Assembly (NCBI GenBank): GCA_035698285.1
Contig: DASSBY010000018.1
Location: 1-34,472 of the forward strand
DNA: 34,472 nt
Direction of reading: 5' to 3'
Source of the DNA: Fimbriimonadales bacterium
GTDB taxonomy: Bacteria > Armatimonadota > Fimbriimonadia > Fimbriimonadales > ATM1
Shown: positions 1 to 34,472 of the stretch, one piece after another
Position numbering within the stretch: position 1 is the first letter of the stretch
How the letters are laid out: the number at the start of each line of letters is the position of its first letter
Made by a program: the position numbers and the translations under genes
The notes under the pieces: model-generated
Told to the model about the DNA's origin: nothing
Database searches by the model: none
Seen by the model: only the letters and a program-made list of their open reading frames with translations

Positions 1-1
1 C

Positions 2-148
2 CTCGTTCGGGAAATCGCAAAGCTCGCCGACGGCGGAGGCGGTGGCTCGCCCGAATTCGCGCAGGCAGGGGCCAAGGACGTATCCAAAATCGCTGCTGCC
101 ATGGCGGCGGCGCCCGACATTATCAAGGCACAAACCGGAGGAGACTGA
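2..148 (+). CDS. alaS: 3' end of alanine--tRNA ligase (partial, truncated by the window edge)
   Basis: Frame 2 reads LVREIAKLADGGGGGSPEFAQAGAKDVSKIAAAMAAAPDIIKAQTGGD-stop. The G-run followed by P..AQAG matches the C-terminal AlaRS motif as I recall it from E. coli (GGKGGGRPDMAQAGG). The TGA at 146-148 shares one base with the next ATG. Confidence 0.5.
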   Translation, partial: LVREIAKLADGGGGGSPEFAQAGAKDVSKIAAAMAAAPDIIKAQTGGD

Positions 149-858
149 TGCGTCGGCGCGCACTCACCATTGCCGAGGTTCTCGTCGTTCTTCTGGTGAT
201 CGCTATTGCGGCTGCGGTTGTTGCCCCAGTCTGGGCACACGTGAAAGACGCTGCCCGCCGAGCCGCGTGCCTTTCCAAACTCCGGAAGCTTGGAGTAGGC
301 ATGGCGATATACATCGAGGAAAGCGATAAGAAACTTCCGCTCTCGGCAGGCTGGGTCGCAGCTGTATCTGCTGGCAGCGACTTCGCCATCATGCACTGCC
401 CCAGCTCATTGCCGGCCGGGATAGCCTCCGGCGTCGACGTAAGCTACACCTACAACGGCTACTTAAACGGCTATCCAATAACTCAAATTCCAAGCTTGGC
501 ATCGACTGTGGCCGTTTGGGAGGGCATGGGAAAGGCCGTTTCGCGAGGCAATCCCGCAAACCCACGTCTCATCTGCCCAGACCCAGCGTCACCCTGCGTT
601 TTCCAGCCTCAAGGAGGCCCGAAGAGCGCCTTCGATATCCCCAAGGGCACGATGTGGGTTCACGGGCGCGGCGCAAACTTTCTCTTGGGAGACGGCCACG
701 CGCAATGGCGAAGACTTGGGCCCAAGGAGGGGAAGCCTACCAACCCACGAATCGATCCCTTTATGGTTTACGATCGCAAAGGCGTTGCGCTCGAAGCTTG
801 GACGGACGACGGTACGGGCACGGGGAAAGCGCTTCTATTCATGCCGCGATTTCATTGA
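148..858 (+). CDS. Prepilin-type N-terminal cleavage/methylation domain protein, H-X9-DG (DUF1559-like) family
   Basis: The N-terminus MRRRALTIAEVLVVLLVIAIAAAVVAP is a pseudopilin-like hydrophobic helix. The C-terminal part VHGRGANFLLGDGHAQW fits H-X9-DG. The stop is TGA. Confidence 0.8.
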   Translation: MRRRALTIAEVLVVLLVIAIAAAVVAPVWAHVKDAARRAACLSKLRKLGVGMAIYIEESDKKLPLSAGWVAAVSAGSDFAIMHCPSSLPAGIASGVDVSYTYNGYLNGYPITQIPSLASTVAVWEGMGKAVSRGNPANPRLICPDPASPCVFQPQGGPKSAFDIPKGTMWVHGRGANFLLGDGHAQWRRLGPKEGKPTNPRIDPFMVYDRKGVALEAWTDDGTGTGKALLFMPRFH

Positions 859-1322
859 ACGCTGAGGATCTTATATCTTTGAATCCCGGCCGGCGCCTCG
901 ACTTCTGCCTCATCGCCTTCCTTTTTGCCTACCAAAGCTTTGCCCATGGGCGAATCGATTGAAACCTTCCCTTCGGCAGGATCAGCCTCATAAGAGCCTA
1001 CGATTTCGACCGTCATTTCCTCCTCCCACTTGGCGTCGAGCAGTTTTATTTTGCTGCCCAACTGGGCAACTCCGTCCTCGCCGTCGGCTTGCTCGACGAC
1101 GCGAGCCACTTCCAGTATCTTCTCGATATCGGCGATACGGCCCTCCAGCCGTCCTTGGTTTAGCTTGGCTTCATGATAAGCGGCATTCTCCCGCAAGTCA
1201 CCGTGGGAACGCGCCTCACGAATGGCGTCCGACGCAGCGTGGCGCTTTGGTCCTTTGAGTTCCGCCAATTCGGCGCGGAGCTTTTCCAAGCCGGCAGGGG
1301 TTAGGATTACTTCGTCCCGCAT
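852..1322 (-). CDS. greA: Transcription elongation factor GreA
   Basis: 156 aa. LTPAGLEKLRAELAELK...REARSHGDLRENAAYHEAK is the classic GreA coiled-coil N-terminus, and the C-terminal part ISIDSPMGKALVGKKEGDE also fits GreA. Confidence 0.93.
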   Translation of the reverse strand: MRDEVILTPAGLEKLRAELAELKGPKRHAASDAIREARSHGDLRENAAYHEAKLNQGRLEGRIADIEKILEVARVVEQADGEDGVAQLGSKIKLLDAKWEEEMTVEIVGSYEADPAEGKVSIDSPMGKALVGKKEGDEAEVEAPAGIQRYKILSVQ

Positions 1323-1356
1323 GGCATAAGTTTACCGAGCCGGCAATATTGAGAAA

Positions 1357-1376
1357 CTTGCCGCACCTCTGGCAAG
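1357..1376 (-). terminator. Candidate intrinsic terminator after the 1597-2508 / 1403-1612 gene pair
   Basis: On the minus strand, CUUGCC-AGAGGUGC-GGCAAG forms a 6-bp stem and is followed by UUUCUCAAUAUU. The stem is short, so support is weak. Confidence 0.3.
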
Positions 1377-1402
1377 AACCAAAAGATGCGGCAATGCTTA
1401 TG

Positions 1403-1612
1403 CTACTTGTTCGGACCTTTGGCTCCACCTTTGATGATGAACTCATCGGGGATCGGTGGCGCCACGGCAGAGCCGGGACGCGGCGGGGGCGTCTTATCGA
1501 GGCCGGTATCGGTCGAAGCACCCATCTTCATCCAGAGCAGAATGACGATTCCCACGGCAATCGCCACAATGCCCCATATGACAACCGGGGACTGCTTTAC
1601 CTTAGATCCCAC
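1403..1612 (-). CDS. Small hypothetical membrane protein (69 aa)
   Basis: There is one clear TM helix (VVIWGIVAIAVGIVILLW) followed by a Pro-rich tail. The start overlaps the end of the upstream gene by 16 nt. I recognise no family. Confidence 0.45.
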   Translation of the reverse strand: MGSKVKQSPVVIWGIVAIAVGIVILLWMKMGASTDTGLDKTPPPRPGSAVAPPIPDEFIIKGGAKGPNK

Positions 1613-2508
1613 AAGTATTGATCTCCGTCGTAAGCCAGGCCCTGAAAGTTCCGGCGAACGTCACAGCCGGCGCTGATGTTGCCGATGCGCATGGTTTTGG
1701 TATGCCCATCCACAAAGGCGATGTTGACCTGCTTCGAATGATACGGATACAAGCCGCCCCATTCGAGCCAATAGTTGGAATCGTTCGGATTGCATCCCAC
1801 GCACCAGCCAACGCCGTACGTCTGCCACCTGCCATTATTGCCATTGCCGGTGTAGTCGGATATCGGCTCCATGAACTGCTGGTTTTCGTCCCGGACGCAT
1901 GGCGCTTCGATAACCCAGTTCCCGCCGCCGGTGGGATCTCCATTCGGTTTACGCAGCCACATGCTGTCGCCGAACAGAATCGTTGCGCCCGGTTGCGCGA
2001 TTCTGCCTGCGTTGATGGGCGCCGAACCAACATAAGTCCCGCCCGGGTCTTGACGCGTTATCCACGGACTTAGGAAGTCGTAGTTGTAGCCGAGATCGGT
2101 GCGCGAGAGCCAATAGTAGTAGAAGCTCGGGTCGCTCTTGTCTGCCGGCCGGTCGTTCGGATCCATCGACAAACCTTGGTCTGTCGCGTTGGGGTCCGCC
2201 GGGCATCGGAAAACGTAGTAACTCTGAACGTAGGAGTAAATGAGTTCGCCCCAAACGTAGTCGGGCCGTCCAAAGCCCCATCCGGGACCATTGATACTGC
2301 CTTGATTGGCGTGGGGAAGGCCATCATCGTGGTCTCCCATGTACATCATCATGGACTTGGTGACCTGGTTGAAGTTGGCCAAACAGCTGATTTTCTTTGC
2401 AGCCTGCTTGGCGGCTGCGAACACGGGGAATAGTATTGCCGCAAGAATGGCAATGATTGCTATGACAACTAGCAATTCGATTAGCGTGAAAGCCTTTCGA
2501 TTGCGCAT
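1597..2508 (-). CDS. Prepilin-type N-terminal cleavage/methylation domain protein, H-X9-DG (DUF1559-like) family
   Basis: MRNRKAFTLIELLVVIAIIAILAAILFPVF is a canonical prepilin-like N-terminus. YHSKQVNIAFVDGHTKT fits H-X9-DG. AAGGAGG lies 7 nt upstream of the ATG. Confidence 0.88.
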   Translation of the reverse strand: MRNRKAFTLIELLVVIAIIAILAAILFPVFAAAKQAAKKISCLANFNQVTKSMMMYMGDHDDGLPHANQGSINGPGWGFGRPDYVWGELIYSYVQSYYVFRCPADPNATDQGLSMDPNDRPADKSDPSFYYYWLSRTDLGYNYDFLSPWITRQDPGGTYVGSAPINAGRIAQPGATILFGDSMWLRKPNGDPTGGGNWVIEAPCVRDENQQFMEPISDYTGNGNNGRWQTYGVGWCVGCNPNDSNYWLEWGGLYPYHSKQVNIAFVDGHTKTMRIGNISAGCDVRRNFQGLAYDGDQYLWDLR

Positions 2509-2607
2509 GAGCGTGCCTCCTTGATTTTACGAATGGCTATCGCCCTGCAGCGACAGCATGAAGGAGATTATAACGCCGTTTTCAGCAAAAGCAATCCCTA
2601 TCGGGAA

Positions 2608-2811
2608 CTATTCGCCGCTTCTTTGACGGTATTTTTTGGCCTGATCGGGGTCGACCTTGCGCATTCGGCGCAATAATTCGTTGTCCCCGCCCGGCTTTGG
2701 GACCTGCCGCTTGGCTGGCCCCTCCTCGTCGCCCGGCTTGCGCTCAGGCGTCGGAAGGTCACGCTCGCGGCGTTCGATCGATGCGATCCCATGTTCGTTT
2801 ATGTACTTCAT
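2608..2811 (-). CDS. Pup-like small protein modifier, UBact-type (67 aa, C-terminal ...YRQRSGE)
   Basis: The protein is short, charged and looks disordered. Its tail ELLRRMRKVDPDQAKKYRQRSGE-stop matches my memory of the UBact C-terminal consensus (R-[TS]-G-[EQ] terminus). Its ATG overlaps the upstream msrA TGA stop as ATGA. Confidence 0.65.
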   Translation of the reverse strand: MKYINEHGIASIERRERDLPTPERKPGDEEGPAKRQVPKPGGDNELLRRMRKVDPDQAKKYRQRSGE

Positions 2812-3422
2812 CGTATTCTGCAGGCGCCGCCGGCGTGCTTACCGTAATATTGCTGGTGATAGTCCTCGGCCATCCAGAAGGTACCTGCTTTGGTGACTCG
2901 CGTACCGACAGCCGTCCCTCCGGCCCCGATCGTATCTATTTTGTGCTTGGCCAAAGCTGACTGCTCATCGGAAAAAGTGAAGATCTCGCTTCGGTACTGC
3001 TCACCGGGAGAGCACTGCCGACTCGGGTTATGGATTTCAAAGAAAACGTTCAACAGCTTTTCGTACGTCACTTTCGAAGGATCGTACTCGACGAGAACCG
3101 ACTCGGCATGCCCCGTCCGTCCGGAACACACTTGCTCATAAGTCGGCGAAGCCGTAACGCCGCCCGTATAGCCGACTGCCGTCGCAACAACGCCTGGGAC
3201 TTGGCGGAACTCCGCCTCGATTCCCCAAAATCACCCTGCTGCAAACAAAGCAAGCGCGTGCCCGTCGGCCAGAGCCTTAGCATCGCTATCGAGCCTCGTC
3301 GTGACTCCGCCGGGGTGGGTACCGACGCCGCTCGTGTCCGTCCCGCTGCCCATGTTTTGTATCCCTAGACCGGCGACCGCTGAGGCTGCAAGACCCATCG
3401 TTATCCAGTTCATCGTTCTCAT
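2808..3422 (-). CDS. msrA: Peptide-methionine (S)-S-oxide reductase MsrA with in-frame TGA (3231-3233) at the catalytic Cys position; candidate selenoprotein with an N-terminal signal-like segment
   Basis: ORFs 3231-3422 and 2808-3131 are in the same frame. Read-through gives ...HALALFAAG-[TGA]-FWGIEAEFRQVPGVVATAVGYTGGVTASPTYEQVCSGRTGHAESV...EDYHQQY. The paralogue at 4187-4657 has [10 protein letters not shown] at the same place. AGGA lies 9 nt upstream of the ATG at 3422. Confidence 0.7.
3195..3227 (-). promoter_or_regulatory. Candidate bacterial SECIS hairpin downstream of the msrA UGA
   Basis: The mRNA reads UGA-UUU-UGGGGAAUCGAGGCGGAGUUCCGCCAAGUCCCA. The lower stem is UGGG/CCCA. The upper stem is GGCGG/CCGCC with apical loop AGUU, which starts 19 nt after the UGA. 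Confidence 0.5.
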
Positions 3423-3543
3423 CAGTACTTATCCTAATGCCCGCTGCAAGTATACAGTTCCCTTCGGGCCCAAAGTCCTGCCGAATCCGTTCGCTGAGCC
3501 TCGATTTCGAAGCAATCGGGCAAACTGAGGCGTAGAGTTCGGT

Positions 3544-3560
3544 GGACGTTAGAAACGTCC
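3544..3560. promoter_or_regulatory. Perfect 7-3-7 inverted repeat GGACGTT-aga-AACGTCC in the divergent msrA / Met-rich gene intergenic region (operator or leader hairpin candidate)
   Basis: The repeat is read directly from the sequence and is extendable to 9 bp with one G-U pair. It lies about 50 nt upstream of the ATG at 3609 and is followed by the tandem ACAAGC-ACAAGC-ACAAGG (3577-3594) that runs into the SD. Confidence 0.4.
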
Positions 3561-3608
3561 GCGGCAGACAAAGTCAACAAGCACAAGCACAAGGAGATCG
3601 ACAACATT

Positions 3609-4142
3609 ATGAAAACGCTAGCGATCGCGGCCGTTTTGGCCGCCGTAGTTGCCGCCCAAGCTCAGCCCCAAGTGGACATGAAACCGCCTCCCGAAATGCA
3701 GAAGGTGGCATGGATGGTGGGCGAGTGGAAGGGCAATATGAAAATGCACATGCCCGGCATGGATCAGCCGATGGACAGTGCGAGCACCATCTCGGCGAGA
3801 ATGGGCGTCGGAGGCCGCTATTTGGTCGTCAATTTCATGTCGGCCATGGGCGACATGGGCGCCACGGAGCACATGGAGCTCATTACCTACGACCCAGCCC
3901 AGAAGAAGTGGGTCTGCTGGGGCTTTGACTCCGTCGCCCCAGGGACGATGGAATCTTCCGGCGACCTCATGGGCAACAAAATGGTGGTGACGAGCAAACC
4001 GATGACGATGCCCGGCGGTCCCCCGGATACGTTCCGAACGACCGTGACCAAGAAATCGGACACCGAGTTTGATTTCCTGCTCGAGCACAAAGTGAACGAC
4101 GCTTGGACGAGCATGATCGAGGGCACGTTCACTAAGTCGTAG
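3609..4142 (+). CDS. Secreted DUF1579-like protein, unusually methionine-rich
   Basis: The signal peptide is [19 protein letters not shown]. The core WMVGEWKG...GGRYLV...[17 protein letters not shown] resembles the DUF1579 family. I count 20 Met in 177 residues. AAGGAG sits upstream of the ATG. Confidence 0.75.
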
Positions 4143-4149
4143 CCTTAAC

Positions 4150-4171
4150 GGTGCGGCCGCGATGCCGCACC
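4150..4171 (+). other. Perfect 8-bp hairpin (GGTGCGGC-cgcgat-GCCGCACC) between the Met-rich gene and the second msrA
   Basis: The hairpin is read directly from the sequence and has no following T-tract. It could be an mRNA processing or stability element, or a weak attenuator. It covers the GTG at 4151, which argues for the ATG at 4187 as the msrA start. Confidence 0.4.
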
Positions 4172-4186
4172 AACGTAATACTAACT

Positions 4187-4657
4187 ATGGAAATCGCAAC
4201 TTTCGCAGCAGGATGTTTCTGGGGTGTAGAAGACCTCTTCCGCCAAATAGAGGGCGTGACCGAGGCAATTAGCGGATACACGGGGGGAACGCTTGTCGAT
4301 CCGACGTACCAGGACGTATGTTCCGGAACCACCGGCCACGCAGAAGCCGTGCAGATAAACTTCGACCCTGCTGTCATTCCCTACGAAAGCCTGCTCCAAG
4401 TTTTTTGGGAGACCCATGATCCGACCACGCTTAATCGCCCAGGGCCGGACGTGGGACGTCAGTACCGGTCCGCCATTTTCTATCATTCCGAGGAGCAAAG
4501 AGAGGCTGCCACGGCTTCCCTCCTTGCAAGGCAGCAATGCCTCGATCGGCCGATCGTTACGGAAATAGCCCCCGCAACGCCCTTCTTCCCGGCCGAGGAA
4601 TACCATCAGCAGTACCTGATGAAACACGGCCTTTCCTCCTGCCATATTCGGCAATAA
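4187..4657 (+). CDS. msrA: Peptide-methionine (S)-S-oxide reductase MsrA (Cys form, no signal peptide)
   Basis: [24 protein letters not shown]...GYTGG...[19 protein letters not shown]...QYRSAIFY...EEYHQQYL is canonical MsrA. I chose the ATG at 4187 rather than the GTG at 4151. Confidence 0.92.
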
Positions 4658-4705
4658 GTCCCTGACTGAAACTGTATCGAACGAAATTGGCGTAGTCACG
4701 CCATA

Positions 4706-6637
4706 GTGCGTTTAGCGGTTCCGTTTTTTTGCCTTCTCATTGCCTCCTCCCAAGCACAGGACAACACCATCCAGGGCTTTAAAATGGAAAAGCCGCCTAC
4801 CATCGATGGTGCCATCGATCCGACAGAATGGCAAGATGTCCCTTCCGGCTCAGGCCAGTTCGATGAACACACTGGGCAGAAGGCAGCGGATGGCCTGCAG
4901 TTTTGGCTTGCATACGACGCCGAATTCATATATTTTGCCGCCAAGGCGCACGACTCCGATCCGGGATCGATCCGCGCCACCGAGTACCAAACTAACGTCA
5001 GCCTCGAAGGCGACGACTCCGTAACGCTGCTCCTCGACGAGACGGGCACGCTCGGTGAGTTCAGCGAGTTCGGGATGAATCCGAGGGGCGCCACGTCGGT
5101 AAGCCTCGCAGGAGGCCGAGCGGCAAAACGCGAGTGGTGCGGCGAATTCGTGGCAAAGGGCAGGGTCACCGCCGAAGGCTGGGAAATCGAAGCCCGAATT
5201 CCTTGGAGACTCGTGCGTATTCCCGCCGCAGGCGCTCGCAACTTACGCTTCCAGGTTGGGCGCGTTATCCAACGTCTAAGACGGTCTTTCGTATGGAGGT
5301 ACACCAACGACGGCCATCCCGAGAACGCCGGCGTTTGGAAAGGCGTCACGCTTCCGGAGCCGTACCTCGACCGGTCGATCAAGCTGCTCCCCTACGTCTA
5401 CGCCGGGGCCGATGAGAACGGCCATATTGCCGATGCCGGCCTCGACTTCAAAACCAACTTGAACAATCAAATAACGGGCGTGGGTTCTATCAATCCGGAC
5501 TTCCGGAATATAGAAAACGCCCTCCTGTCGCTGGATTTCAGCCGGTTCGAACGGCTCGCAGACGAAACGCGCCCATTCTTCCAAGAAGGCGCCGACTATA
5601 CGCAGACGATTCTCTTCGCTAGCCAAAGAATTCGAGGTTTCGACGTCGGCATCAACACGTACGGCCGCATTTCGGACAAAGTTCGGTTCGGCGTTCTAAA
5701 CACTCTCGATTTCGGAAACCAGAACTCCTTCGCCTCGAATTTCCAATACGACATCACGCCCAACGACGGCATCGGCGTCGCCGCCACCAGCCTATCGCGC
5801 CCGGGATTCGACAACACCGCCGCGCTCGTACGATTTTACAAAGGCATCGGACCGCTAGAGTTTTTTGGCCGAACCGCCATCACTGAAGACACCGAGACCG
5901 GCAATGGCACGGGCGGCGATATCAACGTAAACTATTCGAAAGCCGGCTTCAACTACTTTGGATCGTATCAAGCATTCTCGCCCGGCTTCAATCCCCGACT
6001 CGGCTTTTTTCCCGAAGTGGATTATCGCGGCTTTCAAACCGGCGTAGAGTGGAACAAGCCGATGTCTTCAGGCCCCCTTCGACAGTTCGACTTCGCACTC
6101 TACCGCACTGATTTCCAGCGTTTTCACGGCGGGCATTACCGAGACACCTGGGAAGGGGCTGCGCACACCCGGCTCGCAAACGGAATCGGCTTGCACTATG
6201 CTGCCGTTCGCGATAATTTCCTCGGCTCGGATGATGCTCTCGACAGCGCCAGCATCGTCTTCCCGGACGGCAGCCCATACCGCAATTTCGGCTTCGGCTA
6301 CACCTGGGGCCACGTGGAAGGTTCTAACTACGCCGGCTTCTCCATGGCCAGCGCATACCGGCCGATACCGCTACTCCAACTAACCGCAAGCTACGAGCAC
6401 GTCCGTCACAACGGCGAAGAGGATCAAGGAATATTGGGCTTGAATTACGACTTCGGCGGCAACCGCTACCTGAGCGGCCGCGCGGTAAAGCACAACGACA
6501 AATGGAACATGTATATCGCTCTCCGAAAGACCGGCAATCGGGGCGCCGAATACTTCCTAATCCTCGGCGATCCGAATTCCGAGACTTTTCGAACGAGCTT
6601 GATCCTAAAATCCACGATCCCGGTGGAAATTCACTGA
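4706..6637 (+). CDS. Secreted CBM9-like / DUF5916-type protein (probable beta-barrel)
   Basis: The signal peptide is MRLAVPFFCLLIASSQAQ. The N-terminal part PPTIDGAIDPTEWQDV...FWLAYDAEFIYFAAKAHDSDP...GDDSVTLLLD...GWEIEARIPW matches the CBM9-like module that precedes DUF5916 barrels. The start codon is GTG. Confidence 0.6.
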   Translation: MRLAVPFFCLLIASSQAQDNTIQGFKMEKPPTIDGAIDPTEWQDVPSGSGQFDEHTGQKAADGLQFWLAYDAEFIYFAAKAHDSDPGSIRATEYQTNVSLEGDDSVTLLLDETGTLGEFSEFGMNPRGATSVSLAGGRAAKREWCGEFVAKGRVTAEGWEIEARIPWRLVRIPAAGARNLRFQVGRVIQRLRRSFVWRYTNDGHPENAGVWKGVTLPEPYLDRSIKLLPYVYAGADENGHIADAGLDFKTNLNNQITGVGSINPDFRNIENALLSLDFSRFERLADETRPFFQEGADYTQTILFASQRIRGFDVGINTYGRISDKVRFGVLNTLDFGNQNSFASNFQYDITPNDGIGVAATSLSRPGFDNTAALVRFYKGIGPLEFFGRTAITEDTETGNGTGGDINVNYSKAGFNYFGSYQAFSPGFNPRLGFFPEVDYRGFQTGVEWNKPMSSGPLRQFDFALYRTDFQRFHGGHYRDTWEGAAHTRLANGIGLHYAAVRDNFLGSDDALDSASIVFPDGSPYRNFGFGYTWGHVEGSNYAGFSMASAYRPIPLLQLTASYEHVRHNGEEDQGILGLNYDFGGNRYLSGRAVKHNDKWNMYIALRKTGNRGAEYFLILGDPNSETFRTSLILKSTIPVEIH

Positions 6638-7336
6638 TTACCGTCTGCCCATAAACAGGCTCAACACGTACCAGAAGAGCAGAGCGACCGACGCGAAGAG
6701 CGAAAGAGCCGCCGCAACGTACTGATCCGTCCGGTACGAATGCAGCACTTTCGACGTCGAATACAGAATTGCTCCGCATGCGAATAGCACCATCGCCGCG
6801 CTAAACCAAAGGCCCAGCTGAAAGCCGAACAAGGCGCCGGCGACAATCAATCCGAGCGCGACAAACGCGCCCACTGTCAGGGCAGTCCTCAGGAACGAAA
6901 AGTCCTGCTTAGTTATGAAGACATACCCCGTGAGAGCCGCAAACGTGAGCAGCGTCACGATCGTCGCCTGCGGCAAAACACCCGTGTACACGGTCGCTGC
7001 GAGCGTAATCAGCGGCGAGAAGATAAGCGCTTCGCCAACGGTGTAGAGAAGCAGTCCCGCGTACGCCGCCGGCCGGCTCTCGAGCGTGGACATGGCCGTT
7101 GCGAGCCATCCCACCAGCATAAAGCCGCCGAGGAACATCAGCCATCCGTACCGATTGCCGGCGATAAAGTCCAGCACCGCCGCGCCAACGCCGACCTTGT
7201 AGAAAAAGATCGAGCAGAGAACGAACGCGAGGATTGCCAGCAGCAAATGCGTGTAGGTCTTCCTCAGAAAATCCATTCGCTTTTCGAGCGGCGCATCGAA
7301 CGCGAATCCACCCGCATAGTTTTCAAAAGAACTCAT
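6638..7336 (-). CDS. Bax inhibitor-1 / YccA family membrane protein
   Basis: 232 aa with about 7 TM helices. The N-terminal FLRKTYTHLLLAILAF motif is typical of BI-1/UPF0005. GAAGGAG lies upstream. Confidence 0.8.
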   Translation of the reverse strand: MSSFENYAGGFAFDAPLEKRMDFLRKTYTHLLLAILAFVLCSIFFYKVGVGAAVLDFIAGNRYGWLMFLGGFMLVGWLATAMSTLESRPAAYAGLLLYTVGEALIFSPLITLAATVYTGVLPQATIVTLLTFAALTGYVFITKQDFSFLRTALTVGAFVALGLIVAGALFGFQLGLWFSAAMVLFACGAILYSTSKVLHSYRTDQYVAAALSLFASVALLFWYVLSLFMGRR

Positions 7337-7397
7337 TGAGTATCACTCCTTCTCCAGTTTAGACGCATCACAGGCCAAATCTGCATCTACCCGCAGC

Positions 7398-8024
7398 TCA
7401 GTAATCCAGCCCCGGATCAGGTTCGCCCGCGTAGCGAACGTACTTCCACTGGTCCTCTCTCATGCGGTCGAAGATGGCGCGATAGGCATCCACGCTAGTT
7501 TTGTTTGTCGCGATAATGTTCGCCTTCGTCAGCCACTTGCGGTTCCGAAGCATCGAATCGATGATCACGCACGCCACCCGCTCCGGAGCCATCCGCATCT
7601 CTTGATAGTTCAGATCGTCCGTGGGATCGATGAGCGTGATCGACCAGCCGTCCAACCGATGGTTCTTCTTCAAAGCCGCGCCGAATGCCGTCTGAAACTG
7701 ATCCAAATTGGTCAGCTTCTGCTCGTCAAAGATGTTCGTTACGATCAAATTGCGGGCTGGGATCCGCTTCACTGGGAACGCAACCGCCTTGCCGGGCGGA
7801 ATCGGAGCATGCTCGCGAATATGATCGTCCAGCCTATAGTCGCTCTTATCCTTGATGTACTTCGACGTGCCGTGGCCCATCCACCCGGTGCTGTCGGAAA
7901 AGACCAAGAACGCATCGCTGCGTGGCACTTCGCGCAGGCACCATCCCGAAAGGTGGAACACCTTCACGTACAGCCCGTCTATATCGAGCTTAGCCGCTGG
8001 AAAAAGAAACGGCAACAAGGACAT
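7398..8024 (-). CDS. Hypothetical protein (208 aa), last gene of the heme-related operon
   Basis: The ORF is clean and lies 18 nt downstream of ctaA on the same strand. I recognise no family with confidence. The segment AFLVFSDSTGWMGHGTSKYIKD vaguely recalls macro-domain-like nucleotide-binding loops, but that link is very weak. Confidence 0.6.
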   Translation of the reverse strand: MSLLPFLFPAAKLDIDGLYVKVFHLSGWCLREVPRSDAFLVFSDSTGWMGHGTSKYIKDKSDYRLDDHIREHAPIPPGKAVAFPVKRIPARNLIVTNIFDEQKLTNLDQFQTAFGAALKKNHRLDGWSITLIDPTDDLNYQEMRMAPERVACVIIDSMLRNRKWLTKANIIATNKTSVDAYRAIFDRMREDQWKYVRYAGEPDPGLDY

Positions 8025-8042
8025 AGGTCATTATATCTACGC

Positions 8043-8996
8043 CTATTCCGCCGTCTGCAATCGCCCATCTTGCTGGCTGGCCTTCCTGGCAGATGAAGTA
8101 AATGCCGAGACGCCTGCGAGAACCATCGCGATCCAAAGCGCGTCCGCCAAGAAAAGGTGGATCAGCGAAATCGTCATCGGCGCCTTGTACCAAACGTTGA
8201 CGACCCCGACCGCGATCTGCAAGATCACCATTGCGACGACGAACTTGAGGGCCCGCGCCACCGCCGGATCGGGGCGCATGTCCCCCAGCAGCGCAGCCAT
8301 AAAGAAGAGGTAAACGCCAACGCCCGTAGCAATGAACGGGTGCCATAGCCTCAAACGGATGAGCAAGTTCCCGGCTGGAGAAAGGCCCTCGAGGATTACC
8401 TGCGCGGAGCTGTCTCTCGGATATAGCGTATCGCCGAGAGACGTGATCGCACCGCTCATCCCGACGAGCAAAACCGCGAACGCGCCTATCGCAACCAGCC
8501 ACCCAGCGAGACCGTGCCCCTTAAGCGACAACTTCCGACCGCCGGAGCCTGCCCAGGCCGCCACGGTCAACGATCCAAGCAGCAGCATCGTGTTGATGAG
8601 GTGCGCTGTCAAAACCCCGCCCCGCACCATCGAATCGTTGCTTCCCACCAAGTGAAAGAGAACGAGGCCCGCTCCAATAAGAGCCGAAACAAAGGTGAAC
8701 GCGAGCGCGCCGGCAGCCGCCTTCCTCGCGAGATGGCCCTTGGAAAATGCTCGGAAAGCGTAAATCACGAGACCGATGACCATGAGTAGCGCCAACCCGC
8801 TCGATAGGCGATGCGTGAACTCGATGATCATCTTGGTGTTCGGCGCAAGCGGGATAACTTCCCCGTTGCACAGCGGCCAATGGCTGCCACAGCCGTCTCC
8901 GGAACCCGTCTGGCGCACATATGAGCCCCATAAAATTACGAGAAGATTTAAGACGATGACCGAAATCGTATACTTAGTAAACCGGGAAAGGCTCAT
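8043..8996 (-). CDS. ctaA: Heme A synthase (COX15/CtaA family)
   Basis: Multi-TM protein with VRQTGSGDGCGSHWPLCNG and conserved His in the TM helices. I preferred the ATG at 8996 (MSLSRFTKY...) to the TTG at 9059, which would overlap the upstream gene by 34 nt. Confidence 0.8.
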   Translation of the reverse strand: MSLSRFTKYTISVIVLNLLVILWGSYVRQTGSGDGCGSHWPLCNGEVIPLAPNTKMIIEFTHRLSSGLALLMVIGLVIYAFRAFSKGHLARKAAAGALAFTFVSALIGAGLVLFHLVGSNDSMVRGGVLTAHLINTMLLLGSLTVAAWAGSGGRKLSLKGHGLAGWLVAIGAFAVLLVGMSGAITSLGDTLYPRDSSAQVILEGLSPAGNLLIRLRLWHPFIATGVGVYLFFMAALLGDMRPDPAVARALKFVVAMVILQIAVGVVNVWYKAPMTISLIHLFLADALWIAMVLAGVSAFTSSARKASQQDGRLQTAE

Positions 8997-9025
8997 GCGC
9001 GACGGATAGAGGATACTCCAGCCGG

Positions 9026-10243
9026 TCAAGGCGCCGGGACGTACAGTACGCGCACCCAAAAAAGCTCATCCGTGATTTTTGGACCGTAGGCAACGGGCCG
9101 TGGATAAGAATTCTGGTTCTGGTGGCATTCCAAGTCGTTCTGATAATGAATGGAAGCTGTTAGCTTCGTGCCTTTCGGCAAAACCGGGGGCTGGCTAAAC
9201 ATATAGCTGCCAATGTAAGTCACGTTCCACGGATAAACCCTCAGGATCGTTTTTGCCGGATCAGTCGGCGGTGTCGCCGTAAGCCTAACTTCGACAGTAT
9301 AGTCGCGCGCCTCTGGAATGACGCCAACCACTTGAATTCCCTGCGAAAGCGTCTCTTCGTCCGAAAAGTTTGGCGTCTCCAAAATGGGAACCTTGATATC
9401 TCGAGTTCCGAGATTCATCTGCCTTACTTCTCGATAAGCTCCCGACGCGAAGGTGAGCCCGAGGTCGAAGTTTCCGTCAGCAGCGGTCCCATTGGGGCGA
9501 TACTGCACTTGCACCAGCAGGTTATCGCCCGGTTTCAGGGTCTTGCCAACGCCGTCCGGCAGGCGCCATGGCCCATTCCCGATTGTCCATACGCCGATAT
9601 ACTCCTCCGTCTGGGCTTCGAAGCTGGCGGCCGTCTCGTAGCCTGGCTCGGGCGTTTTCACGTCTTCTGCGCGCCCCTTCCCCGCCGTATCGATACCGAT
9701 GGTAACGCTTCGTATCACCGAAGGATTTGCGGGCGCAACGCTAAATCCGATCAATCCCCGCTTCTTAGTGATATCCGCAGGGATAACGAACGTTTGCCAA
9801 TATGTCGGTCCTTCCGCTCGCACGGTTACGCCCTTCTGCGACAGCACTATGGAAGCCTTTGGTGGCGGAGCAAATTCGGGACTCGGCGGCATGTCGCTGG
9901 CGTTGCCCTTTGCCATTCCCGCGCGGATCCATTCCTGGATTAGAACCGCTTCATCGTCGGTAAGCGGCGATGCGGGAGTCACCCTGCCATAGTCCGATGT
10001 CGCCTTATAAGGAGGCATGGATCGATCCAAAACTACAGACTTAATCGTCTCGGCCCGTCGGCGTACATCGTCATACGTCGTTAGCGAGAACGGCGCGGCG
10101 CCGTCCGGACGGTGGCATGGCGTACACTTGGCAAAAAACACGTGGGCTAGATCGCGCGTGTAGGTCACGTCGGCACTCTTTGAAAAGCCGAGCGCGGACA
10201 CAATAATGGCAGCAAACCACGCCGGGCCCAAGAGCGATCTCAC
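9026..10243 (-). CDS. Secreted c-type heme-binding (CXXCH) protein with a large beta-rich C-terminal domain (possibly PHM/DBH-like fold)
   Basis: There is a signal peptide, then FAKCTPCHRPDGAAPFSLTTYDDV...RSMPP. I recall this heme-c module preceding copper-monooxygenase-like domains in Acidobacteria and PVC proteins. The usual His clusters are not evident here. The start codon is GTG. Confidence 0.55.
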   Translation of the reverse strand: MRSLLGPAWFAAIIVSALGFSKSADVTYTRDLAHVFFAKCTPCHRPDGAAPFSLTTYDDVRRRAETIKSVVLDRSMPPYKATSDYGRVTPASPLTDDEAVLIQEWIRAGMAKGNASDMPPSPEFAPPPKASIVLSQKGVTVRAEGPTYWQTFVIPADITKKRGLIGFSVAPANPSVIRSVTIGIDTAGKGRAEDVKTPEPGYETAASFEAQTEEYIGVWTIGNGPWRLPDGVGKTLKPGDNLLVQVQYRPNGTAADGNFDLGLTFASGAYREVRQMNLGTRDIKVPILETPNFSDEETLSQGIQVVGVIPEARDYTVEVRLTATPPTDPAKTILRVYPWNVTYIGSYMFSQPPVLPKGTKLTASIHYQNDLECHQNQNSYPRPVAYGPKITDELFWVRVLYVPAP

Positions 10244-10254
10244 GTGGTAATAGA

Positions 10255-10284
10255 CGCCCCCTGCCTTCGCGAGGTTCGGGGGCG
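10255..10284 (-). other. GC-rich hairpin between the SLBB gene and the cytochrome gene
   Basis: CGCCCCC ... GGGGGCG forms a 7-bp stem whose 16-nt loop contains a small inner stem. There is no clear U-tract. Confidence 0.25.
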
Positions 10285-10298
10285 CCTTCGAATCCGGC

Positions 10299-10916
10299 CT
10301 ACCTTGCGATTATCAAGATAAGGATCCCGATCAGAATCAGGATCATCAGTTCTCGGTTAGAAAAGCCTTCCTGCGGGTACGCAACTTCCACGTAGTCGCC
10401 CGGGCTTAGCGCAACAGGTTCGGCTGAAGCCTGAAGCTTTTCTAAATCCACCACAGTCGTGACCTTCTTGCCGTTCTTGTCCGTCCGCGTTATCTTGATA
10501 ACGTTCGGCTTTTCGGTCGAAAACGGCTTCGCTTCGGCTAGGGCCTGCTTGATCGTCATCCCGTCCTTGTACTGCAAATATCCCGGCTTGGACACCGCAC
10601 CGTGAACGCTCACATACTTGGCGGGGTCTCTTACCGGAACGTCGATAACGGAATCCGCCTCGACGAGCGGAGTCGGACCAAGACGTGAAAGATCTACGAC
10701 GCGGTCGGCATCTCTGGATCGGACGGTAACCAACATCTCATCGCCCTGCTTGGACACTCCGCCCGCGAGGGCGACAGCGTCGCGCACGCGCATCCCTTCC
10801 CGGAAAGGCACGTCTCCGGGCGTGTTAACGGCGCCTTTCACCGTCACGAAAGTGCCGGCGAATGCGCATTGGGCTAGGGCCAGGACAGCCGTAAGTCCGC
10901 TAATTTTGAACATCAT
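10299..10916 (-). CDS. SLBB (soluble-ligand-binding beta-grasp) domain protein, polysaccharide-export-like, with C-terminal TM anchor
   Basis: Only the last 205 codons of the 654-aa ORF are credible: MMFKISGLTAVLALAQCAFA is a signal peptide. Two SLBB-like units follow (FVTVKGAVNTPGDVPFREGMRVRDAVALAGGV and YVSVHGAVSKPGYLQYKDGMTIKQALAEA), then a hydrophobic tail. AAGGAGGA lies upstream of the ATG at 10916. Confidence 0.7.
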   Translation of the reverse strand: MMFKISGLTAVLALAQCAFAGTFVTVKGAVNTPGDVPFREGMRVRDAVALAGGVSKQGDEMLVTVRSRDADRVVDLSRLGPTPLVEADSVIDVPVRDPAKYVSVHGAVSKPGYLQYKDGMTIKQALAEAKPFSTEKPNVIKITRTDKNGKKVTTVVDLEKLQASAEPVALSPGDYVEVAYPQEGFSNRELMILILIGILILIIAR

Positions 10917-11069
10917 CTCGTTGGATTCCTCCTTGGAACAAAAGGTTAATCCTTTCATACTCCGGGTGCCGGGGCAAATATGCACTTTAGTTTCATTTAG
11001 CCACATCAGGCTCCCGCAACGCCGTCGGAAATCGGACCCCAGCAGGTACAATAGGGGCCTCCAAATACG

Positions 11070-11092
11070 TGCGCGCTCCGCATCGGCGCGCA
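11070..11092 (+). promoter_or_regulatory. Hairpin in the gyrA leader (TGCGCGC-tccgcatcg-GCGCGCA); TACAAT -10-like box at 11046-11051
   Basis: The 7-bp inverted repeat is perfect and sits 20 nt upstream of the gyrA TTG start. Its function is unknown. Confidence 0.3.
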
Positions 11093-11111
11093 TTGGCGTA
11101 AGGACCGGATT

Positions 11112-13562
11112 TTGCCCGAAAACGAACCCACGGAACCCCTGATCATTCCCGTAGCCGACGAAATGCGGCGCAGCTATGTGAACTACGCGATGAGCGTCAT
11201 CATCGCAAGGGCCTTGCCCGATGTCCGCGATGGCCTCAAGCCCGTCCAGCGCAGAATTCTTTACACCATGCTCCAGGGCAACTGGACGCCCGACCACGCC
11301 CGAACCAAGAGCGCGAAGATTATCGGCGATTGCTCGGGCAACTACCATCCCCACGGCAACGACGCGATCTACATGACCATGGTGCGCATGGCGCAAGACT
11401 TTTCGCTGCGTTATCCGCTCGTCGACCCCCAAGGCAATTTCGGCAGCATCGACGGCGACGCCCCTGCGGCCTTCCGCTACACCGAAGCCCGCCTCAGCAA
11501 GGTCGCCATGGAGATGCTGGAAGATATCGACAAAGAAACCGTCGATTGGACCCCGAATTACCTGCAGACCATGAACGAGCCGCTTGTCCTCCCTGGTAAG
11601 TTCCCGAACCTCATCTGCAACGGCACGCAAGGTATCGCCGTCGGCATGGCGACCAATATGCCGTCGCACAATTTGAACGAAGTCGTCGACGCGATTCTCT
11701 TGCGGATGGATAACCCGAACTCGACACCGGAAGAAATCATGAAAGTCCTTCCCGGACCCGACTTCCCCACGTACGGCATGATTTTGGGCACCAAAGGCAT
11801 CCGCAGCATGTACGAAACGGGCCGCGGAAGCGTGGTCATGCAGGGAAAGACGGCTATCGAGCCAACGGACGGCGGGCGGTCCGTCATTGTCATTAGTGAA
11901 ATCCCCTATCAGGTAAACAAAACAACCCTCATTCAGCAGGTAGCCGACATTATCCGAAACAAAAAGATGGAGGCCATTTCCGGAATCGTCGACCTGAGTG
12001 ACCGACGAGGAATGAGGATTGAGATTTCCATCAAGCGCGAGGGCAACCCCAACAAGGCCCTCAACTATCTTTATAAACACACGCTGCTGCGAACTTCCTT
12101 CGGCGCTATTCTGCTGAGCCTCGTGGACGGCGTCCCGAGAACGGCGCCCATCACCACGCTTCTCGACGAATACCTCCGGCATCGCAAAGAAGTAATCGAG
12201 CGGCGCACCAAATTCGAACTCTACAGAGCGCTCGAGGAGGCGCACATCAGCGAGGGTTACCAAATCGCGCGCGCCAACCTCGACGATGTTATCCGCATCA
12301 TCCGCGCGGCCGAGGATCCCGAAGATGCCCGGCGCGAACTCGTCCGCAACTTCGCCATGACCATGTTCCAGGCGAACGTCATCCTCAACATGCAGCTCCG
12401 CCGCCTCACGAAACTGGAGCAGGCCAAGCTGGAAGAGGAATACAAAAAGATCTTGCGCAAGATCGCCGACCTGGTCGATATTCTAAGTGATCCGCACCGA
12501 ATAGAGCAAATCTTAAAGGCCGAACTTGAGGAAATGCGCAAGAAGCACGGCGACGAGCGGCGCACGAAAATCCTCCCTATGGAAGCCGGCGAAATCGGCG
12601 ACGAGGACATGATCCCCGAAGAAGAGGCCATCGTCTCTATCAGTCGCGACGGCTACATCAAGCGCATGAGCCTCGATGCCTATCGAGACCAGCGTCGCGG
12701 CGGCAAAGGCGTTATCGGTCAAACCATGAAAGAGGCGGACGAAGTCGGGCACCTTTTCCAGGTCAGCACGCACCACTTTATTCTTTTCTTCACAGACAAG
12801 GGCCGCGTCTATCGGCTGAAGACGTACGAAATCCCGGAGTCCGGCCGCTACGCGAAAGGCACGCCGGTAATCAACTACATCCAAATCGAGAGCGGCGAGA
12901 TGGTAACTGCGACGCTCACCGTGAAAGATATCCGCGGCGAGGGATTCTTGGTTATGGCCACCAAGATGGGCGAAGTAAAACGCACCCCCATCAGCGCTTT
13001 TGCGAACCTGCGTACAAACGGCCTTCGCGCTTTTGATATCGAAGAGGGCGATGAACTGGCCTGGGTTATGCGGAGCACCGGCGACCAGGATATCCTCATG
13101 ATTAGCCGAAAAGGCATGAGCATTCGATTCAACGAACACATGCTGCACGGTCGCTCGCGCGCAGCCGGCGGTGTTCGCGGCATGAATCTGCGAAAAGGCG
13201 ACGAAGTCGTATCCGCGATGATCGTGGAGGAACCAGACCTGAGTCTTCTCGTCGTAGGCGAGAACGGCTTCGGCAAGCGAACTCCATTGTCCGAATATCG
13301 GCCGCAAAACCGCGGCGGATACGGCCTCATAACGATGAACGTCACCGCAAAGACCGGACCTGTCATCGGCGCGGAAATCGTCGAACAAGGTGACCAACTC
13401 GTCATCATGAGCACGCACGGAAAGGCCATCCGCCTTCGCATCGACGAAATTCGAACCGTAGGAAGAATTGCGCAGGGTGTCAAGCTCATCGATCTGACGA
13501 AGGGCGACCAGGTGGCGTCCATCGCTCGCGTGATAACCGAGAGCGACGACGGCGCCGAGTAA
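11112..13562 (+). CDS. gyrA: DNA gyrase subunit A
   Basis: 816 aa. It has YAMSVIIARALPDVRDGLKPVQRRILY, the active-site region AAFRYTEARL, the GyrA box QRRGGKG and C-terminal beta-pinwheel repeats. The start codon is TTG. Confidence 0.96.
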   Translation: MPENEPTEPLIIPVADEMRRSYVNYAMSVIIARALPDVRDGLKPVQRRILYTMLQGNWTPDHARTKSAKIIGDCSGNYHPHGNDAIYMTMVRMAQDFSLRYPLVDPQGNFGSIDGDAPAAFRYTEARLSKVAMEMLEDIDKETVDWTPNYLQTMNEPLVLPGKFPNLICNGTQGIAVGMATNMPSHNLNEVVDAILLRMDNPNSTPEEIMKVLPGPDFPTYGMILGTKGIRSMYETGRGSVVMQGKTAIEPTDGGRSVIVISEIPYQVNKTTLIQQVADIIRNKKMEAISGIVDLSDRRGMRIEISIKREGNPNKALNYLYKHTLLRTSFGAILLSLVDGVPRTAPITTLLDEYLRHRKEVIERRTKFELYRALEEAHISEGYQIARANLDDVIRIIRAAEDPEDARRELVRNFAMTMFQANVILNMQLRRLTKLEQAKLEEEYKKILRKIADLVDILSDPHRIEQILKAELEEMRKKHGDERRTKILPMEAGEIGDEDMIPEEEAIVSISRDGYIKRMSLDAYRDQRRGGKGVIGQTMKEADEVGHLFQVSTHHFILFFTDKGRVYRLKTYEIPESGRYAKGTPVINYIQIESGEMVTATLTVKDIRGEGFLVMATKMGEVKRTPISAFANLRTNGLRAFDIEEGDELAWVMRSTGDQDILMISRKGMSIRFNEHMLHGRSRAAGGVRGMNLRKGDEVVSAMIVEEPDLSLLVVGENGFGKRTPLSEYRPQNRGGYGLITMNVTAKTGPVIGAEIVEQGDQLVIMSTHGKAIRLRIDEIRTVGRIAQGVKLIDLTKGDQVASIARVITESDDGAE

Positions 13563-14045
13563 ATGCGCTTTGTTATTGGCTACGCCAGGTCCCGAAGCGA
13601 AGGCCTAATTTACGAGCAGCTTTTGCGCGACCGCGGCGTCCCCGCTTTCTCAGAACTTGGCTATGCCTTCGGAGAGTTCAGTGAATCGGCACAGTGTCGA
13701 ATCTACGCCGAAGAAGATCTGTTCCGGCCCGAGCACGCGGACATCGTTCGCGAAGTCATGGGCCCAAACGCAGCCGACATAACGCTCGCGCGGTTTGGTG
13801 AAGACAAGCATCGAGAGGAGAAGCTCAACTATCCCGTCGCCTGGTTTGCAGACGAGGACGCCGCCGAGCCGTTCGTTCAAAAGCTCGTCGAAGAGGGCCT
13901 TCAGGCTTGGGCGAGCCGCGTAGACGACGCGGGCGATACTCCCGTCGGCCTATTTATCGTCGCCGAGCAACTAACGGAGGAAATCAAGTCCAAGCTGCGC
14001 TCTATCCTTGGAGATGCCCTCGACGATGCGGCGATCAGCGGCTAG
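13563..14045 (+). CDS. Hypothetical acidic protein (160 aa)
   Basis: The ATG directly abuts the gyrA TAA. The ORF is clean and I recognise no family. Confidence 0.6.
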   Translation: MRFVIGYARSRSEGLIYEQLLRDRGVPAFSELGYAFGEFSESAQCRIYAEEDLFRPEHADIVREVMGPNAADITLARFGEDKHREEKLNYPVAWFADEDAAEPFVQKLVEEGLQAWASRVDDAGDTPVGLFIVAEQLTEEIKSKLRSILGDALDDAAISG

Positions 14046-14091
14046 GGCTATACTAATTTCCTGCGATAAACGCACACTTTTGGAGGAAAAA

Positions 14092-14346
14092 ATGCCGGAC
14101 GAAAACATAAACAAAGCAAAAGACGCCGCGGGCGATATGCTCGAGGATGCAAAGGAAGTTGCCGAGAACCTTTGGGAAAAGGCCAAGGACCTCGGCGAAC
14201 AAGCCAAAGATCGCTTCGACAAAGCGATGAACACCGATGGGAAAACGAAAGACGGGTCCGACGACACCCGGGACATGGTCGAAAAGATCAAAGATGCCGT
14301 CACGGGCGACAACGTCGACGATAAGACAGGGAAAGAGATCGACTAA
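14092..14346 (+). CDS. Small hydrophilic Lys/Asp/Glu-rich protein (CsbD/LEA-like stress protein)
   Basis: MPDENINKAKDAAGDMLEDAKEVAENLWEKAKDLGEQAKDRFDKA... has repetitive amphipathic KD/E-rich composition. GGAGGA lies 6 nt upstream of the ATG at 14092, which I chose over the 14008 start. Confidence 0.6.
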   Translation: MPDENINKAKDAAGDMLEDAKEVAENLWEKAKDLGEQAKDRFDKAMNTDGKTKDGSDDTRDMVEKIKDAVTGDNVDDKTGKEID

Positions 14347-14390
14347 CCTTAGTTACCGACTCTTTGTCGTCGGGGTAAGTTAGCGGGAAG

Positions 14391-15143
14391 ATGGCTGCAC
14401 CTGTCCGCGACCCCGGCACGCCCCTGCGCCGCTTCGTCGGTTGCGGACTGATCGGGTGTTTGGCGGTCTTTGCCATTTGCGGCTACATTCTGTATCGCGC
14501 GGTCGCCGGAGCAGGAGGATTTATCGCGGCGCTCACCGGAGATCGCTCCGAAACTTTCGCCCTGGCAAGCCCGCGGCGGTTCGACCCGCTCAAACAGTTC
14601 GAAGCTATTCACAGGAGAGTTGGCCAGAAGGCGCGGCTGGTAAGCATTCGCGCCACCGGAGTTCGCCCCGACGGCACGATGGACCTTACCGCCAACTTCA
14701 CGCCAGCCCCGCGCGCAACCTATGAATTCTTTGCCATCACCACGAAGGATGCGGCCAAAATGCCGCCAGTCGGCGCAGGACGGCGGCCGCACGATGTCTG
14801 GGCCGAGCAGATCACGGCGGATTGCTATCGACCCGGAACCCGTTCCCGGATAACGAAAATTAGCGGCAACCTACGTTCAAGTTACTACCGAGTTAATCAA
14901 GGTGTAACCATAGATCGGCGCGACCCCGCCATGATCGATCCTGATACGGCCGCTCCCGATCCGACGCTTACCACAGAGGAGATGTGGAAGGAGGCATTGG
15001 GAAAGGGAGCGAACAAGGACGCCGTCGCAACTATCGAGTACGATTCAAACGGTTACAGCTTCACGATTTCAGGCTCGGGCTACGTTCTGCGCTGGAAGCC
15101 AGATGGAAGCTTCGAGCCCAAACAATCCTCGTATCCGAAATAA
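14391..15143 (+). CDS. Hypothetical membrane-anchored protein (250 aa)
   Basis: There is a single N-terminal TM helix (CGLIGCLAVFAICGYILY). I recognise no family. Confidence 0.6.
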   Translation: MAAPVRDPGTPLRRFVGCGLIGCLAVFAICGYILYRAVAGAGGFIAALTGDRSETFALASPRRFDPLKQFEAIHRRVGQKARLVSIRATGVRPDGTMDLTANFTPAPRATYEFFAITTKDAAKMPPVGAGRRPHDVWAEQITADCYRPGTRSRITKISGNLRSSYYRVNQGVTIDRRDPAMIDPDTAAPDPTLTTEEMWKEALGKGANKDAVATIEYDSNGYSFTISGSGYVLRWKPDGSFEPKQSSYPK

Positions 15144-15150
15144 AAATTTG

Positions 15151-15984
15151 ATGTCCAGCGCACCCCTTCTAATCGTCGACGGCGATAACCTCGCCCATCG
15201 CGCCTACCATTCGACGCCGAAGACCGTCCTCGGCGCCGACGGCAAAGTCATCAATGCCGTCGTCGGTTTTTTCGGAATGCTCCTAAATCTTTGGACGCAG
15301 GAGTCACCGAGGCAATGCTTCGTCGCCTGGGATACGCTTGGAACCGACACCTACCGTAATCGGCTGTGGCCGGCATACCAAACGGGCCGCGTTTTCGAGC
15401 CCGACATTGTGCGCCAACTCGACCTTTTGCCCGAAATCTGCCGAGCTTTCGCATTCGGCGTTGCCAAGCAAGCCGGCTGCGAAGCCGACGACCTTATGGC
15501 CTCCGCGGCTAAGGCCGAAGTGCGCCAAGGCGGAGCCGCCCTCCTCTATACAACGGACCGCGACGCTTATCAATTGGTGAATGAACAAATAACGGTTCTC
15601 TCTCCTCGGCGCGGCTCGCCGGTGCCCGACCGCATCGGTCCGCGAGAAGTGGTGGAGCGTTTCGGCGTTTTGCCGCAGCAAGTTTGCGATTTCAAGGCGC
15701 TGAGCGGCGATGCCTCCGACAAAATCCCAGGCGTCCGGGGCATCGGCCCGAAATCCGCGGCAGCCCTTCTCCTCAAACATGGCAGCCTCGATGCTATCCT
15801 TCCGACTCTCCAACGCCCTGAAGACGCAAAAGCCGCCATGCTGTTTCGTGAAGTGGTTTGCATGCAAGACGAGATAAAAGTTGCCCTACCTTCAAGCGCG
15901 CCCGAATGGAAGCGCGGAGCTGAGGTCCTCCGCGCCCTGGGAGCAGAGCGCTCCGCCGAGAGGGCAGCCGAGTTTGCCGCATGA
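15151..15984 (+). CDS. Stand-alone 5'-3' exonuclease (FEN / Pol I N-terminal-like, PIN + H3TH)
   Basis: LLIVDGDNLAHRAYH, EADDLMAS, TTDRDAYQLV and SDKIPGVRGIGPKSAAALL are characteristic 5'-3' exonuclease motifs. I chose the ATG at 15151. Confidence 0.85.
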   Translation: MSSAPLLIVDGDNLAHRAYHSTPKTVLGADGKVINAVVGFFGMLLNLWTQESPRQCFVAWDTLGTDTYRNRLWPAYQTGRVFEPDIVRQLDLLPEICRAFAFGVAKQAGCEADDLMASAAKAEVRQGGAALLYTTDRDAYQLVNEQITVLSPRRGSPVPDRIGPREVVERFGVLPQQVCDFKALSGDASDKIPGVRGIGPKSAAALLLKHGSLDAILPTLQRPEDAKAAMLFREVVCMQDEIKVALPSSAPEWKRGAEVLRALGAERSAERAAEFAA

Positions 15985-16436
15985 CCTTCTCATCGATTCT
16001 CGAGTCCCTGCCCGTACCCGCGCAAGCTGCATCTGACAAGGATCAGGAGATTCGCGCTCGCGCTGTTCTTGCACTTCTGATCGAGGCGGCAAACCAATCG
16101 GACGCGGTAGGTCCGATTGCAAGTACCGCCGACAAGTGTCCCAATTGCGGAAAAGCCGCACCCTCCGCACGATCGCCGTATTGCTCGGACGATTGTCGCT
16201 GCGAAGCGGCATTCGTTCGCCAACTCCGAGCGGCTATTGCCAATGGAAACATCGTAGACCGGGAACGCCAGGTTTTCCTGGGACAAGCTTTTTGGTTCGT
16301 GCTCGGCGGAGGCCGGCCTCTGAGGCAAAGTATCGCGCCGCAGTCTGCCCTGAAACAGGTTTTCAAAAGAACGCACGGCAAATGCGAAATCTGCGGAGCC
16401 CCCGCGACGACCGTGGACCATACCGGCAGTGGGTGA
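15981..16436 (+). CDS. Zn-ribbon / HNH-like nuclease, ORF ends at an in-frame TGA inside the HNH motif (same frame continues to 16646)
   Basis: The ATG overlaps the exonuclease stop as ATGA. The ORF ends ...HGKCEICGAPATTVDHTGSG-[TGA]. The same frame then reads NRPINLRAVCASCS..., which together forms a CxxC...DH...NL...CxxC HNH-like signature. Confidence 0.55.
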   Translation: MTFSSILESLPVPAQAASDKDQEIRARAVLALLIEAANQSDAVGPIASTADKCPNCGKAAPSARSPYCSDDCRCEAAFVRQLRAAIANGNIVDRERQVFLGQAFWFVLGGGRPLRQSIAPQSALKQVFKRTHGKCEICGAPATTVDHTGSG

Positions 16437-16454
16437 AACCGTCCGATCAATTTG

Positions 16455-16469
16455 CGCGCGGTCTGCGCG
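16455..16469 (+). other. Hairpin CGCGC-GGUCU-GCGCG, 19 nt downstream of the HNH in-frame UGA
   Basis: The hairpin is read directly from the sequence. As I recall it, the loop sequence resembles the GGUC apical loop of the E. coli fdhF SECIS. Confidence 0.3.
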
Positions 16470-16685
16470 TCTTGCTCCACTACGGTTCCCTTCGGTGATC
16501 GCAGGTTCTTGGCGACGAAAAGCGTTCGGCATCACGTCATGTCGCTTGCAGCGCGCGTGGCGTCGCCGAACCCTGTCCGGATTTGCGACGACCATAGCGA
16601 TTGGGACTGGCGGAAATACGTCGCGCAGCGAAAAACCATAGCTTGAAATAAATGCAAAGCGATTCGGCTCTCCCCAAACATAGAG

Positions 16686-17144
16686 ATGACTAAACGCTGG
16701 AAAAAACTTTGGTTATTACTTGGGTTGTCGCTGTCAGCGATAACCGGCACGTTCCTTTATATTTACGCGCTGCCGTGGATGCCGCATTTCGCGTTTCTCA
16801 AAGGCCAAAGAGTCGAATATGAAACAAACCTTGGGCTCGGCGGAACCGTTACTTTCTGCTACAACGTGCAGAGGCCGTTTGCGGCGTACCATAAATTAGT
16901 GGATTCCGAATTGCGCGCCCGCGGATATATTGTCCTTAACAAACGAGACAATTGGATAGACTATTCGAACGGAGACTCGGATAATCCAATTAGCATCACG
17001 ATTGACAAAGGTCGGATCACCGGAAAGCACTTCTACTTTGACGGTGACTGGCTCGAGACGGATGACGATCCGAAGTGGACAAACGTAACGATAACGGCGC
17101 TTGATGCTCGCACGTATCTTCGCATTCATCTCACCGGTAGTTGA
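16686..17144 (+). CDS. Hypothetical membrane-anchored protein (152 aa)
   Basis: There is an N-terminal TM helix (LWLLLGLSLSAITGTFLYIYAL). By eye the gene is more AT-rich than its neighbours. I recognise no family. Confidence 0.55.
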   Translation: MTKRWKKLWLLLGLSLSAITGTFLYIYALPWMPHFAFLKGQRVEYETNLGLGGTVTFCYNVQRPFAAYHKLVDSELRARGYIVLNKRDNWIDYSNGDSDNPISITIDKGRITGKHFYFDGDWLETDDDPKWTNVTITALDARTYLRIHLTGS

Positions 17145-17166
17145 CGGCGTCGATATAACTTAGCCT

Positions 17167-17586
17167 TCAAAAGTCACCCAACGTATGGTTCAACGCCCGC
17201 TCGACAAGCGGGACTTTCGGCAAAGCCTCGGCTTCCGCCCGCGTAAACCACTGCGCCAAGTCCGTGCTCCCATCCGTTTCCGATCTCAACGCTCCTCCGG
17301 TCCGATGAGTGCGATAAATTATCCGGAACACGTGCGCGGGCGTCTCCTGCTCCGCGTAGGAATCCGAATCCACCGCGACGAGATCTTCGATGCCAATTTC
17401 CAAGCCCGTCTCCTCGATCATTTCACGTCGAAGCGCATCCACCGGCGTCTCTCCAAACTCGACTCCACCGCCCGGCAAAGTCCACTTGCCGCCAGCCAAT
17501 TTCACGCTTGGCGAAATCCTGCAAAGAAGGACCTTCGCATTTTCCACCAAAAGCCCATAGCTGCTGACGCGGACGACATAGTTCAC
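17167..17586 (-). CDS. NUDIX hydrolase
   Basis: The Nudix box is GGGVEFGETPVDALRREMIEETGL. The start is uncertain: the GTG at 17586 overlaps the upstream stop as GTGA, and the alternative TTG at 17637 would overlap that gene by 55 nt. Confidence 0.85.
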   Translation of the reverse strand: MNYVVRVSSYGLLVENAKVLLCRISPSVKLAGGKWTLPGGGVEFGETPVDALRREMIEETGLEIGIEDLVAVDSDSYAEQETPAHVFRIIYRTHRTGGALRSETDGSTDLAQWFTRAEAEALPKVPLVERALNHTLGDF

Positions 17587-18278
17587 CGCTTTGCGCCCAG
17601 CAATTGATCCAGCGTCGCTTCCATGGCCTTTTGCCAAATCGCATAACCTTCGGCATTGGGGTGTAGCAGGTCCGGCATCAAAGCAGTTCGCAACTCACCG
17701 TTCGACGAAAGAAAATATTTCCCGATATCCAGATAATGTACGTGCTCACCGGCAAAATGCGAGATCGTCGAATTTATTTGGTTTACGCGAAGCCTTAAAG
17801 GATCGTCTTTCGTCTGCGCACGCGGGAAAACTCCGAGTAGAAGTATCTCGGCGGAAGGAATCTTCTCTCGCAGGGCGTCCACGATCGCCTTTACTCCCTG
17901 GGCCGTTTCCTTCGGTGTAACGCTTCCGGCGCCAACATTGTTCGTGCCGATCATAATAACGATAACTTTCGGACTAGAGCCCACGAGCTCGCCATTCGCC
18001 AACCGCCAAAGCACGTTTTCCGTGCGGTCGCCGCTAAACCCGAAGTTCGCGGCTTTGCGGGATGCGTAGTAATTGTTCCAAACTTCTTTTCCGGTGCCTT
18101 CCCATCCCTGGGTGATCGAATCGCCTAAAAAAGCCAATTCAAACCCTCCCTTGCGCGTTGTTTCGATACAGTTCTCGTGCCGCAGCTTCCACCAGTCTTC
18201 GTTCATTCTCGACAGTGGATCAGTTGGAGAGTGCGCCTGGAGCAGTGCCAGCGATAACAAAGCCGTTAGAGCAACCAT
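17583..18278 (-). CDS. SGNH/GDSL-family hydrolase (esterase/acylhydrolase)
   Basis: FLGDSITQGW (block I Ser), GFSGDRT, IMIGTNN and DLLHPN (block V D..H) are all present. There is a signal-like N-terminus. Confidence 0.85.
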   Translation of the reverse strand: MVALTALLSLALLQAHSPTDPLSRMNEDWWKLRHENCIETTRKGGFELAFLGDSITQGWEGTGKEVWNNYYASRKAANFGFSGDRTENVLWRLANGELVGSSPKVIVIMIGTNNVGAGSVTPKETAQGVKAIVDALREKIPSAEILLLGVFPRAQTKDDPLRLRVNQINSTISHFAGEHVHYLDIGKYFLSSNGELRTALMPDLLHPNAEGYAIWQKAMEATLDQLLGAKR

Positions 18279-18299
18279 GCCAATATTATGCGGCGAAAA

Positions 18300-18785
18300 C
18301 TACCATTTGTACGGATCGTCCCCGCGGGACCACAAATAAGAAACGAGTTGCCCGACGTGATACCACTCGTGCTGAGCGATGCTCCGAAAATTCTCGGCTA
18401 GAGGCACTTCCCGTTGGTTAAGCGATTCAAACCACCCTTCGGGCATTGGGACAAAGCCCGCCAGATCCTCTTCGCTCAAGGAGTCGAGGTAACGCAGCGT
18501 TTCCCCTCGAACGTCCGTAAGTGCTCTCCTCAGCCCCTCGATGCTCTTTCCCTCCTCTCCGAAATCATTTGCGACTTCGCCGGAAAGCTGCTTGCCCCGC
18601 TTCAGCAACGCCAACAACTGCCGCTCCGTTCCGGCAATTTCCCGCAACTGGCCGCCGACCGTCCGCATCCCTTCCGTCGGAGCCCAGTCTAGGTCCGCGT
18701 CCGTAAGCCGTCCCAGCGCATCATTTAGGTCGGCCCGAACTACCTCGAGCCGACCCTTGATAAGATCGTGGATCGATGGGTGCAT
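18300..18785 (-). CDS. DinB-family protein
   Basis: 161 aa with four-helix-bundle character. The H...H pattern (IAQHEWYHVGQL) near the C-terminus is typical of DinB/DinB_2. Confidence 0.7.
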   Translation of the reverse strand: MHPSIHDLIKGRLEVVRADLNDALGRLTDADLDWAPTEGMRTVGGQLREIAGTERQLLALLKRGKQLSGEVANDFGEEGKSIEGLRRALTDVRGETLRYLDSLSEEDLAGFVPMPEGWFESLNQREVPLAENFRSIAQHEWYHVGQLVSYLWSRGDDPYKW

Positions 18786-18801
18786 CGCCCAGTATAGCGC
18801 G

Positions 18802-21075
18802 CTAGGGTGCCATCGTCCACTTGACTTGATCGATCTTCACGGTCCACGGCGACGGCGATATCGTTCCGTCCTTTCGGTACGACACGCGGCCGCGCAAATG
18901 CCCGTTTTGAAGGAATCGCGACGTGTTCTCTCCGAGGTTGACGTCGACGACGCCATCGCTCGTACCGATGATTCGCGAATCGACGGAAACCCACCCACCA
19001 GTCGTGTAGTCGAAAAGTTCGATGCTCTGCCGAATCTGCGTTCTAGAGGCGGAACTTTCGATCTTGAATTGCAAGACCGAGGCAGAATTCGCACTGGTCG
19101 TACCATCGATCTCGACCTCTATCGGCGCCTGCAGAGGCGTGACCGTACGGCCGAGGCCGAGGTTCAGCGAATCGTCATCGCTGTTTACAAGCTCCGGAAC
19201 GCCTCCAGAAATCACATTGCCACGCACAAGATTGAAACCGCTGGGCGCCCCATACTTGACTGTAAATGGATCGAAGATGGCACGCTGATACGGTACGCCA
19301 TTTTCGGCTCCCGAATAAATTATCACGCCGCTCATCCATTTAAGAGAGCTCACACCGGCGGCCTGGCCCAGCACCTTGACGCTTGCGCCGGTTTCCGCGT
19401 TTAAGAAATTTATTGCACCAGCGCTGGAAGTGGCCAAATGTTCACCATTAGGCGAAAACGCCAGTGCCCTTCCGCCGACGGTGTATAGCGCAACGCCATT
19501 CTGGCTAATTCTTCGAACGCGATCTACTATGCCAAGGTCGCCGTCGACCGCAACTAGGTCATTATCGGGGGAGAACACGGCATGGGTCGCCGCACTTGGC
19601 AGTCGGAACATCACGTCATGCGAAGCCACGTCGACAACTTCAGTGTAACTGTAGGGCAATTTGACCGAAATTGCCAAATACGTTTCCTGGTCGGATATCT
19701 GAGCCCATGCGCGAAGACCCGATCCGTTAAAAGTCTCGCCCGGAAAATTGCTAATCGTGCCATCGGACAGGTTTGTGAGAACGACACCCCATGTCGTTTC
19801 GTTGGTGCCCTTTGCGTCGTAAAAGCTCGACACCGAAGCCGCAACGCCAGCTGGGCTTATCGACGAGACCTCTCCTGCTACGGCGCGATCGCCGTTCTGG
19901 TTTCCAGTTGCTGCGTCAAATAAAAGGACCGTGGAGTCGTCTTCTCCGTCGGGGTCCCCGAATCGCCGCACGCTCGCAAGCTGTTGGCCATTGTCGAAAA
20001 ATGAAGCCACTTCAGTTCTGGTCATGCCGCAAGTATCAGTTATTTCGGGATTAATCAGGTTCGATAAGTAGTAGTACGGTTGAAAGTCGCCGTCTACCTC
20101 AACAAACCGGTCGGCCGATTTCGAAGCGCACAACAACGGCCCGGCAATAGCCGGAAATGTGCCTAAGCACGAGCCGTCGCTGCGATAACGAACGAGTTCG
20201 CGCCCTTGGGTGTTCAATAAGCATTCATATGTGTCCCCAACAAATTTGGCGCCGAAGTTCCCCGGCACCTCCCCAACGACGCGACCGTCGTCAAAAAACG
20301 CGCCGTTTGTTCCAGAAGCGTAAATTATCCGCCCGTCCCTGGAATACCTAATCCAATCTATATCTTGTCCCAGGTCCCCCATATTTACGACGACCGAACC
20401 GTCCGCTATGTCCCAGATGGTAACGCTGCTGCCTGTTCCCCCTGCAATTTCATGCCCGTTTGGCGAAAATGCAAGCGCAAAAACCACCGACGTATTAATT
20501 GTCCTAACGATCGTTCCGGTATCTGAATGAACTATTTGGATATCGCCCACATGAGTCCTACCTGCGATAAGGCTGTCATCCGACGAAATTGCCGCACGCC
20601 CGATTCCAGCATACGTGTGGAGAATTTGGCCATCGAGCCCATACTTACGCAACTCGGGCGAAGCATGTCCGGATGGGCCGATAATCCATTTACCGTTATG
20701 AGAAAAGACGGCTGGTTCCAACCCTATAATGCCCGTCGACCACACTTGGACCCCACCATTGACGTCGTACATGGCTAGCCGATGATTGTAAACGCCGTCA
20801 TCCCCTGTGCCCACCAAAAAGTGACCATCCGGGGAGAAATCCATGCTTTCGATGAAACCCGGAAACCGCCGCACCAAATTGCCGGAGCTAAGACGGCGTA
20901 TAGTGATGCTGCTGCCAGAACCCATGGCAACCAAGTCCTGAGCGGCACAAATCGCGAAGCCCTTGGTAGGCGGATCCGTCGAGCCGAGTCGGCTCCAAAT
21001 AATATCAGGCGACGCCTGACCCAAAACAGCACAAGGCAATAGATAAATTACGAGACCAAGAAATGTAGTTTTCAT
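18802..21075 (-). CDS. Secreted beta-propeller (WD40/TolB-like) repeat protein with unassigned conserved C-terminal domain (757 aa)
   Basis: There is a signal peptide. Repeated FSPDG/FSPNG-type blades are present (MDFSPDGHFLV, LAFSPNGHEIA, AVFSPDNDLVA, LAFSPNGEHLA). About the last 170 aa are shared with the next gene. Confidence 0.7.
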   Translation of the reverse strand: MKTTFLGLVIYLLPCAVLGQASPDIIWSRLGSTDPPTKGFAICAAQDLVAMGSGSSITIRRLSSGNLVRRFPGFIESMDFSPDGHFLVGTGDDGVYNHRLAMYDVNGGVQVWSTGIIGLEPAVFSHNGKWIIGPSGHASPELRKYGLDGQILHTYAGIGRAAISSDDSLIAGRTHVGDIQIVHSDTGTIVRTINTSVVFALAFSPNGHEIAGGTGSSVTIWDIADGSVVVNMGDLGQDIDWIRYSRDGRIIYASGTNGAFFDDGRVVGEVPGNFGAKFVGDTYECLLNTQGRELVRYRSDGSCLGTFPAIAGPLLCASKSADRFVEVDGDFQPYYYLSNLINPEITDTCGMTRTEVASFFDNGQQLASVRRFGDPDGEDDSTVLLFDAATGNQNGDRAVAGEVSSISPAGVAASVSSFYDAKGTNETTWGVVLTNLSDGTISNFPGETFNGSGLRAWAQISDQETYLAISVKLPYSYTEVVDVASHDVMFRLPSAATHAVFSPDNDLVAVDGDLGIVDRVRRISQNGVALYTVGGRALAFSPNGEHLATSSAGAINFLNAETGASVKVLGQAAGVSSLKWMSGVIIYSGAENGVPYQRAIFDPFTVKYGAPSGFNLVRGNVISGGVPELVNSDDDSLNLGLGRTVTPLQAPIEVEIDGTTSANSASVLQFKIESSASRTQIRQSIELFDYTTGGWVSVDSRIIGTSDGVVDVNLGENTSRFLQNGHLRGRVSYRKDGTISPSPWTVKIDQVKWTMAP

Positions 21076-21093
21076 AAATCGTTTTCCTCCACG

Positions 21094-22467
21094 TTATGGC
21101 GCCATCGTCCACTTGACCTGATCGATCTTGACAGTCCACGGAAATGCCGAAAGTCCGCCATCCTTTCGATAGGAAAGCCGCGCGCGCACATGCCCGTTCT
21201 GCAGGAATCGCGACGTGTTCTCCCCGAGATTCACATCGACGACCGCGTCCGAGGTGCCGAGGTTTCGCGAATCGACCGGCACCCACGCTCCAGCGACGTA
21301 GTCATACAAGTCGATTATCTGTATTATTTGCGTTCGCGTTGCGGAGCTCTCGATTTTGAACTGAAGGATTGAGACCGAATTTGCGGTCGTCGTCCCGTCG
21401 ATCTCGACCTCTATCGGCGCCTGAAGCGGCGTGACCGTCCGGCCAAGTCCAATATTCAACGCCTCATCGTCGCTGTCCACAAGCTGCCCCACCCCGCCGG
21501 AAATGACGTTGCCGCGCAGGATAGTCAACGCAGAGGGTATCGCGTGCTGCACGGTAAAAGGATCGAACATCGCACATGTGAAACGGTTTCCGCGTTCGGC
21601 GGTACAAATGATGAATCCCTTTCGCCACTTCACAGAGTCGACATAGTAAGGCAAAGCGAATGACAGTTGCTCTGCGCCCGTTTCCGTATCGGCAAAGCTT
21701 AATTGAAAGTCTTCGAACGTTATAAAGTGTGTTCCGTCCGGAGAAAATGCGAATAACGGTCCTGGCAAATCATACAGAAACTCACCCCGTGATAATGAAT
21801 ACATCCAGTTATCCGGGTAATCCTGGATAGCGACATGATCATCATCGGACGAAATGGCGTATGCCACCTTCTCAGGTTCCACATACAAGAGCGTATGACT
21901 CTTTCGATCCCAGATACGGCTTAGTTGGGCGTCGTTAGCCCACTCGTTGGTGGCGAATAAACTTCCATCCTCGGACAAAACACACTGTGCGAGACCGCCA
22001 CCCGAGTCGAAGTAGTCGTAAAATCCTGTATTGAGATCGAGAACGCTGACGAGGGAATAGCTTCCGTGCTCGTCATAATCATTTTCCGCTACGCCACAGA
22101 GTTCGATGCCCTTGTAGGTCATTGGGGAGCCATCCACCGCGCGACTTTGGACTAGTTTCCCTTGGTCGAGATCCCAGGTGTCCACCCAGGCCAATCGTCC
22201 GACGACTGCATGAGTTCCATCCGCAGAAAATGAGGCGCTCGAAACGTAGTTGCCGAGGTACAGCCCTGGCTCGCCAGTCAGCAGGTCGCAGCAATAGGCT
22301 TGAGCATCCCCAAGTGTTCTCTGGATAAAGCAACCCGAGTCCGATGCGGCAAGGCACATCTCCCAAGTTTGGCCGGTATGTGACCACAAGATATCCGGCG
22401 AACCCTGGCCAACCATCGCACAGGGCACAATAAGCAAAAAAGAAAGCAGCAGGTAGCGACGTCTCAT
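21094..22467 (-). CDS. Secreted beta-propeller-like protein, shorter paralogue with the same C-terminal domain (457 aa)
   Basis: The signal peptide and first residues parallel the neighbour (QGSPDILWSH vs QASPDIIWSR). The C-terminal block FDPFTV...VISGGV..LV.SDD..LN.GLGRTVTPLQAPIEVEIDGTT...WTVKIDQVKWTMAP is nearly collinear with 18802-19330. Confidence 0.7.
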   Translation of the reverse strand: MRRRYLLLSFLLIVPCAMVGQGSPDILWSHTGQTWEMCLAASDSGCFIQRTLGDAQAYCCDLLTGEPGLYLGNYVSSASFSADGTHAVVGRLAWVDTWDLDQGKLVQSRAVDGSPMTYKGIELCGVAENDYDEHGSYSLVSVLDLNTGFYDYFDSGGGLAQCVLSEDGSLFATNEWANDAQLSRIWDRKSHTLLYVEPEKVAYAISSDDDHVAIQDYPDNWMYSLSRGEFLYDLPGPLFAFSPDGTHFITFEDFQLSFADTETGAEQLSFALPYYVDSVKWRKGFIICTAERGNRFTCAMFDPFTVQHAIPSALTILRGNVISGGVGQLVDSDDEALNIGLGRTVTPLQAPIEVEIDGTTTANSVSILQFKIESSATRTQIIQIIDLYDYVAGAWVPVDSRNLGTSDAVVDVNLGENTSRFLQNGHVRARLSYRKDGGLSAFPWTVKIDQVKWTMAP

Positions 22468-22505
22468 GGAAATACTCCTTGAGTGGCGGCTCCGCAGCAG
22501 TGGGG

Positions 22506-22533
22506 TCGTCGCTCGTATGTACTTAGACGAACG
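22506..22533 (-). other. 9-bp hairpin (one G-U pair) between rfbB and the propeller gene
   Basis: On the minus strand, GUCGUUCGU-cuaaguacau-ACGAGCGAC forms the stem. There is no U-tract. It is a possible processing or weak termination site. Confidence 0.2.
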
Positions 22534-22554
22534 ACTCGCCTAAAAGGTTCACCG

Positions 22555-23583
22555 CTACAAGTCCTCTCCCAGGCCGGGGCCGTAAAACCGCTTGATAAAA
22601 GCCTGAAATTCCGGCTTTTGCGCGATTGGCCGCCACCAATTCTGTCGGTGCGCATACCAATCGATAGTCTCCGCGATGCCCTGCTCGAACGGCACGACCG
22701 GCTTCCATCCGAGCCCGCGCAGCTTTTCCGAGCTCATGCTATAGCGAACGTCGTGCGCCCCGCCACGCGGATCCGCGATATATTTGACAAGCTCCTCACC
22801 CTTGCCCAACCGATCGAGCAGAATCCGAACGATTTCGACGTTCTCCCGCTCGTTCGTGTCGGAAATATTGTAAACCTGGCCCGGCTCCCCCTTGCGCAAG
22901 GCCGCGTCGATGCCAGAGGCATGGTCGAGAACGTGTATCCATTCGCGTACCTGCTTCCCTTCCCCGTAGACCGGTACTTTCTTATCGTCGATGAGCCTGG
23001 TCGCGAAAAATGAAATCAATTTCTCCGGATATTGATACGGACCATACGTGTTCCCTCCGCGAGTCACGAGTACCGGAGTCTGGTAAGCGACAAAGGCCGC
23101 CCTGCACAGGAGATCGCCGGATGCCTTGCTCGCGCTATAAGGCGTGTTCGGGCTCAGCGGAGATTCCTCTGTAAACGTCCCGGTGGCGGTCGAACCGTAC
23201 ACCTCATCCGTCGAAACATGCACGATTCGTGGCACCCGCATCTCGCGAACAGCCTCCAATAGATTGTGCACGCCAAAAACGTTCGTCTTTAGGAAATCGC
23301 CTGCTTCGAGGAGACTGCGATCGTTGTGCGTCTCCGCCGCGCAGTCGATAATCGCCTCGATATGGTCGTCGTGAATAATTCGCCTAACGGCATCATGATC
23401 CTCTATCCGGCCCTGGTGAAATCGAAACCGCTCGTTTGGCTCAAGGTCTTCGACCGTGCTCAAATTGCCGGCATAAGTCAAGGCGTCGAGAACCGAAACC
23501 CGGTCTTCGGGATATTTTTCAAGCAGCAGCCGGCATAGGCTGCTGCCGATAAATCCCGCGCCGCCCGTAACGAGAATATTCAT
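22555..23583 (-). CDS. rfbB: dTDP-glucose 4,6-dehydratase
   Basis: ILVTGGAGFIGS Rossmann motif, HVSTDEVYG, and the YSASK catalytic YxxxK. 342 aa. Confidence 0.9.
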   Translation of the reverse strand: MNILVTGGAGFIGSSLCRLLLEKYPEDRVSVLDALTYAGNLSTVEDLEPNERFRFHQGRIEDHDAVRRIIHDDHIEAIIDCAAETHNDRSLLEAGDFLKTNVFGVHNLLEAVREMRVPRIVHVSTDEVYGSTATGTFTEESPLSPNTPYSASKASGDLLCRAAFVAYQTPVLVTRGGNTYGPYQYPEKLISFFATRLIDDKKVPVYGEGKQVREWIHVLDHASGIDAALRKGEPGQVYNISDTNERENVEIVRILLDRLGKGEELVKYIADPRGGAHDVRYSMSSEKLRGLGWKPVVPFEQGIAETIDWYAHRQNWWRPIAQKPEFQAFIKRFYGPGLGEDL

Positions 23584-24047
23584 CCGAGCAAAAAGCGGGA
23601 ATCCGAGTCTTCTTCATGCCGAATTTCGTCGACGGGCTCCTTCTTCCCCCAGCCGGCATAAAGTCGATTGGGGAAATTGAGCACGAAAGCATCCGCATCT
23701 CCGACATTCTTATAGGCATGCACGACGCCCGGTGGCACGGTAACAAAAATCGGCGCACTTTCGCCTACATCCATCGCAACGGCGTTTTCCTCGTGTCCCT
23801 CGCGCGTCTCCCACAAATACAAACGGAATGTTCCAGAGAGAAAAACAAAGCCATCCGTTTGGTCCCTATGCTCGTGCGGCCCCCTTGCCACGCCCGGCTT
23901 CGTCACGCTCAGATATCCCATCGTTGGCTCGAAGCCCTCAGGAAGCTCGTCGTCGCGGTAAAGCTCTACCAGCCAGCCTCTGGCGTCGGAATGCTTCCCG
24001 AGCTCGCGCACGAAAACGCCCGGCATTATTTCCTTGATTTCGCCCAC
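23580..24047 (-). CDS. dTDP-4-dehydrorhamnose 3,5-epimerase-like cupin
   Basis: 155 aa. SDARGWLVELY, GPHEH and VPPGVVHAY are RmlC-like motifs. The stop overlaps the rfbB start as ATGA. Confidence 0.7.
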   Translation of the reverse strand: MGEIKEIMPGVFVRELGKHSDARGWLVELYRDDELPEGFEPTMGYLSVTKPGVARGPHEHRDQTDGFVFLSGTFRLYLWETREGHEENAVAMDVGESAPIFVTVPPGVVHAYKNVGDADAFVLNFPNRLYAGWGKKEPVDEIRHEEDSDSRFLLG

Positions 24048-24054
24048 CTCGAAA

Positions 24055-26730
24055 TTATGCCCGCTTTAGCGCCTTGTCGATGCGAAGCTTCAAATCCTTT
24101 CCATGCAAGACCGTCATCGAGTCCTTCGAGCGATTCGCAGCCAACCGCTTCGAGAGGTCTCTCAGCTGCTTCGCGGCGAGCATGCGCGCATCCTCTTCGA
24201 TCATGCCGGGACGCGCCGTGGCCTGCTCGATCAGGCCATCGACCAGGAACCGCTGCAGGTCTCGCCGAAGCGGGCCGATCGCGCGCATGGTCCCGATTTC
24301 CGAAAACACTGCACCATCCACTTCGTCGTACAGCTCTTGCAGCGTGAAGGGTTTGGCCTGGCTCCTTGTCTTATAGGCATTGTTCGCGACGCGGTCGATG
24401 GTGTCGCCCGACAAAACCGTCGCCAAAACCATTGCCTGCGCCGAAGTAAGCAGCGTTTTTATCGGAAAGTCGGAATATTCGCCGTTCGGGTCGGAGGATA
24501 AATTGAGCAGAATCCGCGGGCTCAGCTTGAACGCGTCTTCGGACAGCAGCTGCCGCGCGATAAGCTGGATTGCCTGCCGCTGAAGCGCCGGATCTACGGG
24601 AGCAAGCGTTGGCTTCTCCCCCGCATCTCCAGCGAAATTTCGCCGCCCCGAAACGCCGCCGACGAACCTCGCGGCGTCGAGCGACTGCATCACGGTCTGA
24701 ACGATCGACGCATTAACAATCCTCGTCAGGTCGCTGTACGGCCGGCCGGGCTTCGGGAACATCTTGTCGGCCTCCCCGAGCAGCTTCTTCGCTATGCCAA
24801 TCGTTAGCGCCGCGTTCTCTATCGGATTTTTCGAATGGTCGAAGCGTACGACGTACGGATCGAAGCTGTCCGCGTTCTCGTCGGTCATGTAAAGATTTCC
24901 AGGAAGCGCGCCCTTCGCGGCAATTTTCAGCAAATAAGGATGCTGCCCCTCCGCGGTTTTTCCGGGTACATCTCGATATCCGTATTCGATGGCGAAAATA
25001 TCATAGGGCCCGATGGAGCGTGAGTAAAAGTCGCCCTTCCCTTTTGCCACCGCCGGCATGTTCACCGGCACGTAGTCCATAACGCTCGCGCTGTTGCCGA
25101 CTCGGTTCGTAACGGACTGGTCCGCAAGGTCCGCATCGGAAAGATACGTGGACGCGACGAAGTTATGCCGCAGACCGAAGCAGTGCCCGGCCTCGTGGCT
25201 GATGACATCGGAAACGAACTCGCAAATATATTCGTCGCGATTCCGAGACGTCCCGGGAATAGTGGAAAGAGCGGCCCACGCGAAAGCCGCCGATTGCAGT
25301 TTGCCTTCCGCCAACCGGCACTGCACCCCGGGGTTCAAAAAGGGCTGCTTCGCCTTGATGGGAGCCGCAGGCGGTTGTCGCGTAAACTTCTTCAAAGACG
25401 ACGCCAATGAGCCTTGCGCCGGCGCCGTCAGCCACTGATACTCAAGCCCCACGTCCGCGATCATGCTTGCGTCGAGCGAGATGCAGGCATTCCGAATTTC
25501 ACCGGTAAATGGGTCGGTCAACACCTGGGCGACCGCATAGGCGGCCTTTTCCGATTGAATAATTCGCACGACGTTATAGCGCATATCCGCGTGATCCCAA
25601 TCCGCGCCTTCGGGCTTCATCTTTACGACGACGGCATTCTTATATCCGATCGCCTCAAATGCCTTATTCCATCTCAAAATTCCGTCGGCGCACGCCTTGC
25701 GATATTTCGGCGGAACGCTGTCATCGATGTACCAAATGATCGGCTCGACCGGCTCGCTCAGCGCCGCGCTCGGATCTTTTTTCTTCAGATTCCAGCGATA
25801 AATAAGCCGCGTCGTCTTGTCGAGGTCCATGATCTTCGCATGGTCGAAATAATCCTGCGTAAAATAGCCGACTCGGTCGTCGGCCTCCCGCGAAATAAAA
25901 CCGTCCGCCCGCTGCGGATACATTAAATAGGTGACGGCGAGAGGAAGGCTGCGATCGTCCGCCAAATGGCTCTTTCCCCCGCCGCCTAAAATCGAAGCGA
26001 GGCCTGGCGGCATGTCGCCAGAACCACCCGCGCTCGGCGAATTGAAATACAGCTTCGTTCGGACAACCACGTTCTCGGGAAATGCCTTGACCTCGGAGAC
26101 CGACGACATGCCGCGGTCGAGCTGGTACGGCCGCGACATCGCGTCATTGACTTTCTCGTTCAGTCCGAAAACCGTTCCATAGAAAAGGTCCGTGAGCTTG
26201 ACGAGCATCTTCTTAGTCTTCGGATTTTCGAACTCGATTTTGTAATCGTCGATCACTCCTTCGGGAAACGACCGCGAGGCCGCGATAGCCCATGGGCTGT
26301 CTTTGGCCCACCGCCAATTGAGGTTCGGCACCATAAGCCACATATCGTCGCCATGTCGCTCGAACCGAAACGCATCCGCATTGGTGTTCGCGTTCAAAGG
26401 CTCGCCTGCTTGTAGTTCATAGGGATTGACGCCGGATTGCAGTGTCGCTTGGAGAAACCAATACTTGCCCAGTTGTTCCGGCGAAAGCTCGACATAAACG
26501 TCGGTCTTGCCGTCCTTTTCCTTTGCATAAAGCGTGAACGCGCCCTCGAACTTCTTCGCGTCCTTCAGGAAGTCGTCGTACTTCTTGACCTTCTCCTTGA
26601 TCTCTTTTTCGGGATCGTCTTTGGTTGGCTCCGCGGGAGTCTGGCCCTTATCCGGGACGAATTCATCCTGGCACATCGCGAAGCGCGCGAAAACAAGCAA
26701 AGTGGCTACTAAGTAAGCTCGAAACTTCAT
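24055..26730 (-). CDS. Secreted zinc metalloprotease (met-zincin, DUF4953/DUF5117-type)
   Basis: There is a signal peptide. The HEXXH motif occurs in VISHEAGHCFGLRHNF, followed by SVMDY. 891 aa. Confidence 0.8.
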   Translation of the reverse strand: MKFRAYLVATLLVFARFAMCQDEFVPDKGQTPAEPTKDDPEKEIKEKVKKYDDFLKDAKKFEGAFTLYAKEKDGKTDVYVELSPEQLGKYWFLQATLQSGVNPYELQAGEPLNANTNADAFRFERHGDDMWLMVPNLNWRWAKDSPWAIAASRSFPEGVIDDYKIEFENPKTKKMLVKLTDLFYGTVFGLNEKVNDAMSRPYQLDRGMSSVSEVKAFPENVVVRTKLYFNSPSAGGSGDMPPGLASILGGGGKSHLADDRSLPLAVTYLMYPQRADGFISREADDRVGYFTQDYFDHAKIMDLDKTTRLIYRWNLKKKDPSAALSEPVEPIIWYIDDSVPPKYRKACADGILRWNKAFEAIGYKNAVVVKMKPEGADWDHADMRYNVVRIIQSEKAAYAVAQVLTDPFTGEIRNACISLDASMIADVGLEYQWLTAPAQGSLASSLKKFTRQPPAAPIKAKQPFLNPGVQCRLAEGKLQSAAFAWAALSTIPGTSRNRDEYICEFVSDVISHEAGHCFGLRHNFVASTYLSDADLADQSVTNRVGNSASVMDYVPVNMPAVAKGKGDFYSRSIGPYDIFAIEYGYRDVPGKTAEGQHPYLLKIAAKGALPGNLYMTDENADSFDPYVVRFDHSKNPIENAALTIGIAKKLLGEADKMFPKPGRPYSDLTRIVNASIVQTVMQSLDAARFVGGVSGRRNFAGDAGEKPTLAPVDPALQRQAIQLIARQLLSEDAFKLSPRILLNLSSDPNGEYSDFPIKTLLTSAQAMVLATVLSGDTIDRVANNAYKTRSQAKPFTLQELYDEVDGAVFSEIGTMRAIGPLRRDLQRFLVDGLIEQATARPGMIEEDARMLAAKQLRDLSKRLAANRSKDSMTVLHGKDLKLRIDKALKRA

Positions 26731-26833
26731 GGCATTTTTCTAACGCTATGATACACCGGCGGGGCAGCGGCACGGGCTCGATGCGAACCGTTACGGTAAC
26801 GTTCTTGCCAGTAAGCAGTCGTGACCCAGGAGA

Positions 26834-27814
26834 TCACCTGCCCCCGCCAACGGGCACCCATGCTACGGGGAACACGTCGGGGCCGCTGTCGACGTAGCCG
26901 ACGATGACGCCATTCTCGTCGATTCCATAAGCGACCGACTGTTCGACATAGCCCAGCGGAACGAATTGTTGAAGGTCGAGCCGAGTGCCCGGGCGGCCGG
27001 ACCATCTTGTCGCCCGCCCGTTCCCGAACGGCCCGCTCGCAAGTGGGTAGATCCGGCTGATCCCAACCTGGTAAACGCCGTTCGTTGCAAGCGCGAAGCC
27101 AGAACCGAGAAACGTGGGTTTCAGGGTGTTGGCGTCCCAAACCATGGCACCAAAAATCGAACCTCCAGCTATCTGATTTCCATGAATTCCACGTGCGGCC
27201 CCTCCACTCCGGGGATCCGGCAATGTAAGTAATCGCATGCTTTCTGGCGTTCCTCGCCAAAGGCATGGGTAGGAGCCTTCCAGTTGGCCCACTTGAACGT
27301 TTCCCCAGACGCCGTAGGCGTGCGAGGATTCATACCCACTGGGGTTTAAATCCACCAAGGATTCGGCGCTGCCGTGCCAAAGAATCGCATGTCCGACGCT
27401 TCCGTTCGGATCGGTTCCAGCTGCCCCAACCTGAGATTTGCCATCGGTTGCGTAGGCGGCTGTTCCTGCATAGTTGGCTGAATCGAGGTCGACAAAACTG
27501 CTCGCCGTCCCGTTCCATATCAGCGCATGTTGCCTGCCGCCTTTGAACGCTTCGCCCACTTGAAAACCTCCGCCGACACCCCTCACAATTGCGCTATCAA
27601 ACCCCGGGGGCATGAGCCTCACATATTTGTCGTAGGGTGGCCCTTCCCACAAAAGCGGTCCGCCTCCCTGGAAGAACCCGGCGCCGACAATCTGCCCACC
27701 GCCAGCGCCAAGGGCCCATCCCTCGCCGCTCGCAGTCGGAAGAAAGACGACCCTATATTGCGCGAACGAACTGGCGGCGACGCCGAGGAACAATAGGACT
27801 GCTCTAATTTTCAT
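26834..27814 (-). CDS. Secreted HAF-like extracellular repeat protein (paralogue A)
   Basis: There is a signal peptide. Repeats of the form ...QVG....G..HA(L/I)(I/L)W.G....DL... occur (HALIWNG, HAILWHG). GGAG lies 7 nt upstream of the ATG at 27814. The protein is collinear with 28068-29048. Confidence 0.65.
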   Translation of the reverse strand: MKIRAVLLFLGVAASSFAQYRVVFLPTASGEGWALGAGGGQIVGAGFFQGGGPLLWEGPPYDKYVRLMPPGFDSAIVRGVGGGFQVGEAFKGGRQHALIWNGTASSFVDLDSANYAGTAAYATDGKSQVGAAGTDPNGSVGHAILWHGSAESLVDLNPSGYESSHAYGVWGNVQVGQLEGSYPCLWRGTPESMRLLTLPDPRSGGAARGIHGNQIAGGSIFGAMVWDANTLKPTFLGSGFALATNGVYQVGISRIYPLASGPFGNGRATRWSGRPGTRLDLQQFVPLGYVEQSVAYGIDENGVIVGYVDSGPDVFPVAWVPVGGGR

Positions 27815-27824
27815 CACTTGCTCC

Positions 27825-28045
27825 TTACGGCCCCACTTTCACATAGCGAGCAAGAAATAGTAAAGCTGTCTTTGCTTTCATAATGCTTCCTTACGCGCCT
27901 ACCTTGATATAGCGAGCATACGACGGGATGCCATCGTCGATGACGAACAACATATAGTAGCCCGGCGGCGCCACCCCTCCACTTGCCGGTCCTGCCACGG
28001 TAACGCTGCTGCGGTTTCCCCTGCAGTCGGGATCGAAAAAATTGG
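27825..28045 (-). pseudogene. Duplication scar: remnant of the copper-oxidase 3' end (about 27891-28045), the first 9 codons of HAF paralogue B (27855-27881), and a second micro-remnant ...ARYVKVGP-stop (27825-27851)
   Basis: Positions 27856-28020 align without gaps to 29023-29187, with about 8 mismatches in about 165 nt by hand alignment. The remnant translates to ...CRGNRSSVTVAGPASGGVAPPGYYMLFVIDDGIPSYARYIKVGA-stop but has no start codon. Confidence 0.75.
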
Positions 28046-28067
28046 CTGCTCTCGGCCGAAGCGGCGC

Positions 28068-29048
28068 TTATTTACGAATGCCCGTTGGGACCCAAGCTAC
28101 GGGCAAAATATCCGGCCCTCTTTGGGCCCAGCCGACGATTACTCCGCTTTCGTCGATGCCCAGGGCGCGCGATTCACGGCAATATCCCGGCAAGAAATGA
28201 TGCAGGTCGAATGCCGTTCCCGCTCGTCCAGACCAGCGCACTGCGCGCAGGTCGGTGAAAGGACCGCCCGCCCCGAACGCATACGCCGTTACGCCGACTT
28301 GGTAGGTCCCGTTTGTCGCATAAGCGGCGCCTGGCGAGCCCAAAGACGTACGTCTTAGCGTTCCCGCGTCCCAGATCGTCGCAACCCCGGATGATTCGCC
28401 AACGATCTGATCGCCACGGATTCCCAATGCGGCGCTGCCGAATTGGGGTTCGAAACTGGGCAGGCGTTTCATGCTTTCTGGCGTTCCTCGCCAAAGGCAA
28501 GCGTAATAGCCCTCCAGCTGGCCCACCTGAACGTCGCCCCAAACGCCGTAGGCGTGCGAACTTTCATATCCCACTGGGTTGAGGTCCACCAAGGAGTCGG
28601 CGCTCCCGCGCCAAAGAATTGCGTGTCCCACGCTTCCGTTAGGGTCCGTACCGCCCGCACCAACCTGAGATTTGCCATCCGTTGCCCACGCCCCCGTTCC
28701 GACGTAGGACGGTGAGTCGAGATCGACAAAGCTCTGAGCAGAGCCGTTCCACATCAAAGCGTGGTGGCGGCTATTCTTGGTACCGCGCCCTACCTGAAAG
28801 CCTCCGCTTACGCCAAAAACCTCTGCCCCATCGAAGCTAGGCGGGGTGAGGCGGACATAGCTGTCATAATTCGGTCCCTCCCAAAGAAGCGGCCCGCCGC
28901 CTTGGAAGAATCCGGTGCCGACGATCTGCCCGCCACCTGCCCCAAGAGCCCATCCCTCTCCGCTTGCAGTGGGCAAAAATATGACCTTGTACTGGGCGGT
29001 TGCGCACGAACAAACTGCAGCGAATAGTAAAGCTGTCTTTGCTTTCAT
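28068..29048 (-). CDS. Secreted HAF-like extracellular repeat protein (paralogue B)
   Basis: 326 aa and collinear with paralogue A. After the signal peptides both read AQY(K/R)V(I/V)FLPTASGEGWALGAGGGQIVG(T/A)GFFQGGGPLLWEGP. Confidence 0.65.
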   Translation of the reverse strand: MKAKTALLFAAVCSCATAQYKVIFLPTASGEGWALGAGGGQIVGTGFFQGGGPLLWEGPNYDSYVRLTPPSFDGAEVFGVSGGFQVGRGTKNSRHHALMWNGSAQSFVDLDSPSYVGTGAWATDGKSQVGAGGTDPNGSVGHAILWRGSADSLVDLNPVGYESSHAYGVWGDVQVGQLEGYYACLWRGTPESMKRLPSFEPQFGSAALGIRGDQIVGESSGVATIWDAGTLRRTSLGSPGAAYATNGTYQVGVTAYAFGAGGPFTDLRAVRWSGRAGTAFDLHHFLPGYCRESRALGIDESGVIVGWAQRGPDILPVAWVPTGIRK

Positions 29049-29187
29049 AATGCTTCCTTACGCGCCTACCTTGATGTAGCGAGCATACGACGGGATGCCA
29101 TCGTCGATGACGAACATCATGTAGTAGCCAGGCGGCGCCACCCCTCCACTTGGCGGTCCTGTCACGGTAACGCTGCTGCCGTTTCTC
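29023..29187 (-). repeat. Parent copy of the duplicated junction (copper-oxidase 3' end / HAF-B 5' start)
   Basis: See 27856-28020. The offset is exactly 1167 nt. Confidence 0.8.
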
Positions 29188-30692
29188 GTGAAATCGCAAT
29201 TGATAAACCGCTGCCCTTGATCGAAGCCATGCGTCGTAGCATTCAGACGGATAAGGGTAACTTTCTCGATACTAGGCGTACCGCTCAAGGTAACCGAAAA
29301 GGTCTGGCCGTAATGCGCAACGGAATCCACGGATTGGACGACCGGCCGGGTCGAAGGATAATACGATGGGTAATAGATCCTTCCATTAAACTCCGTGTTG
29401 CTTCCCGCGCTCAGAACGCTCCCGTCCGGCAAGAGGCACGCCGTCGAATGGTACCAGCGGCGATCAGGCGACGGCATGTCGGCCGCGGTCGACCAAGTGC
29501 CGCTAATAGGATCGTAGATTTGGGTTGTCCGAACTGCATTTGCATCGATGGAGTGGTCTTCGGTGTAGGAGTGGTCGTATTTTGAACCGCCGACTACAAG
29601 GACCTTTCCGTCGGGAAGAAATACCAAATTGCAGTCCGAGGCGGCCTCGCTCATATCTTGCTTCTGCAGCCAATCTGGTGTCGTCGCGTCTTGGTCGTAT
29701 TCCCATGTCTTTGGACTGGCGGGATATCGGTAAGTATTGAGAGTGCCCGGCACGAGCTCCTTCGTACCGTTCCCCCCGCATTTGATGATCTTTCCTTTCT
29801 TGATGGGCGAGCCCGCAGTCGCAGGAATCCAAAGAACCGCACCGCTGCCCTCGGATGGTATTTGGTTCCCCTTGGGGGAGTAAAGAAGAGTTGCGAAATC
29901 TAAAATGTGGGATCTCAAGCCCTGATTCGTTTCTTCATTTCGTCTGCGCTTACCAGCCCAAAAAACGTGCATCGACGAAGGGTCATGAATGGCAAACATG
30001 AAAGGATAATTGTCGCTGTCGAAATCCACGGGCTGACCGAAGTCGTCGAGACGCTTGGCGGCAATGTCGGTCCAAACCGGGTTGATTAGGCTCAGCCTTT
30101 CGGGAACATCCGCATAGCTTAGATTCTTGTCGACTCCTGCAACGGCGAAAAACGAGCCGTCAGAGAGCGGCACGACCGTAGCGTACCACCGGCCGTGGTT
30201 CATATCGTCGACCGACTGCCAACTCAGGGTGTCGTGCTTGAACAGACTCGTATCCTTGATGCCTGGAGGCGCGTCATCAACTTTGCTTCCACCGACAAAG
30301 ATGACGTCTCCATCGCCTGTCCCGGTTTGCCCACAACAGAAATGCTCGACATCCACAAGCCGCATATCCACGTCGGGCAAAATCGTTTCTTGACCCGCCT
30401 CATCGATAAAATGAACCGTATGGCTCGGATTGGTATCCCATACGTAGGCTTGGGTGCACCGATGTCCCACCTCGTCCACGAAGGTATGACCGATCATGAC
30501 TATCCGCCCCCATTGGTTTCCCGTCGCGGGCGGCATCATCGCCATGTGGATGGCTTCAAGCGCCGAGGGCCATTTGAGCGACGCGGCGCTGAGCGACGGC
30601 CCCCAAGTGTTGCCGGCTTGCGGCGTGGCAGTTGCGCACAGGGCCAGGATTGCAAAAACCGATACCGCCCCGATCACATATTTAGCTTTCAT
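29058..30692 (-). CDS. Secreted radical copper oxidase (galactose/glyoxal oxidase-like: kelch propeller + DUF1929 E-set domain)
   Basis: There is a signal peptide. HFCCGQTG is the Cys of the Tyr-Cys cofactor region, GRWYATVVPLSDG holds the Tyr, RRWYHSTACLLPDGSVL holds the Tyr-His ligands, and LIRLNATTHGFDQGQRF holds the His ligand in the C-terminal domain. GAGGAG lies upstream. Confidence 0.75.
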   Translation of the reverse strand: MKAKYVIGAVSVFAILALCATATPQAGNTWGPSLSAASLKWPSALEAIHMAMMPPATGNQWGRIVMIGHTFVDEVGHRCTQAYVWDTNPSHTVHFIDEAGQETILPDVDMRLVDVEHFCCGQTGTGDGDVIFVGGSKVDDAPPGIKDTSLFKHDTLSWQSVDDMNHGRWYATVVPLSDGSFFAVAGVDKNLSYADVPERLSLINPVWTDIAAKRLDDFGQPVDFDSDNYPFMFAIHDPSSMHVFWAGKRRRNEETNQGLRSHILDFATLLYSPKGNQIPSEGSGAVLWIPATAGSPIKKGKIIKCGGNGTKELVPGTLNTYRYPASPKTWEYDQDATTPDWLQKQDMSEAASDCNLVFLPDGKVLVVGGSKYDHSYTEDHSIDANAVRTTQIYDPISGTWSTAADMPSPDRRWYHSTACLLPDGSVLSAGSNTEFNGRIYYPSYYPSTRPVVQSVDSVAHYGQTFSVTLSGTPSIEKVTLIRLNATTHGFDQGQRFINCDFTRNGSSVTVTGPPSGGVAPPGYYMMFVIDDGIPSYARYIKVGA

Positions 30693-30812
30693 TTGAAACT
30701 CCTCGGGAAGCCCCTAAAGAACTCTTCCCATGAGCATGGTACATCATTTTCGCCAGAAGCGCGCAAAGAGTCTTCTGCATGGCCTGACCCCCAGGTCGAA
30801 CTGGGCCACGAA

Positions 30813-30840
30813 GGTAACCTCATACCCGGCTTGAGACGTC
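30813..30840 (+). promoter_or_regulatory. Possible ECF-type autoregulated promoter (GGTAAC - 18 nt - CGTC)
   Basis: An AAC-containing -35-like box and a CGT-containing -10-like box lie just upstream of the sigma factor ATG (30852). The spacing is 1-2 nt longer than the usual ECF spacing, and the implied leader would be very short. Confidence 0.25.
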
Positions 30841-30851
30841 AAAACGAACGT

Positions 30852-31424
30852 ATGACGGTGGATACGGCGGCTGCTCCGCCGCGGCAATTCGACGAAGACC
30901 TCATCCTCATCGATCGATTTCTCGAAGGGGAGCGGGGCGCCTTCGATGCCATCTACGGAAAGTATTACGACCGGGTCTACGCCATCGCCAAAGGAATCCT
31001 CCTCGACAGCGAAGACGCCGCAGACGCCACCCAAGAGGCCTTTACGCTCATGCACCGGAACCTCCGCCGATTCCACCGGCGCAGCCGCCTCAGTACCTGG
31101 ATCTTTCGCATCGCCGTCAATACGGCCATCCAGGAGACGCGCCGCCACAAGAACCGAAAGAAGACCGAAGCCATCGACCAGGCAGCCGAAGTCCCAGCGC
31201 CCACGATCGACGTCCCCGCGCCGGACCCCCGCGTCGAAGCCGCCATGCGAAATCTCAAGCCCGCCGACCGCGCCATCCTCACGCTCTTTTATTGGGACGA
31301 TGCCACCGTCGCCGAGATCTCCGAAACGCTCGGATGCAGCTTGAACGCTACCAAAACGCGGCTTTTTAGGGCTAGGGAGCACTTCAAGGCGGCATATTCG
31401 CTAGGAGAGACCGGCGATGAATAA
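30852..31424 (+). CDS. ECF-type RNA polymerase sigma factor (sigma-70 regions 2 and 4)
   Basis: DLILIDRFLEGERGAFDAIYGKYYDRVYAIAKGILLDSEDAADATQEAF and STWIFRIAVNTAI form region 2. LFYWDDATVAEISETLGCSLNATKTRLFRAREHF is the region 4 HTH. The 5' two-thirds of the 409-aa ORF is antisense to the oxidase gene and was discarded. Confidence 0.9.
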   Translation: MTVDTAAAPPRQFDEDLILIDRFLEGERGAFDAIYGKYYDRVYAIAKGILLDSEDAADATQEAFTLMHRNLRRFHRRSRLSTWIFRIAVNTAIQETRRHKNRKKTEAIDQAAEVPAPTIDVPAPDPRVEAAMRNLKPADRAILTLFYWDDATVAEISETLGCSLNATKTRLFRAREHFKAAYSLGETGDE

Positions 31425-32223
31425 AGCTATCGAAGAATTGATGTGGGCCGTCGCCGAATCAGACGATCCAAGGGCAGAAGCCGATTTCATAGCGCGATAC
31501 CCTCAAATGCGCGCCCAGCTCGCCACGCGCAAGGCCATGCACGAAGTCTTGCGAAACGCCAAGCCCGATCCCAGCGTACCTCCGCCATTTCGCGAATCCC
31601 GGCCCGTCGTCTCCCGAACGCGATGGCTCGTCCCCGCCGCGGCGGTTCTGCTCTTCGGCGTCGCCTTCGGAGCGTATTCGGTTACTCGAATGCTGACCGC
31701 CAAGCCGCCGCAGCCGGTCGTGCGCCGGCCCGTCCTCGCGCCCCAGCAGCGCCCCACCCAGCCTCAGGCCATCCCGCTGAACATCCCGCCGCAAAATGAC
31801 GATCTTGGCGTCGCCCCACGCCCGGCACCGCCGTCCGAAACCGGAAACGTCGTCGTCGAAGCGGACAAGCTAACCCTCTTCTCCGCTATCGACGCCGTCC
31901 GCAAGCAGGCGCACATCCAGATCGAAGTGATGCCCGGCGTCGACGATTCGAAGCTCATCGCAGCCGCCAACCGACCCGACGGGACGCTCTCCTTGGCGCC
32001 CAAAGACCTTCTCGACTTGGCCGAAGCCGGCGCGCCGATAAGGGTTTTCGATGCGGGACCCGACGGCTACTTGATTCTCCCCATGGATAAAGTCGAAAAC
32101 GCCGACACCAGGCGCTCCGGCCAGCCCGAAGTGGCGCCCATGGATTCCGGCGAGGATGCGCCAAAAAGGCAGTCCGAAGCCAAGCCCAAAACGCAAATCA
32201 AGGACATGCGCCCCAACGATTAG
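31417..32223 (+). CDS. Putative anti-sigma factor (single TM helix, extracytoplasmic STN-like domain)
   Basis: It overlaps the sigma gene by 8 nt. It has a short cytoplasmic N-domain, a TM helix (WLVPAAAVLLFGVAFGAY) and a Pro-rich linker. The C-terminal LTLFSAIDAVRKQAHIQIEV resembles a secretin/TonB short N-terminal (STN) domain. Confidence 0.6.
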   Translation: MNKAIEELMWAVAESDDPRAEADFIARYPQMRAQLATRKAMHEVLRNAKPDPSVPPPFRESRPVVSRTRWLVPAAAVLLFGVAFGAYSVTRMLTAKPPQPVVRRPVLAPQQRPTQPQAIPLNIPPQNDDLGVAPRPAPPSETGNVVVEADKLTLFSAIDAVRKQAHIQIEVMPGVDDSKLIAAANRPDGTLSLAPKDLLDLAEAGAPIRVFDAGPDGYLILPMDKVENADTRRSGQPEVAPMDSGEDAPKRQSEAKPKTQIKDMRPND

Positions 32224-32265
32224 CCCACCGGGAATCCGCCGCAGCGAACCGCTCGTATTAGTTCA

Positions 32266-33057
32266 ATGCTTAAGACCAACCGTGCCGCCTTTACTCTTAT
32301 CGAGTTACTGGTCGTAGTAGCGATCATCGCCATCCTCGCAGCTATCCTATTTCCCGTTTTCAACTCCGCCAAGGAAGCGGCCAAGCGAACCACCTGCTCG
32401 ACCCATATGCGCCAGCTCGCCACGGGCGTCACGCTCTACACAGACGACGCGGACGGCTGCCTCCCGATGGGGACCAATTACGGCGTCCCGAGCGGCGACA
32501 TCTATCGAATTTGGACGGCCCAAGTGTTTCCCTATGTGAAGGGCAAGCAGGTTTTCGTCTGCCCTGGAAGCGAGGGCAAATTCGGCGATACGTGGGCGAC
32601 GCGCGGCGAGATGAACATCGGCTACACGGGCGTGACGGCCTATGATCCGGAAGGCTGCATCGAGGGCGAAGGCGACAGCGCCGGCTGCGAGGGCTTCACG
32701 ACCATCGCAAACGCGAACAAGATGGAGGAGCCTTCGCGCACCGCCCTCTTCGCCGAAACGCCAGGCGGCGATTTGGCCCTGAAGTACCGCGGCTATACCT
32801 TCAGCCCTTACAACGGAATCGTGCATCCGTCAGAGTCTCGGCTAAGCCCGCCCATCACCTCCGACCGCGACGTCATCCCCGAGATGCAGTACCTCGAGCC
32901 CTCCCAGCTAAAACCCATCTGGTGCCGTCACAACCGAACCGGTAGAAACACTGGCACGTCGAGCATCATTTTCGCCGACCTCCACGCGAAACCACACTCC
33001 GCGAACTCCATCCTCGCGATGGACCGAGGCGCCAACATCATCTGGCGCTTTCGGTAA
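32266..33057 (+). CDS. Prepilin-type N-terminal cleavage/methylation domain protein (DUF1559-like, degenerate H-X9-DG)
   Basis: The N-terminus is MLKTNRAAFTLIELLVVVAIIAILAAILFPVF. The C-terminal part IIFADLHAKPHS has DL where the family has DG. Confidence 0.85.
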   Translation: MLKTNRAAFTLIELLVVVAIIAILAAILFPVFNSAKEAAKRTTCSTHMRQLATGVTLYTDDADGCLPMGTNYGVPSGDIYRIWTAQVFPYVKGKQVFVCPGSEGKFGDTWATRGEMNIGYTGVTAYDPEGCIEGEGDSAGCEGFTTIANANKMEEPSRTALFAETPGGDLALKYRGYTFSPYNGIVHPSESRLSPPITSDRDVIPEMQYLEPSQLKPIWCRHNRTGRNTGTSSIIFADLHAKPHSANSILAMDRGANIIWRFR

Positions 33058-33086
33058 GCGGACGGCTTGGTATAATCCCAAAGCGT

Positions 33087-33164
33087 CGGGGCGTGGCGCA
33101 GCTTGGATAGCGCGCTTGCATGGGGTGCAAGAGGTCGCTGGTTCGAATCCAGTCGCCCCGACCA
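33087..33164 (+). tRNA. tRNA-Pro (anticodon GGG), CCA encoded
   Basis: I folded the cloverleaf by hand. The acceptor stem is CGGGGCG/CGCCCCG and the D stem is GCGC/GCGC. The anticodon stem is CUUGC/GCAAG with loop AUGGGGU (GGG at positions 34-36, G37). The T arm is GCUGG-UUCGAAU-CCAGU, followed by discriminator A + CCA and then a T-run. Confidence 0.9.
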
Positions 33165-33301
33165 CTTTTTTGCCTCCTGGGCAACTTTTTTTGCAGACTT
33201 TAGTCCTGAAATCGGTCCCCAACTCGTCATAATATACAAGTTGTTGCGAACGGAGCCACGGTTATCGGTTCCGACGAGACTTCGCGGCGACGGGGACAAT
33301 T

Positions 33302-33469
33302 ATGAAAAAACTAATAATGGGGGCAACCCTCTTTGCCATCGGGCTCGCGCTTGCGTGGGTCTTCGTAGGTCGCGCGGTCGATGAGCTGCGCAACAAGGAC
33401 GGAGGATTCGGAGACGTCGACGGCGCCTCCCGCAGCCTGGATCTCTACAATCAACTCAAGCACGAATAA
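33302..33469 (+). CDS. Possible small membrane protein (55 aa)
   Basis: MKKLIMGATLFAIGLALAWVFVGRAVDELRNKDGGFGDVDGASRSLDLYNQLKHE has one TM helix. The SD is weak and the ORF is below the track length cutoff. Confidence 0.3.
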   Translation: MKKLIMGATLFAIGLALAWVFVGRAVDELRNKDGGFGDVDGASRSLDLYNQLKHE

Positions 33470-33605
33470 GCGCGTCTGAACGACGATTCTCGGCTGGCAT
33501 ATCCTCCGCTCCGTAAGGCGGGCACTCGAATCGGCTTGGCCCTCTGGCGCTGATTGCCGCCACCGACTGCCGCGCCGGCAATTAGCTAGGTATGGTGATG
33601 AAGTT

Positions 33606-34331
33606 ATGAGCGCGTCGTTCTCCCGCCTTGCGCTCTTCTGCGGGGCGGGCCTGGCAACAGCAACCTGCCACGCGCAAGCCTTCAACGTCGACCTGGAGGT
33701 TTTCTCGGGCGGCGAAGGAATCGGCGCGGGTGCACCGTCTTCGAGTTTTGGTGCGGCCGCTAACCAGCGCGGTTATTGGAATGCGGCTGGCCTTCTAAGC
33801 ACGCCATGGGCTCTTCGCAGCTTGCTCGGCCAAGATACAGCCGTGTCCCTAACGGCAGAGGGCGACCAAAAGGGAGACACTGGAGGTTTCTTTTTCAAAG
33901 GGAACACCGGGGATTACGCACGCCTGCTAAACGACGCCCAGAACGTGGCTCCGCAGGTCGACGGCGGCAGCTTGGCTTGTGTTTTTCGGGGCCTCAAACC
34001 AGGCGTCTACGAAATTTTCACATACGCCGTGAGTCCGATTGGCAACTATGTCGAAACGCCGGTTTATGTGCCTGGGGGAATTGGGGCTGAGACTCAGGTC
34101 GTAACCGGGCCAATGCCAGGGAACGCATTCAAATATCTCATAACACACAGTATTCATCTTGTCGACATCGATCCGCAGGAAGACCTGAGAGTAGAGTTCT
34201 ATCAAGCGCCTAGTACCGACGTTCAATACGTAAATGGCTTCCAGATTGTCCCCGTCCCAGAAGTTCCAGGCTTGTTACCTGTCATTCTCGGCTGCGCCGT
34301 TCTGGTAATTGGCAGAAGGCGCATCTCTTAG
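33606..34331 (+). CDS. PEP-CTERM sorting-domain protein
   Basis: The signal peptide ends ...ATATCHAQA. The C-terminus VPVPEVPGLLPVILGCAVLVIGRRRIS combines a PEP-like motif, a TM helix and an Arg cluster. Confidence 0.8.
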   Translation: MSASFSRLALFCGAGLATATCHAQAFNVDLEVFSGGEGIGAGAPSSSFGAAANQRGYWNAAGLLSTPWALRSLLGQDTAVSLTAEGDQKGDTGGFFFKGNTGDYARLLNDAQNVAPQVDGGSLACVFRGLKPGVYEIFTYAVSPIGNYVETPVYVPGGIGAETQVVTGPMPGNAFKYLITHSIHLVDIDPQEDLRVEFYQAPSTDVQYVNGFQIVPVPEVPGLLPVILGCAVLVIGRRRIS

Positions 34332-34380
34332 ACTGTTGCTATGCTGATTACTATTCCCAAAAGACATGGAGGAAATGCAA

Positions 34381-34472
34381 ATGAAGAAAACGACTAAGAT
34401 AGCATGCGCGCTCGGCGCGGCTGTCATGACAGCGGTTGCCAATGCTCAATTCTCAGAGCTTTGGCATCAAAC
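34381..34472 (+). CDS. 5' end of a secreted protein (partial, runs off the window)
   Basis: GGAGGA lies upstream of the ATG. MKKTTKIACALGAAVMTAVANAQ is a signal peptide. Confidence 0.5.
   Translation, partial: MKKTTKIACALGAAVMTAVANAQFSELWHQ

Follow-up and report, generated by a model that had tools for sequence, protein, structure and literature searches.

A UBact-family modifier gene, probably relocated behind a selenocysteine-type msrA gene, in a lineage of Fimbriimonadales (Armatimonadota)

The stretch of DNA analysed here (34,472 nt of a Fimbriimonadales contig, taken at its full length and hereafter called the window) contains a 67-codon gene of the UBact family, placed directly behind an msrA gene that has an in-frame TGA codon at the position of the catalytic cysteine. 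The reading that we hold to be probable, with fairly high confidence, is that the gene encodes a functional UBact tag, that it was relocated behind this selenocysteine-type (Sec-type) msrA and is co-transcribed and translationally coupled with it, and that its ligase and proteasome partners are unlinked. Since its partner genes are retained at other places in the genome, the locus is a curiosity of gene order and not a new system.

UBact was reportedly described by Lehmann, Udasin, Livneh and Ciechanover in BBRC in 2017; it is a Pup-like protein tag of Gram-negative phyla, with Glu or Gln at the C-terminus. To our knowledge, UBact conjugates have never been demonstrated experimentally and UBact is a computationally defined tag; the conjugation chemistry is established for Pup in Actinobacteria.

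The UBact gene and the Sec-type msrA gene preceding it

The coding strand of the tag gene is the minus strand (Table 1), and its 67 codons, followed by a TAG stop, encode the protein MKYINEHGIASIERRERDLPTPERKPGDEEGPAKRQVPKPGGDNELLRRMRKVDPDQAKKYRQRSGE. The C-terminus reads ...KKYRQRSGE (...DPDQAKKYRQRSGE), with the stop located directly after RSGE. HMM searches clearly indicate the relationship of this protein to UBact: the NCBIfam equivalog model NF033388 ('ubiquitin-like protein UBact') gave 66.5 bits against a cut-off of 35, and the Pfam model PF20513 gave 66.4 bits against a cut-off of 27.8 (E = 1.8e-18). The initial annotation had recognised a UBact-type modifier with an R-S-G-E end, which both models and the motif present in the homologues bear out, and had proposed a search with the UBact and Pup models alike; UBact was found far above the cut-offs, whereas the Pup model was absent from the Pfam matches at E <= 10, which comprised only UBact and a sub-threshold DUF3563. 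A database search yielded 186 homologues, and PF20513 was found in 186 of 186; where the sources give names, these are UBact proteins of Fimbriimonadales and Armatimonadota MAGs. In an alignment of 60 homologues, Y-R-Q-R-S-G does not vary and the residue after it, at the C-terminus, is E or Q, and the C-terminal half of the protein is almost invariant, the terminal RSGE included; the best 80 of the 243 loci found in GTDB species genomes end in RSGE (32/80) or RSGQ (48/80). Judged by these matches, the window ORF is a genuine UBact-family modifier belonging to an already catalogued family, and not a chance ORF. Armatimonadota-type UBact loci are also found under archaeal names ('Candidatus Caldarchaeum sp.', 'uncultured archaeon'), namely P0010 and L054 (CAWHLK010000023.1), which are probably mis-binned or mislabelled MAG contigs.

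Table 1. Features of the window around the UBact gene (positions in the window; L009, L013 and L014 are sibling loci)
Feature	Position	Strand	Basis or remark
UBact CDS	2608..2811	-	NF033388, PF20513, 186 homologues, dN/dS
msrA with in-frame TGA, candidate selenocysteine MsrA	2808..3422	-	PF01625, TIGR00401
ATGA overlap, msrA stop TGA / UBact start ATG	2808..2811	-	sequence
TGA at catalytic Cys position (G-U-F-W-G)	3231..3233	-	translation; also in L013, L014
Candidate SECIS-like hairpin, apical GGCGG-AGUU-CCGCC	3194..3228	-	17 nt past TGA; inside coding sequence
Prepilin-type N-methylation/DUF1559 gene	1597..2508	-	PF07963, PF07596; 99 nt past UBact, own strong SD
DUF1579 gene, divergent	3609..4142	+	PF07617; same place in L009, L013
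Second msrA, Cys-type (GCFWG)	4187..4657	+	PF01625 211 bits

With the in-frame TGA translated as Cys, the product of the gene preceding UBact scored 171 bits with PF01625 and 162.5 bits with TIGR00401 (cut-off 108.1). There is one in-frame TGA, whose context AAG*FWGIE corresponds to the catalytic Cys of GCFWG, and TGA is kept at this codon in the orthologues of two sibling MAGs, MGR_bin364 (L013, 3450-4040) and TH_ant_mag_80 (L014, ~743-1378), at a protein identity of 61-66%. A PMSR domain, an in-frame UGA aligned to the catalytic Cys and the conservation of this UGA in orthologues, the features by which a selenoprotein MsrA is recognised, are all present. The N-terminal ~25 residues of the Sec-type MsrA are hydrophobic and could form a signal peptide or a membrane anchor. 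In the available gene calls, the gene appears as fragments of 63, 71 and 107 aa (JGI) or as a 174-aa protein with no Pfam match recorded (NCBI). The candidate SECIS-like hairpin is located 17 nt past the TGA in all three msrA genes (window, L013 and L014), with no difference in the apical stem; its fold energy is unexceptional (z = -0.52), and an Rfam scan revealed no match for it, giving tRNA-Pro only. A gene for SelA (PF03841) is located in TH_ant_mag_80 at 7704-9050 of contig L009 (minus strand), ~6 kb from the Sec-msrA/UBact pair; SelA was seen in this sibling contig only, and its closeness to the pair supports the predicted presence of a working Sec system in the lineage.

The Cys-type msrA is 156 aa long in the JGI copies of the locus and is present in L013 too. 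The trio of Sec-type msrA, divergent Cys-type msrA and DUF1579 gene, found in the window and in L013, resembles a small cluster for Met-sulfoxide repair that combines Sec and Cys paralogues. The prepilin-type gene behind UBact is one of three prepilin-type N-terminal-methylation/DUF1559 genes in the 34 kb, at 148-858 (+), 1597-2508 (-) and 32266-33057 (+); this family is typically expanded in Planctomycetota and Armatimonadota. Farther along the window, a 654-aa minus-strand ORF (10299-12263) overlaps gyrA (11112-13562, plus strand); the true SLBB-domain gene is shorter, being 219 aa long on the JGI contig L001.

The junction between msrA and UBact is TAG-C-ATG in both siblings (L013, L014), as tight as the ATGA of the window. 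A Shine-Dalgarno-like purine run was not found in the 20 nt upstream of the UBact ATG, in contrast to the downstream prepilin-type gene, which has AAGGAGG 6 nt before its own ATG, and a simple promoter scan revealed no promoter-like sites in 2400-3700. The pair possesses the traits expected of coupled genes, that is, a stop/start overlap or near-abutment, no independent Shine-Dalgarno sequence, and preservation of the arrangement in relatives; UBact is packed against msrA in a manner that fits translational coupling, and the coupling to the TGA-containing msrA proposed in the initial annotation on the basis of the ATGA overlap is in keeping with both the window and the sibling junctions. A programmed frameshift fusing MsrA to UBact was also considered and rejected; a conserved fusion of this kind is excluded because the relative frames differ, the window having an overlap and the siblings a +1 nt spacer. 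Given that UBact lacks a separate ribosome-binding site and that its start codon overlaps the stop of a UGA-containing gene, it may be that only those ribosomes which decode Sec and finish MsrA can reinitiate on UBact. We consider it improbable that UBact translation is gated by Sec in this way; if it were, the supply of a degradation tag would be tied to selenium status and to oxidative-stress-driven msrA expression, and the pair would make up a hard-wired triage module of the kind 'repair first, tag for degradation second', undescribed for any Pup-like system.

Gene order around UBact in Armatimonadota

Scanning of the GTDB species genomes with the UBact alignment gave 243 loci, of which the best 80 (L013-L092) were examined together with 10-kb flanks; all of these 80 come from species-level genomes of Armatimonadota, and their neighbours were classed by tblastn with a ligase seed and by clustering of all neighbouring ORFs. 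Among these best 80 of the 243 loci, a gene of the Pup_ligase family (PF03136) is located directly 5' of UBact and in the same orientation in 72, and a gene for a proteasome subunit (~250 aa) directly 3' of UBact in 64. The product of the downstream gene matches PF00227, is TIGR03690-like and contains the HGTT active-site motif. Judged by these counts, the succession of PafA/Dop-family ligase, UBact and proteasome subunit is the canonical, ancestral order in Armatimonadota. AAA ATPases were not among the recurrent neighbours of UBact in the 80 loci with their 10-kb flanks, and no AAA gene, of the Mpa/ARC type or other, was found next to the ligase, UBact and proteasome loci that were examined. 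Only Lon is present, 1 kb upstream in L010. There was no clearly detectable second proteasome subunit near the canonical UBact loci; a second proteasome-family gene (228-230 aa, weak Pfam match), which follows the first subunit, is present in the near clade only (L181, 7175-7861; L183, 971-1663), and tblastn gave no match to it among the 64 canonical loci.

The near clade, taken as the 14 species nearest to the window by UBact similarity, lacks the downstream proteasome gene in 14 of 14 cases, and three contexts of UBact were distinguished in it. The first retains the ligase directly before UBact (L016, L018, L019, L021, L024 and L027-L030). In the second, UBact stands alone next to a GNAT gene, with Sua5 and DnaE coming after (L015 and L017; the Sua5/DnaE part also occurs in the Logan contigs L098-L100), and two Pup_ligase paralogues are located 3-7 kb off or on another contig. 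In L015 (2872-7104) and L095 (3167-7392), the two paralogues are split by two small unannotated genes, and UBact stands apart from them, at a distance of 3 kb in L015 and on a separate contig in TGS_ARM1. The third context, Sec-type msrA, UBact and prepilin-like gene in this order, was found, among the best 80 of the 243 loci, only in the window, MGR_bin364 (L013) and TH_ant_mag_80 (L009/L014); it is also seen in the identical JGI copies of the window arrangement, L001-L008. The adjacency of msrA and UBact is therefore limited to 3 of the 80 species genomes (the best 80 of 243), which are all close relatives. The initial annotation had left it to be seen whether this synteny recurs in related genomes; it does so in two sibling MAGs, but among the 80 genomes it is confined to that sub-lineage.

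In these three genomes, the dN/dS ratio of UBact is 0.069-0.082 for the window against each of the two siblings, with a dS of ~2, at which synonymous sites are near saturation, and 0.092 between the siblings (L013 and L014); the ratio for msrA in the same genomes, 0.10-0.14, is much like it. Strong purifying selection acts on UBact at its new site.

One may suppose from the long-preserved pairing that the locus is a dedicated repair-or-degrade module, in which the synthesis of UBact is tied to that of MsrA and, via UGA, to Sec decoding; either irreparably Met-oxidized proteins would be tagged for degradation, or MsrA and its substrates would be the targets of UBact. The junction has indeed stayed tight in three genomes despite saturated synonymous sites, which also fits selection for linkage, UBact is devoid of its own Shine-Dalgarno sequence, and two msrA genes are clustered with the DUF1579 gene. 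The flanking DUF1579 and pilin genes, however, are conserved as well, and shared ancestry explains the adjacency because these neighbours have been kept too; moreover, the arrangement is restricted to the three closely related genomes counted above (best 80 of 243), the sister arrangement puts UBact by the unrelated GNAT, Sua5 and DnaE genes, and an MsrA with a hydrophobic N-terminus may be located in a different compartment from the tag. On this balance, a dedicated module is unlikely. The adjacency is more likely a by-product of the break-up of the locus, because the same clade also moved UBact to the unrelated GNAT/Sua5/DnaE site, and a link between the tag and Met-sulfoxide repair is not supported beyond co-expression.

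Ligase and proteasome genes away from UBact

Pfam scans of the ~45 larger ORFs of the window revealed no Pup_ligase, Proteasome or AAA domains, and tblastn of the window with an Armatimonadota ligase and with proteasome subunits gave no match; the PafA/Dop enzyme, Mpa-type ATPase and proteasome with which UBact is expected to cluster are not found among the scanned ORFs, and the earlier statement that partner genes are lacking within 34 kb holds within the reach of these searches. Two ORFs, 21094-22467 (457 aa) and 9026-10243 (405 aa), were tried as divergent PafA/Dop candidates and rejected, having no Pup_ligase, proteasome or AAA match at E <= 0.1. The 457-aa ORF, on the minus strand between WD40-repeat and epimerase genes, has no Pfam or NCBIfam match even at relaxed thresholds.

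A near-clade ligase profile was run against a protein collection, and the matches were traced to their contigs; a search for proteasome subunits supplied P0268, P0284 and P0266, described below. MGR_bin364 (GCA_013816225.1) encodes UBact (MBA3726386.1), a PafA/Dop homologue (MBA3727282.1) and a proteasome subunit (MBA3726080.1, P0268), the three accessions being within ~1,200 of one another; UBact is located on JACDEQ010000144 and the ligase (P0148) on JACDEQ010000359, in the order hydantoinase, Pup_ligase, DinB, so UBact does not stand beside the ligase. TH_ant_mag_80 encodes UBact (MGI8924284.1), a proteasome subunit (MGI8924248.1) and a ligase (MGI8924299.1, 15 numbers past the UBact accession). 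Its proteasome gene is on JBPCLO010000038 (44.7 kb), the same contig as the msrA-UBact pair, where P0284 at 6.4-7.2 kb is followed by a weaker proteasome-family gene, the two spanning 6.4-7.9 kb. MBA3726386.1 and MGI8924284.1 carry the NCBI name 'ubiquitin-like protein UBact'. A 65-aa ORF before the proteasome gene in the sibling contig L181 was considered as a second UBact and rejected, its translation being unlike UBact; by eye, it looks like a fragment of glyoxalase/VOC type. In both sibling MAGs, then, a PafA/Dop-family enzyme and a proteasome are found in the same genome as the tag. The orphan status assigned to the gene in the initial annotation consequently fails beyond the locus itself, and the search for pafA, dop and prcAB homologues suggested there, for which the absence of any ligase from the genome would have counted against the reading, recovered both ligase and proteasome genes in the siblings.

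Several observations bear on the population of the window itself. The ligase P0143 and P0241, a member of its cluster, show the hydantoinase-ligase order once more and come from the JGI samples 3300047147 and 3300047676, and the proteasome subunit P0266, which is followed by a second proteasome-family gene, comes from the JGI sample 3300047154; each of these three samples contains a UBact identical to that of the window. The GC content is 0.580 in the 14-kb ligase contig L097 and 0.569 in the window; in tetranucleotide composition, this contig correlates with the window (r = 0.97) about as closely as does L001 (0.98), a contig of the window's own population with an identical UBact. In a third-party MAG of NCBI, the ligase HET6644582.1 and the proteasome subunit HET6645172.1, whose locus tag is VFG65_06715, both fall in the protein clusters of the window population. 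A scan of metagenome contigs with a proteasome-subunit profile gave at least 80 loci; among the loci listed, none came from the JGI samples of the window, which possibly lie outside that collection. From sample co-occurrence, composition, homologous arrangement and the sibling genomes, we infer that the window population also carries a ligase and a proteasome.

The enzymes examined (P0143, P0148, L015:2872-4341, L015:5713-7104 and L018:8555-9982) are homologues of both PafA and Dop, scoring ~392 bits with the Dop model (cut-off 492) and 311-327 bits with the PafA model (cut-off 551). The Armatimonadota enzymes are thus below both equivalog cut-offs, the UBact-adjacent type being nearer to Dop, and their NCBI name is 'PafA2 family'; their ligase activity is assumed. 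Among the best 80 of the 243 loci, a Gln-ended UBact accompanied by a single adjacent enzyme was found in 43 species loci, and because of this, one enzyme is suggested to perform both deamidation and ligation. The idea that a terminal Gln goes with two nearby Pup_ligase paralogues was rejected, there being no correlation and 43 Gln-type loci having a single enzyme; for the same reason, 'Glu = no Dop needed' is not readable from these loci.

The loss of linkage might also be taken to mean that the tag, presumably disordered, acts in this clade without a proteasome or a ligase, as a regulator or a non-degradative mark. Such a role would explain why the proteasome gene is no longer linked, and would resemble the pupylation reported for proteasome-lacking Corynebacterium; the whole near clade (14 species loci) is without a proteasome gene next to UBact, no Mpa-like ATPase was found in any locus examined, and a review describes a proteasome-independent role of pupylation in the sporulation of S. 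coelicolor (PMC8223512). Proteasome genes have been kept, however, in both sibling MAGs and in a sample with a window-identical UBact, and lost linkage is not lost function; we regard this role as quite unlikely. That UBact here is a stranded remnant, decaying or non-functional and deprived of a working ligase partner, is very improbable: the lack of partner genes in the 34 kb and the sub-cut-off scores of the partner enzymes would agree with it, but a dN/dS of 0.07-0.09 at a dS of ~2 largely refutes it, and the almost invariant C-terminal half with its terminal RSGE and the intact ligase and proteasome genes of both sibling MAGs also stand against it.

Proposed mechanism and comparison with known systems

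The preferred reading, a relocated and functional UBact tag, can be put as follows. The host is an uncultured Fimbriimonadales (Armatimonadota) bacterium, in whose clade the ligase-UBact-proteasome cluster has been dispersed; in one sub-lineage, comprising the window and the two sibling MAGs, UBact would have landed directly behind the Sec-type msrA. It would now be co-transcribed with msrA and, possessing no ribosome-binding site of its own, would probably be translated by termination-reinitiation at the ATGA. By homology with Pup, the unlinked PafA/Dop-family enzyme may activate the C-terminal Glu and attach it to lysines of substrate proteins, which may then be passed on to the unlinked proteasome. 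It is plausible that, through co-expression with msrA, the tag supply would rise with the oxidative-stress response.

The locus adds nothing on the chemistry of UBact. What it shows is that the Armatimonadota core order of ligase, tag and proteasome subunit can come apart without loss of the tag, and that capture of the tag gene by an oxidative-repair operon is possible. Should the coupling to the Sec-type msrA prove regulatory, it would give natural access to the question of when a Pup-like tag is deployed in a Gram-negative bacterium; if not, this is an ordinary gene in an unusual place.

Compared with the UBact already catalogued, the window gene is the same in size, HMM match, YRQRSG[E/Q] end and host phylum (Armatimonadota), and differs in being located away from the PafA/Dop and proteasome genes and joined, operon-like, to the 3' terminus of a Sec-type msrA. 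With the Pup-PafA-Dop-Mpa-20S system of Actinobacteria it shares a short, presumably disordered tag with a Gly-Glu/Gln end, partner enzymes of the Pup_ligase family (PF03136) and a 20S-type proteasome subunit (TIGR03690-like). Unlike Pup (PF05639), the window ORF has no Pup HMM match and ends in RSGE, where Pup ends in GGQ or GGE; the enzymes here are under the Dop and PafA cut-offs, and no Mpa was found in the neighbourhoods examined. As regards the gene preceding UBact, the MsrA of Clostridium (Alkaliphilus) oremlandii contains selenocysteine at the catalytic position (PMC4333827, PMC4479559); the window gene likewise encodes a bacterial MsrA, in which catalytic-position selenocysteine is predicted, but the latter has a hydrophobic N-terminal extension, stems from a different phylum and precedes UBact.

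Oxidative stress is broadly connected with the Pup-proteasome system (PMC8223512). The initial annotation knew of no described link between a pupylation-like tag and Met-sulfoxide repair, but co-regulation at the regulon level is known in Corynebacterium glutamicum, where the oxidative/heat-stress sigma factor SigH induces pup and pafA2 along with msrA and msrB (PMC3489674). In C. glutamicum, such co-regulation of a Pup-like tag with Met-sulfoxide repair is achieved at separate loci through a regulon, whereas in the window it would be achieved through a shared operon with overlapping stop and start codons. New here are this gene context and the dispersal, in one clade, of the simple three-gene core of Armatimonadota.

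Follow-up and report, generated by a model that had tools for sequence, protein, structure and literature searches.

A divergent pair of gene arms in the analysed DNA (hereafter the window: the whole stretch of 34,472 nt from a Fimbriimonadales bacterium, Armatimonadota) places the gene of an MsrA, very probably an exported selenoprotein, next to that of an exported, methionine-rich protein of the DUF1579 family. We lean, with some caution, towards reading this locus as a clade-specific cluster for envelope defence against methionine oxidation, in which the exported selenocysteine (Sec)-type MsrA would recycle a Met-rich periplasmic sink. The original prediction had placed here a UBact-like tag, a Sec-type and a Cys-type msrA, a shared control region and a Met-rich exported protein, and every one of these five parts is present where it had been proposed:

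1597–2508, minus strand: prepilin-type DUF1559 gene with N_methyl and SBP_bac_10 matches, 99 nt downstream of UBact
2608–2811, minus strand: UBact, 67 aa, a Pup-like protein modifier (PF20513, E 1.8e-18)
2808–3422, minus strand: Sec-msrA, 204 aa, very probably an exported selenoprotein MsrA (PMSR, E 2.7e-50)
3197–3224, minus strand: SECIS-like hairpin in Sec-msrA, 7–34 nt past the UGA, predicted by folding
3231–3233, minus strand: UGA at the catalytic position of Sec-msrA (codon 64), very probably read as selenocysteine
3423–3608: divergent intergenic region between the two arms, 186 nt
3609–4142, plus strand: DUF1579 gene, 177 aa with 20 Met (PF07617, E 6e-16)
4187–4657, plus strand: Cys-type msrA, 156 aa, cytoplasmic (PMSR, E 7.5e-63)

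The DUF1559 gene is a conserved neighbour of the locus in the relatives L011 and L015 and probably lies functionally outside the cluster.

With U replaced by C in the query, the gene at 2808–3422 scored well above the cutoffs of both MsrA models (PF01625, 171 bits against 23.7; TIGR00401, 162.5 bits against 108.1). Its frame contains one in-frame TGA (3233–3231), located at the Cys of the GCFWG motif (FAAG*FWGIE), which gives the product a GUFWG active site, the motif reported for Sec-MsrA, a listed prokaryotic selenoprotein family (PMC13188914). The protein is conserved on both sides of the TGA, with the upstream stretches VGT.PGGV.TRLD and ALFAAG kept, and the C-terminal recycling Cys lies in GGACRIR; in a profile alignment to 1ff3 this Cys (GGACRIR / GFCKI) corresponds to Cys198 of Escherichia coli MsrA (GYCGI). 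The TGA together with 110 nt of flank was identical across eight independently assembled contigs, the same msrA codon is TGA in L011, L015 and L047, and a metagenome pattern scan returned 40 distinct msrA genes, more distant than these three, with TGA at that codon. Because of this recurrence the TGA is judged not to be an error, and the gene very probably encodes a real selenoprotein, which bears out the Sec active site originally proposed. The 117 nearest database homologues of the protein have Cys at the catalytic position.

Were the TGA a true stop, the gene would be a pseudogene or a split gene, yielding a peptide of 63 aa and a 107-aa fragment without catalytic activity. Gene callers do break the window gene into exactly these pieces, but the TGA sits precisely at the catalytic codon and is kept, with frames intact on either side and no further stops, in the orthologues (those of L011 and L015 are 61–64% identical to the window protein in an alignment of the three) and in about 40 distant homologues; moreover, for the L011 gene the list of the collection has one product of 174 aa that runs through the TGA. 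Likewise, selA, selB and selD were absent among the ORFs of the 34-kb window, yet a selA gene (PF03841) lies 6 kb from the locus on the L011 contig. Considered for the window sequence only, the hairpin after the TGA does not reach significance, but compensatory changes are present in the hairpins that follow the TGA in other Sec-msrA genes. On balance a true stop is highly improbable. No tRNA-Sec was found in the L003, L011, L015 and L016 contigs, and the sole tRNA in the window is a tRNA-Pro.

The window hairpin is composed of a lower stem GGA/UCC, an upper stem GGCGG/CCGCC (3216–3203) and an apical loop AGUU, and its upper stem and loop are unchanged in L011, L015, L047, L045, L046, L051 and L071. 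The remaining Sec-msrA classes have hairpins of their own, likewise with an apical loop that contains GU, 10–40 nt past the UGA. The hairpins were described class by class rather than through a formal covariation count, and the compensatory changes concern one stem position, which is G:C in L042 and L076, A:U in L060 and L061 and C:G in L054. A single common SECIS structure for all 40 Sec-msrA sequences was rejected, since the stem register varies between classes. Taken alone, the window hairpin is matched by 15% of synonymous recodings, which fold as well, and the difference in folding energy (MFE) between Sec and Cys genes was marginal (P = 0.053; 40 versus 6 sequences). The Rfam models returned neither SECIS nor any other family between 2500 and 4800.

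The Sec-MsrA starts with a 57-aa extension that includes a hydrophobic stretch, with signal-like residues 1 to ~21 and a GTHPGGV linker. Of its 117 nearest full-length homologues, 104 are extended at the N-terminus by 35 aa or more and have a hydrophobic run there; a GTxPG linker is present in 78 and a lipobox-like motif in 64. Export is well supported because the protein is a member of this large signal-peptide/lipoprotein MsrA subfamily, and the Sec-MsrA is very probably exported, as had been suspected from its N-terminus. The original prediction had also pointed out that an exported MsrA needs an electron donor and that no thioredoxin or DsbD-like gene is at hand. The absence itself was confirmed: thioredoxin, DsbD and CcdA are missing among the ORFs of the 34-kb window, and screening these ORFs for CxxC- or Sec-containing thioredoxin-like proteins gave none. 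It is hardly a puzzle, however, as most of the other exported MsrA loci examined are likewise without a donor encoded alongside.

The second exported protein matched PF07617 with 59.1 bits (gathering cutoff 25.2) over residues 27–176 of 177 and has a signal-like N-terminus. Its 20 Met make up 11.3% of the residues, compared with 2.4% for 11 other genes of the window (binomial P ~9e-9 for the mature protein), and it is the only Met outlier among the 35 window ORFs, which confirms the exported and Met-rich character assigned to it at the outset. The same features mark the DUF1579 family as a whole as widespread, secreted and compositionally Met-rich: the 721 cluster representatives recovered in a HMMER search (clusters at 50% identity) had a median Met content of 8.2%, and a signal-like N-terminus was present in 128 of 133 members. 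In the family alignment no column exceeds 61% Met and 23 columns contain 20–60%, and the high Met content, judged from these columns, reflects overall composition and not fixed positions. A role in Cu(I) binding was not favoured, there being no conserved Met column.

The single-sequence AlphaFold model of the DUF1579 protein was of low confidence (pLDDT 56), and the matches obtained with this low-confidence model in Foldseek were calycins that bind ligands, among them nitrobindin, Rv0813 and lipocalins. The protein is thus probably, as a tentative fold assignment, a calycin-type beta-barrel, a resemblance that would be compatible with binding of a ligand or metal as well. By analogy with the known system compared below, it is most likely a candidate sacrificial Met sink or MsrA substrate. 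Searching the PDB sequences with DUF1579 gave spurious Kelch matches alone and no solved structure, no paper on DUF1579 was found in the literature searched, and tblastn against plasmids produced no match. A protein word-index search with the window protein had a sole match, 99% identical, and two loci were returned by a contig scan with the DUF1579 alignment, in which very narrow peptide patterns were used.

The Cys-type msrA (TIGR00401, 203 bits) starts 44 nt past the DUF1579 stop, with an alternative GTG start at 4151. Its product has a GCFWG active site and a C-terminal Cys in SSCHIRQ and is without N-terminal extension; L015 and L047 have orthologues at this place in the cluster. This MsrA, which shares an operon with DUF1579, is a cytoplasmic enzyme and would have no access to the exported protein, an observation that counts against the sink reading. 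In the divergent intergenic region, a GGGAAC-N17-CATTAG element (3462–3434, minus strand) was found upstream of Sec-msrA and a GGACGT-N5-ACGTCC palindrome (3544–3560) upstream of DUF1579. The former has a single occurrence in the window, where 0.11 are expected, and is in the same place in L011 and L015; apart from it, there was little intergenic conservation in an alignment of the four orthologous regions. A promoter scan detected no sigma-70 consensus promoter in the intergenic region, and GGGAAC-N17-CATTAG was not accepted as a promoter, its conservation being too weak for such a call.

Conservation of the gene order, on which the original prediction had depended, was found in three relatives: L015 has all five parts in the same order, L047 has four parts and the first four codons of UBact, and L011 has four parts on a contig that ends before the position of the fifth. 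Elsewhere the order is missing: no UBact, DUF1579 or second msrA was found near the ~40 other Sec-msrA loci or near three Cys-type exported MsrA homologues, and the full gene order was absent at five other UBact loci. Each part of the cluster comes from a known family, and the full arrangement, across the loci compared, is restricted to one small Fimbriimonadales clade comprising the window, L011, L015 and L047. The conserved block also holds, besides the DUF1559 pilin-like gene, a small membrane protein (both in L011 and L015) and Bax1-I (in L015), and because it extends to such unrelated neighbours it looks no less like local synteny than like a module under selection. With four close lineages only and unrelated genes inside the block, synteny alone is no proof of function.

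The adjacency might, then, be no more than inherited local synteny of two msrA paralogues, an unrelated calycin-like DUF1579 protein and an orphan UBact, with no dedicated system behind it; the DUF1579 protein would in that case bind a hydrophobic ligand, haem or Cu(I) via its Met side chains. Apart from the narrow distribution of the block, this agrees with the stand-alone occurrence and heterogeneous neighbours of the other exported Sec- and Cys-type MsrAs, with the fluid position of UBact within the order and with the ligand-binding nature of the calycins matched by Foldseek. We nevertheless consider it somewhat unlikely. Methionine or its oxidation is the common theme of three of the five genes, an 11% Met protein is unlikely to have come between two msrA genes by chance given the Met bias cited above, and the block persists although DUF1579 identity across the syntenic relatives is only ~50% and the outer flanks are rearranged; the lack of positional conservation of Met in the family, in turn, argues against a defined metal site. 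The dedicated methionine-oxidation unit of the original prediction is therefore retained in part: the Sec-MsrA, the Met-rich exported protein and the order in relatives speak for it, but it is confined to one clade and its link to UBact is weak.

The window UBact is a bona fide family member, an NF033388 equivalog, with 66.4–66.5 bits against PF20513 and NF033388 (cutoffs 27.8 and 35). Its C-terminus, DPDQAKKYRQRSGE, ends in RSGE and fits R-[ST]-G-[EQ], and DPDQAKKYRQRSG[EQ] is invariant among eight UBacts from all contexts. The UBact start and the Sec-msrA stop overlap as ATGA (2808–2811), the gap between the two genes is 1 nt in L011, L015 and L047, and no terminator-like site was found between them. 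Within Fimbriimonadales, UBact occurs in at least three contexts: in the close relatives L012–L014 it adjoins Pup_ligase, with or without Proteasome, and in L086–L090 it is an orphan beside Sua5-DnaE. Because of this variety its link to methionine repair is weak, and UBact is probably co-transcribed with Sec-msrA incidentally; its inclusion in the methionine-oxidation unit, as first proposed, was not supported.

Deliberate co-expression of UBact would turn the minus-strand arm into a 'repair-or-degrade' operon, in which, under oxidative stress, proteins would undergo either repair or tagging by a PafA-like ligase, the latter for removal by the proteasome; coupled to a UGA-containing gene, UBact might even depend on selenium status. 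The ATGA overlap and the 1-nt gaps indicate co-transcription and probable translational coupling, consistent with the uninterrupted junction, and UBact is intact with an invariant C-terminus. The upstream MsrA is exported, however, whereas pupylation-type tagging is cytoplasmic, and UBacts at 78–89% identity have Sua5-DnaE or Pup ligase as neighbours and lack a nearby msrA. The actinobacterial Pup-proteasome system aids resistance to nitrosative and oxidative stress, which fits the idea, but ligase, ATPase and proteasome genes (Mpa, PafA, Pup ligase and proteasome) are absent among the ORFs of the 34-kb window, and such an operon is improbable. A bolder version, in which UBact is wired to Sec-msrA by translational coupling into a selenium-sensing arrangement of repair outside and tagging and degradation inside the cell, and the Met-rich DUF1579 proteins are a widespread, hitherto unrecognised class of periplasmic sacrificial antioxidants, is quite improbable; production of the tag would in that case increase together with the oxidative-stress operon and require successful Sec decoding. 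The UBact adjacency is a curiosity that would matter only if the gene were co-regulated with oxidative stress.

In the envelope defence that we favour, the minus-strand operon would produce a Sec-translocated MsrA with a catalytic selenocysteine, the downstream hairpin helping to recode the UGA. In the periplasm, the selenol of this enzyme would attack Met-S-sulfoxide, and the conserved Cys near the C-terminus, which corresponds to Cys198 of E. coli MsrA, would resolve the selenenic acid that results. Reduction of the selenenylsulfide would then fall to a thiol-disulfide oxidoreductase whose gene lies elsewhere in the genome. The plus-strand operon, presumably co-regulated with the first, would supply the exported DUF1579 beta-barrel as a sacrificial oxidant sink and/or the preferred substrate of the Sec-MsrA, which would recycle it as MsrP recycles MrpX, and the ordinary cytoplasmic Cys-MsrA would be encoded after it. 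UBact, probably coupled translationally to Sec-msrA, would be an orphan gene that landed there, at most co-regulated with the oxidative-stress response. If true, this would provide the first testable function for DUF1579, as an oxidant sink in the periplasm that depends on MsrA, not MsrP, for its recycling.

A Met-rich periplasmic sink combined with a periplasmic Met-sulfoxide reductase has been published as the hypochlorite-scavenging MrpX-YedY1 (MsrP) system of Azospira suillum (PMC4436054), and the GUFWG Sec-MsrA family is known, so that the combination is undescribed only in part, contrary to the broader wording of the original prediction. In both cases the genes of an exported Met-rich protein and of an exported Met-sulfoxide reductase are neighbours (in the window divergent and 186 nt apart), a second reductase paralogue is present, and sacrificial periplasmic Met oxidation followed by enzymatic recycling is proposed, the window system being known from its sequence alone. 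The components differ: the MrpX system relies on a Tat-exported molybdoenzyme, MsrP/YedY, with the membrane donor YedZ/MsrQ, while the window encodes a thiol/selenol MsrA (PF01625), with neither YedY nor YedZ in its 34 kb. MrpX is a small, highly charged, exported peptide with 20% Met (PMC4436054), in contrast to the 177-aa DUF1579 protein with 11% Met and a predicted beta-barrel fold, and no SigF/NrsF pair is adjacent to the window cluster, unlike in the MrpX system. By these comparisons the cluster is analogous to MrpX-MsrP and not a member of that system.

A selenoprotein MsrA of the GUFWG type was characterised in Clostridium sp. OhILAs / Alkaliphilus oremlandii (Kim et al. 2009, as summarised in PMC13188914). 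The window enzyme resembles it in belonging to PF01625, in the very probable replacement of Cys by Sec in G[C/U]FWG and in the UGA followed by a predicted hairpin within the coding region. It differs in its predicted signal peptide, which places it in the exported/lipoprotein subfamily, in its origin from Armatimonadota, in retaining the C-terminal recycling Cys and in an additional Cys in a shortened HNPxRQC loop. The clostridial enzyme works in the cytoplasm, with a selenoprotein glutaredoxin as its reductant. With the exported MsrA/MsrAB proteins of diderm bacteria, for which the periplasmic MsrAB of Haemophilus influenzae is an example (PMC9404787), and with the Cys-type signal-peptide/lipoprotein MsrA subfamily, the window enzyme shares the export signal, the GTxPG linker, the MsrA domain and the recycling Cys; unlike the exported Cys-type MsrAs, it would use Sec, and it has no fused MsrB or Trx domain.

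Loci for UBact / Pup-like tagging with the order Pup ligase - UBact - proteasome were reportedly described by Lehmann and colleagues in 2017 in Armatimonadota, Nitrospirota and the PVC group. The window UBact is canonical as a protein (C-terminus ...KKYRQRSGE) but, unlike in such loci, is detached from ligase and proteasome genes and overlaps the stop of a probable selenoprotein msrA. As for the latter gene type, the ~40 distinct genes obtained from one pattern scan indicate that selenoprotein MsrAs of the exported kind are frequent among environmental bacteria, where their genes are routinely split by gene callers.

Open reading frame listing and translation, followed by profile searches, confirmed all five parts of the cluster named in the original prediction, and the matches assigned its proteins to the MsrA, UBact and DUF1579 families:

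2608-2811, minus strand: UBact, 67 aa (PF20513, E 1.8e-18; NCBIfam equivalog NF033388, 66.5 bits), C-terminus KKYRQRSGE
2808-3422, minus strand: TGA-containing msrA, here Sec-msrA (PF01625, E 2.7e-50)
3423-3608: divergent spacer of 186 nt between the two arms
3609-4142, plus strand: DUF1579 protein (PF07617, E 6e-16), signal-like N-terminus, 20 Met in 177 aa
4187-4657, plus strand: Cys-type msrA (E 7.5e-63), without N-terminal extension

The Sec-msrA contained a single in-frame TGA (3233-3231) at the exact place of the catalytic Cys of the GCFWG motif, reading FAAG*FWGIE. The 110 nt around it showed no differences among eight independently assembled contigs (JGI and Logan metagenome assemblies, exact-protein look-ups), therefore an assembly error is excluded. 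TGA occupied the same msrA codon in three related genomes: the Fimbriimonadales MAG TH_ant_mag_80 (GCA_051003155.1; loci L011/L016), the Armatimonadetes MGR_bin364 (L015) and a metagenome contig (L047). The aligned window, L011 and L015 proteins were 61-64% identical with both flanks of the TGA conserved, including VGT.PGGV.TRLD and ALFAAG on its 5' side. No sel genes or Sec machinery were found within the window, whose sole tRNA is tRNA-Pro; in L011 a selA gene (PF03841) is located 6 kb from the locus, and the collection's gene list gives the L011 Sec-msrA as one 174-aa product with the TGA read through. One metagenome scan with the pattern FAAG-TGA-FWG produced 63 loci (L023-L085), among which 40 distinct sequences were msrA genes with frames open on both sides of the TGA. 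Exported selenoprotein MsrAs are common in metagenomes and are systematically mis-called as two ORFs. Most of these 40 genes had signal-peptide or lipobox N-termini; they split into several classes that differ in the hairpin after the UGA, and some encoded a longer MsrA variant (DSRFG or DARFG ... YHQKY), extended by about 60 aa at the C-terminus.

In the window gene and its class the hairpin GGCGG-AGUU-CCGCC directly followed the UGA, with the loop GU at 21-22 nt past it, and other Sec-msrA classes had different hairpins with an apical-loop GU at similar spacing: GACUCCCG-GUU-CGGGAGUC, CCGUC-AGUUA-GACGG and GCCGUCUAC-CGUGCU-GUAGACGGC. One stem position of the last class varied between G:C, A:U and C:G among genes (L042/L076, L060/L061, L054), which is a compensatory change. 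Taken alone, the window hairpin was equalled in stability by 15% of synonymous recodings; the difference in folding energy between Sec and Cys sequences (40 vs 6) was marginal (P = 0.053), and no Rfam family matched. All evidence together makes decoding of the window TGA as Sec highly probable. The conserved UGA would place the product among bacterial selenoproteins, where Sec-MsrA with a GUFWG/H motif is an already listed prokaryotic family (PMC13188914). A small UCGG-AGUU-CCGA hairpin was present in the Cys-type exported msrA of another locus (protein P0126; L020, ~6190-6240) at the place that the SECIS hairpin occupies in Sec-type genes; it may be left over from a Sec-to-Cys switch or have arisen by chance.

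In the Sec-msrA product, 57 extra N-terminal residues, among them a hydrophobic stretch, precede the MsrA domain. A profile search built from three Sec-MsrAs found N-terminally extended Cys-type MsrAs of 205-235 aa as the nearest relatives: among the 117 with the active-site motif, 104 had a hydrophobic run within an extension of 35 aa or more, 64 a lipobox-like motif (e.g. LLAAC, LVGC) and 78 the GTxPG linker, also present in the window protein. The window N-terminus (MRTMN-WITMGLAASAVAGLGI-QNMGSG) includes a basic n-region, a 16-residue Ala/Gly-rich h-region and several AxA/GxG cleavage candidates, and the L011, L015 and L047 orthologues have another, equally signal-like sequence (MIKTILFTSLPVVAALAVAGW). 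Since homologues and orthologues have signal-like or lipobox N-termini, the predicted export of the window Sec-MsrA is well supported, and in this respect homology bore out the original prediction. The C-terminal Cys aligns to Cys198 of E. coli MsrA, the recycling residue. In the Sec-MsrA clade (window residues 131-140; L011, L015, L047) a loop is shorter and contains an additional Cys (HNPxRQC vs HDPTxxNRQGxDxG in ordinary MsrAs), a candidate second resolving residue for the selenenylsulfide.

All five parts were present in L015 with order and orientation as in the window; the L047 contig carried Sec-msrA, DUF1579 and Cys-msrA and broke off four codons into UBact, and that of L011 carried DUF1579, Sec-msrA and UBact before it ended. 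The order was kept despite only ~50% identity of the relatives' DUF1579 to that of the window and differing outer flanks, which gives the block some cohesion. A DUF5916 gene separates Cys-msrA from Bax1-I in the window and not in L015, and past the pilin-like gene GreA and AlaRS in the window are replaced by an S9 peptidase, a MetH-like gene and SelA in L011. The conserved block also holds unrelated genes, namely a pilin-like DUF1559 and a small membrane protein (L011, L015) and Bax1-I (L015). The reading of the cluster as a dedicated methionine-oxidation handling unit was partly supported: its parts and their identities stood, while the arrangement was absent outside the window clade among the loci examined. 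None of about 40 other Sec-msrA loci had UBact, DUF1579 or a second msrA; their neighbours were heterogeneous (membrane Trx-like protein in L033/L035, MsrB in L041/L080, elsewhere DUF2891, DUF1425, NnrU and others), and three Cys-type exported MsrA homologues, one from Fimbriimonadaceae, were stand-alone genes. Each part is already known, and the combination is a clade-specific variant.

The window UBact is canonical, with DPDQAKKYRQRSG[EQ] invariant across eight UBacts, and its relatives bear the names Fimbriimonadales or Armatimonadota. The location of the gene varies among members of the order: UBact followed a Pup ligase gene, with or without a proteasome gene, in L012-L014; in L086-L090, whose UBacts are 78-89% identical to that of the window, it was an orphan adjoining Sua5-DnaE; and only in the window clade was it placed 3' of Sec-msrA. 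UBact is often apart from the ligase and proteasome genes in Fimbriimonadales, and in L012 and L013 it adjoins Pup_ligase without an adjacent proteasome gene; no Pup ligase, ATPase or proteasome genes were found within the window. The msrA stop and UBact start codons overlap as ATGA in the window, vs a 1-nt gap in the relatives, a junction that implies co-transcription and probably translational coupling. However, the upstream MsrA appears to be exported and Pup-type tagging is cytoplasmic, therefore a functional link of UBact to Met repair, albeit possible, is unlikely. The DUF1559 gene 3' of UBact has syntenic counterparts in L011 and L015, with the conserved small membrane protein next after it (window 1403-1612, minus strand); it is one of three prepilin-type paralogues (N_methyl / H-X9-DG-like) in 34 kb (148-858, 1597-2508, 32266-33057).

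The Met bias of the putatively exported DUF1579 protein was real: 11.3% vs 2.4% in 11 other window genes (binomial P ~9e-9), the sole outlier among 35 window ORFs, all others having at most 4.5%. An exhaustive HMMER search gave 721 cluster representatives of the family at E <=1e-3; Met content had a median of 8.2% and a maximum of 15.6% (140 representatives of typical length), and 128 of 133 aligned representatives had a signal-like N-terminus. Scaffold residues (G, W, Y, D, F, R) make up the conserved columns. Because no column exceeded 61% Met and 23 columns had 20-60%, the Met richness is compositional rather than positional, which is more in keeping with a bulk chemical role than with a defined metal site. 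The single-sequence AlphaFold model was all-beta and of low confidence (pLDDT 56, pTM 0.53), and its best Foldseek matches were calycin-type barrels (OssO/OlmO, nitrobindin, Rv0813, lipocalins; TM 0.5-0.6). Sequence search found no solved structure, and the literature searched did not mention DUF1579. DUF1579-like units also occurred as tandem pairs in proteins of 339-344 aa and as 17 matched stretches in a protein of 4599 aa (P0244, P0243, P0248).

In the proposed mechanism, the exported Sec-MsrA would reduce Met-S-sulfoxide in envelope proteins, the C-terminal Cys would resolve its selenenic acid, and re-reduction would come from a periplasmic thiol-disulfide oxidoreductase whose gene lies elsewhere; the divergent Met-rich DUF1579 protein would likely be a sacrificial sink or preferred substrate, and the Cys-MsrA would cover the cytoplasm. 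No thioredoxin, DsbD or CcdA genes were found within the window, and an adjacent electron donor was also absent from most other exported MsrA loci examined. The remaining window genes were of housekeeping and envelope type (GreA, GyrA, CtaA, Bax1-I, 5'-3' exonuclease, NUDIX, ECF sigma factor, several DUF1559 pilin-like proteins). A 405-aa ORF without Pfam match (9026-10243, minus strand), adjoining CtaA (COX15), carries CTPC at residue 40; within the window, CxxC near an N-terminus was otherwise present only in a small ORF (15981-16436). The same logic of sink plus reductase is known from MrpX of Azospira suillum, an exported protein with 20% Met that HOCl oxidizes rapidly and that the periplasmic reductase YedY/MsrP regenerates (PMC4436054). 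The window cluster would be analogous to it in working and is not a member, since reductase and sink both belong to other families. The functional hypothesis for the DUF1579 family, along with the abundance of exported Sec-MsrAs in metagenomes and their split ORF calls, is the most useful new lead.

Upstream of DUF1579 the spacer contained a perfect palindrome, GGACGT-TAGAA-ACGTCC (3544-3560), whose sequence is not shared by L011, L015 and L047. GGGAAC-N17-CATTAG (3434-3462, minus strand), located only ~11 nt upstream of the start ATG of Sec-msrA, occurred once in the window vs 0.11 expected and was found at the same place in L011 (746-772) and L015 (2403-2429), three genomes in total; speculatively, it may be an ECF-type promoter giving a nearly leaderless mRNA.

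Follow-up and report, generated by a model that had tools for sequence, protein, structure and literature searches.

The window analysed here covers positions 1 to 34,472 of contig DASSBY010000018.1 from a Fimbriimonadales bacterium. Its forward strand carries, at 3609..4142 (stop codon included), a gene for a methionine-rich protein of 177 residues including a predicted signal peptide, recognized as an open reading frame with a match to PF07617 (DUF1579). Divergent from it, on the reverse strand, lies an msrA gene (2808..3422) with an in-frame TGA, predicted to encode a selenocysteine enzyme (PMSR, E = 2.7e-50 with U read as C; TIGR00401, 162.5 bits). This Sec-msrA is followed on the same strand by a 67-codon gene for the prokaryotic ubiquitin-like protein UBact (2608..2811; NF033388, 66.5 bits against a cutoff of 35; PF20513, 66.4 bits), whose start codon overlaps the stop codon of Sec-msrA (ATGA), and by a gene for a DUF1559/prepilin-type N-terminal methylation protein (1597..2508, reverse strand; Pfam N_methyl and SBP_bac_10). 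Downstream of the DUF1579 gene and on its strand is a Cys-type msrA (4187..4657), encoding 156 residues with GCFWG at residues 9-13 (PMSR, E = 7.5e-63; TIGR00401, 203.3 bits). The sequence-only reading had placed the DUF1579 gene between two msrA genes, the Sec-type one divergent and the Cys-type one downstream; both flanks stand, and the distance from the DUF1579 stop codon to the Cys-msrA ATG is 44 nt (4143..4186).

Sec-msrA and the divergent DUF1579 gene are 186 bp apart (3423..3608). This intergenic region has an AGGAG 5' of the DUF1579 ATG and presumably the promoters of both divergent units; a sigma-70 scan of it found no consensus. The only ECF sigma factor gene of the window lies 26 kb from the DUF1579 gene. 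Just 3' of the DUF1579 stop codon, a GC-rich hairpin (4150..4171, forward strand) is predicted by RNAfold to form an 8-bp stem with a 6-nt loop at about -17.7 kcal/mol; it has no U-tract and was not called in a terminator scan. Such a hairpin between the DUF1579 gene and Cys-msrA could act as a partial terminator or as a transcript stabilizer.

Methionine accounts for 20 of the 177 residues of the DUF1579 protein (11.3%) and for 19 of the 158 residues of its mature part (12%), against a median of 1.95% over the 60 window ORFs of at least 100 aa, among which it ranks first. A recount bore out the number reported earlier as well as the clusters, including the KPMTMP that lies within SKPMTMPGG; MxM, MxxM, HM and MPGM motifs are present too. 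The binomial probability of at least 20 methionines in 177 residues is 4e-10 at a background of 0.0195 and 3e-8 at 0.025. Charged residues (D, E, K and R) make up 19.8% of the protein. The next three ORFs of the window by methionine content are antisense to gyrA (11112..13562) and are probably spurious.

The assignment to DUF1579, previously proposed by resemblance, is now carried by a full-length PF07617 match (E = 6.4e-16; 59.1 bits against a cutoff of 25.2; residues 27-176 on profile positions 3-155 of 155). A signal peptide had been claimed as well; read directly from the sequence, the N-terminus has the features of a Sec-type one and lacks a lipobox Cys. The predicted peptide comprises residues 1-18 (3609..3662, forward strand) and ends at an AQA↓Q cleavage site; Ala at -3, Ala at -1 and Gln at +1 (AxA↓Q) form a pattern found throughout the family, and we infer that the protein is exported. 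An exhaustive phmmer search against 1.84 billion cluster representatives recovered 721 relatives at E <= 1e-3, and a word-indexed protein search returned the query's own cluster alone, or 13 proteins with a profile query. The family extends over hundreds of 50%-identity clusters, in which R143 is kept almost without exception (123 of 131) and E29, D95, D107, E159 and W166 are conserved. Searches of the indexed literature returned no paper naming DUF1579 and none joining methionine-rich and nitrobindin; one on UBact brought up nothing relevant.

Related loci were collected from GTDB genomes and JGI metagenomes. The 42 found, most of the named ones from Armatimonadota/Fimbriimonadales MAGs, come from a scan with a 10-sequence alignment, which biases them to closer relatives, and many of the contigs are short. 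Within this set a five-gene block recurs, in which DUF1559, UBact and Sec-msrA read in one direction and DUF1579 and Cys-msrA in the other, with a hairpin between the last two genes; the DUF1559 gene is the last conserved member on its side. One locus (L001) belongs to the window's own organism (99% identity). In L002 and L013 the DUF1579 gene has msrA on both sides, and the contig of L003 ends just past the DUF1579 gene. Identity to the window is 49-51% for DUF1579, 58-63% for Sec-MsrA and 65-66% for Cys-MsrA (L002, L013). UBact directly follows Sec-msrA in L002 (87% identity) and L003 (78%), and the DUF1559 gene is syntenic in both, at 65% identity. Outside the block the flanks differ, with GreA and a DUF5916-like protein in the window and other genes in L002 and L003. 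At the position of the DUF1579/Cys-msrA hairpin, L002 (-35.0) and L013 (-30.6) have hairpins stronger than that of the window. These GC-rich hairpins without a clear U-tract suggest either partial termination or one shared transcript whose genes are expressed at different levels. No operator or promoter motif is common to the window, L002, L003 and L013 when their divergent intergenic regions are aligned. The msrA link is seen in effectively two sub-lineages only, one made up of the window and L001, the other of L002, L003 and L013.

The upstream msrA is very probably a selenoprotein gene. Its UGA (3231..3233, reverse strand) occupies the catalytic position of GUFWG, aligned to the Cys of GCFWG in the downstream MsrA and in database homologues, and the TGA is kept there in the window, L001, L002, L003 and L013. 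Downstream of it, a bSECIS-like hairpin (GGCGG-AGUU-CCGCC; 3203..3216, reverse strand) keeps an identical core in the window, L002, L003 and L013 amid differing codons on either side. The hairpin begins 14 nt past the UGA (nucleotide 18 counted from the U) and places a GU at 24-25 in its apical loop, a geometry that closely resembles the fdhF SECIS element of E. coli, with G23/U24. At gathering thresholds Rfam called only a tRNA in the window and not the SECIS-like hairpin; the window yielded no selA, selB, selD or tRNA-Sec gene and has tRNA-Pro as its sole tRNA. The N-terminus of this enzyme (MRTMNWITMGLAASAVAGLG...) is hydrophobic, as in its orthologues, and is joined by a linker with the motif VGTHPGGV. 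The segment would serve as a signal or anchor, with the catalytic domain outside the cytoplasm. The Cys-type MsrA has no signal peptide and is predicted to be cytoplasmic.

These features lead us to a reading that we favour while giving it somewhat less than an even chance, namely that the exported Sec-MsrA has its main envelope client in the DUF1579 barrel (described below), whose thioethers it keeps reduced. HOCl, chloramines, H2O2 or copper-driven reactive oxygen species would oxidize exposed methionine thioethers of the barrel in the envelope, and the exported Sec-MsrA would reduce the resulting S-sulfoxides again. Such a cycle would consume oxidant while preserving a thioether-dependent function of the barrel. 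The cytoplasmic Cys-MsrA and UBact would be co-expressed with it as part of one damage response and would not be direct partners, and the barrel would have joined a conserved methionine sulfoxide repair block in this Armatimonadota lineage. The conserved and sharply bounded block favours this reading, as does the matching predicted compartment of the DUF1579 protein and Sec-MsrA, which could meet in the envelope. Relatives that lie beside genes for envelope or proteotoxic stress are counted on the same side: one member with 13% Met (P0010) has fasciclin, ECF sigma factor, zf-HC2 anti-sigma factor and HtrA genes as neighbours, and GroES/GroEL adjoin another member of the family.

Several points weigh against the client reading. 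MsrA reduces only the S-epimer of methionine sulfoxide. Both neighbours of the DUF1579 gene encode MsrA enzymes, which leaves the block unable by itself to recycle a sink in full, and with only S-specific reductases encoded (no MsrB or MsrP/MsrQ among the window ORFs scanned) R-sulfoxides are left unexplained. Electron supply is left unexplained as well, since neither thioredoxin nor CcdA/DsbD was found among the same ORFs. The strong hairpin between the DUF1579 gene and Cys-msrA is counted against it too. So are the exported Cys-type MsrA homologues found elsewhere; these are common (about 215-230 aa, with the same kind of signal and a G-x-x-P-G-x-V linker, among homologues of 205-235 aa that share the N-terminal architecture), and none of the three sampled from other lineages had a DUF1579 gene or an obviously methionine-rich neighbour.

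A further difficulty concerns the origin of the methionine. Over the 140 best single-domain homologue clusters, methionine content has a median of 8.3% and a maximum of 15.6%; at least 5% Met is reached by 77% of these clusters, at least 8% by 56% and at least 11.3%, the value of the window protein, by 11%. Distant DUF1579 proteins recovered with a profile have 5-10.5% Met, and the methionine-poor members are a minority (29 of 132 under 5%). A Pfam scan of 137 neighbouring ORFs detected PMSR within 3.5 kb at none of 37 other loci, and no msrA was found near six further members with usable flanks. The sequence-only reading had tied the methionine richness to the adjacent msrA genes and proposed comparing homologues with and without such neighbours. 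That comparison goes largely against the tie: most of the family is methionine-rich, also in the absence of msrA. The msrA-linked members, at 11.3-14% Met, are nevertheless among the richest of a family with a median of 8.3%, those of L002, L003 and L013 (13.4-14%) exceeding the window protein. A neighbour-joining tree groups the msrA-linked proteins in a single clade, which nests among members with 8-15.5% Met, and the surrounding members whose contexts are known have no msrA. This nesting indicates that methionine richness is older than the msrA link and independent of it, which, together with members that reach 13-15.6% Met away from msrA, argues against a purpose-built sink. The earlier suggestion of a dedicated Msr substrate or sink is accordingly divided: the conserved block and the export-type N-termini speak for it and the family-wide methionine richness in the absence of msrA against it. 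For the msrA-linked orthologue group itself, a functional tie to Msr is plausible.

The same observations can be read as shared descent. The DUF1579/msrA adjacency would then reflect common ancestry with no functional link, and the methionine richness would be the composition of the family at large. We regard this as rather unlikely, though it has definite points in its favour: the block is confined to related Armatimonadota/Fimbriimonadales assemblies, all other family members examined are without msrA, the lineages have no operator or promoter motif in common, and a hairpin precedes Cys-msrA. It accounts less well for five genes that have stayed together at roughly 50-65% protein identity while both flanks changed, for the position of the msrA-linked members at the top end of the family's methionine range, and for the functional coherence of the pair, a very methionine-rich protein and a methionine sulfoxide reductase that are both predicted to be exported.

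The distribution of methionine along the protein bears on what is being selected. In an alignment of 75 methionine-rich members no column is Met in 80% of sequences, 9 columns reach 50% and 24 reach 30%, with a maximum of 70%; two methionine-rich members have about 40% of their Met positions in common on average. Such fluid positions suggest selection on methionine content and not on a fixed ligand geometry, and selection by composition and not by position again favours the client reading. In methionine-poor relatives the same columns hold mainly L, F, I, T, V and Y. Sorted by column, the 19 mature methionines of the window protein fall into 7 clearly hydrophobic, 4 clearly polar and 8 mixed loop or edge positions. 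About a third of them occupy columns that are L, F or I in methionine-poor relatives and are probably buried. A fair share of buried methionine would be hard for an oxidant or MsrA to reach, which is a further point against the client reading.

The DUF1579 protein is, on its predicted model, a folded 10-stranded calycin-type barrel of the nitrobindin/OlmO-like kind. Modelled with AlphaFold2 from an alignment of 132 sequences (pLDDT 94.9, pTM 0.84), it comprises the signal helix, a short helix at residues 28-36 and ten beta-strands. Foldseek against the PDB gave matches to the polyketide spirocyclases OssO/OlmO and to nitrobindin at TM scores of 0.69-0.85 overall, with OssO/OlmO at 0.72-0.85; individual pairs include the plant nitrobindin 2a13 (0.69/0.79) and the spirocyclase 7sfp (0.73/0.85), and Rv2717c of M. 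tuberculosis (2fr2) was matched as well. The family profile reaches OlmO (7sfn) by sequence (E = 4.8e-8), and the FABP-like protein Ycf58 is also among the structural or profile matches to calycin barrels. Two functions known for similar folds were considered and set aside. For a heme-binding nitrobindin, the THAP4 HMM (PF08768) scores 13.5 bits, below its cutoff of 25, and His160 is not conserved: its column holds Met, Phe or Ser in most relatives (Met in 52%), and a residue so variable is not a conserved heme ligand. A polyketide spirocyclase like OlmO/OssO was rejected given the signal peptide and the lack of PKS genes within the window; the DUF1579 protein differs from OlmO/OssO, which are cytoplasmic enzymes of polyketide biosynthetic clusters, in being secreted (as predicted), methionine-rich and outside any polyketide cluster.

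This fold invites the view that the protein is a periplasmic carrier akin to FABP, LolA or nitrobindin, its ligand being hydrophobic or amphipathic, with its msrA adjacency a matter of maintenance or coincidence. Methionine would then provide a plastic cavity or portal, and the conserved Arg and acidic residues would hold a polar head group. The resemblance to ligand-binding calycin barrels (2a13, 2fr2, the FABP-like Ycf58 and the polyketide-enclosing OlmO/OssO) points this way, as do the near-invariant R143 with its conserved companions E29, D95, D107, E159 and W166, and the L, F, I and Y found at the Met columns in methionine-poor relatives. Gene context adds that a distant member (P0155) follows a LolCDE-like MacB/FtsX ABC system and that other members follow ExbD. 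A plastic cavity, however, does not account for the methionine-rich N-terminal tail and loops and gives no reason for methionine contents of up to 15%, and the context in the window points to no ligand or pathway; we consider a carrier role improbable.

Tail and loops are where the methionine of the barrel appears to be concentrated. When the halves of the barrel are assigned from strand order under an assumed up-down meander, rather than from coordinates, the half with the long loops (47-54, 80-84, 108-112 and 130-141) is about three times denser in Met across the family (11.4 against 2.9 per sequence), and the window protein follows with 13 against 3 (Fisher P = 0.06). The mature N-terminal tail is methionine-rich as well (Q-x-M-M-x-M). 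Taken with the model, these counts suggest that methionine gathers at the long-loop end of the barrel and in the tail.

A methionine-rich mouth and tail could also serve, like CusF, PcoC/CopC or PcoE, to bind a soft metal (Cu(I) or Ag(I)) in the oxidizing periplasm; the role of the neighbouring exported MsrA would then be confined to upkeep of the ligands, as with MsrP and CusF. We view this as possible but unlikely. Motifs of the Cu(I)-binding Met class (MxM, MxxM, MPGM) are present, and HM with them, yet no Met column exceeds 70% in the methionine-rich members and histidine is sparse and unconserved in the family (0-5 per protein), so that an invariant Met or His column is absent; 15-28 Met per protein is also far beyond the need of one site. 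Gene context again cuts both ways. A second recurrent arrangement, whole or partial on short contigs, is found at seven paralogous loci (L005, L007, L014, L015, L016, L019 and L023) and consists of a divergent CsoR/RcnR-family repressor gene, ExbD, DUF1579, a Pro-rich membrane protein and SAICAR synthase; the repressor matches Pfam Trns_repr_metal and has the Cys...His...Cys pattern YC...THLENC. One member with 15.6% Met (P0057) directly follows a gene for a DtxR-family metalloregulator (repressor), and reading of the sequence near L004 identified an NRAMP-like gene. All of these favour a metal. Against them, CsoR-family members sense non-metal signals as well, and no copper-efflux, multicopper-oxidase or CsoR gene was found near the DUF1579 gene of the window. 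Other family members have neighbours of different kinds: a 2-oxoacid dehydrogenase E1 gene in one with 15.5% Met (P0149), nuo genes in another (P0007) and genes for T2SS-type ATPases in a third (P0009).

A broader proposal would take in oxidants and metal together. The methionine-rich DUF1579 branch might be a widespread class of folded, regenerable thioether buffers in the bacterial envelope, nitrobindin-like barrels with a methionine-studded mouth that takes up oxidants and/or Cu(I); in one Armatimonadota lineage the buffer would have gained a dedicated exported Sec-MsrA, translationally coupled to UBact. We think this unlikely. Were it true, the repair of oxidized proteins and tagging for degradation would be linked at one locus.

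For the client reading, the closest precedent is MrpX with YedYZ (MsrPQ), in which a periplasmic methionine-rich protein is paired with an Msr system and hypochlorite is scavenged (PMC4436054). The sequence-only reading had cited this precedent from Azospirillum; the host is Azospira suillum PS (PMC4436054). The DUF1579 protein shares with MrpX a (predicted) signal peptide, a methionine-rich composition, a gene beside that of an exported reductase and the logic of oxidation followed by re-reduction. The differences are many. MrpX is small, with about 20% Met and about 44% charged residues (PMC4436054), whereas the mature protein of the window is a barrel of 158 residues, 12% of them Met and about 20% charged; the expectation of a different fold is borne out by the confidently modelled ten-stranded barrel. 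The reductase of the window is a thiol/selenol MsrA and not a molybdoenzyme MsrP with MsrQ, no SigF/NrsF pair, the control of the unit that encodes MrpX together with YedY and YedZ, adjoins the DUF1579 gene, and the methionine-rich DUF1579 family is mostly without an Msr neighbour. The analogy to MrpX is thus one of logic and not of membership.

CusF and MsrP of E. coli offer a second comparison, as the redox-sensitive Met of a periplasmic barrel is restored there by a periplasmic Msr (PMC9302797). A periplasmic beta-barrel that works through redox-sensitive methionine thioethers, and a periplasmic Msr that restores them, are likewise proposed for the window. CusF itself, encoded in the cus efflux operon, has a small OB fold and a defined Met2His(Trp) site. 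The DUF1579 protein differs in its 10-stranded calycin-like architecture, in having no invariant ligand set and in the absence of copper genes nearby; a CsoR-like neighbour is found in its paralogues only.

To our knowledge, MrpX and CusF are the only two worked-out cases of a periplasmic methionine-rich protein paired with a sulfoxide reductase, both in Proteobacteria and both with the molybdoenzyme MsrP. If the client reading is true, this pairing logic extends to another phylum, to a calycin-like fold and to an exported selenocysteine MsrA. If synteny is all that joins the genes, the locus counsels caution against taking methionine richness beside msr genes as evidence of a sink. DUF1579 is in either case a large uncharacterized family with methionine selected at about two dozen positions, and a tractable model in which bulk methionine in a folded secreted protein can be studied as antioxidant, as soft-metal ligand or as plastic surface. 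The size and obscurity of this methionine-rich family and the conserved coupling of Sec-msrA to UBact raise the interest of the locus somewhat.

The Sec-MsrA has a known counterpart of its own. The MsrA of Clostridium (Alkaliphilus) oremlandii carries Sec in place of its catalytic Cys, with a hairpin past the UGA (PMC4333827, PMC4479559); Sec at the catalytic site and a hairpin past the UGA are predicted for the enzyme of the window too. The latter apparently does without the C-terminal helical domain described for the C. oremlandii enzyme and differs from it in its N-terminal export segment and in belonging to a subfamily of exported MsrA proteins of about 210-230 aa.

The gene divergent from that of the Met-rich DUF1579 protein, the Sec-msrA gene (2808..3422 on the minus strand), carries an in-frame TGA at 3231..3233, and this UGA at the catalytic position is conserved, as is a SECIS-like hairpin at 3203..3216. 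Taken together with an N-terminal export or anchor segment, these features make it probable that the product is an MsrA selenoprotein that is exported. The window contains neither sel genes nor a tRNA-Sec.

Immediately downstream of Sec-msrA lies a gene for UBact, a prokaryotic ubiquitin-like protein of 67 aa (2608..2811, minus strand), the ATG start codon of which shares bases with the Sec-msrA stop codon (ATGA). The position of UBact relative to Sec-msrA is kept in two related msrA-linked loci (L002 and L003). As the scanned ORFs of the window yielded no Pup-ligase, Dop or proteasome family, UBact is tied here to a repair enzyme, Sec-MsrA, instead of to its customary tagging machinery.

Directly 3' of the DUF1579 stop codon, a strong GC-rich hairpin is located at 4150..4171 (plus strand). 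Such a hairpin, strong and GC-rich, is found at this place in every msrA-linked locus (at about 3094..3135 in L002 and about 1312..1350 in L013), with conservation of the position but not of the sequence, and these hairpins have no clear U-tract.

Met-rich DUF1579 paralogues also occur in a second conserved gene context, observed in the related loci L005 (1353-3758) and L007 (847-3235), as well as in L014, L015, L016, L019, and L023. Here, the order, present in whole or in part as far as the short contigs extend, is a divergent repressor of the CsoR/RcnR family with the pattern YC...THLENC, ExbD, DUF1579, a Pro-rich single-pass membrane protein that is TonB-like by appearance, and SAICAR synthase. 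A further family member, P0010 (13% Met; L044:1953-6476), is situated in an envelope-stress style neighborhood: the genes after it encode an ECF sigma factor, an anti-sigma factor of the zf-HC2 type, an uncharacterized protein, and a protease of the HtrA/DegP type.

In the family alignment, a Gln at position 19 of the window protein, immediately past the predicted signal peptide cleavage site, is present in 128 of 131 members, and an N-terminal pyroglutamate derived from this residue is possible. The homologues P0004, P0003, and P0008 include tandem two-domain forms of ~340 aa and one protein of 4599 aa that contains 17 DUF1579-like stretches and 122 Cys residues, its Met content being only 0.7%.

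Elsewhere in the window, a galactose-oxidase/glyoxal-oxidase-like protein (Glyoxal_oxid_N, Kelch, and GO-like E-set domains) is encoded at 29058..30692 (minus strand), 25 kb away from the Met-rich DUF1579 gene. This enzyme family comprises copper radical oxidases, which generate H2O2. Three genes for DUF1559/prepilin-type N-methylation proteins are present within 34 kb (148..858, plus strand; 1597..2508, minus strand; 32266..33057, plus strand), and two of the products match H-X9-DG weakly; this pattern is typical of the PVC and Armatimonadota groups and agrees with the taxonomic placement of the closest loci.
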